A stretch of DNA of 5,118 nucleotides. It comes from a virus (Duplodnaviria; Heunggongvirae; Uroviricota; Caudoviricetes). The stretch spans positions 1-5,118 of IMG/VR virus record IMGVR_UViG_3300039366_000147. One strand, given 5' to 3'. The notes under the pieces are model-generated. The model was not told where the DNA came from, searched no databases, and saw only the letters and a list, made by a program, of their open reading frames with translations. How positions within the stretch are numbered: position 1 is the first letter of the stretch; each line of letters opens with the position of its first letter. The translations under genes were made by a program, and so were the position numbers. Shown one piece after another: positions 1 through 5,118 of this stretch.

Positions 1-644
1 GTATAGACACGAAAACCGCGCAGAAGGATAAGTTCGGCGCGGGTAAGAACGGTTTTACCCGTGGTAACCCCCAGACTGGCACGCCTGCCACCGATCTGGA
101 TGATGACTACTTTGATATGTTGCAGGAAGAACTCTGCAGCGTGGTGGAGGCATCCGGTGCCAGCCTGGAGAAGGCGCGGCACGACCAGTTGCTTACCGCG
201 CTTCGTGCGCTGCTGTTAAGCCGCAAGAATCCGTTTGGCGATATCAAATCGGATGGCACGGTGAAAACAGCTCTCGAAAACCTTGGTTTGGGAGAAGCGG
301 CGAAAAGGGATGTGGGTACAGGAGAAAATCAGATACCGGATATGTCAGCCTGGAAAAGAAATCCGAGTTCTAATCGCTGGAGAAAATTGCCTGATGGAAC
401 CATCATTCAAATGGGAATATCAGCATCAGGGCCATTAGGCTCACCTGTAAATATCACCCTGCCGATATCTTTCAGCAATACCAATTATTGTGTTGTTGCA
501 TCGTACGATAATGCACGGTCAGGTGTGTCAACAATGGTTAGTTTTGCAGCATTACCTGTTTCACCATCGCAATTTTCCCTGATGTCATCTGTGACTGAGC
601 AAGGAATAAATCCTTTTGCTTACTGGATTGCTTTTGGAGATTGA
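1..644 (+). CDS. Phage tail fibre protein, distal portion (5' end outside window; codons in phase from nt 3); the part after the crossover site is variable cassette 1
   Basis: Frame is open from the window edge to TGA at 642..644. It sits 3 nt upstream of a tail-fibre-assembly gene (GGAGA at 637..641, ATG at 648). The left crossover site lies in frame and encodes ENLGLGE. The gene-order logic is that of Mu S-U and e14 stf-tfa. Confidence 0.8.
271..296. repeat. Left crossover site of the invertible segment (gix/pix/hix-like, 26 bp)
   Basis: CTCTCGAAAACC-TT-GGTTTGGGAGAA. It matches the reverse complement of 2129..2154 at 21 of 26 positions, including a perfect 14-bp run (283..296 against 2129..2142). 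It has the AAACC-NN-GGTTT architecture I recall for Din-family sites. Confidence 0.7.
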
Positions 645-647
645 TAA

Positions 648-1067
648 ATGGACAGATACTTCTATTCACAAAAAGAAAATGGTTTTTTTACCGATTTAAA
701 TAAAGCACCTTCAGATGCTGTTGAGATAACCACGGATGAATGGCTATCACTACTGGATGGTCAGGATAATGGCATGAAAATAGTCAGCAATCAGGAGGGA
801 TATCCGGTTTTGACAGAGCAACCACCTTTATCAAAAGAAAACCTTATTGCATTGGCAGAGTTGAAAAAAGGAAAACTTATTAATGAAGCCAACGAGCACA
901 TGAACAGCAGGCAATGGCCTGGTAAAGCGGCTATTGGTCGTCTGAAAGGTGAGGAACTGGCGCAATATAATTTGTGGCTGGATTATCTGGACGCACTGGA
1001 GCTGGTCGATACTTCCAGTGCGCCAGATATTGAATGGCCTACGCCTCCGGCAGTTCAGGCCAGATGA
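648..1067 (+). CDS. Tail fibre assembly protein (Tfa/U-like chaperone)
   Basis: 139-aa ORF with the C-terminal motif DTSSAPDIEWP that I recognise from Tfa proteins. RBS GGAGA lies 6 nt upstream, directly coupled to the fibre gene. Confidence 0.8.
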   Translation: MDRYFYSQKENGFFTDLNKAPSDAVEITTDEWLSLLDGQDNGMKIVSNQEGYPVLTEQPPLSKENLIALAELKKGKLINEANEHMNSRQWPGKAAIGRLKGEELAQYNLWLDYLDALELVDTSSAPDIEWPTPPAVQAR

Positions 1068-1641
1068 TATCCGGCGCGGTGCTGGTATCTGTTACCGTCA
1101 CCGCGTCAATGTAATCCAGCACGGCGTTAAGTCGGGTTGTTTCTGCCTGCGTCAACTTCCGTCCGGCCTGCAATTTCAGTTGAATCAGACTAATGGAAGC
1201 CATTGCAGTATCAATCAGTGACTGACGTTGTGCTTCTGCCGCGTCTACTGCGGCGCTATGCTGTGCCTCGGTATCCGTCACCCATTTCTCACCATCCCAT
1301 TTATCGTATGGCGTTAACGGGGCGATAGTGGTTGTATTATCAGGGTAATCACCCGGAACTGTGATTTCTTTTGATTCTCCTGTTTCGGTGCTAAAGACGA
1401 TTTCACCGCGATGGTCTGGCACATATTCCCATGAGTTAAAATCTGCAGATCGGCAGATTGCATAACCAGCTTTGTATGCGCCTGGGGCATCTAAACAGGA
1501 ATATGCCGGAATGCCGACACCAATAGCAAGATATTCAGTTGAAGCTGAAATATATTCCCGACTCATGACATCAAAGTTATAAACAGTAATTTCTCCTGCC
1601 ATAGTGGCAATTAATTCACTGTTTAATTCTGCGTTATTCAT
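1039..1641 (-). CDS. Tail fibre assembly protein, second copy, for the alternative cassette
   Basis: 200-aa ORF ending in DTSTAPDIIWPELPEA, the same Tfa C-terminal motif. Its ATG (1641..1639) overlaps the stop of the upstream - strand fibre cassette by 1 nt. Its 3' end overlaps the + strand tfa by 29 nt. Confidence 0.8.
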   Translation of the reverse strand: MNNAELNSELIATMAGEITVYNFDVMSREYISASTEYLAIGVGIPAYSCLDAPGAYKAGYAICRSADFNSWEYVPDHRGEIVFSTETGESKEITVPGDYPDNTTTIAPLTPYDKWDGEKWVTDTEAQHSAAVDAAEAQRQSLIDTAMASISLIQLKLQAGRKLTQAETTRLNAVLDYIDAVTVTDTSTAPDIIWPELPEA

Positions 1642-2141
1642 TATGCAGCCCTCACGATATAGTTAAATGCAATATTCCGTGGACGGGTTTCATTTATCCC
1701 ATATGCTGTTGTTCTCTGATTCCCGACAAAATATCCATTTGGATTAGAAGATACAGAATAATCATCAAAATCAAGAGGGCTATCAGCACCCGGCGTCAGG
1801 CTTGCAATATATCCTCTTCCCATAACTTCTGATGCTGGTATTTCTTTTGTACGATAATCACTAACTCTGAAGAGCTGCCCTTGGTGGGTGTGTGATTCCA
1901 CTCCTCCATTCTGAAGACTTAGCAAGGCACGTACAGCATCAATACCACGCCCGTCATCCCAGCCACGAATAAACTCACCACGTAAATCAGGCAATTTATT
2001 TGTCGGATAAGCCTTTGCCAGTTCCGGGTATTCTTCAGCAGAAAAAGCGGCACCGTTGCATTCAGCCAGCCTGTTGGCGGAGTGGCTGAAGGCCACGGAA
2101 CAGGCACACCAACCGGTAATGCAGAGCCTTCTCCCAAACCA
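1641..2141 (-). pseudogene. Alternative tail-fibre distal cassette, promoterless, with an apparent -1 frameshift near 2060..2065
   Basis: Encodes a tail-collar-like motif (ECNGAAFSAEEYPELAKAYPTNKLPDLRGEFIRGWDDGRG) in the frame of the 189-aa ORF. The frame set by the crossover site is instead that of the 87-aa ORF (INVGLGEGSALPVGVPVPWPSATPPTGWL...), which stops at 1919. The two frames meet at TGGCTGAATGCAACGG. Confidence 0.6.
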
Positions 2142-2154
2142 ACGTTTATGAAAA
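2129..2154. repeat. Right crossover site of the invertible segment
   Basis: TTCTCCCAAACC-AA-CGTTTATGAAAA, about 55 bp upstream of the invertase ATG. It is the inverted partner of 271..296. Confidence 0.7.
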
Positions 2155-2208
2155 TGCAGAAATAACGAGCAAATGGCATCATTCCTGCTTTTGTCAGGGA
2201 GATCTACC

Positions 2209-2526
2209 ATGCTTATTGGCTATGTACGTGTGTCAACAAATGACCAGAACACAGATCTACAACGTAATGCGCTGAACTGTGCAGGATGCGAGCTGATTTT
2301 TGAAGACAAGATAAGCGGTACAAAGTCCGAAAGGCCGGGACTGAAAAAACTGCTCAGGACATTATCGGCAGGTGACACGCTGATTATCTGGAAACTGGAC
2401 TGGCTGGGATTATATAAAACCGCAGACACGTCGTATGCAAGAACGCGCTGCGGTTGGCTGGTAAAATTTTCGATAGTGCGAGTATTGAATGATTTCCAGC
2501 CGTTACAGATTTTACGTGCTAATTAG
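2209..2526 (+). pseudogene. Gin/Pin/Hin/Cin-family serine DNA invertase, truncated (family similarity ends at about codon 64)
   Basis: ATG at 2209 with GGGAGA RBS. The N-terminus MLIGYVRVSTNDQNTDLQRNAL...GDTLIIWKLD carries the catalytic-serine motif and closely matches my recollection of Pin/Gin. After WKLD (nt 2400) the frame continues 42 codons with unrelated sequence to TAG at 2524..2526. The resolvase core and helix-turn-helix are absent. Confidence 0.75.
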
Positions 2527-2732
2527 TGAACAAACCACTCGTCAGCAGACTCCCAGGTATCTTTCAGAGTCTCCTGCGGTGCGTGTAACAGAAAGCCCAT
2601 CATTGCTGGTGGCTTTTATGAGCACCTCCACATTGTCATAACGCTTACTGATGCGCCGAGTTAATTCTTTCTTTAACGCATCCACGGCACCGTTTGGCAT
2701 TTTTCTTTGGCTATGCAGATCTCAATGTACAT
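2523..2732 (-). pseudogene. DinI-family (SOS damage-inducible protein I-like) gene, apparently disrupted by two frame changes
   Basis: Three reading segments on the - strand resemble E. coli DinI as I recall it: [11 protein letters not shown], then in the -1 frame [42 protein letters not shown], then back in the first frame [15 protein letters not shown] followed by stop. The total length from ATG to TAA is 210 nt, which is in frame. Confidence 0.5.
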
Positions 2733-2737
2733 AAAAC

Positions 2738-2772
2738 CCCCTTGTTACTGTATGCGCACACAGTAACAAGGG
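2738..2772 (-). promoter_or_regulatory. Perfect 13-bp inverted repeat containing a CTGT-N8-ACAG LexA-box-like core (2748..2763); alternatively a hairpin terminator
   Basis: CCCTTGTTACTGT-(9 nt)-ACAGTAACAAGGG. It sits 5 nt upstream of the dinI-like ATG. On the - strand the stem is followed by GGTTTTAT. Confidence 0.4.
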
Positions 2773-2850
2773 AGCGTCTAAGTTGATCTTGCGGGTTGTA
2801 TAAGCTGGGATTTTTAATGGATTTTATCCTGATTATTTGGAGATAAAGTA

Positions 2851-2883
2851 CCTTAAAACCAGCATGAGAGACTGGTTTTAAGG
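2851..2883 (-). terminator. Perfect 12-bp stem, 9-nt loop hairpin downstream of the 437-aa ORF (possible terminator)
   Basis: CCTTAAAACCAG-CATGAGAGA-CTGGTTTTAAGG, about 85 nt 3' of the ORF stop on the - strand. The stem is AT-rich and there is no clean U-tract, so the assignment is weak. Confidence 0.3.
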
Positions 2884-2966
2884 AAAGAATTGAACCGATA
2901 ATGCTAAATGATATTGTAGTGCAACCTAGTTGGCTTGTTTATTTTTAATGATAAGTGAAAATAAAG

Positions 2967-4280
2967 CTAATCTATATCACTTAAAGTACCTTTAATTTCC
3001 CCTTGCTCAATATCCCCTAACCCAAGTTTACCTACTAATACATTACATTGCATGATGACTGAAACGGTCATATCTCGACCAGATACATCTTCCTCTTTAT
3101 AATGCTGTCCGCTTACATTTGCAGAAAGTTCAGCATAAAAACCATTATTAAAGTAGTATTGCTCAACAGTAATATCATCTATATTTTCAAAAATAGTGTC
3201 TGATTCTGCAATGGCACCTGAGACACCATCGCTATCAAAAGCATCAAATGGATTTTTTTCAAACTCCTCTCTGCATAACTCCGCAAGATGATCACCAGAA
3301 ATTAATTTAAATGGGATGTTGTCAAATAACATATCAAGATGATCAAAAATTAAATCTGCAGAAAAATCTTCATTGTCAGAGTTTTCTTCCAGCACTATTT
3401 GTTCAAGACGTTTGGCTAATTTGTCATCATAATAGACATATTTGACTTTGCTTAAAGTTTCATTATTGAAATTTTTGTCATCAAGAAGTTCATTAAAATC
3501 CGTATACCCAAAAAGTGAGGAGGCAATTAAACCTAATGTTTTAAGTGATACATGTATGTTGTCACTTCTGAGACTTTCATCTATTTTTAGCATGAGATAA
3601 TATGCAGATGGAAATCTATTGGATGCATGAACAGCTCTGGCTTTTGCACTATCGTTTTCAAATCTTATTTTTTCCAACTCTGCTTGTTTATTTTTTTTAT
3701 CTAGCTCAAGCTTTGATATTGATTCTTTGTTCTTTGCTGCTTGTGTTATAGCCTCTTGTTCTTCAGCTTTGCTTTTCGCTTCAATAGCCTTGACTTCCAG
3801 TCTCAAACTTCTTTGTCTTATATGTTCAAGTATTAATTTCCGTTTATCAATATCTTGCTGAACCAATTGTTCAAGAAATTGTTTGTTTGGATTAGTCCGT
3901 AATCTCTCTTTATTCAGTTCTTGTTGTTGCTTGATTTTTACTAATTCTATATCAATAGCCTGTTTATGTAGTTTCTTTTGAGATAAACTTTGTACTGTGT
4001 TAATAAAAAGAGAAAGCCATGGGAAAATAAATAAGTAAAAAGAGGCGGCAAGAAATGGGAAAACAAATAACTCATTCCACCCTAATATTGGCGTTCTTGA
4101 AATATACTCATAAAATAAGTTTATTCGCTCTGAAGTTTTTCCTTCACCCCAAAAAAGGAGAGATAGATGGTTCCAGTTACATATTAGCCATGAAAAAATA
4201 AAAGCGCCAACAAATGGATCGTTTATCTTGGTTTTAGCGTTTCCTGCTAACGAAGTAATTATATCATCTAAAAATTTCAT
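2967..4280 (-). CDS. Hypothetical protein, 437 aa: N-terminal membrane anchor, central coiled coil, acidic C-terminal domain; function unknown
   Basis: Longest ORF in the window, uninterrupted, in a visibly AT-rich block. GGTGA lies about 10 nt upstream of the ATG. Hydrophobic stretches at about residues 22-36 and 70-94, a K/E/Q-rich heptad-like region at about 100-210, and a D/E-rich C-terminal segment of about 220 aa. No family recognised. Confidence 0.75.
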   Translation of the reverse strand: MKFLDDIITSLAGNAKTKINDPFVGAFIFSWLICNWNHLSLLFWGEGKTSERINLFYEYISRTPILGWNELFVFPFLAASFYLFIFPWLSLFINTVQSLSQKKLHKQAIDIELVKIKQQQELNKERLRTNPNKQFLEQLVQQDIDKRKLILEHIRQRSLRLEVKAIEAKSKAEEQEAITQAAKNKESISKLELDKKNKQAELEKIRFENDSAKARAVHASNRFPSAYYLMLKIDESLRSDNIHVSLKTLGLIASSLFGYTDFNELLDDKNFNNETLSKVKYVYYDDKLAKRLEQIVLEENSDNEDFSADLIFDHLDMLFDNIPFKLISGDHLAELCREEFEKNPFDAFDSDGVSGAIAESDTIFENIDDITVEQYYFNNGFYAELSANVSGQHYKEEDVSGRDMTVSVIMQCNVLVGKLGLGDIEQGEIKGTLSDID

Positions 4281-4321
4281 TTTTTCAAAATCACCAATTG
4301 GTTATAATTAATATAATGGAT

Positions 4322-4349
4322 TGTGCAGTAAAATATAATTTACTGCACA
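4322..4349. promoter_or_regulatory. Perfect 11-bp inverted repeat with 6-bp AT spacer in the promoter region of the 437-aa ORF (candidate operator)
   Basis: TGTGCAGTAAA-ATATAA-TTTACTGCACA, 42-69 bp upstream of the ORF start codon. No adjacent T-tract on either strand, so it is not a terminator. Confidence 0.35.
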
Positions 4350-4992
4350 TCATTCTAGGTTTTTGCATAAAATGTTCAATTGTTTTCAAAGATAGCTCCT
4401 CAATTAATATATGACGACTTAAATATCACCATACTCTTGCTAATCATTGATTGCTTTTCAAGCGATAAACACCAAAAAATACCGTATAATATTCACTCAT
4501 TTTATCTGCGTAATCAACTCGGTCTGCAGCTGTTACACCTGAGCTTGTGAAACGTCAGAGTAATACGGTTTCTTTACGCATAGTATGCTGTTTATACAAT
4601 CTCCATGGGGAAGTTAATTGGTTATTAGGGGCACTTGTGTATAACGAACAACTAAAGATGACAAGCCATATGGTAAGTTGTATCCAGGCGGTTATTGAGA
4701 TGCTCTCTAATTATTAATGCAATGTCGACTTTGCGATATCTTCTTTCTTTGAGAATCGGGTTGCCGAATGCATGTGGTTGATCTTTGTGCTGTGTTTGTG
4801 TGGTGTATGATTTTTAATCGATTAATAATAAGAAATAATAGGGCTAAGATTGTTGTGTGTACAAATGGTTTTTGGTTACAAATACACCTACTGATCATGT
4901 TCTGCTATGCTCTGATACCTCCAAAATGTACAATCAGCGGCATGAATTTTTCTTTGTACATATGATTGTACATAATCAAAGAGACAACAATT

Positions 4993-5118
4993 ATGACAAG
5001 CCTTTTGGCCGCAGAGGTAGCGAAAAGAAGAACCTTTGCAATTATTTCTCACCCGGACGCCGGTAAGACTACCATCACCGAGAAGGTGCTGCTGTTCGGA
5101 CAGGCCATTCAGACCGCC
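4993..5118 (+). CDS. prfC: Peptide chain release factor 3 (RF3), N-terminal 42 codons; continues beyond the window
   Basis: Translation [42 protein letters not shown] contains the GTPase P-loop AGKT and matches the E. coli PrfC N-terminus apart from residues 3-8. AAAGAGA RBS lies 8 nt upstream. G+C rises sharply here. Confidence 0.9.

Follow-up and report, generated by a model that had tools for sequence, protein, structure and literature searches.

The window, by which we mean the whole stretch of 5,118 nucleotides analysed, is E. coli DNA. Its left 2.4 kb run in the classic order of Din-type segments and of e14: a constant 5' part of a tail-fibre gene, then Sv-tfa, then tfa'-Sv' on the opposite strand and finally a serine invertase gene. 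This bears out the sequence-only reading, which had proposed a Din-type invertible tail-fibre switch here. The features, in order along the window, are the following.

1-283, + strand: constant 5' part of the tail-fibre gene; the start codon (ATG) is 7 nt before the first position of the window, with about 96 codons up to the crossover
271-296: left crossover site (pix type, 26 bp), reading CTCTCGAAAACCTTGGTTTGGGAGAA; outer half 271-282, central TT 283-284, inner half 285-296
284-644, + strand: variable fibre cassette Sv, with a Gp53-like C-terminal domain (Pfam PF21882, E 4.9e-13)
648-1067, + strand: tail-fibre assembly chaperone for Sv, 139 aa (Pfam Caudo_TAP, 2.3e-26; PHROG 188)
1039-1641, - strand: tail-fibre assembly chaperone for Sv', 200 aa (Pfam Caudo_TAP, 1.7e-32; 89% identical to K-12 tfaE)
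1641-2141, - strand: alternative fibre cassette Sv', with a tail-collar domain (Pfam Collar), split into two ORFs
2129-2154: right crossover site (pix type, 26 bp), whose reverse complement is TTTTCATAAACGTTGGTTTGGGAGAA; inner half 2129-2140, central AA 2141-2142, outer half 2143-2154
2143-2182, - strand: short leader ORF, MMPFARYFCIFINVGLGE, which starts outside the segment and reads into whichever cassette faces it
2209-2408, + strand: truncated pin-type serine invertase gene, a 5' stump that keeps about 66 native codons; beyond them the ORF continues in non-pin sequence to 2526
2230-2293: candidate recombinational enhancer, with two G-N13-C 15-mers, GTGTCAACAAATGAC at 2230 and GTGCAGGATGCGAGC at 2279

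The start of the constant part is taken from the RefSeq coding sequence (locus L001), and its residues 1-100 match PHROG tail-fibre N-terminal families. In the orientation of the window (orientation A), Sv is in frame with this constant part and translation gives an intact 216-aa fibre. The two chaperone genes converge, with a 29-nt overlap. Sv', in turn, is inactivated by the loss of one nucleotide; positions 2061-2062 are TT, where K-12 and other intact relatives have TTT (catttcag). Restoring the missing T in silico yields a 263-aa Sv' fibre, whereas the unrepaired sequence in the opposite orientation (orientation B) would give a 170-aa out-of-frame product. The leader belongs to an ORF at 1919-2182 on the - strand and is the counterpart of the 5' end of e14 stfE; in the isolate APEC E123, which carries orientation B, it is fused to Sv to form a Gp53-like protein of 132/133 aa. 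Frames are preserved across both junctions and two Caudo_TAP genes are present, as expected if inversion swaps the distal fibre domain while the constant part is kept. The in-frame readings of the sites also hold, with ENLGLGE lying in a + strand ORF (117-644) and INVGLGE in the - strand ORF at 1919-2182.

The two sites had been described as inverted copies with a perfect 14-bp run. The run, TTGGTTTGGGAGAA (14 nt, or 15 nt with the next G), is common to both sites and occurs exactly twice, once per strand; in 200 shuffles with up to two mismatches allowed, matches to this 14-mer averaged 0.08 and no shuffle contained two. The arms at 278-297 and 2128-2147 are complementary at 19 of 20 positions and form the best inverted repeat found in a search of positions 1-2600. 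The AAACC-NN-GGTTT pattern, claimed for both sites, is perfect at the left one only: the right site (AAACCAACGTTT) has one mismatch in one arm (AAACG), which is present in K-12 e14 too. The cores are complementary as proposed, TT (283-284) and AA (2141-2142) on the + strand, and so are one dinucleotide once both sites are read in the same direction. Identical central dinucleotides in one sense are a requirement for religation after a 180-degree rotation.

Comparison with published sites places the pair precisely. Both 26-mers are letter-for-letter the two sites of the K-12 e14 P segment (left site at locus L006 3779-3804, right site at L006 5606-5631), and the inverted repeats of e14 are given as TTGGTTTGGGAGAAGG, with the same core as the sites here (PMC12529663, 2025). 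The left site is also identical to the left gix site of phage Mu at 18 of 26 positions, counted by eye on the Mu genome sequence. From centre to centre the segment measures 1858 bp against 1827 bp in K-12 e14, in line with the earlier estimate of about 1.86 kb and of a size near that of the P segment.

A functional invertase gene adjoining one site is expected of Din-family segments and is absent at this locus. The Pfam Resolvase match of the stump covers positions 2-76 of 145 only, and alignment to intact pinE genes places a deletion of about 345 bp at the junction 2408/2409. The DRLGR motif, the remainder of the catalytic domain, helix E and the HTH DNA-binding domain have all been lost with it, and RefSeq labels the stump 'incomplete; missing C-terminus'. 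A sigma-70 consensus scan gave nothing near the intergenic region between pin and the leader ORF, and overall it fell below shuffle expectation.

Does the stump still contribute to the reaction? In the Din family, inversion depends on the invertase, on Fis and on DNA supercoiling, and a cis-acting, Fis-dependent enhancer is expected in the 5' coding part of the invertase gene. K-12 pinE, the pinE of a second APEC E123 prophage at dusA and Mu gin contain the same two 15-mer motifs, each likewise 94 nt away from the crossover site, and this positional conservation suggests that the stump may still supply an enhancer in cis. The strict Fis-core pattern matches only one of the two 15-mers. Fis sites have a 48-bp spacing, which the candidate 15-mers, 49 nt apart from start to start, do not match. 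In the case of Hin, the enhancer is situated in the part of the gene that encodes the N-terminus, at a distance of about 100 bp from hix (PMC2724282; PMC3798978).

The surroundings of the segment can be read from APEC E123, where it lies in a defective e14-like prophage with terminase, ymfR and ymfQ genes and a shortened portal gene that runs straight into the baseplate genes. Because this prophage is without head and tail-shaft genes, the fibre would be unusable by any virion. Homology to the K-12 chromosome starts only inside prfC, from which it follows that the prophage is inserted at the 5' end of prfC and provides the first ~17 codons of that gene. The 437-aa ORF that neighbours the pin stump has no match in PADLOC, Pfam or NCBIfam. 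The best match in a phage collection, vB_EcoM-606R2, was considered as an intact reference and rejected; it is a prophage-like record that contains host genes and another truncated invertase. The proposed role of the region as a host-range switch is thus its ancestral function and not necessarily its present one, given the invertase stump, the frameshifted Sv' and the defective prophage.

Orientation heterogeneity, which the sequence-only reading had put forward as a test of the switch, is found among natural assemblies, with the exchange mapped inside the sites; the evidence is a comparison between assemblies and not within a single culture. The draft assembly GCA_003328175.1 (locus L010), found by look-up through the neighbouring 437-aa gene, is identical to the window at 5118/5118 positions in the same orientation. 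APEC E123 (NZ_CP126955.1) is also identical at 5118/5118 positions, and only after positions 284-2141 have been reverse-complemented. In the uninverted comparison 1442 positions differ, all of them between 298 and 2127, which confines the breakpoints of the inversion to 283-297 and 2128-2142. Eight genomes with 64% coverage (H1-H8) had been candidates for the opposite orientation, and they were rejected as such a set: only APEC E123 among them has the cassettes of the window, the others having the flanks and the pin stump in common with it and different cassette sets.

A second cassette set at the same locus narrows the exchange further. It too occurs in both orientations, one arrangement in L012 and L017 and the other in L013 and L016, and the L012 segment matches that of L013, once reverse-complemented, at 1745 of 1746 positions. 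In this set, a G-to-T SNP in one inner half-site (GGTTTtGGAGAA) lies in the right site in L012/L017 and in the left site in L013/L016, while the outer, flank-specific difference AAACC versus AAACG stays in place. Since the SNP travels with the segment and the flank difference does not, the exchange is confined to the 7 nt TTGGTTT, which include the central TT, the place of cleavage by Din invertases. Counts of left junctions in complete genomes (16 of A type, 514 of B type) mainly reflect how common each cassette is and do not give an orientation ratio. The presence of different cassette sets at the same truncated locus indicates that homologous exchange with sibling prophages also remodels the region.

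Taken as a whole, the region, which belongs to the defective e14-like prophage in prfC, is very probably a paralogue of the e14 P segment and thus an invertible tail-fibre segment of the Din family, Pin/pix type. It is orphaned and would still be flipping, most probably by Pin acting in trans. A serine invertase would cut both 26-bp sites at the central TT and rotate the 1858-bp segment, so joining the constant 96-codon head to one of two tips, the Gp53-like one of Sv, which has the 139-aa chaperone, or the collar-type one of Sv', which has the 200-aa chaperone. Expression would be limited to the cassette that faces the constant part, and orientation A is predicted to give the intact 216-aa fibre and orientation B the broken 170-aa one.

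What, then, turns a segment whose own invertase gene is a stump? The 30-nt junction of the pin deletion, TGGACTGGCTGGGATTATATAAAACCGCAG, is identical in 10 of the 10 loci found through the 437-aa gene (L010-L019), with any cassettes and in any orientation, and again in APEC E123 as loci L001 and L008. The 1-nt frameshift of the window-type cassette is likewise present in isolates of both orientations. As deletion and frameshift are both common to the two orientations, at least some of the inversions post-date the loss of the local invertase.

A source for the enzyme can be named in one strain, APEC E123, where a sibling prophage, at dusA, carries an intact 184-aa PinE flanked by both 26-mers; at 177 of 184 positions this protein is identical to K-12 PinE, an enzyme with activity shown by experiment. 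At megablast sensitivity, this dusA gene has the sole pinE-type 3' half in the APEC E123 genome. PinQ, PinR and PinE can each invert the e14 P segment in trans, and inverted P segments were found in 33% of 562 E. coli genomes (PMC12529663). The comparative data therefore point to an intact Pin from another prophage, in APEC E123 the pinE product of the dusA prophage, as the enzyme that most probably flips the prfC segment in trans, in a reaction that probably uses the enhancer kept in the pin stump.

Alternatively, the segment may be a fossil, with genuine pix sites and locked since the truncation of its invertase, both orientations then being older than the truncation. The local pin is clearly dead, and in K-12 the P segment is reported to be locked during normal growth once pinE has been deleted (PMC12529663), as this explanation would have it. 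Against it stand the single 30-nt deletion junction, found in all loci and in either orientation, and the private 1-nt frameshift, which the cassette set of the window carries in both orientations while being otherwise 100% identical. Were the orientations older than the truncation, the same deletion and the same frameshift would be needed twice, and a locked segment is for these reasons very improbable.

It is also conceivable that no site-specific recombination took place, and that the orientations arose by RecA-dependent exchange across the short inverted repeats, or through import from a sibling prophage whose segment lay the other way round. The inverted repeat of 15-20 nt does offer some homology, and the replacement of cassettes at the locus means that homologous exchange does happen there. 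However, efficient RecA exchange usually needs homology longer than 15-20 nt, and an exchange interval of at most 7 nt that coincides with the cleavage core of the invertase is not expected of RecA. Import fares no better: the dusA copy of APEC E123 is ~96% identical over the first 1560 nt, divergent beyond them and without the frameshift, and hence it cannot have donated a 100%-identical inverted segment. Either form of this explanation is extremely improbable. That the two orientations are assembly mis-joins across repeated prophage sequence, which the two related invertible segments of APEC E123 and the draft state of GCA_003328175.1 might suggest, has a next to negligible probability, given that assemblies which are closed or of megabase scale (CP126955.1, CP101858.1 and a 5.2-Mb contig of GCA_949767355.1) show both orientations, that both states occur for two cassette sets among the matches listed, and that the half-site SNP moves together with the segment, as it should.

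For this orphaned segment, the closest point of comparison is the P segment of K-12 e14 (stfP-tfaP / tfaE-stfE / pinE), with its identical 26-bp sites, the same gene order and a similar size. The constant part is 94% identical to the 5' part of stfP, the tfaE homologue 89%, and positions 2061-2408 of the window (348 nt, from the proximal end of Sv' across the right site to the end of the pin stump) 94.5%. Both e14 and the prfC prophage are defective and have ymfR and ymfQ as neighbours. Differently to e14, which is inserted at icd, the prophage here is inserted at prfC, its pin is reduced to ~66 codons and its Sv' is frameshifted. The receptor-binding tips of both cassettes are also unlike those of e14, which makes the segment a mosaic, and downstream of pin lies the uncharacterised 437-aa ORF in place of mcrA. 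The G segment of Mu (Gin/gix) shows the same architecture, Sc-Sv-U / U'-Sv' / invertase, but it is ~3 kb long, has TC/GA as its central dinucleotide and belongs to a viable phage with an intact gin.

Invertases of the Din family that act in trans include PinQ and PinR on e14 and Fin of Fels-2 on the H segment of Salmonella (PMC12529663). In these pairs the invertase of one prophage flips a segment elsewhere, as the PinE of the dusA prophage would do for the prfC segment. The targets of PinQ, PinR and Fin keep an invertase of their own, whereas the comparative data suggest that the prfC segment is fully dependent on supply in trans.

It is possible that the orphaned segment is not just phage DNA in decay and has been kept by the host as a phase-variable element, driven by the invertase of another prophage. 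The 133-aa fusion of leader and Gp53-like tip in orientation B resembles StfE2, its leader-fusion counterpart in e14, which is reported to block adsorption of phage T2 (PMC12529663). Such a co-option is unlikely; if it were true, retention of the enhancer-bearing pin stump would keep the switch responsive, and the whole would amount to a cross-prophage regulatory circuit for phage defence.

With sites identical to those of e14, the segment joins a family that is already known in depth, and reading of the sequence alone had located a genuine recombination switch, crossover sites included. Orientation also explains why RefSeq calls the fibre gene 'frameshifted' or 'incomplete' in some genomes and intact in others. 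The case adds little to the Din-invertase paradigm itself; what it provides is a clean natural example of a segment that would have gone on flipping after the loss of its own recombinase, and it supports the recent view that different cryptic prophages contribute their Pin paralogues to a common pool of trans-acting enzymes.

At the chromosomal boundary of the prophage, similarity to K-12 starts only within prfC, with identity from about position 5044 of the window, and the first prfC codons encode a 13-residue stretch unlike that of K-12 (MTLSPYLQEVAKRR). The prophage therefore appears, from this comparison, to occupy the 5' end of prfC as its integration site, and seems to provide prfC with a surrogate promoter and N-terminus. 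It would be the mirror image of e14, which sits at the 3' end of icd. The features from this junction to the pin stump are:

about 4281-5043, prophage/prfC junction region (prfC start at 4993)
2967-4280, - strand, 437-aa ORF
2736-2775, - strand, hairpin (18-bp stem) with a T run after it, 3' of the 437-aa ORF
2523-2732, - strand, DinI-like gene, annotated as frameshifted in RefSeq

The 437-aa ORF lies in AT-rich DNA (29-37% GC) and encodes a protein whose N-terminus is hydrophobic and whose long middle part is charged and helix-like. Pfam, NCBIfam and PADLOC give no match; PHROG alone does, with families whose function is unknown. In the assembly collection, 277 blocks index this exact protein. 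The ORF occupies the cargo slot 3' of pin, which in e14 holds mcrA and in relatives a GIY-YIG (LEM-3-like) protein or an SDH Clp-fold proteinase, so that by analogy it is a candidate for either a defence gene or a moron. The hairpin looks like its intrinsic terminator. Of the DinI-like gene only a 52-aa ORF (2542-2700) is left, which has a DinI Pfam match.

In K-12, deletion of pinE is reported to lock the P segment of e14 despite the presence of PinQ and PinR (PMC12529663). A full pinE deletion would also take out the candidate enhancer inside the 5' end of the gene, a loss that may explain the locked segment, whereas the pin stump of the window retains this stretch (2230-2293). Two further pin truncations, independent events, were found at related loci:

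3701-4051 of L007 (strain FACU 2024), pin stump, 351 nt of the 5' end kept
4582-4896 of L020 (vB_EcoM-606R2), pin stump, 315 nt of the 5' end kept

The 5' part bearing the candidate enhancer is kept in every pin stump seen. Such retention could be no more than a consequence of deletions that ran into pin from its cargo end.

Among loci with the flanks of the window (L008, from APEC E123, and L012-L017, recovered through the gene for the 437-aa protein), the invertible segment at prfC carries at least three different cassette sets, and the pin-deletion junction is identical across all of them. Whole cassettes evidently undergo replacement at this locus; the presumed route is homologous recombination with sibling e14-like prophages, running through the conserved constant part of the tail-fibre gene and the 5' end of pin.

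Follow-up and report, generated by a model that had tools for sequence, protein, structure and literature searches.

Can a prophage tail-fibre switch still turn when its own invertase gene is truncated and one of its two alternative cassettes has slipped out of frame? The question is raised by a 5118-nt stretch of DNA, referred to here as the window over its whole length, which a preliminary description took to hold a switch "doubly inactivated" by these two lesions. Both lesions proved to be there, in the cassette and in the pin gene lying in cis; for the switch itself inactivation is not borne out, both orientations being found in otherwise identical loci. We consider it very likely that the window holds a real inactivating frameshift, part of the decay of a cryptic e14-type prophage, in a switch that still flips, presumably by an invertase supplied in trans.

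An e14-type invertible segment beside prfC

The window is E. coli DNA and matches contig QETO01000001.1 of GCA_003328175.1 (L011/L021) over its full length at 100% identity. Its gene order is that of the K-12 cryptic prophage e14 (ymfQ, stfP, tfaP, tfaE, stfE, pinE, cargo gene), Mu-like baseplate genes (gp44 to gp48/YmfQ) lie upstream in related loci, and intact relatives of the element possess full Mu-like tail modules together with an intact Pin. The element is a decaying, Mu-like-tailed cryptic prophage of the e14 family, whose insertion point in E. coli is the 5' end of prfC; e14, by contrast, lies at icd. The start of prfC in the window is prophage-borne: its first seven codons read MTSLLAA against MTLSPYL in K-12, and similarity to K-12 starts at position 5013, reaching only ~92% across the following 106 nt. 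This suggests that the element, on entering prfC at its 5' end, provides the gene with a new start and new sequence ahead of it, comparable to what e14 does at the other end of icd, the 3' end.

Positions 271-2154 constitute an e14-type invertible P segment with sites of the Gin/Hin/Cin/Pin type (Table 1). A 20-nt inverted repeat (278-297 and 2128-2147) falls within two 26-bp sites, which are inverted with respect to one another, have matching TT/AA cores, are identical to the sites of K-12 e14 (28/28 nt compared) and contain the repeat TTGGTTTGGGAGAAGG described for the e14 P segment (PMC12529663). Outside the segment lies the constant 5' part of the fibre gene, and inside it are two opposed 3' cassettes, each followed by an assembly gene, a layout that rests on Pfam matches to Gp53-like_C, Collar and, twice, Caudo_TAP. 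The ATG of the fibre gene is 7 nt upstream of the window (the start annotated in APEC E123, at L001 11994, corresponds to window position -6), and the constant part is ~98% identical to residues 4-100 of K-12 e14 StfP. In the orientation of the window the expressed gp53-like fibre is complete and intact at 216 aa, as is its chaperone; a 216-aa gene is called in both L011 and L021, and the gp53-like cassette aligns without gaps to that of E. coli TW14425. Relatives of the 200-aa assembly gene that accompanies the collar cassette are annotated tfaE.

Besides gene order, crossover sites and constant part, the window and e14 have in common a collar-type alternative cassette beginning GLGEGSALPVGVPVPWPSATPPTGWLKCNGAAFSAEEYPELAKAYPTNKLPDLRGEFIRGWDDGRGID and a segment of similar length, ~1.85 kb here and 1797 bp as reported for e14 (PMC12529663). 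They differ in the distal halves of both cassettes, which are different variants from those of K-12 e14, in the state of the genes, K-12 stfE being in frame where the window has a 1-bp deletion in its collar cassette and a pin of ~65 codons, and in the cargo beside pin, a 437-aa ORF in place of mcrA. The Gin/G system of Mu, Cin/C of P1 and Hin/H of Salmonella likewise have 26-bp, imperfectly palindromic, inverted sites with a 2-bp core; in Mu and P1 it is likewise the C-termini of tail fibres that are switched, and the invertase gene abuts one site.

Two features lie between the pin remnant and prfC. A LexA-box-like palindrome, TACTGTATGCGCACACAGTA (2746-2765), is found ~17 nt upstream of the start of the dinI-like gene. 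The 437-aa ORF has a GC content of 33%, a hydrophobic N-terminal part and a long central Lys/Glu-rich stretch; searches of Pfam and PADLOC gave no match to it, and PHROGs returned families of unknown function only. In relatives the cargo slot beside pin is filled by McrA, by a LEM-3-like GIY-YIG protein with EcoRII restriction-modification, or by GmrSD, and the 437-aa ORF is therefore, from its position in this slot, a candidate defence or exclusion gene.

Table 1. Coordinates of features in the 5118-nt window
Feature	Position	Strand	Basis or remark
Constant N-terminal part of short tail-fibre gene	1..297	+	Translation; ends ...ALENLGLGE
Left 26-bp crossover site, CTCTCGAAAACC-TT-GGTTTGGGAGAA	271..296		Core dinucleotide 283-284; inverted repeat, identity to e14
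gp53-like C-terminal variable cassette, expressed orientation	298..644	+	Pfam PF21882, E=4.9e-13
Tail-fibre assembly protein, 139 aa, partner of gp53-like cassette	648..1067	+	Pfam PF02413, E=2.3e-26
TfaE-like tail-fibre assembly protein, 200 aa, partner of collar cassette, intact	1039..1641	-	Pfam PF02413, E=1.7e-32
Alternative collar-type fibre cassette, silent orientation, pseudogene through 1-bp deletion	1641..2127	-	
Premature stop in crossover-site frame	1919..1921	-	ORF listing and translation
Frameshift site, AA where relatives have AAA (Lys)	2061..2062	-	Alignment, allele scan
Right 26-bp crossover site, TTCTCCCAAACC-AA-CGTTTATGAAAA	2129..2154		Core 2141-2142; inverted repeat, identity to e14
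pin serine-invertase remnant, ~65 codons including Ser10 region	2209..2404	+	
dinI-like pseudogene, two frameshifts	2542-2765	-	
437-aa ORF, AT-rich, function unassigned	2967-4280	-	
prfC start	4993-5118		

Reading frame of the collar cassette

The half-site that lies within the segment encodes GLGE, and the reading frame of a cassette is therefore set by the site. That the right crossover site fixes the frame, as had been assumed at the outset, agrees with the naturally inverted isomer in APEC E123 (GCA_030347035.1; L001, NZ_CP126955.1), in which the constant part reads straight through into the collar cassette. On the minus strand of the window the GLGE frame gives GLGEGSALPVGVPVPWPSATPPTGWL, continues as NATVPLF... 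and meets a stop at 1919-1921; direct translation of the frame continuous with GLGE yields GSALPVGVPVPWPSATPPTGWL followed by NATVPLFLLKNTRNWQ...VPC, and the ORF listed at 1919..2182 on this strand reads MMPFARYFCIFINVGLGEGSALPVGVPVPWPSATPPTGWLNATVPLF...VPC. The remainder of the tail-collar cassette, ECNGAAFSAEEYPELAKAYP...IVRAA, is carried by the -1 frame, the translation of which (ECNGAAFSAEEYPELAKAYPTNKLPDLRGEFIRGWDDGRGID...NIAFNYIVRAA) ends at 1641 and belongs to a minus-strand ORF of 189 aa at 1641..2210 (...RLAECNGAAFSAEEYPELAKAYPTNKLPDLRGEF...NYIVRAA). The ORF listing and the translations thus bear out the preliminary description, which had the crossover-site frame run to NATVPLF... and a stop at 1919, with the collar continuation in the -1 frame.

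An alignment with E. coli TW14425 places a single-base gap in the window, which has GGCTGGCTG-AATGC against GGCTGGCTGAAATGC, and its codons now read CTG-AAT-GCA as opposed to CTG-AAA-TGC in relatives. The AAA allele is also present in FAM21845, VG35A2, EC05 and K-12 e14. The lesion shown by this single gap relative to AAA-bearing copies is the loss of one A from a Lys AAA codon, and the ancestral joint is WLKCNG. One base missing around 2060..2065 had been proposed as the cause of inactivation, and the gap at 2061-2062 is where it was expected; the restored joint had been given as LEC, however, which the relatives correct to WLKCNG.

Comparison with collar proteins and with related prophages, both suggested earlier, supports this repair. 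With the A restored, the cassette matches the Pfam Collar family (PF07484) over the entire profile (1-57/57; 58.8 bits, cut-off 24; E=5e-16), which rules out coincidence, and its alignment with T4 gp37 (PDB 2XGF) is unbroken across the restored joint (E=4.5e-18), taking in the collar domain, the His-containing region and the NIAFNYIVR motif at the C-terminus. As it stands in the window the domain is, unlike T4 gp37 or the Pfam family, split over two frames: the Collar match is not continuous with the GLGE frame, being broken at 2061-2062 ahead of the stop, and the -1-frame ORF alone still has a precomputed Collar match. Identity of the restored translation reaches 100% with the intact cassette of an e14-like prophage that has an intact pinE (NZ_CP148277.1, L035) and 98% with that of a P2-like prophage that has an intact recombinase (NZ_CP159141.1, L034). 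Both of these cassettes, which show 99.8% DNA identity over 488 nt and have the same TfaE-type chaperone and crossover site, are annotated as intact tail proteins beside intact invertases; they are unlike the window in having AAA and an adjoining intact invertase, and the constant part in L034 is a long P2-type fibre. All relatives carry the AAA allele and encode the collar joint in one frame.

In the APEC E123 isomer, where the cassette is joined to the constant part, translation yields MHRIDTK...ENLGLGEGSALPVGVPVPWPSATPPTGWLNATVPLF...VPC*, a product of 170 aa in which the collar sequence breaks off behind ...PPTGWL and a tail of 46 unrelated residues follows; such a protein would be a stump without a receptor-binding domain. 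Given the frame break and the truncated product in the natural expressed isomer, the cassette is therefore a pseudogene of the Collar family rather than a working member.

Inversion behind a truncated pin gene

The truncation of the invertase, also remarked upon in the preliminary description, is extensive. About 65 of 184 codons are left, which leaves no HTH domain and little of the catalytic domain, and the Pfam Resolvase match covers profile positions 2-76 of 145 only. Relative to the intact pinE locus of strain CX07, an internal deletion of ~348 bp has taken nearly all of the 3' two-thirds of the gene. The deletion is a clean one (window 2404-2411 against L038 3889-4236), with codon ~65 now followed directly by the final bases of the gene. 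Over its first 170 nt the remnant, which begins 67 nt from the core of the site, does not differ from intact pinE. Every prfC-linked copy examined has this same gapless remnant, annotated in each by PGAP as "recombinase family protein, incomplete", and at neither crossover site of the window is there an adjoining functional serine invertase gene. Some of the prfC-linked copies with truncated pin have the AAA allele, and the truncation must therefore have come before the frameshift. In known systems the enhancer lies ~100 bp from a hix site (Hin) or within the invertase gene (Gin) (PMC3798978); from this we infer that the retained 5' part of pin may be where a Fis-bound enhancer would lie, Fis sites being too degenerate for an enhancer to be called there.

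Despite the state of pin, both orientations of the segment exist. Inverting exactly 298..2127 turns the window into the APEC E123 sequence, the two having no further difference in 5118 nt and a breakpoint within 283-297, the shared 15-nt core; by comparison between assemblies they are exact isomers of 100% identical sequence. The two orientations of the deletion allele occur in separate strains, E123 having a portal-gpP fusion that GCA_022975935.1 and L011 do not have. Both orientations are also seen for another set of cassettes that lies behind this truncated pin (L013/L018 against L014/L017). Since the pin deletion and the 1-bp deletion are both present in both isomers, inversion must, to judge from these sequences, have continued after the loss of pin and after the frameshift, unless each deletion arose twice.

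With the cis gene lost, an invertase supplied in trans would be the simplest cause of flipping, and the most likely catalyst is a Pin-family invertase of another prophage. Indeed, PinQ of prophage Qin has been shown by experiment to invert the e14 P segment in trans (PMC12529663). A chimeric anchor-plus-pin query, which gives the count alone (the best place per record being displayed), counted one further place in the E123 chromosome that resembles pinE in its 3' half; an anchor-only control found a single place. Unlike the Fis- and enhancer-dependent Gin, Cin and Hin systems, the present segment has had its resident invertase deleted, and any inversion of it must come from another locus. The invertases Gin, Cin and Hin are able to complement one another.

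The switch as a whole consists of a constant tail-fibre N-terminus, encoded outside the segment, and of two alternative C-terminal cassettes for receptor binding inside it, each accompanied by a chaperone. In this lineage one A is gone from the Lys codon in ...TGW-L-K-C-NG... of the collar cassette, and a flip of the segment to this cassette ends translation as the 170-aa stump. The orphaned segment would be flipped by an invertase encoded elsewhere in the genome.

The frameshift is best taken as a neutral lesion in a cryptic prophage that is decaying. Within the same few kilobases pin has lost ~348 bp and a dinI-like gene is broken by two frameshifts, and larger deletions differ from strain to strain, the portal-gpP fusion being found in E123 and a loss of baseplate genes in L015. 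In E123 (L001 8474-9397) the portal is fused to the C-terminal part of a gpP-like baseplate protein, with the head and tail-shaft genes all removed; in other carriers of the same frameshift the 359-aa gpP-like gene is intact. Alternatively, the pin-less segment could have been kept, as an "orphan" switch driven by the invertases of other prophages, for one output that benefits the host, with the collar cassette, being dispensable, left to decay, although this appears unlikely to us. The candidate for such an output would be the pin-proximal ORF fused to the gp53-like domain, which in the E123 isomer has 133 aa and is a putative counterpart of StfE2, which is reported to block adsorption of phage T2 in K-12 (PMC12529663), and if this were true the frameshift would mark a shift from a phage host-range switch to a host defence switch. 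What weakens the proposal is the merely distant relationship of the gp53-like variable part to its K-12 counterpart. A transfer of the StfE2 defence function by homology would be speculative, the gp53-like part being weakly similar to K-12 StfP and the overall figure of 59% owing nearly everything to the constant part.

The persistence of flipping might also be questioned altogether. The switch could be dead, its two isomers either predating the lesions or resulting from rare RecA-type recombination between the short repeats or from exchange of the segment between strains. Such a view draws on a cis invertase that is clearly non-functional, on VG35A2, a genome with the prfC-linked remnant which shows no other pin-like sequence, and on the uniform orientation, with the gp53-like cassette silent, of 8/8 complete RefSeq genomes that have the remnant. 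We nonetheless find it improbable, as it would have to accommodate an identical pin deletion and a derived 1-bp deletion in both isomers with 0 substitutions in 5.1 kb, a second cassette set in both orientations behind the same truncated pin, and breakpoints exactly in the crossover-site core, as well as the other pin-like gene fragment in E123 and the documented inversion in trans of this type of segment (PMC12529663).

Distribution of the deletion allele and implications

Continued inversion by an invertase acting in trans, as favoured here, leaves the reality of the missing base to be considered. Allele-specific megablast queries of 52 and 53 nt (gapped hits also appeared, and identity bands separated the alleles) found the deletion allele in one of 5,426 complete RefSeq E. 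coli genomes, that of APEC E123, and the exact 53-nt AAA version in 129 records among the same genomes. With 99% identity or more to the restored 488-nt cassette there were 43 records, and among those listed the match extends over the full 488 nt in all except E123 (487). PGAP flags the E123 copy as "frameshifted".

Proteins that exist only with the deletion allele served as markers for a lookup in a larger assembly collection. An 86-aa product, marking the deletion in the silent orientation, was found in 15 contigs, three ENA metagenome assemblies among them; the 189-aa -1-frame ORF was found in one further metagenome contig; and a separate C-terminal fragment, marking the deletion in the expressed orientation, in 3 contigs (E123, one similar to it, and GCA_022975935.1). 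The deletion allele is thus carried by at least 18 contigs from NCBI isolate and ENA short-read metagenome assemblies, in both orientations, a support that consists of agreement between assemblies, some of which may be clonal relatives sequenced by similar methods. Apart from orientation these contigs are 100% identical to the window. Because the allele recurs across assemblies, the deletion is very unlikely to be a read error, and we regard it as a real, inherited, lineage-specific mutation. A contig from ENA ERZ784227 (NODE_148, L022) matches window positions 879 to 5118 at 99.8% and leads leftward into a different assembly gene and gp53-like cassette, beyond which lie a second crossover site, one more resolvase in truncated form and a GmrSD gene. 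Either two e14-like remnants have recombined here or the contig is a chimera of the assembly.

That the cassette is intact in reality, a base having been dropped from a short homopolymer in sequencing or assembly, could be argued from the 1-nt difference in length of an A run and from the presence of the allele in a single complete genome, yet this is very hard to credit for a run of just 3 nt, with the same allele repeated over so many isolate and metagenome contigs in both segment orientations and limited to one sequence-identical lineage, as an inherited mutation would be. There is likewise very little chance that the frameshift is tolerated or used, whether by ribosomal recoding or through a functional 189-aa ORF (1641..2210), for while gene callers do call this ORF, its Collar match persists and activities have been reported for ORFs starting pin-proximal in the e14 segment (PMC12529663), the joint GGC UGG CUG AAU GCA offers neither an X XXY YYZ slippery heptamer nor a long homopolymer (both were sought in GGCUGGCUGAAUGCAACGG), none of the relatives, all of which encode the joint directly, shares the break, and the ORF, confined to one orientation and one lineage, has 49 unrelated residues in place of the first collar strands (LPVGVPVPWPSATPPTGWLK).

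The relatives place the locus in a wider traffic of cassettes. In the P2-like prophages L031 and L034 the cassettes, chaperones and crossover sites are those of e14-like, Mu-tailed prophages, attached to constant fibre parts that are much longer. The occurrence of common cassettes in e14-like and P2-like prophages indicates that invertible segments are exchanged freely between unrelated tail modules.

Each feature of the locus belongs to known biology, the e14-type P segment standing here in a new place in the chromosome, and the frameshift had already been flagged publicly; there is no new mechanism or family here. For annotation, the appropriate label for the collar cassette is that of a pseudogene due to a 1-bp deletion; the 189-aa and 86/87-aa ORFs called there are artefacts to which this deletion has given rise. 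Recent work on the e14 P segment has dealt with its cross-prophage control, and the locus agrees with it. As a clean natural example, it represents an invertible segment that flips on after its own invertase has been deleted, such that a "truncated recombinase" need not be equated with a "locked switch".

What the first reader, a model, noticed from the sequence alone, without database searches (positions are those of the whole stretch)
2209..2526. Truncated invertase leaves an orphan switch that could still be flipped in trans
Only about 64 codons of the serine invertase are conserved, covering the catalytic Ser region. The remainder to 2526 is unrelated sequence that abuts the dinI-like gene stop tail to tail, suggesting a deletion or recombination scar. 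Both crossover sites survive. In this family the Fis-dependent recombinational enhancer lies in the 5' part of the invertase gene, which is retained here. Din invertases cross-complement, so a Gin/Pin/Cin from another prophage or an infecting phage could invert this segment.
Basis: partly seen in the sequence, partly recalled or inferred. Interest (0 to 1): 0.5.

Follow-up and report, generated by a model that had tools for sequence, protein, structure and literature searches.

The report
Orphan tail-fibre switch, still flipping
A defective E. coli prophage has lost two thirds of its DNA-flipping enzyme gene, yet natural isolates carry its invertible tail-fibre segment in both orientations, so the switch is still being flipped, most likely by a related enzyme encoded elsewhere in the genome.

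Summary
Window 2209-2409 encodes only codons 1-67 of the 184-residue serine invertase PinE. A 348-bp deletion joins codon 67, through a 7-nt filler, to the normal pin-dinI spacer. The stub lacks half the catalytic domain and the whole DNA-binding domain. The same junction occurs in 21 of 5426 complete E. coli genomes, so it is an old, inherited deletion and not a sequencing error. Both 26-bp crossover sites (271-296, 2129-2154) are identical to those of K-12 e14 and of an intact copy in the same genome. The two enhancer Fis-site positions (2231-2245, 2279-2293) lie inside the stub, 48 bp apart and about 97 bp from the nearer crossover site. They coincide with the only two troughs of synonymous variation across 72 pin homologues. 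The switch has flipped since the truncation. Strain APEC E123 differs from the window, and from two other assemblies identical to it, only by an exact inversion between the core dinucleotides, with 0 mismatches over 11.3 kb. A second cassette set at the same truncated locus also exists in both orientations, and there the crossover maps to 7 nt containing the core. E123 carries one intact pinE, in a prophage at dusA. Trans action is classic Din biology, so novelty is moderate.

The parts
3..644 (+). Tail-fibre gene in the window orientation. It starts 7 nt upstream of the window and encodes 216 aa in full. The constant part runs to the left crossover site, and the variable gp53-like C-terminus is 284-644.
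   Evidence: The Pfam domain Gp53-like_C matches residues 128-212. The gene is called as a 216-aa product in the identical contig L014.
271..296 (.). Left 26-bp Din crossover site. Its reverse complement reads TTCTCCCAAACC AA GGTTTTCGAGAG. The core dinucleotide is 283-284.
   Evidence: It forms an inverted repeat with the right site. It is identical to the K-12 e14 site and to the E123 dusA site. The inversion endpoint lies within 283-297.
283..2142 (.). Invertible segment, 1860 bp counted from core to core.
   Evidence: In APEC E123 this stretch is the exact reverse complement of the window, with 0 mismatches elsewhere.
648..1067 (+). Tail-fibre assembly gene (139 aa) that partners the gp53-like cassette.
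   Evidence: Pfam Caudo_TAP match, E = 2e-26.
1039..1641 (-). Tail-fibre assembly gene (200 aa, TfaE-like) that partners the alternative cassette.
   Evidence: Pfam Caudo_TAP match, E = 2e-32.
1641..2142 (-). Alternative fibre C-terminus with a tail-collar domain. It carries a 1-nt deletion near 2062, so it is a pseudo-cassette.
   Evidence: Pfam Collar match. The frameshift shows against the dusA copy. RefSeq marks the gene 'frameshifted' in the E123 orientation.
2129..2154 (.). Right 26-bp Din crossover site, TTCTCCCAAACC AA CGTTTATGAAAA. The core dinucleotide is 2141-2142.
2143..2208 (.). Fixed spacer between the right crossover site and the pin start. On the minus strand it holds the ATG (2177-2179) of the StfE/StfE2-like leader MPFARYFCIFINVGLGE, which reads into the segment.
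   Evidence: In-silico translation of both orientations, compared with K-12 StfE and StfE2.
2209..2409 (+). Stub of the serine invertase pin. It comprises codons 1-67 of 184 and carries an R65W change.
   Evidence: BLASTP gives 64/67 identity to PinE residues 1-67. Pfam matches only Resolvase profile positions 2-76 of 145, with no HTH_7. RefSeq annotates it as a pseudogene.
2231..2293 (.). Presumed Fis-dependent recombinational enhancer. The proximal core TGTCAACAAATGACC is 2231-2245 and the distal core GTGCAGGATGCGAGC is 2279-2293. Their centres are 48 bp apart, and they lie 96.5 and 144.5 bp from the right core.
   Evidence: The sequence is identical to intact pinE and nearly identical to Mu gin. 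Troughs of synonymous diversity fall at codons 8-12 and 23-27 in 72 homologues. The geometry matches the published hin enhancer (PMC3798978).
2409..2415 (.). Deletion junction, a 7-nt filler ATTATAT between pin codon 67 and the dinI module.
   Evidence: Alignment A1. The junction is present in 21 of 5426 complete genomes.
2416..2522 (.). 3' flank of the dinI module, which is the normal pin-dinI spacer.
   Evidence: It is about 80% identical to the spacer of the intact dusA prophage and to dinI regions of lambdoid phages.
2523..2732 (-). DinI-like pseudogene (frameshifted).
   Evidence: RefSeq annotation. It is shorter than the intact 249-bp copies in JNU and S88.

Best explanation
The window is the right end of a defective e14-like prophage inserted next to prfC. 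It carries a Mu-G/e14-P-type invertible tail-fibre segment (283-2142) bounded by two intact 26-bp Din crossover sites.

The resident invertase gene pin was cut down to 67 codons by an old 348-bp deletion and cannot encode an active enzyme. The deletion spared everything the reaction needs in cis. That means both crossover sites and the 5' part of pin, which holds the bipartite Fis-binding enhancer (2231-2293).

A Din-family invertase made elsewhere in the cell therefore binds the two sites, assembles with Fis on the stub-borne enhancer, and inverts the segment by exchange at the central AA/TT dinucleotide. In strain E123 the obvious candidate is PinE of a second e14-like prophage at dusA, whose crossover sites are identical.

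Shown here:
- the truncation
- the intact crossover sites
- the conserved enhancer sequence
- the presence of an intact paralogue
- the fact that inversion has happened repeatedly since the truncation

Inferred:
- which enzyme is responsible
- whether Fis and the enhancer are required
- any phenotype

In this lineage the window orientation gives an intact 216-aa fibre gene. The flipped orientation breaks the fibre gene, because its alternative cassette is frameshifted. It also creates a 132-aa ORF built like K-12 StfE2.
For: Truncation. The stub matches PinE residues 1-67 only and has half the Resolvase domain and no HTH_7. It is a 348-bp deletion relative to the intact locus. The junction is shared by 21 complete genomes.

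Flipping, first cassette set. The window is identical over 5118 nt to contigs of GCA_003328175.1 and GCA_012999615.1. APEC E123 differs only by the reverse complement of 298-2127. Over 11,314 nt there are 0 mismatches after in-silico inversion between the cores.

Flipping, second cassette set. A different cassette set at the same truncated locus (LP50-1 type) is also found in both orientations, L016/L022 versus L017/L021. L022 and L017 show 0 mismatches in the 2.8 kb around the segment after inversion. A SNP in the inner half-site moves with the segment while the outer mismatch stays put. This confines the crossover to 7 nt that contain the 2-bp core.

Cis elements. The crossover sites are identical to those of e14 and the dusA prophage. 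The stub is identical to intact pinE through 2375. Two troughs of synonymous constraint fall exactly at the predicted Fis cores (normalised entropy 0.40 against 0.83, Mann-Whitney p = 0.0007). The geometry is 48 bp between centres and about 97 bp from the site. This matches the hin enhancer, described as 65 bp long, with Fis sites 47 bp apart, about 100 bp from hix (PMC3798978).

Trans source. E123 has exactly one pin 3' half, inside an intact pinE at 19051-19605.

Precedent. PinQ of prophage Qin inverts the e14 P segment, which carries the same repeats (PMC12529663).
Against: No experiment or read-level data shows inversion within one culture. The evidence is between-isolate polymorphism.

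The responsible enzyme is not identified. Only E123 was checked for an intact pinE. Only 39% of complete E. coli genomes have a pinE-like 3' half detectable by megablast.

All nine complete genomes with the truncated locus that I inspected have the long (594-606 bp) assembly gene co-oriented with the baseplate genes. Flipping may therefore be infrequent or biased.

Fis binding was not tested. A loose Fis consensus scan is not discriminating on its own, since it returned 3 pairs at 46-49 bp spacing in 270 nt.

The synonymous-constraint test ignores phylogenetic non-independence among the 72 genes.
Confidence: 0.8

Rival explanations
1. The switch is a dead, locked relic. On this view the two orientations seen among isolates were not produced in situ. 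They came from importing whole segments by homologous recombination or horizontal transfer from other e14-like prophages, or from independent truncations on backgrounds that already differed in orientation.
For: The tail-fibre cassettes behind the same junction are mosaic and differ among strains. The EM06-type stub differs at 128 of 282 positions upstream of an identical junction. Recombination with other prophages clearly does happen at this locus.
Against: E123 and the window-type contigs are identical at every one of 11,314 positions once the segment is turned round. The only other copy in E123, at dusA, is 5% divergent in the segment. It could not have donated an identical inverted segment. 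The junction, including its 7-nt filler, is the same everywhere, so a single truncation event is indicated. Two cassette sets each show an exact core-to-core inversion.
Confidence: 0.05
2. The inversions are real but were made by general (RecA-type) homologous recombination between the short inverted repeats, not by a site-specific invertase.
For: The two sites share 15 nt of perfect inverted identity (283-297 and 2128-2142).
Against: Fifteen nucleotides is below the length usually needed for RecA exchange (established knowledge). In the LP50-1-type set the identity is broken by a SNP. There the exchange is confined to a 7-nt stretch that contains the Din core dinucleotide, exactly where serine invertases cut. 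The repeats are bona fide Din sites, identical to those of e14, which PinE and PinQ invert experimentally (PMC12529663).
Confidence: 0.03
3. The segment is flipped in trans, but the pin stub plays no part. On this view the stub is simply undeleted junk, and inversion is enhancer-independent or uses some other Fis-bound DNA in cis.
For: The hin enhancer can act from many kilobases away (PMC3798978). Enhancer function in this stub is inferred only from sequence. The stub's identity to intact pinE could reflect recent shared ancestry or gene conversion rather than selection.
Against: Wild-type Din invertases depend strongly on a cis enhancer. In the published Hin system, reactions without Fis ran at under 0.001 inversions per molecule per minute (PMC3798978). 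The only sequence in the window with the conserved bipartite signature is inside the stub. In K-12, deleting pinE, which also removes its enhancer, locks the P segment although chromosomal pinQ is present (PMC12529663).
Confidence: 0.1

Closest known systems
P segment and PinE of the E. coli K-12 cryptic prophage e14
   Same: The 26-bp crossover sites are identical. The gene order is the same: ymfQ, fibre constant part, two fibre C-termini with their assembly genes in opposite orientation, then pin. The host is a similarly defective prophage in which the portal gene abuts the baseplate genes. The fixed StfE-type leader next to pin is the same.
   Different: Here pin is cut to 67 of 184 codons. 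The prophage sits at prfC rather than icd. Downstream of pin lies a dinI-like pseudogene instead of mcrA. The variable cassettes are different alleles, and one is frameshifted.
G segment and Gin of phage Mu, with its enhancer (sis) inside the 5' end of gin
   Same: The architecture is the same, with the invertase gene just outside the right crossover site. At the two Fis-site positions Mu has TATCAACAAATGACC and GTGCAGGATGTGAAC, against TGTCAACAAATGACC and GTGCAGGATGCGAGC in the window. Kahmann et al. 1985, cited in PMC3798978, placed the stimulating site within the invertase gene.
   Different: Mu has an intact gin and a functional virion that uses the switch for host range. The gix sites differ in sequence and have a TC/GA core.
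PinQ of prophage Qin inverting the e14 P segment (Kirigo et al., NAR 2025, PMC12529663)
   Same: An invertase encoded in one cryptic prophage flips the tail-fibre segment of another. The repeats are the same, TTGGTTTGGGAGAAG. One orientation creates a short chimeric ORF made of a fixed leader plus a gp53-like C-terminus. That ORF is StfE2 (125 aa) in K-12 and 132 aa here.
   Different: In K-12 the target segment still has its own working pinE. Here the resident gene is dead, so trans action is obligatory. No phenotype has been tested here, and the gp53-like domain is a different allele.
Hin/hix/Fis invertasome of Salmonella
   Same: The enhancer is bipartite, with Fis sites about 47-48 bp apart and about 100 bp from a crossover site. 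It is embedded in the 5' coding region of the invertase gene (PMC3798978).
   Different: hin lies inside its invertible segment and controls a promoter rather than alternative fibre C-termini.

Membership tests
Din-family (Gin/Cin/Pin/Hin) invertible-segment switch | Two 26-bp crossover sites in inverted orientation with identical central dinucleotides | tested here: met
   The sites are 271-296 and 2129-2154, with core TT/AA. They are identical to the e14 and dusA-prophage sites.
Din-family (Gin/Cin/Pin/Hin) invertible-segment switch | An adjacent intact serine invertase gene (Resolvase catalytic domain plus HTH_7) | tested here: not met
   Only codons 1-67 remain. Pfam matches Resolvase profile positions 2-76 of 145, and HTH_7 is absent. 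The locus shows a 348-bp deletion against the intact arrangement.
Din-family (Gin/Cin/Pin/Hin) invertible-segment switch | A cis recombinational enhancer: two Fis sites about 47-48 bp apart in the 5' part of the invertase gene, about 100 bp from one crossover site | tested here: met
   This is met at the sequence level. The cores are 2231-2245 and 2279-2293, 48 bp apart and 96.5 bp from the right core. They are identical to intact pinE. They coincide with the only two synonymous-constraint troughs in 72 homologues.
Din-family (Gin/Cin/Pin/Hin) invertible-segment switch | Fis protein binds the enhancer and is required for inversion | not testable with these tools
   This needs footprinting, or inversion assays in a fis mutant.
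Din-family (Gin/Cin/Pin/Hin) invertible-segment switch | Inversion actually occurs, with exchange at the core dinucleotide | tested here: met
   Two cassette sets each occur in both orientations in natural assemblies. There are 0 mismatches after core-to-core inversion. The crossover is confined to 7 nt that include the core.
Din-family (Gin/Cin/Pin/Hin) invertible-segment switch | The segment carries alternative tail-fibre C-termini, each with its own assembly gene, in opposite orientations | tested here: met
   One cassette is Gp53-like_C plus Caudo_TAP on one strand. The other is Collar plus Caudo_TAP on the opposite strand. The Collar cassette is frameshifted.
Active serine recombinase (the stub's own product) | A complete catalytic domain (including the arginines after the Asp-Arg motif and the E-helix) and a DNA-binding domain | tested here: not met
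   The protein ends at Gly67 of PinE numbering and has an R65W change. The 38 residues that follow are read from the spacer.
e14 StfE2-type inversion-activated phage-defence toggle (PMC12529663) | One orientation creates a short chimeric ORF made of the fixed pin-proximal leader plus a gp53-like C-terminus | tested here: met
   The E123 orientation gives a 132-aa ORF, MPFARYFCIFINVGLGE followed by a gp53-like domain. K-12 StfE2 built in silico is 125 aa with the leader MPFACYFFIFINVGLGE.
e14 StfE2-type inversion-activated phage-defence toggle (PMC12529663) | The chimeric protein blocks phage adsorption | not testable with these tools
   This needs adsorption and plaque assays. The gp53-like domain here is a different allele from the K-12 one.

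The most novel reading that the evidence does not exclude
The 67-codon pin stub may not be mere debris. On this reading it is kept because it is the cis enhancer of a switch that the host has placed under the control of another prophage's invertase. The orphan segment would then work as a domesticated toggle between a StfP-like fibre protein and a StfE2-like anti-phage protein, and its state would be coupled to invertase expression elsewhere in the genome.
Probability: 0.2. Interest if true: 0.65.

Novelty: new variant of a known kind. Interest (0 to 1): 0.45.

Why it matters
This locus is a natural case where a site-specific inversion switch has outlived its own enzyme gene. The pseudogene stub that remains doubles as the cis-acting enhancer, and flipping now depends on a paralogue in a different prophage.

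It shows that 'incomplete recombinase' pseudogenes in prophage remnants should not be read as proof that the neighbouring switch is dead. It also adds a naturally occurring example to the recent finding that cryptic-prophage invertases act across prophages (PinQ acting on e14).

If the StfE2-like product made in the flipped state is protective, as reported for K-12, the locus would be a phage-defence toggle wired in trans.

The underlying chemistry and the cross-complementation of Din invertases have been known since the 1980s, so this extends known biology and does not change the picture.

Tried and rejected
- **Loose Fis scan.** A scan of 2151-2420 for G-N2-YR-N5-YR-N2-C gave 15 candidates and 3 pairs at 46-49 bp spacing. 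It is not discriminating by itself, so the enhancer call rests on homology and on synonymous constraint.
- **Promoter scan.** The sigma-70 scan of 2050-2800 found nothing. No statement can be made about transcription of the stub or of the StfE-like leader.
- **Orientation census.** The census is therefore limited to the 26 contigs read and to the complete genomes.
- **Literature.** Two look-ups failed because the papers are not held: Hengen 1997 on Fis sites, and an id I recalled for Johnson's 2015 review of DNA invertases. The hin Fis core sequences therefore come partly from my own memory and are flagged as such.
- **Gene conversion.** I considered whether the stub had been converted from the dusA copy within E123. 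The same allele is present in strain CX07, so the identity need not be intragenomic.
- **Aberrant Pin-mediated deletion.** I considered whether the deletion was made by Pin at a pseudo-site. The right junction has AAACC, but I found no convincing site on the left, so this was not pursued.
- **437-aa ORF.** Pfam and PADLOC searches gave nothing.

Full report
**Where the window comes from.** The window matches the chromosome of E. coli O78:H4 strain APEC E123 (NZ_CP126955.1, 480457-485574) at 100% identity, but only 64% of the query is covered on one strand. The annotation there shows the right end of an e14-like defective prophage. The genes run ymfL, ymfR, a portal gene directly followed by baseplate V, GP46, baseplate J and YmfQ, then tail-fibre genes. 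After these come an 'incomplete' recombinase, a frameshifted DinI-like gene, a 437-aa hypothetical gene, and the host gene prfC.

**The observation.** The ORF at 2209-2526 (105 aa) aligns with intact PinE (184 aa) over residues 1-67 only, with 64 of 67 identical and an R65W change. Pfam finds positions 2-76 of the 145-position Resolvase profile and no HTH_7 domain. The intact PinE of the same genome has both domains.

I compared the window with that intact locus, a second e14-like prophage at dusA (L002).
- Window 1906-2408 aligns with L002 4001-4504.
- Window 2411-2765 aligns with L002 4853-5244.
- The window therefore lacks 348 bp, from pin codon 68 to within a few bases of the pin stop.

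A multiple alignment places the end of pin homology at 2408. A 7-nt filler ATTATAT follows at 2409-2415, and the 3' flank of dinI starts at 2416. That flank also lies downstream of dinI in lambdoid phages such as mEp460 and cdtI and in the S88 prophage at prfC. The stub ORF and the dinI-like gene do end tail to tail, with stops at 2524-2526 on the plus strand and 2523-2525 on the minus strand.

The junction is not an error. A 76-nt probe across it finds 21 of 5426 complete genomes with at least 80% coverage. A 50-nt exact probe is present in all ten contigs fetched.

**Crossover sites.** The inverted repeat 278-297 / 2128-2147 extends to two 26-bp sites. The right site, 2129-2154, reads TTCTCCCAAACC AA CGTTTATGAAAA. 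The left site, 271-296, reads TTCTCCCAAACC AA GGTTTTCGAGAG on the reverse complement. Both are identical to the sites of K-12 e14 and of the dusA prophage, and they are clearly related to the Mu gix sites. They contain the repeats that Kirigo et al. give for the e14 P segment (PMC12529663).

**The switch has flipped since the truncation.** This is the central result.
- **E123 versus the window.** The window and the E123 record share an identical prefix of 297 nt and an identical suffix starting at 2128. The 1830 nt between them is an exact reverse complement.
- **The window orientation is natural.** Looking up the 437-aa protein brought in ten contigs. Contigs from GCA_003328175.1 and GCA_012999615.1 match the window with 0 mismatches over 5118 nt, and a third, from GCA_054270115.1, matches over the 4372 nt it covers. 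Twelve further similar places were not shown for the first of these contigs.
- **No other differences.** Over the full 11,314 nt fetched, E123 equals GCA_003328175.1 once 283-2142 is inverted in silico, with 0 mismatches.
- **A second, independent case.** The same truncated locus carries a different cassette set in LP50-1 and GCA_030346225.1 (one orientation) and in GCA_949767355.1 and GCA_017723135.1 (the other). After core-to-core inversion, GCA_030346225.1 and GCA_949767355.1 show 0 mismatches across the 2.8 kb around the segment.
- **Crossover position.** In that second set, a SNP in the inner half-site (GGTTTG versus GGTTTT) travels with the segment. The mismatch immediately outside the core stays in place. 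The exchange is therefore confined to 7 nt containing the 2-bp core.

This is the signature of a serine invertase. It excludes RecA-type recombination and import of a segment from elsewhere. The only other copy in E123 is 5% divergent in the segment.

**Enhancer.** Window 2128-2375, which covers the right site, the spacer and pin codons 1-55, is identical to the intact pinE loci of E123 and CX07.

The positions homologous to the hin Fis sites are TGTCAACAAATGACC (2231-2245) and GTGCAGGATGCGAGC (2279-2293). The hin core sequences used for this comparison come from my own memory of that literature. The centres are 48 bp apart and lie 96.5 and 144.5 bp from the right core. Mu gin has nearly the same sequences at those positions. 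The published geometry for hin is a 65-bp enhancer with Fis sites at each end, 47 bp centre to centre, about 100 bp from a hix site (PMC3798978).

As an independent test I collected 72 unique pin homologues from Enterobacterales genomes and measured synonymous codon diversity per codon.
- The first 130 codons contain only two troughs, at codons 8-12 and 23-27. These correspond to window 2230-2244 and 2275-2289, which are the two predicted cores.
- Normalised entropy is 0.40 in the cores against 0.83 elsewhere (Mann-Whitney p = 0.0007).
- The test does not correct for shared ancestry among the 72 genes.

Both elements lie well inside the retained 67 codons.

**A source of enzyme in trans.** E123 carries an intact pinE at 19051-19605, in a dusA-integrated e14-like prophage with the order tail fibre, pinE, DinI-like, integrase. 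A search with the pin 3' half finds exactly one place in the E123 chromosome, and that place is this gene. It has identical crossover sites. Across the collection, 2109 of 5426 genomes have a pinE-like 3' half. PinQ-type enzymes, which invert the e14 segment experimentally (PMC12529663), were not surveyed.

**What the two states encode.**
- **Window orientation.** The fibre gene is intact (216 aa with a gp53-like C-terminus) and is followed by a 139-aa assembly gene. The pin-proximal StfE-like ORF is broken by a 1-nt deletion near 2062.
- **E123 orientation.** The fibre gene runs into that frameshifted cassette, and RefSeq marks it 'frameshifted'. The fixed leader MPFARYFCIFINVGLGE is now fused to the gp53-like domain and gives a 132-aa ORF. 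This mirrors K-12 StfE2 (125 aa), which is reported to block T2 adsorption (PMC12529663).

Any such function here is inference only.

**Caveats.**
- The evidence for flipping comes from differences between isolates, not from reads within one culture.
- The nine complete genomes with the truncated locus that I inspected all have the long assembly gene co-oriented with the baseplate genes. Most window-type draft contigs show the other state. Inversion may therefore be infrequent or biased.
- The enzyme responsible and the requirement for Fis and the enhancer are inferred.

**History of the locus.** The junction is shared by stubs whose 5' parts differ greatly. EM06 differs from the window at 128 of 282 positions, and different cassette sets lie behind the junction. 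The truncation is therefore old, and the DNA upstream of it has since been reshuffled by recombination with other pin-bearing phages.

**Comparison with known systems.** This is a Din-family invertible tail-fibre switch of the e14 P / Mu G type in every cis feature. It fails one defining feature, an adjacent intact invertase gene. Cross-complementation among Din invertases is long established, and a cross-prophage case has been published (PinQ on e14). I did not find a description of a natural switch whose own invertase gene survives only as an enhancer-bearing stub yet still flips. I therefore rate it a new variant of a known kind, of moderate interest.

Noticed in passing
window 2766-4789 (ORF 2967-4280, minus strand): A roughly 2-kb AT-rich island (GC about 0.31-0.35) lies between the dinI-like pseudogene and prfC and carries a 437-aa ORF. 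The island is absent in JNU, S88 and EM06, where dinI is about 220 nt from prfC. The ORF has no Pfam or PADLOC hit and matches only PHROG families of unknown function.
   Followed up: partly
window 2523-2775: The DinI-like gene is a frameshifted pseudogene, about 40 nt shorter than the intact 249-bp copies. It still has a LexA-box-like CTGTATGCGCACACAG (2748-2763) upstream, inside a long hairpin at 2736-2775.
   Followed up: partly
window about 2062 (cassette 1641-2142, minus strand): A 1-nt deletion in the collar-domain fibre cassette, relative to the dusA copy, makes one state of the switch encode a broken fibre gene. In this lineage the switch is effectively fibre ON/OFF rather than a choice between two specificities.
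   Followed up: yes
window 2129-2179 (minus strand) with the flipped segment; E123 record 482237-482635: The flipped state creates a 132-aa ORF made of a fixed 17-aa leader plus a gp53-like domain. It is built like K-12 StfE2, the e14 protein reported to block phage T2 adsorption.
   Followed up: partly
L008 (strain EM06-18-14) 3329-3529 versus window 2128-2409: The truncation junction is identical, but the stub upstream of it differs at 128 of 282 positions and sits behind a different tail-fibre module. The DNA upstream of a fixed junction has evidently been replaced by recombination with other pin alleles.
   Followed up: partly
window 2416-2445: This 30-nt start of the dinI module is found, unannotated, in about 270 further complete genomes, many of them with a prophage at prfC (for example S88, APEC O1 and O145:H28). 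It marks a conserved module boundary that coincides with the right end of the deletion.
   Followed up: partly
complete genomes L001, L004-L006, L009-L013 versus draft contigs L014, L017, L018, L020, L021, L023: All nine complete genomes inspected have the long (594-606 bp) assembly gene co-oriented with the baseplate genes. Most draft contigs of the window type have the opposite state. The reason is unknown and could be clonal sampling, biased inversion or selection.
   Followed up: no
L001 16474-17945 (E123 prophage): The prophage is defective in the same way as e14. A short portal gene abuts baseplate gene V, with no head, sheath or tube genes between them, so the fibre switch serves no obvious virion.
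   Followed up: no
pin homologues L025-L104, codons 8-12 and 23-27: Across 72 unique Enterobacterales pin genes, the only two troughs of synonymous diversity in the first 130 codons sit 15 codons apart. This gives a comparative footprint of the bipartite enhancer for the whole family.
   Followed up: yes

Follow-up and report, generated by a model that had tools for sequence, protein, structure and literature searches.

Experiments on the Gifsy prophages have established that LexA controls their dinI homologues (Lemire et al. 2011, PMC3121763; PMC8072944), and the dinI LexA boxes of these prophages have heterology indices (HI) of 3.9-5.3 (PMC8072944). In the dinI-antirepressor operons of the Gifsy prophages of Salmonella, a LexA box immediately precedes the dinI homologue (PMC3121763). 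Terminator-like palindromes are found upstream of that box, ahead of the promoter and LexA box and separate from them, and prophage induction is driven by this functional operon (PMC3121763). The other well-defined point of reference is the canonical dinI module of lambdoid and Mu-like coliphages and prophages (mEp460, cdtI, SKA5, Stx-converting phages and the prfC-linked GB089). This module is located at a prophage end, after the tail-fibre and invertase genes. Its dinI copies are intact (82 aa) and have a TTGACA-N17/18-TAAAAAT promoter, a proximal LexA box 13 nt from the ATG, a second LexA box in the promoter spacer and no stable hairpin.

The locus described here lies in a 5,118-nt stretch of DNA (the window) that makes up positions 1 to 5,118 of the Caudoviricetes virus record IMGVR_UViG_3300039366_000147. 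It shares with the canonical module the prophage-end position, the 3' flank, the 13-nt distance between proximal LexA box and ATG, and about 87% amino acid identity over the parts of dinI that are retained. In contrast to the canonical module, the gene has lost 39 nt in two deletions, the promoter is missing together with box 1 (the distal LexA box), and the remaining box lies inside an 18-pair hairpin. As in the Gifsy operons, dinI stands directly behind a LexA box. However, stem and box are one element in the window, no promoter is seen, dinI is not followed by an antirepressor gene and dinI is dead. The stitched translation of the window gene is 46% identical to E. coli chromosomal DinI (PDB 1GHH), but the chromosomal gene, unlike the window copy, is intact and SOS-inducible.

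Very probably, the locus is what is left of a dinI module under SOS control, at the right-hand end of an E. coli prophage that has a Mu/e14-like tail and is integrated next to prfC. Two deletions have inactivated dinI, and the LexA box has been kept within a hairpin that would silence the gene. Several parts of this picture are already known, namely the annotation of a DinI pseudogene, LexA control of phage dinI and the terminator-like palindromes upstream of the Gifsy boxes. Indeed, the locus is largely an ordinary case of deletional decay at a prophage end. The sole element that appears modestly new is the fusion of an operator with a hairpin that would sequester the Shine-Dalgarno (SD) sequence, with hints of compensatory maintenance.

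A prophage end adjoining prfC

The window is E. coli chromosomal DNA, and its positions 2400..2900 have a match at 99.4-100% identity in 8 of 5426 complete E. coli genomes. In FAM21845 this DNA forms the right end of a prophage that adjoins prfC and whose baseplate and tail-fibre genes are of the Mu/e14-like type, and three features are annotated there by RefSeq (2209..2409, 2523..2732 and 2967..4280). The neighbourhood of dinI is made up as follows.

2209..2409, + strand: truncated Pin-type DNA invertase gene (a recombinase 'missing C-terminus' in RefSeq; aligned to the intact sister gene)
2411..2522, - strand: 3' flank conserved in the phage dinI module, here joined without a gap to the truncated invertase gene (homology with phage and prophage dinI loci)
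2851..2883, - strand: first terminator-like hairpin downstream of the 437-aa gene (terminator scan, inverted repeat)
2967..4280, - strand: 437-aa cargo gene, upstream of dinI and co-oriented with it (open reading frame; RefSeq hypothetical protein)
4771..4843, - strand: decayed remains of a second canonical dinI promoter/operator region, adjoining prfC (alignment to GB089, EC416 and mEp460)

Homology to phage and prophage dinI loci begins at about 2411-2417. The second promoter/operator copy retains TTAAAAAT, ACAAACACAG and the ATG, while its -35 hexamer and CTGT half-sites are gone. A search of the whole window against Rfam at E <= 1 gave no match. The 437-aa protein has more than 120 homologues and no assignment in Pfam, PADLOC or NCBIfam. 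Homologues occur in Enterobacter, Yersinia and Klebsiella, and none of these is followed by dinI, a comparison that concerns the presence of dinI only.

Two E. coli relatives of the 437-aa protein, at 88-89% identity, are encoded at the same prfC site. These sister prophage ends have the same order as the window: prfC, the 437-aa gene, the terminator, the hairpin, dinI and the invertase gene. In one sister lineage (loci L023-L025) both dinI (83 aa) and the invertase gene are intact, whereas both are damaged in the window. The window invertase gene has lost about 345 nt by deletion, or about 115 codons at its C-terminal end, compared with its intact 185-aa counterpart in the sister lineage. A further deletion in the same stretch accounts for 16 nt that the sister lineage has in addition upstream of the hairpin. 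In the other sister lineage (L026-L028) dinI is cut by a TGG to TAG change, an inactivation that is independent of the one in the window. The type of upstream region seen in the sister lineages was absent from the complete E. coli genome collection searched.

Two deletions in the dinI gene

The dinI gene and its parts, all on the - strand, are listed below.

2523..2732, - strand: dinI-family pseudogene of 210 nt (Pfam PF06183, RefSeq annotation, alignments to intact genes)
2542..2700, - strand: 52-aa internal open reading frame corresponding to the middle segment of DinI, with an internal Met as start and an out-of-frame TGA as end (ORF list, PF06183)
2698..2705, - strand: junction of a 10-bp deletion, GA[AAAAATGACT]AAAATG in intact relatives having become GAAAAATG (DNA alignments)
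2574..2576, - strand: junction of a 29-bp deletion, CCG[CAGATAAGGATTCTGCAAAAACATTTGTT]CAGGAG in GB089 having become CCGCAGGAG (DNA and protein alignments)

A preliminary description of this DNA had proposed a DinI-like gene, and the family assignment has held up. The translation stitched from three segments matches PF06183 with an E value of 3.8e-14 and 53.2 bits (cut-off 24.2), the 52-aa reading frame matches profile positions 1-45 of 63 with an E value of 1.5e-10 and 41.7 bits, and RefSeq labels 2523..2732 (- strand) a 'DinI-like family protein, frameshifted'. The arrangement of frames is also as first described. One frame, with three internal stops, contains both the ATG at 2732 and the TAA at 2525..2523, the DinI-like middle is read in a different frame and the C-terminal segment returns to the frame of the start. 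What did not hold is the view that the gene has the right overall length: intact relatives measure 249-252 nt (82-83 aa), and the window copy is 39 nt, or 13 codons, shorter. The single uninterrupted reading frame of about 80 aa with a conserved C-terminal segment, as expected of a DinI family gene, is absent here. The window gene can therefore be regarded, from its sequence, as a pseudogene of the DinI family and not as a functional member.

The frame changes can be traced in alignments with six canonical relatives (2014C-3011, GB089, mEp460, PhiR49_2, cdtI and SKA5) and the two sister lineages. The A-run at the first frame change (GAAAAATG) is real, although it occupies 2698..2705 and not 2699..2706 as previously given. 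The 10-bp deletion found there is flanked by two AAAATG direct repeats, and its breakpoint is ambiguous within the repeat. The 29-bp block is seen in the alignments as CCG[CAGATAAGG...TTTGTT]CAGGAG and is flanked by CAG microhomology. Protein losses were mapped by an alignment that included E. coli DinI (PDB 1GHH). The smaller deletion removes the residues KMT ahead of the internal Met, and the larger one takes out about 10 codons (DKDSAKTFVQ) where the C-terminal region begins, ahead of the conserved tail. Both have the appearance of deletions typical of replication slippage or illegitimate recombination. Since the two sum to 39 nt (13 codons), the original frame is regained at the end of the gene, and this is a coincidence.

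Could the two frame changes mean something other than decay? The preliminary description had left decay, homopolymer error and recoding side by side, and only decay fits deletions between direct repeats in a gene that relatives read in one frame. An error of sequencing or assembly in an otherwise intact gene has the position of the first shift, in an A-run, in its favour. However, the differences amount to 10 and 29 bp and not to 1 bp, and the same sequence recurs in 8 complete genomes from different laboratories and hosts, in drafts and in metagenome contigs. Altogether it was identical in the 18 other copies examined, which came from public E. coli assemblies and a metagenome contig. Positions 2400..2900 are identical in nine other loci (some of which are one assembly read twice), metagenome contig L022 has an upstream haplotype identical to that of the window, and the VG35A2/EC05 lineage has three SNPs relative to the window yet carries the same two deletions. 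Recurrence in independent copies, and in a diverged lineage, therefore excludes such an error for practical purposes. Programmed recoding would require a -1 shift at GAA AAA U followed by a +1 shift near GCA GGA G, to yield a functional DinI variant of 69 aa. The shared frame of start and stop, the A-run at the first shift and the fixation of the two-frame pattern in a lineage would all suit this idea. Observations that do not fit are that the shift sites are deletion scars between direct repeats, that no X XXY YYZ heptamer occurs in the zero frame, that the product would be 13 residues short, with the beginning of the C-terminal region among the losses, and that neighbouring genes show the same deletional decay. 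Moreover, dinI is in one frame in all 56 viral loci and in the other dinI loci examined (canonical and L023-L025), with a single premature stop in L026-L028. Recoding is thus scarcely credible.

Another proposal is that the 52-aa reading frame (2542..2700) yields a shortened DinI-like peptide that has kept some activity or acquired a new one. It is open, starts with ATG and matches PF06183 significantly. On the other hand, no promoter was detected, its ATG is not preceded by a convincing Shine-Dalgarno sequence, and the peptide would lack both the first strand and all of the conserved WESADEWFV segment of the C-terminus. The C-terminal helix of DinI reportedly bears the acidic residues that interact with RecA. 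Expression of an active peptide is accordingly very unlikely, and deletional decay is the preferred reading of the gene. The case carries a caution for recoding screens, in that an apparent pair of compensating frameshifts can be two microhomology deletions that sum to a multiple of three.

The LexA box and the lost promoter

The preliminary description had also pointed to a LexA-box-like palindrome upstream of dinI.

2746..2765, strand not assigned: putative LexA operator TACTGTGTGCGCATACAGTA (as read on the - strand), equivalent in position to 'box 2' of phage dinI (heterology index, spacing to the ATG)

The box was scored with a Lewis-type HI. For this purpose an additive symmetric matrix was recovered by regression on 140 of the sequence/value pairs in supplementary Table S1 of PMC12527982, and no residual exceeded 0.0002. 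The recovered matrix gives the window box an HI of 7.22 and the recA operator (TACTGTATGAGCATACAGTA) an HI of 4.31. These two sequences differ at two spacer positions only, and the higher index of the window box is due to its GC-rich spacer. Other values on the same scale are 6.98, for a site that we take to be that of uvrA/ssb, and 8.32, presumably for the second lexA box, the published table giving sequences only. In the source study the low-HI (binding) peak is at 7.34 and the background peak at 22.3, and sites of up to 13.6 among the E. coli K-12 candidate SOS boxes fall into the low-index Mean Shift cluster (PMC12527982).

A site of this quality is unexpected by chance. CTGT-N8-ACAG occurs once in the window against an expectation of 0.04, and the box is also the only instance of the looser pattern CTG-N10-CAG. 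Random CTG-N10-CAG sites drawn at the base composition of the window have a median HI of 19.8, and 0.0008 sites with an HI of 7.22 or lower are expected per window. The box combines CTGT-N8-ACAG with an HI in the range of experimentally bound sites. Both the palindrome and its SOS-box spacing, as first described, are thereby confirmed, with an index outside the background range and a position that matches box 2.

The position of the box is as telling as its score. Among the 56 dinI loci in IMG/VR (19 upstream haplotypes), box 1 is present in all 56, 40-42 nt from the ATG and inside the promoter spacer. Box 2 is likewise present in all 56, 12-14 nt from the ATG and with an HI of 5.2-10.0. The window box is 13 nt from the ATG, the same distance as in 17 of the 19 phage haplotypes, and homology to canonical dinI 5' regions extends through it. 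Sequence and position identify the core of the palindrome as the promoter-proximal LexA operator of phage dinI, with a score that predicts competence for binding.

What the box no longer has is a recognisable promoter. The canonical promoter, which was detected in GB089 and is annotated in mEp460, has been replaced in the window by unrelated DNA, and this applies to its -10 and -35 elements (TTGACA-N17/18-TAAAAAT) as well as to box 1. A consensus scan found no sigma-70-like site within or just upstream of the box, and promoter scans found no candidate for a dinI promoter between the first terminator and the hairpin in either the window or the sister lineage. The role of LexA operator that had been proposed for the palindrome thus holds for the box itself but not for a promoter that LexA could repress. 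LexA would probably still bind the window box, but to no regulatory end. With regard to the sister lineage, in which dinI is intact and also without a recognisable promoter, either the consensus scan misses a promoter or the copy is silent and has not yet decayed. An orphan box with such a low index has a practical consequence, since HI-based predictors of SOS boxes or of prophage inducibility would wrongly call this remnant SOS-responsive.

The hairpin around the box

Two further features surround the box.

2736..2775, - strand: extended hairpin of 18 pairs with a 4-nt loop, formed by an anti-SD arm GCUCCCUUGUUACUGU and an SD arm ACAGUAACAAGGGGG (inverted repeat, terminator scan, RNA fold)
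2737..2743, - strand: Shine-Dalgarno-like AAGGGGG in the 3' arm, fully paired in the hairpin (sequence, fold)

The inverted repeat has perfect arms of 13 bp, as already noticed in the preliminary description and now recovered by an inverted-repeat search, and it extends to 17+17 nt (2739..2755 and 2756..2772) with one mismatch. The earlier placement of an SD sequence in the stem likewise agrees with the fold. The DNA to the left of the box (GCTCCCTTGT) is complementary to that on its right, ACAAGGGGG, where the Shine-Dalgarno sequence lies. Folding energies of the RNA are -28 to -32 kcal/mol (z -5.6 to -6.5), whereas those of canonical phage dinI leaders are no lower than -5.8 to -11.5 kcal/mol. 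Seven of the 18 pairs are G-C. The stem is followed by UUU and AUG, and the U-tract is short, with only four consecutive U (then AUGU).

The sister lineage has a hairpin of the same anti-SD/SD kind, CTCCTTaTCACTG-N12-CAGTGAcAAGGAG, with a folding energy of -20.4 kcal/mol. Its spacing is CTG-N12-CAG and it therefore has no canonical LexA box, whereas the window keeps the ancestral spacing and half-sites. This means that the property common to the sublineage is the hairpin and not LexA binding, which makes any role of LexA in the sublineage uncertain. Two stem positions differ between window and sister on both arms, a T-A against a C-G pair beside CTG and a C-G against a U-A pair in the anti-SD/SD part, and the anti-SD/SD pairing and the U-tract are retained. 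The one mismatch in the outer stem of the window DNA is a U-G wobble in the dinI-sense RNA only.

A possible course of events is as follows. In the ancestral module, dinI would have stood behind an SOS-repressed promoter that had two LexA boxes. With the 437-aa cargo gene placed upstream in the same orientation, the promoter part may have been lost, and the palindromic box 2 may have been extended into an anti-SD/SD stem. The new arm could have arisen by fold-back or template-switch copying of the box's own flank, nucleated by the LexA palindrome, or by selection. On the - strand RNA the hairpin would serve as a second terminator after that at 2851..2883, stopping read-through from the cargo gene, and the same structure would lock the ribosome-binding site of dinI. 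The gene would thus have been silenced by the hairpin and would then have decayed, with no functional DinI made. Such silencing would explain why dinI decayed twice independently. The hairpin would most likely act as both terminator and ribosome-binding-site lock.

Perhaps the palindrome simply terminates the cargo cassette and resembles a LexA box by accident. The terminator scan did score it as terminator-like, the long hairpin is found only in E. coli lineages with the 437-aa gene upstream, and the sister version has the non-canonical CTG-N12-CAG spacing. A nearer terminator-like hairpin already lies 3' of the 437-aa gene at 2851..2883, and a clear T-run follows its equivalent in the sister lineage. 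The terminator function suggested in the preliminary description would thus be, for the palindrome, at most that of a second terminator. Arguments against a mere cassette terminator are that the box is in register with the ATG (13 nt) as in phage dinI genes, that canonical dinI 5' homology continues through it, and that its HI carries a chance expectation of 0.0008. The 437-aa homologues found in Enterobacter, Yersinia and Klebsiella, compared for the presence of dinI, also speak against it, as dinI follows none of them. Nor does the extended palindrome (TTGTTACTGT-N8-ACAGTAACAA) seem to travel: no match was found in viral contigs, and the three matches in genome contigs are from unrelated taxa (Flavobacteriaceae, an archaeon and Clostridia) and were taken as chance. 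A coincidental resemblance is on this evidence improbable.

A more serious rival is that the long palindrome was made and kept by mutation alone, through fold-back priming or template switching, and has no function as an RNA structure. As a palindrome, a LexA box can itself nucleate copying by fold-back, the left arm repeats the right flank in inverted form over 13-15 nt and then gives way to unrelated DNA, and the locus is rich in other scars of replication slippage. Set against this are the wobble pair that favours the dinI-sense RNA and the anti-SD/SD pairing and U-tract kept in both lineages, which are only suggestive in a comparison of two haplotypes. Mutation alone is somewhat unlikely, but it deserves real weight. 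The contrasting proposal is that a LexA operator was extended into an SD-sequestering terminator hairpin and has been kept by compensatory changes on both arms, so that one 40-nt element is at once a repressor site in DNA and an insulator and translational lock in RNA. This is a possible reading, though less likely than not. With only two hairpin haplotypes, the both-arm changes could reflect homogenisation of a quasi-palindrome and not selection for RNA structure. If the hairpin is functional, the locus would offer a minor instance in which an operator palindrome has become an RNA terminator and ribosome-binding-site lock. If the proposal is true in full, a transcription-factor palindrome would be convertible into an RNA regulatory structure.

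The distribution of this upstream type is narrow. The pattern made of the right flank and the ATG (ACAGTAACAAGGGGGTTTTATG) had no match in viral contigs, and pattern scans of viral, genome and metagenome contigs revealed no more distant bearer of the window type. Two metagenome contigs did match (L021 and L022), of which L022 is identical to the window. BLAST with the 86-nt hairpin region and with 2725..2966 against E. coli genomes and phages returned the same 8 genomes and otherwise only weak matches to canonical dinI. A side-match of the hairpin region near pncC/recA was also seen by BLAST.

The 437-aa cargo gene and its dinI-derived flanks

Three minus-strand features of the window concern the gene that lies upstream of dinI.

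2967..4280, minus strand: AT-rich ORF of 437 aa
4771..4843, minus strand: second dinI promoter/operator region of the canonical type, decayed and adjoining prfC
2913..2941, minus strand: sigma-70-like site, TAAACA-17-TACAAT

The 437-aa protein has no assignment in Pfam, PADLOC or NCBIfam. Its homologues number more than 120, at 40-89% identity, and most are full-length proteins of 435-460 aa. They come from Enterobacter, Yersinia, Vibrio, Pseudomonas, Providencia and other genera, and in some sources they are labeled 'TolA'. In Enterobacter, the homologue lies at a prophage end and is flanked by a SRAP (YedK-like) gene and umuDC-like genes. In Yersinia, TrbL and a TIR-domain gene are found nearby. 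The 437-aa gene is a mobile cargo gene whose neighborhoods are often of the SOS or defense type.

How might the gene have arrived? The decayed region next to prfC retains TTAAAAAT, ACAAACACAG and an ATG with correct spacing, and has lost its -35 hexamer and CTGT half-sites. The 437-aa cassette is therefore flanked by two dinI 5' regions. This arrangement suggests either that the cassette was inserted into a dinI leader or that recombination took place between dinI leaders.

The sigma-70-like site lies directly past the 437-aa stop codon, ahead of the first terminator-like hairpin, and is the only such site within 2400..3100 of the window. The sister lineage of E. coli prfC-linked prophage ends retains it as TATACA-17-TACAAT.

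dinI in the sister lineage and at other prophage ends

Within the sister lineage, three loci carry a shortened dinI.

L026-L028, 4595..4813: nonsense-shortened dinI, preceded by a hairpin of the type seen in the window

Here a TGG to TAG change leaves 72 aa. dinI was inactivated here in a separate event from the window's two deletions.

Intact dinI genes are found at other prophage ends. E. coli EC416 has a different prophage end at the same prfC site (L020, 3128..4755). An intact dinI comes first there, and after it a hypothetical gene, a reverse-transcriptase fragment and a TIR-domain gene. The prophage end near dinI resembles a hotspot at which cargo or defense genes collect. A further intact dinI module, at a prophage end of E. 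coli 2014C-3011 (L002, 3629..3805), adjoins an annotated 177-nt ssrA (tmRNA) feature and is preceded by NleG/DUF1076 effector genes, so the module also occupies a different integration site.

The tail-fiber segment and its invertase

117..2210 in the window, and loci L011-L018: tail-fiber/tail-fiber-assembly segment

The invertase gene adjoining this segment has been cut down to about 67 codons. Inversion must be the work of another Pin-type invertase acting in trans, unless the two orientations are an old polymorphism. Both orientations occur among assemblies whose sequence in this region is otherwise identical (e.g., L011 vs. L012/L016), and the cassette variants at L011-L018 differ, with a Tfa of 139, 142 or 146 aa.

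Follow-up and report, generated by a model that had tools for sequence, protein, structure and literature searches.

An AT-rich insertion beside the attachment site of a defective prfC prophage of Escherichia coli APEC E123 carries a candidate phage-conflict gene

The window analysed here, a stretch of 5,118 nucleotides, is 100% identical to the chromosome of E. coli APEC E123, in which it constitutes the right end of a defective lambdoid/e14-like prophage of approximately 29.3 kb. The window lies downstream of genes for phage regulation, lysis, terminase, portal, baseplate and tail fibre, which fill the 29.3 kb, and only phage-type genes are annotated between the attachment sites attL and attR. 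According to the RefSeq annotation the portal gene is truncated and abuts the baseplate V gene, and three further genes (tail fibre, pin and dinI) are broken; this decay suggests that the prophage is defective. The dinI-like gene of the window is frameshifted and, compared with the intact genes of related prophages, carries deletions of 29 nt and 10 nt. It is followed by an AT-rich tract with a 437-aa open reading frame (ORF), and then by the start of prfC, which encodes RF3 (Table 1). The absence of an integrase gene and of tRNA genes from the window, as reported in the first-pass annotation, was confirmed by the annotation and by ARAGORN, which returned no tRNA and no tmRNA, and an Rfam search of the whole window (E<=1) detected no RNA family.

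Table 1. Coordinates of the features at the prophage-prfC junction (window positions unless stated otherwise)
Feature	Position	Strand	Basis or remark
Segment left of insertion, G+C 0.463	1..2742		
dinI-like gene, decayed	2523..2732	-	RefSeq annotation of identical record; alignment to intact dinI of L003
Palindrome, 18-bp stem, with LexA-box match CTGTATGCGCACACAG (2748-2763)	2736..2775		Pattern search, folding
AT-rich insertion, 2047 bp, 33.3% G+C (0.333)	2743..4789		blastn vs related prfC prophages L003, L004
Segment, G+C 0.330	2775..4992		
Terminator-like hairpin, 13-bp stem	2851..2883	-	Terminator scan; fold z -3.6
Cargo gene, 437 aa, WP_081178318.1 (annotated 'hypothetical protein')	2967..4280	-	Only long ORF in block
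Perfect-centre palindrome, 14+14 nt, 93% complementary	4322..4349		Inverted repeat I8; fold z -4.2
Sigma-70 promoter-like site, TTGAAC-16-TAGAAT, facing 437-aa ORF	4352..4379	-	Consensus scan only
P arm of phage attachment site	4790..5040		Common to ~700 E. coli genomes
prfC segment, G+C 0.532	4993..5118		
Phage-supplied substitute prfC 5′ end	4993..5054	+	attL/attR alignment and translations
att core ATTATTTCTCACCC, 14 nt, attR copy	5041..5054		Alignment of both junctions
Native chromosomal prfC sequence	5055..5118	+	Genome matches and two-junction alignment
att core ATTATTTCTCACCC, attL copy	record position 456185-456198 (L002 11186-11199)		29 kb from attR, next to integrase
Full prfC, G+C 0.534			
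Flanking chromosome, G+C 0.534			
Rest of prophage, G+C 0.499			

Alignment of the two junctions established that the prophage interrupts prfC itself, in its 5′ end (first 62 nt), rather than lying upstream of this gene. At attL the order is yjjG, a 69-nt stub of the native prfC start and a tyrosine integrase gene, the latter being located 230 nt from the core. The first-pass annotation had noticed no att repeat and had assigned no type to the junction; the window does hold a single copy of the core, and it was the copy at attL that resolved the matter. As the core is present at both positions, the AT-rich island lies entirely within the prophage, and its earlier placement between a phage module and the chromosome was correct as regards its position at the prophage-chromosome junction, but not as regards the island itself, which is wholly prophage DNA. 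The phage carries a prfC-like 5′ end, and integration therefore rebuilds an RF3 ORF which is intact from 4993 and annotated as a 528-aa RF3. This phage-derived segment encodes 21 residues, its native counterpart 22, and the rebuilt N-terminus reads MTSLLAAEV..., the native MTLSPYLQEV... having been left as the stub at attL. The prfC end of the window was matched by all 5426 of the 5426 E. coli genomes searched, with the match starting at 5013 in those genomes, the majority, that have no prophage at prfC. The P arm has a G+C content of 0.32 over positions 4790-4992 and contains four TGTACA motifs (at 4858, 4927, 4955 and 4967), among them the tandem TTGTACATATGATTGTACATAAT, which is found again next to the integrase gene, in the P′ arm, TGTACA repeats being present in both arms. 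A promoter for the rebuilt prfC was sought in the P arm, where none was convincing and only weak 8/12 matches were obtained. A 16-nt repeat of the phage prfC start (ATGACAAGCC..TGG; 4658 and 4993) was considered as a fossil second att site, and was ascribed to chance because the similarity does not extend.

The abrupt fall in G+C content ahead of prfC was substantiated by sliding-window and segment analysis, with 33% G+C over positions 2743-4992 as compared to 46% to the left, 53% in prfC and about 53% in the flanking chromosome. In 300-nt windows the values were 0.29-0.37 from about 2700 to 5000 and 0.37-0.56 leftward; the left part is less balanced than had been described, as it dips locally to 0.37-0.41 at 400-900 and 1500-1900. 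A maximum-likelihood fit with two breakpoints placed the edges at ~2810 and ~5050 and gained 52 log-likelihood units over a single composition, while GC3 was 0.235 for the 437-aa ORF and 0.622 for prfC. The right edge had been set at the prfC start, but in composition as in biology the boundary falls at the att core, inside prfC. The low-GC tract was found to comprise two components, the 2047-bp insertion and an ordinary AT-rich attP arm (4790-5040), and its description as cargo holds for the former but not for the latter, which is the normal att arm of the phage with its TGTACA repeats.

The limits of the insertion were established by blastn against two related prfC prophages (L003 and L004), in which the equivalents of window positions 2742 and 4790 are ~5 bp apart. 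In all four of the other prfC prophages inspected (L003, L004, L038 and L039) the 2047-bp insert is missing and dinI is located 219 bp from the prfC ATG. Of 5426 complete E. coli genomes, 8 carry the insert, in each case at prfC and with at least 99.3% identity, and it is thus not core sequence. Its rarity, coupled with its absence from related prfC prophages, bears out the proposal that it was acquired separately. In prfC phages whose tail modules differ, this slot is taken by a collinear version of ~88% identity, and a nucleotide search of the phage collection with the insert gave no match. The insertion interrupts the dinI operator region, and position 4790 is the first base of a decayed LexA half-box (CTGTGTTTGTGTGGTG). 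The comparison of strains accordingly yielded exact boundaries for the island, albeit no convincing target-site duplication.

Several putative regulatory signals surround the cargo gene. The palindrome just upstream of dinI folds with -28.2 kcal/mol (z -6.1) and contains the single LexA-box match of the window, as against 0.04 expected in the pattern search; LexA boxes occur at the equivalent place in related prophages. On the minus strand the terminator scan scored the same palindrome as a terminator-like hairpin followed by UUUU, and a second such hairpin, corresponding to an inverted repeat (I9, 12/12 complementary), lies 84 nt past the stop codon of the ORF. At the other end of the gene, the palindrome that separates the promoter-like site from the start of the ORF may represent an operator or a 5′-UTR hairpin. 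The promoter and the terminators are predictions only, made from consensus matches or from folding, and promoter-like sites are no commoner in the region than in shuffled sequence. Taken together, these predictions describe the block as one minus-strand gene unit composed of a predicted promoter, the palindrome, the 437-aa ORF and two terminator-like hairpins.

The ORF was intact in 8 of 8 carrier genomes and in the variants of 88-89% identity, and the dN/dS of 0.17 between variants indicates purifying selection on the protein. The family to which it belongs, of roughly 60 clusters, has 30 invariant positions, with D21/P22, W31, N35/W36, R222/F223/P224, G391/H393 and G401/R402 among the invariant residues, and is represented in Enterobacterales, Vibrio, Pseudomonas, Aeromonas and Pseudoalteromonas; this conservation and the dN/dS value argue that the gene is real. 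Hydrophobic helices were located at about residues 22-44 and 70-93, a coiled coil at about 65-238, and an alpha/beta C-terminal domain at 246-437, the last ~90 residues of which have an NTF2/cystatin-like fold. From hydropathy and charge, the conserved N-terminal hydrophobic helices would anchor the protein in the inner membrane, and owing to the positive-inside rule the coiled coil and the NTF2-like C-terminal domain are predicted to be cytoplasmic. The protein matched none of the families in PADLOC-DB v2.0.0 at E<=1, had no significant match in Pfam (local) or NCBIfam, no match in a sequence profile search of the PDB, and no match at E<0.01 when Foldseek was run against the PDB and the viral models of BFVD. 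Some homologues are tagged PF28006, a family of which no mention was found in the literature, and no literature was found on WP_081178318.1 or on anti-phage proteins built in a comparable way. Residues 1-215 form an N-terminal module which matches several phage protein families (PHROG) without assigned function, occurs also in opposite-strand phage genes, and is joined to varied C-termini in ~2900 protein clusters, with no Pfam domains in the alternative C-terminal domains of its relatives. A protein search of the phage collection returned only two weak matches, both to this module.

The homologous genes have 32-44% G+C even within loci of 57-60% G+C. In Enterobacter they are found at prophage ends, next to umuDC and tail fibre genes, and at two loci (L024 and L029) beside P2-type phage tail genes; prophage ends are the setting in L005-L008, L024 and L029. 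Hachiman HamAB directly adjoins the homologue in L013 and L026, AbiH is located beside it in L026 and L028, a type I R-M system in L032 and L033, and candidate defence genes in L036 (PDC-M68B) and L031 (PDC-M26A/LmuB-like), with CBASS components also among the neighbours; these adjacencies are raw counts over only ~20 contexts, with no background control. On the basis of these neighbourhoods a defence function is suggested for the 437-aa protein, to which we give slightly less than an even chance. The protein would then act as a single-gene phage-conflict factor for the lysogen, by superinfection exclusion or abortive infection, with the C-terminal domain sensing infection and the membrane module executing the response. 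A more far-reaching proposal, and one that we make tentatively, is that the protein founds a new single-gene anti-phage system in which a membrane/coiled-coil executioner is combined with interchangeable cytoplasmic sensors and the gene of which travels, as an AT-rich cassette, among the prophage ends and the defence islands of Gammaproteobacteria. Under this proposal the NTF2-like domain would be the sensor of the 437-aa protein.

It is rather unlikely, though it deserves serious consideration, that the cargo protein serves not defence but lysogenic conversion or the envelope, as a cell-envelope or stress protein, or acts as a membrane protein in the phage life cycle. Some sources label homologues 'cell envelope integrity protein TolA', and the gene, widespread in V. 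vulnificus (134 contigs), stands there by itself amid housekeeping-type genes, a non-defence neighbourhood. However, the TolA family models of NCBIfam and Pfam matched neither the 437-aa protein nor P0040, and the K/E/A-rich coiled coil is the most likely source of the label; the cargo gene, moreover, is situated outside the structural and lysis modules and on the opposite strand to them, and the repeated adjacency to Hachiman, AbiH, R-M and candidate defence genes favours a role in phage conflict. A second possibility, which we consider improbable, is that the block, coated by H-NS, is not transcribed and serves no function at present in APEC E123. Its 33% G+C in a genome of ~51-53% and the decay of the surrounding prophage (dinI, pin, tail fibre and portal) would be in keeping with this, but the preservation of the ORF in every carrier genome and in the 88-89% variants, and the selection on the protein evident from dN/dS, are not. 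Still, as the prophage is defective, the cargo may be a relic in APEC E123.

The origin of the 2-kb block as an autonomous small mobile element (IS-like, MITE-like or a cassette) that left a target duplication was judged very improbable. An imperfect 15-nt direct repeat (14/15) at 2809-2823 and 4809-4823, exactly 2000 nt apart, and a LexA-box-like sequence at both edges (2748-2763 and 4790-4805) might be read in this way, but no transposase, recombinase or terminal inverted repeat was found, homologues elsewhere have unrelated flanks, and the 2-kb unit was seen only at the dinI-attP slot. The 14/15 repeat was rejected as a target-site duplication since 24 direct-repeat families occur in 2.5 kb of this AT-rich DNA and such repeats are therefore common in it, and the duplicated operator-like edges would fit better with recombination between diverged dinI-promoter regions than with transposition. 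That the block belongs to the conserved native DNA ahead of prfC, as a core promoter or regulatory region, as its direct abutment on the prfC start codon and the lack of a mobility gene in the window might imply, is refuted by the genome distribution (8 of 5426), by the start of the prfC-end match only at 5013 in most genomes, and by the attL/attR structure, which places the native yjjG-prfC junction and the original prfC start 29 kb away.

The locus resembles known elements to different degrees. prfC has been listed among the prophage integration loci (Bobay et al. 2013, PMC3603311), and an Stx1 phage at prfC gives RF3 a different N-terminus and deprives the gene of its native RBS and promoter (Ogura et al. 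2007, PMC2323221). The APEC E123 prophage shares with lambdoid and Stx1 prfC prophages the integration in the 5′ end of the gene, the replacement of a short RF3 N-terminal stretch, the removal of the native RBS and promoter, the integrase at the far end, and a P arm common to ~700 of 5426 genomes. Unlike the Stx1 prophages it is a defective e14/Mu-baseplate mosaic without stx, and in contrast to the four sampled prfC prophages an additional 2047 bases separate its dinI from the att arm. SXT-type ICEs are also said to supply a new prfC promoter and N-terminus, and their core reportedly covers the same IISHPD codons. For the SXT/R391 ICEs the 5′ end of prfC is the target of site-specific integration (PMC2786100, PMC3715440). 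The APEC E123 element shares this target, but it measures about 29 kb rather than ~100 kb, carries phage genes (terminase, portal, baseplate, tail fibre and lysis), and has no conjugation (tra) genes annotated between attL and attR, and so does not belong to this family. Morons, a concept of Hendrix and Juhala, are extra, independently transcribed genes between conserved phage genes. In agreement with this, the insert is present in one phage lineage and missing from close relatives, has 33.3% G+C as compared to 46-50% in the flanking phage DNA, and bears a gene opposite in strand to the neighbouring module. The promoter-like site and the strong hairpins at 2851-2883 and 2736-2775 would provide this gene with its own promoter and terminator; its product belongs to no characterised moron family. 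Prophage defence or superinfection-exclusion genes near att include rexAB and sieB of lambda, lit and mcrA of e14, and old, tin and fun of P2. The 437-aa gene is comparable to these in being a single accessory AT-rich gene at a prophage end with a patchy distribution, and in having homologues beside defence systems and at the ends of P2-like and lambdoid prophages, but its protein shows no sequence or fold relationship to theirs.

In our reading, site-specific recombination by the tyrosine recombinase has inserted the prophage into codons 17-21 of prfC, thereby rebuilding an intact RF3 ORF with a slightly altered N-terminus and leaving the native start as the attL stub, and the 2047-bp moron, presumably a single minus-strand transcription unit with its predicted promoter and terminators, sits between the SOS-controlled dinI gene and the P arm of attP. 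We hold with high confidence that the locus has the anatomy of a prfC prophage with a 2047-bp moron, and regard as probable the account as a whole, namely a defective prfC prophage with a moron encoding a candidate phage-conflict factor. The junction type is not new, prfC being a documented integration site of phages and ICEs, and morons beside att are textbook features; the kind of feature is ordinary and only the cargo protein is uncharacterised. The exact boundaries of the island, which correct its placement between phage and chromosome, are of use in themselves. For the host, prfC is driven from phage DNA in ~13% of complete E. coli genomes. The family of the 437-aa protein is well conserved, widely scattered and unannotated, and its genomic company points to phage defence, such that this single gene of 1.3 kb represents a cheap and testable defence candidate.

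The AT-rich tract of the window lies inside a prophage integrated in prfC, and is composed of a rare 2-kb insertion carrying a single gene followed by the normal att arm of the phage. The drop in G+C content described in the first-pass annotation proved to be real and strong: segment values are 46.3% for 1-2742, 33.3% for 2743-4789, 33.0% for 2775-4992 and 53.2% for the window's 126 nt of prfC, 300-nt windows give 0.29-0.37 from about 2700 to 5000 and a range of 0.37 to 0.56 leftward, and a two-breakpoint likelihood fit, with edges near 2810 and 5050, exceeds a uniform model by 52 log-likelihood units. The left side is less evenly balanced than proposed, as the same windows dip at 400-900 and 1500-1900. 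Judged on its composition, silencing of the tract by H-NS is plausible.

The insertion was delimited by comparison with other prfC prophages, and in all four of these (STLEFF_47, ETEC H10407, EH08-18-36 and O39:NM F8704-2) the distance between an intact dinI and the prfC ATG is exactly 219 bp. By blastn, window 2417-2742 corresponds to the dinI region of these relatives and 4790-5118 to their att arm and prfC, two blocks which in the relatives are separated by only about 5 bp, and the window thus contains 2047 additional bases (2743-4789). The break falls within the dinI operator, where the relatives carry two LexA boxes; a decayed box is retained at 4790 (CTGTGTTTGTGTGGTG), and at 2748-2763 lies a perfect CTGT-N8-ACAG box, the sole one in the window as against 0.04 expected. 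The insert was detected in just 8 of 5426 E. coli genomes, always at prfC and with at least 99.3% identity, and therefore does not represent conserved core sequence upstream of prfC, the alternative named in the first-pass annotation. A second lineage, in which the insert is about 88% identical, fills the same slot with identical spacing and occurs in prfC phages whose tail modules are either Mu-type baseplate or lambda J/Lom. Between the two lineages the att arm is 96-100% conserved from about 4700 onwards, and the spacer at 4300-4700 is no better kept than the ORF. A sequence of approximately 100 nt downstream of dinI (window 2416-2516) recurs with 89% identity just after a tail-fibre assembly gene of a related prophage with intact dinI (L003 610-709 and 3001-3100), possibly as a linker for recombination between modules.

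NZ_CP126955.1 (E. coli O78:H4 APEC E123) contains the window with 100% identity at positions 480457-485574. At the opposite end of the prophage yjjG is followed by a 69-nt 'partial' ORF and a tyrosine integrase gene; this 69-nt stub is the native prfC start, encoding 22 residues, whereas the prfC ORF at the window end opens with a different, phage-derived sequence encoding 21 residues. Both junctions share an exact 14-nt core, ATTATTTCTCACCC (window 5041-5054; attL, record 456185-456198), and together with the native stub this places a prophage of about 29.3 kb inside prfC; the window's prfC ORF is phage DNA for its first 62 nt (4993-5054), and native prfC resumes at 5055. The earlier reading, which had left the junction type open, was largely right except as to where the junction lies and of what kind it is. 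Clusters of TGTACA lie just inside both junctions, four copies at window 4858-4972 and four beside the integrase gene (L002, the attL stretch of the record, 11364-11420), with five copies in the window as against about 1.6 expected, and both clusters include the tandem TTGTACATATG(A/C)TTGTACATAAT. They match the pattern expected of arm-type recombinase sites and are likely to be integrase or excisionase arm sites. The clusters of the two att arms share a tandem TTGTACATATGnTTGTACATAAT. In addition, ATGACAAGCCATATGG at 4658-4673, 335 nt upstream of the phage-supplied prfC start, repeats the opening 16 nt of that start (4993-5008) at 14/16 positions, and may be due to chance or be a fossil of an older junction.

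A phage-altered prfC start of this design is known from the literature: the Stx1 phage that Ogura et al. described from prfC changes the RF3 N-terminus and takes away the native RBS and promoter (PMC2323221), prfC is listed among prophage integration loci (PMC3603311), and the 5′ end of prfC is the integration site of SXT/R391 ICEs. Window positions 2700-5000 were matched by about 700 of the 5426 complete E. coli genomes and, among the matches listed, nearly all cover only 4790-5000 beside prfC, 4790-5040 being the ordinary AT-rich att arm of the phage. About 13% of the complete E. coli genomes carry a phage-derived prfC start and upstream region. Only weak matches to a sigma-70 promoter, and no convincing one, were found for the rebuilt prfC of these lysogens in the conserved 200-nt att arm.

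Upstream in the APEC E123 record are encoded regulators, a Q antiterminator, holin, endolysin and terminase, then a portal gene truncated to 924 nt which directly abuts baseplate protein V (L001, a stretch of that record, 16474-17945; record 476930-478401), baseplate J, a tail fibre, a pair of tail-fibre assembly genes, a Pin-type invertase cut short and a dinI with a frameshift, after which follow the 437-aa 'hypothetical protein', prfC and osmY. Since the short portal abuts baseplate V and genes for head, tail tube and tape measure are missing, the prophage resembles either a deletion derivative or a mosaic of the e14/Mu type, probably a defective one. Window 1-2410 represents the remains of an invertible tail-fibre switch, probably frozen. 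The interval from the Q antiterminator to the holin gene contains three minus-strand genes (L001 9424-11151; record 469880-471607), of which two are hypothetical and one belongs to the TIGR04255 family, and as this slot is the classic place for stx and other morons, they constitute a second cargo cluster of the same prophage.

Features of the prophage end and the insert (window coordinates)
Feature	Position	Strand	Remark
Tail-fibre C-terminal piece and assembly gene	117-1067	plus	
Second tail-fibre assembly gene and gp53-like fibre tip	1039-2210	minus	
Pin/Gin-type serine recombinase	2209-2409		cut off after about 67 codons
Hairpin embedding the LexA box	2775-2736	minus	predicted; 18-bp stem, ends in UUUU
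Hairpin	2883-2851	minus	predicted; 13-bp stem
437-aa ORF	2967-4280	minus	
28-nt palindrome	4322-4349		inverted repeat and fold
Promoter-like site	4379-4352	minus	consensus match only; such matches not above shuffled sequence

The 437-aa ORF is the only long one of the insert, which would constitute an independently transcribed moron. It contains neither an RNA family or tRNA nor a transposase or terminal inverted repeat, and a 14/15 direct repeat at a spacing of 2000 nt (2809/4809) is indistinguishable from chance in such DNA. The ORF is a real, horizontally mobile gene. Its homologues, about 437 aa long and with 40% to 89% identity, come from Escherichia, Enterobacter, Citrobacter, Klebsiella, Yersinia, Pectobacterium, Providencia, Vibrio, Aliivibrio, Pseudoalteromonas, Shewanella, Aeromonas and Pseudomonas, with 30 invariant positions that include an N-terminal DP-x2-G-x-F-x3-W-x3-NW motif, A-S-x-R-F-P, F-G-Y, D-x2-F-x-N, and, close to the C-terminus, G-x-H and G-R. 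Comparison of the two E. coli lineages gives a dN/dS of 0.17, and this purifying selection counts against an inert relic. An exhaustive profile search retrieved 67 clusters of full-length relatives (E<1e-30) and about 2900 clusters at E<0.001, mostly via the N-terminal module joined to other, likewise unannotated C-termini; residues 1-215 match four PHROG families of unknown function. Foldseek (PDB and viral models), a PDB sequence search, Pfam, NCBIfam and PADLOC returned nothing significant for the protein, and the 'TolA' label of some homologues was unsupported by NCBIfam. One homologue, from an uncultured Shewanella (P0081, 545 aa), bears the annotation of a GntR-family regulator (PF00392) and exceeds the family norm by about 108 residues, which may reflect a gene fusion or a miscalled start. 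Hydropathy indicates a strong membrane helix at 70-93 and a second hydrophobic helix at 22-44, and as the segment after residue 93 is lysine-rich the remainder is predicted to be cytoplasmic. AlphaFold2, using the family alignment, modelled helices as far as residue 62, then a coiled coil up to about 238 and an alpha/beta domain (pLDDT 79 for the whole protein; pLDDT 87 and pTM 0.80 for residues 212-437). The product is predicted to be an inner-membrane protein, its sensor-like domain lying in the cytoplasm.

The family gene has a G+C content of 32-44% everywhere it was found, even in loci of 57-60%, so that the low G+C belongs to the gene itself and travels with it. In Enterobacter it is located at lambdoid prophage ends, with umuDC/invertase/tail fibres on one side and the chromosome on the other, in two distinct integration sites, and in Enterobacter bugandensis and a Pseudomonas it adjoins P2-type phage tail genes, as deduced from blastp clusters and aggregate Pfam hits. 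It directly adjoins Hachiman in Pseudomonas umsongensis and Psychromonas (HamB match, E-value reported as 0), lies directly downstream of AbiH in Psychromonas and Colwellia, and in Halopseudomonas and Marinomonas directly follows a three-gene type I R-M-like set, assigned by gene sizes, blastp clusters and aggregate hits. The PADLOC candidates PDC-M68B and PDC-M26A adjoin family genes, CBASS cyclase and SAVED-HNH effector genes occur among the neighbours, and in V. vulnificus the gene stands alone amid ordinary chromosomal genes. This pattern, based on about 20 contexts counted without a background model, is typical of phage-conflict genes, and we tentatively propose, at slightly below even confidence, that the 437-aa product may act for the lysogen by excluding phages or through abortive infection. 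In the compact island of Psychromonas sp. RZ22 (L026 9041-14902) AbiH is followed by a family member, a 304-aa ORF (presumed HamA) and HamB of Hachiman, and with its genes only tens of bases apart this is a good locus at which to address co-function. The kind of feature described here is ordinary and now precisely delimited, and its potential for discovery lies only in the uncharacterised cargo family.

What the first reader, a model, noticed from the sequence alone, without database searches (positions are those of the whole stretch)
2967..4280. Orphan 437-aa membrane-anchored coiled-coil protein at the prophage-end cargo position: candidate undescribed defence or exclusion function
A single long intact ORF sits in a strongly AT-rich block between a decayed phage tail-fibre/invertase module and the core gene prfC. 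Predicted architecture is a membrane anchor (PFVGAFIFSWLICNW and ELFVFPFLAASFYLFIFPWLSLFI), a roughly 110-residue charged coiled coil, and an acidic C-terminal domain of about 220 aa. I see no Walker motif and no recognisable nuclease or protease signature. In e14 the equivalent slot next to pin holds mcrA, and cargo genes next to tail-fibre genes often encode superinfection-exclusion or abortive-infection proteins. Position and composition therefore point to a stand-alone anti-phage or exclusion gene with no family I can name.
Basis: partly seen in the sequence, partly recalled or inferred. Interest (0 to 1): 0.8.

Follow-up and report, generated by a model that had tools for sequence, protein, structure and literature searches.

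The report
Membrane-anchored candidate phage-defence gene in prophage
An intact 437-residue membrane-anchored protein at the end of an E. coli prophage belongs to a conserved, unstudied, horizontally mobile family that sits in prophage ends and defence islands in many bacteria, so it is a credible but untested anti-phage gene.

Summary
The ORF is real: 2967-4280 on the minus strand, 437 aa, in a block of 29-37% GC. It has two N-terminal hydrophobic helices, a long charged helix of about 140 residues, and an acidic C-terminal domain of about 200 residues.

Context is the main evidence. Ten of the twelve contexts examined for the full-length family are prophage ends or remnants, a transposon, a plasmid or an integrase island, often beside known defence systems; an eleventh lies beside Hachiman. 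No partner gene is conserved. Another E. coli prophage at prfC carries a reverse transcriptase plus SLATT pair in the same slot.

DefensePredictor lists this cluster as a predicted novel defence gene (log-odds 6.1), but it was never tested.

The most likely function is a stand-alone, membrane-acting abortive-infection or exclusion protein. The mechanism is inferred, not shown.

The parts
2967..4280 (-). Complete gene (437 codons plus stop) for the membrane-anchored protein, RefSeq WP_081178318.1, annotated 'hypothetical protein'
   Evidence: ORF. Identical locus annotation. Full-length homologues at 40-89% identity.
4146..4280 (-). Residues 1-45: N-terminal tail plus the first hydrophobic helix. 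Invariant residues are D21, P22, G25, F27, W31, N35, W36, L42 and G45. This is the most conserved segment of the family.
   Evidence: Invariant columns. Mean pairwise identity is 0.60 for residues 1-21 and 0.67 for 22-45. Kyte-Doolittle score is 1.2-1.3.
3996..4145 (-). Residues 46-95: a variable loop (46-70, net charge about -1) and the second, strongly hydrophobic helix (71-93, invariant P75, P87, W88)
   Evidence: Kyte-Doolittle score about 2.0. Charge counts. Invariant columns.
3567..3995 (-). Residues 96-238: long charged helical stalk with a conserved break, L-x-x-N-P-x-K-x-F, at residues 127-138 (window 3867-3902). The middle part (139-211) varies in sequence and length.
   Evidence: AlphaFold2 helices 65-129 and 135-238, pLDDT 78-89. 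Invariant L122, P131, K133, F135. Weak 3.5-residue periodicity and 40% identity in the stalk.
3309..3566 (-). Residues 239-324: first lobe of the C-terminal domain, mostly helical, with invariant F257, G258, Y259, D268 and F271
   Evidence: Domain model with pLDDT 87.6 and pTM 0.80. Invariant columns. The lobe boundary is my inference from secondary-structure elements.
2970..3308 (-). Residues 325-437: three short helices packed on a four-stranded curved antiparallel sheet, an NTF2-like/cystatin-like cone
4352..4379 (-). Promoter-like site TTGAAC-16-TAGAAT about 70 bases upstream of the ATG
   Evidence: Consensus scan. The number of such sites in the region is no higher than in shuffles, so this is weak evidence.
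2736..2883 (-). Two terminator-like hairpins downstream of the stop codon: 2883-2851, and 2775-2736 with an 18-bp stem and a T run. They separate the gene from the DinI-like pseudogene.
   Evidence: Three such sites were found against 1.3 +/- 1.3 in shuffles.
4281..5118 (+). AT-rich intergenic region plus the first 42 codons of prfC (from 4993). I read the whole stretch as part of the mobile element, not the ancestral chromosome.
   Evidence: Only 8 genomes match across the whole region. 5,424 of 5,426 E. coli genomes match somewhere in it, but most only from window ~5013 onward, at about 92.5% identity. Translation.

Best explanation
The gene is functional and horizontally mobile, and it works as a single-gene cargo. 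It encodes an inner-membrane protein with three parts.

- **N-terminal module:** a conserved two-helix module inserts in the membrane.
- **Stalk:** a long charged helix projects from it, most likely into the cytoplasm.
- **C-terminal domain:** the stalk carries a two-lobed acidic domain whose distal lobe has an NTF2-like fold.

I think it is a stand-alone anti-phage protein of the abortive-infection or exclusion type.

**Proposed mechanism (inferred, not shown)**
1. The C-terminal domain recognises a phage product or an infection-induced change.
2. The signal passes through the stalk and its conserved N-P-x-K-x-F hinge.
3. The conserved membrane module then oligomerises or rearranges and compromises inner-membrane integrity, which stops phage replication.

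**Shown:** intactness, conservation, domain layout, lack of a partner gene, mobility, and neighbourhoods rich in defence systems.

**Inferred:** topology, the sensor/effector assignment, and any phenotype.
For: 1. **Real and conserved.** Full-length homologues at 40-89% identity occur in Enterobacterales, Vibrio, Aeromonas, Pseudomonas, Pseudoalteromonas, Shewanella and Colwellia.
2. **Rare and mobile in E. coli.** It is in 8 of 5,426 complete genomes, in an AT-rich block. It is intact even where the prophage is badly decayed.
3. **Contexts of the full-length family:**
   - E. coli e14/P27-like prophage end at prfC.
   - Enterobacter lambdoid prophage end after umuDC.
   - Rahnella P2/186-like prophage next to cI, with a reverse transcriptase gene nearby.
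   - E. hormaechei P2-like prophage end after ogr.
   - P. antarctica P2-like prophage, with Shedu (SduA_C) and a RelA/SpoT protein.
   - P. umsongensis beside Hachiman HamA/HamB.
   - Vibrio type I-F3 CRISPR-associated Tn7-like transposon cargo, after type I R-M and two GmrSD/DUF262 genes.
   - The same cassette on a V. aerogenes plasmid.
   - Pseudoalteromonas, between type I R-M hsdR and DarT/Macro.
   - Aeromonas integrase island.
   - K. aerogenes prophage remnant with HicAB.
4. **Variable slot.** The same slot in another prfC prophage holds a reverse transcriptase, a SLATT protein and DinI.
5. **No conserved neighbour**, so it is a single-gene unit (same calls).
6. **Modular build.** The N-module (residues 1-215) recurs in about 2,956 clusters with other or no C-termini. 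These include small genes of unknown function in Escherichia phage EC.W1-9 and a Vibrio inovirus.
7. **Independent prediction.** DefensePredictor Table S10 lists cluster WP_081178318.1 as 'Predicted novel defense gene', mean log-odds 6.08. The strict cutoff is 4, and 45% of the 94 cloned predicted units validated (PMC13092281).
8. **Topology.** K/R counts favour the N-tail and post-TM2 segments being cytoplasmic.
Against: - No experiment exists, and the gene was not among the units cloned in PMC13092281.
- There is no similarity to any PADLOC model. The 19 PADLOC families matched by N-module relatives are mostly SMC-like or otherwise unrelated proteins, each hit by few members, and I read them as coiled-coil noise.
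- In V. vulnificus the gene sits at one fixed chromosomal site between an RNase T-like gene and a CBAH gene. It is on many contigs there, with no visible mobile element or defence neighbour.
- An N-module relative in a genome with SusC/SusD-type polysaccharide-utilisation genes (probably Bacteroidota) lies among those genes.
- The first hydrophobic helix is only marginally hydrophobic and has conserved polar residues. The topology, and so the side of the membrane on which the C-terminal domain sits, is not settled.
- DefensePredictor uses genomic neighbours, so it is not fully independent of my context argument.
Confidence: 0.5

Rival explanations
1. It is a superinfection-exclusion protein. 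It sits in the inner membrane and blocks genome entry or an early membrane step of incoming phages, without killing the cell. It would serve the resident prophage or element.
For: It is a prophage-end cargo gene next to tail-fibre genes in E. coli and Enterobacter. N-module-only relatives occur as small genes of unknown function in a tailed phage and an inovirus. It has a membrane anchor and no enzymatic motif.
Against: Many family members lie outside prophages, in R-M, DarTG or Hachiman islands, on a transposon or on a plasmid. Charge distribution favours a cytoplasmic C-terminal domain rather than a periplasmic one. A profile comparison finds no similarity to lambda SieB or RexB.
Confidence: 0.15
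2. It is a second-line guard linked to restriction-modification, following the logic of PrrC. It would detect phage inhibition of a type I R-M or GmrSD system and then act on the membrane.
For: In Vibrio (transposon cargo and plasmid) and in Pseudoalteromonas the gene follows the last R-M or GmrSD gene, on the same strand, after only 20-66 bases. In Aeromonas it follows a large helicase after 34 bases.
Against: In E. coli, Enterobacter, Rahnella, Klebsiella, Pseudomonas and V. vulnificus there is no adjacent R-M system. The Vibrio cases share one cassette, so they are not independent events. Defence genes cluster for reasons other than functional coupling.
Confidence: 0.1
3. It has a function unrelated to defence. 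It could be a membrane-tethered scaffold or an envelope or stress protein that benefits the host or the element in some other way. This includes the TolA-like role that some database names suggest.
Against: There is no TolA, TonB or VirB8 hit in Pfam or NCBIfam at E <= 1, and none in PDB sequence search. No context has tol or type IV secretion genes. The gene is in 0.15% of E. coli genomes, which does not fit a housekeeping role. Ten of twelve contexts are mobile elements, and an eleventh adjoins a defence system.
Confidence: 0.2
4. It is a chance or decaying ORF in AT-rich junk left at the end of a degraded prophage.
For: The neighbouring genes are pseudogenes: the pin remnant and the frameshifted DinI-like gene.
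Against: Full-length conservation across at least eight genera, with 27 invariant residues. A confident AlphaFold2 domain model, pLDDT 87.6.
Confidence: 0.01

Closest known systems
DefensePredictor cluster WP_081178318.1 ('Predicted novel defense gene', Table S10 of PMC13092281)
   Same: It is the same protein cluster. The RefSeq accession of this gene is the cluster id in that table. The listed member is 437 aa, with mean log-odds 6.08.
   Different: It is only a machine-learning score in a supplementary list of thousands. The cluster was not cloned, named or analysed there. The domain anatomy, family range and contexts given here are new.
PHROG families 4780, 22645, 13369 and 35327 (phage proteins of unknown function)
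   Same: They share the N-terminal membrane module and the start of the stalk. E-values run from 1e-14 to 4e-7 over residues about 2-215.
   Different: Those profiles are 275-348 positions long and match only the first ~200 of them, to residues 2-215 of this protein. None matches the C-terminal domain, and no function is recorded for any of them.
Membrane-acting abortive-infection and effector proteins, for example SLATT-domain effectors, lambda RexB, SieB, and the two-TM effectors of CBASS and retron systems
   Same: Small transmembrane modules encoded in prophages or defence islands. The SLATT plus reverse-transcriptase pair occupies the same slot in a sister prophage.
   Different: There is no detectable sequence or profile similarity (Pfam; hhalign). 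This protein carries its own large C-terminal domain and has no partner gene.
TolA (the name some homologues carry in databases)
   Same: An N-terminal membrane anchor, a long charged helix and a globular C-terminus.
   Different: There is no TolA or TonB_C profile hit. The C-terminus has an NTF2-like fold rather than TolA domain III. There are two hydrophobic helices, with the basic cluster after the second one. No context has a tolQRA-tolB-pal operon. The name is an annotation artefact of the charged helix.
VirB8/TraM/DotI periplasmic domains and other NTF2-like domains (CaMKII hub, Tim44 C-terminal domain)
   Different: Identity is 4-14%. No context has type IV secretion genes. The domain is predicted to be cytoplasmic. 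The NTF2-like fold is very common, so this is fold-level resemblance only.

Membership tests
TolA (cell envelope integrity protein) | Sequence match to TolA or TolA_C/TonB_C profiles | tested here: not met
   No such hit in Pfam or NCBIfam at E <= 1. No PDB sequence hit with the family profile.
TolA (cell envelope integrity protein) | Encoded in a tolQ-tolR-tolA-tolB-pal operon | tested here: not met
   Neighbours are prophage, R-M or other island genes in all twelve contexts.
TolA (cell envelope integrity protein) | C-terminal domain III fold | tested here: not met
Known and candidate defence systems in PADLOC-DB v2.0.0 | Match to any of the 5,027 defence protein models | tested here: not met
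   No families at E <= 1 for this protein. The 66 N-module relatives matched 19 families, mostly SMC-like (LmuB, JetC), each hit by few members; I read these as coiled-coil noise.
DefensePredictor predicted-defence cluster WP_081178318.1 | Same protein cluster | tested here: met
   The accession from RefSeq annotation of the identical locus equals the cluster_id in Table S10.
DefensePredictor predicted-defence cluster WP_081178318.1 | Experimental protection against phage | not testable with these tools
   Neither accession occurs in Table S6 (screened units) or S8 (validated proteins), and the opening residues MKFLDDI occur in none of the 12 supplementary files.
PHROG 4780-type N-terminal membrane module | Profile match over the module | tested here: met
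   phrog_4780 at E 9.9e-15, residues 5-215, and three further PHROGs. 2,956 representative clusters at E <= 1e-3, most matching residues about 1-215 only.
SLATT, SieB and RexB membrane effectors | Sequence or profile similarity | tested here: not met
   No Pfam hit. hhalign of the N-module profile against a SLATT protein, lambda SieB and lambda RexB gave probability <= 2.6%. Each target was a single sequence, so sensitivity was limited.
VirB8/TraM/DotI-like type IV secretion components | NTF2-like domain | tested here: met
VirB8/TraM/DotI-like type IV secretion components | Encoded with other type IV secretion genes, with detectable sequence homology | tested here: not met
   No context has such genes. 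Identity is 3-9%. No Pfam VirB8 hit.
Abortive-infection or exclusion proteins acting at the membrane (functional class) | Located on mobile elements or in defence islands | tested here: met
   Ten of twelve contexts are mobile elements and an eleventh adjoins Hachiman. Five contexts have an adjacent recognised defence system: Hachiman, R-M/GmrSD in three settings, one of them with DarTG, and Shedu.
Abortive-infection or exclusion proteins acting at the membrane (functional class) | Transmembrane segment(s) | tested here: inconclusive
   Helix 71-93 is clearly hydrophobic (Kyte-Doolittle about 2.0). Helix 23-45 is marginal (1.2-1.4) with conserved polar residues. No dedicated topology predictor was available.
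Abortive-infection or exclusion proteins acting at the membrane (functional class) | Phage-triggered growth arrest, membrane depolarisation or block of infection | not testable with these tools
   Needs experiments.

The most novel reading that the evidence does not exclude
The conserved N-terminal module, with its signature R-x-(K/x)-(N/D)-P-x-x-G-x-F-x-x-S-W-x-x-x-N-W followed by a second helix containing P...P-W, could be a widespread and undescribed membrane effector domain. It occurs in about 3,000 clusters at 50% identity, in Proteobacteria, probably Bacteroidota, tailed phages and inoviruses. It would be fused through a helical stalk to interchangeable sensor domains. On this reading the 437-aa family is the first recognisable member of a new class of single-chain, membrane-tethered immune sensors, with an NTF2-like sensing lobe.
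Probability: 0.3. Interest if true: 0.7.

Novelty: new variant of a known kind. Interest (0 to 1): 0.5.

Why it matters
If the protein defends against phage, it adds a single-gene system with no detectable similarity to any catalogued defence family. It also points to a large, uncharacterised membrane module that phages, prophages, transposons and plasmids all carry.

The work gives a concrete test case for a machine-learning prediction that nobody has followed up. The gene is small and self-contained, comes from E. coli, and has clear conserved residues to mutate.

The locus also shows that the prophage end at prfC is a slot where different defence cargos are swapped. This gene occupies it in one prophage, and a reverse transcriptase plus SLATT pair occupies it in another.

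For annotation, the 'TolA' name attached to many homologues should be dropped.

Tried and rejected
- **Profile scans.** Pfam, NCBIfam and PADLOC scans of the protein gave nothing usable. The weak precomputed PF28006 'HpsJ' flag on some homologues could not be examined, because that model is not in the Pfam copy. I treat it as a membrane/helix artefact.
- **Other structure libraries.** Foldseek against BFVD viral structures gave no hit at E <= 1e-3. The afdb50 library was not available.
- **PDB sequence search** with the family profile gave no hit.
- **N-module relatives.** Scanning 66 of them against Pfam and PADLOC gave only scattered hits to unrelated, mostly long-helix families (Golgin, UPF0242, LmuB, JetC), each matched by few members.
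- **Known membrane effectors.** hhalign against a SLATT protein, lambda SieB and RexB was negative.
- **Relatives with other C-termini.** Homologue search from P0210 found 3 proteins on short contigs. The profile search with A3 was swamped by the full-length family. The one relative with usable context lay among SusC/SusD-type genes, with no defence neighbours.
- **Window-level checks.** Rfam found nothing in the window. The promoter scan was no better than shuffles.
- **Literature.** A full-text search for the accession found no paper.
- **Not run.** I did not run the costly genome-contig scan, because twelve independent contexts were already in hand.
Full report

Yes. The window has a single ATG-initiated ORF at 2967..4280 on the minus strand. 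GC content is 0.29-0.37 between about 2700 and 4500, against 0.42-0.56 in the tail-fibre part of the window.

The identical locus in E. coli APEC E123 is annotated 'hypothetical protein', WP_081178318.1. On one side lie tail-fibre and assembly genes, a truncated recombinase (pin remnant) and a frameshifted DinI-like gene. On the other side lies prfC, which starts at window 4993.

Two terminator-like hairpins follow the stop codon, and a weak promoter-like site precedes the start. Rfam finds no RNA in the window.

**2. Anatomy**

- **Hydrophobic helices.** Hydropathy shows a marginal segment at 23-45 and a strong one at 71-93. The last 222 residues carry net charge -27.
- **Full-length model.** AlphaFold2 with a 42-sequence alignment (pLDDT 79) gives short helices at 22-62 and very long helices at 65-129 and 135-238. 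These are followed by an alpha/beta domain ending in four long antiparallel strands.
- **The long helix.** It has little heptad periodicity, and its middle third varies in sequence and length. 'Long charged stalk' is safer than 'coiled coil'.
- **Conserved parts.** The most conserved segments are the first hydrophobic helix, with invariant D21, P22, G25, F27, W31, N35 and W36. Next come a break in the stalk at L-x-x-N-P-x-K-x-F (127-138) and the junction motif A-S-x-R-F-P-S-A-Y.
- **Likely topology.** K/R counts are higher in the N-tail and just after the second helix than in the loop between the helices. This holds in the family and in distant relatives. It favours an N-in/C-in hairpin with the stalk and C-terminal domain in the cytoplasm. 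No dedicated topology predictor was available, and the first helix is only marginally hydrophobic, so this remains an inference.

**3. Not an orphan**

A search of 5.8 billion proteins found more than 120 clusters (at 90% identity) of full-length homologues, at 40-89% identity. They come from Escherichia, Enterobacter, Citrobacter, Klebsiella, Yersinia, Rahnella, Pectobacterium, Providencia, Serratia, Vibrio, Aliivibrio, Aeromonas, Pseudomonas, Pseudoalteromonas, Shewanella, Colwellia and Psychromonas. All are named 'hypothetical' or, wrongly, 'TolA'.

An exhaustive HMMER search of 1.84 billion representatives found 2,956 clusters at E <= 1e-3. About 60 are full-length. Most of the rest are proteins of 200-350 residues that share only residues about 1-215 and carry different or no C-terminal domains. 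Four PHROG families of unknown function match the same module.

N-module-only relatives occur in two phages. One is a small opposite-strand gene between the terminase and portal genes of Escherichia phage EC.W1-9. The other is in a Vibrio inovirus.

Pfam, NCBIfam, PADLOC and PDB sequence searches give no family for the protein or for the module. Profile comparison with a SLATT protein, lambda SieB and lambda RexB is negative.

**4. Where the family lives**

In E. coli the gene is rare, in 8 of 5,426 complete genomes. In all three loci examined it is at the prfC prophage end. One of these is a strain whose prophage is riddled with pseudogenes and an IS element while this gene stays intact.

Contexts in other bacteria:

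| Organism | Context |
|---|---|
| Enterobacter | Lambdoid prophage end, after the invertase and umuDC |
| Rahnella | P2/186-like prophage beside cI, with a reverse transcriptase gene nearby |
| E. hormaechei | P2-like prophage end after ogr |
| P. antarctica | P2-like prophage region with Shedu and a RelA/SpoT protein |
| P. umsongensis | Beside Hachiman |
| Vibrio, including V. cholerae | Last cargo gene before tniQ in type I-F3 CRISPR-associated Tn7-like transposons, after type I R-M and two GmrSD/DUF262 genes |
| V. aerogenes | The same cassette on a plasmid |
| Pseudoalteromonas | Between hsdR and DarT/Macro |
| Aeromonas | Integrase island, after a large helicase |
| K. aerogenes | Prophage remnant with HicAB |

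In IMG/VR, 13 viral contigs carry a homologue, and 11 have it within about 3 kb of a contig end.

No neighbour is conserved, so it is a single-gene unit.

There are two exceptions. V. vulnificus has a fixed chromosomal site with no visible element. An N-module relative with a different C-terminus lies among SusC/SusD-type polysaccharide-utilisation genes, probably in a Bacteroidota genome.

**5. The slot itself**

Most E. coli genomes match the right end of the window only from about 5013 onward, inside prfC, and at only about 92.5% identity. A subset of 726 genomes match at 95-99%. I read this as the element supplying the promoter and first codons of prfC, with its attachment core lying beyond the window.

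In strain MLI121 a lambdoid prophage at the same site carries a reverse transcriptase, a SLATT-domain protein and an intact DinI-like gene between its tail fibres and prfC. The position is therefore a variable cargo slot that holds recognisable defence-type genes in other strains.

**6. Literature**

No paper mentions the accession in its main text. The supplement of DefensePredictor (Science 2026, PMC13092281) does list it. Table S10, sheet 'uncharacterized_clusters', has a 437-aa protein with cluster id WP_081178318.1, mean log-odds 6.08 (range 3.9-7.1), labelled 'Putative novel defense gene / Predicted novel defense gene'.

The paper's strict cutoff is a log-odds of 4, and 45% of the 94 cloned predicted units protected against phage. 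This cluster is absent from the tables of screened and validated units. It is predicted but untested. That model uses neighbouring genes, so it is not fully independent of my context evidence.

**7. Most likely mechanism**

I commit to a stand-alone, membrane-acting abortive-infection or exclusion protein. On this model the variable, acidic, two-lobed C-terminal domain senses infection. The stalk and its conserved hinge transmit the signal. The highly conserved N-module, which is reused with other C-termini, acts on the inner membrane.

Conservation, modularity, single-gene status, mobility and defence-rich neighbourhoods are shown. Topology, the sensor/effector roles and any phenotype are inferred.

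| Reading | My estimate |
|---|---|
| Best explanation as stated: membrane-acting defence or exclusion protein | about 0.5 |
| The specific membrane-disruption step within it | about 0.35 |
| Rival: non-lethal superinfection exclusion | 0.15 |
| Rival: guard of type I R-M or GmrSD, suggested by the tight linkage in Vibrio and Pseudoalteromonas | 0.1 |
| Rival: membrane role unrelated to defence | 0.2 |
| Rival: junk ORF | 0.01 |

**8. Verdict**

- 'Orphan' is wrong, and the database name 'TolA' is an artefact.
- The finding is a credible candidate defence gene with a novel domain composition that can be tested directly. It has already been flagged, but not studied, by a machine-learning screen.
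- I rate it as a new variant of a known kind, a single-protein membrane-anchored defence candidate, with interest 0.5.

Noticed in passing
window 4281-5118: Nearly all E. coli genomes (5,424 of 5,426) match this stretch, but only 8 across its whole length. Most match only from about 5013 onward, inside prfC (start 4993), at about 92.5% identity. The prophage seems to integrate into the 5' end of prfC and to supply a replacement promoter and first codons. The attachment core must lie beyond the window.
   Followed up: partly
L046 4567-6937 (E. coli MLI121, same prfC site): A lambdoid prophage at the same site carries a reverse transcriptase, a SLATT-domain protein and an intact DinI-like gene in the slot that holds the 437-aa gene here. 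This prophage end is a swap site for defence-type cargo.
   Followed up: partly
window 2523-2732 (-) and 2209-2409 (+): There is a frameshifted DinI-like pseudogene and a truncated pin-type recombinase (about the first 65 residues, then divergent sequence). The invertible tail-fibre module is no longer switchable.
   Followed up: no
window 117-2210: These are remains of an invertible tail-fibre segment. A fibre C-terminus and assembly gene lie on the plus strand (117-644, 648-1067). An alternative assembly gene and fibre C-terminus lie on the minus strand (1039-1641, 1641-2210), with the two assembly genes overlapping tail to tail.
   Followed up: no
L019, L035-L038 (Vibrio) and L056 (V. aerogenes plasmid): A cassette of hsdM-hsdS-DUF262-DUF262/GmrSD plus the 437-aa homologue, with hsdR upstream where the locus reaches far enough, occurs in two settings. 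One is the cargo of type I-F3 CRISPR-associated Tn7-like transposons, directly before tniQ. The other is an 86-kb plasmid. The homologue follows the last gene after only 20-66 bases.
   Followed up: partly
L020 4983-5588 (Escherichia phage EC.W1-9) and L021 5004-5774 (Vibrio inovirus vB_VipaK): Short proteins (201 and 256 aa) carry only the N-terminal membrane module. In EC.W1-9 the gene lies on the opposite strand, between the terminase and portal genes.
   Followed up: no
L054 (E. coli EC05): The prfC prophage is heavily decayed, with several truncated structural genes and an IS903B insertion. The 437-aa gene is nevertheless intact at 99.5% nucleotide identity, which is consistent with selection to keep it.
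   Followed up: no
L006-L009 (V. vulnificus): The homologue sits at one fixed chromosomal site, between an RNase T-like exonuclease gene and a choloylglycine-hydrolase-family gene. It is on many contigs there, with no visible mobile element. This is unlike every other context examined for the full-length family.
   Followed up: no
P0081 (uncultured Shewanella): One homologue is 545 aa, with a GntR-type helix-turn-helix at residues 475-522 after the normal C-terminus. It could be a true fusion or a missed stop or gene-call error.
   Followed up: no
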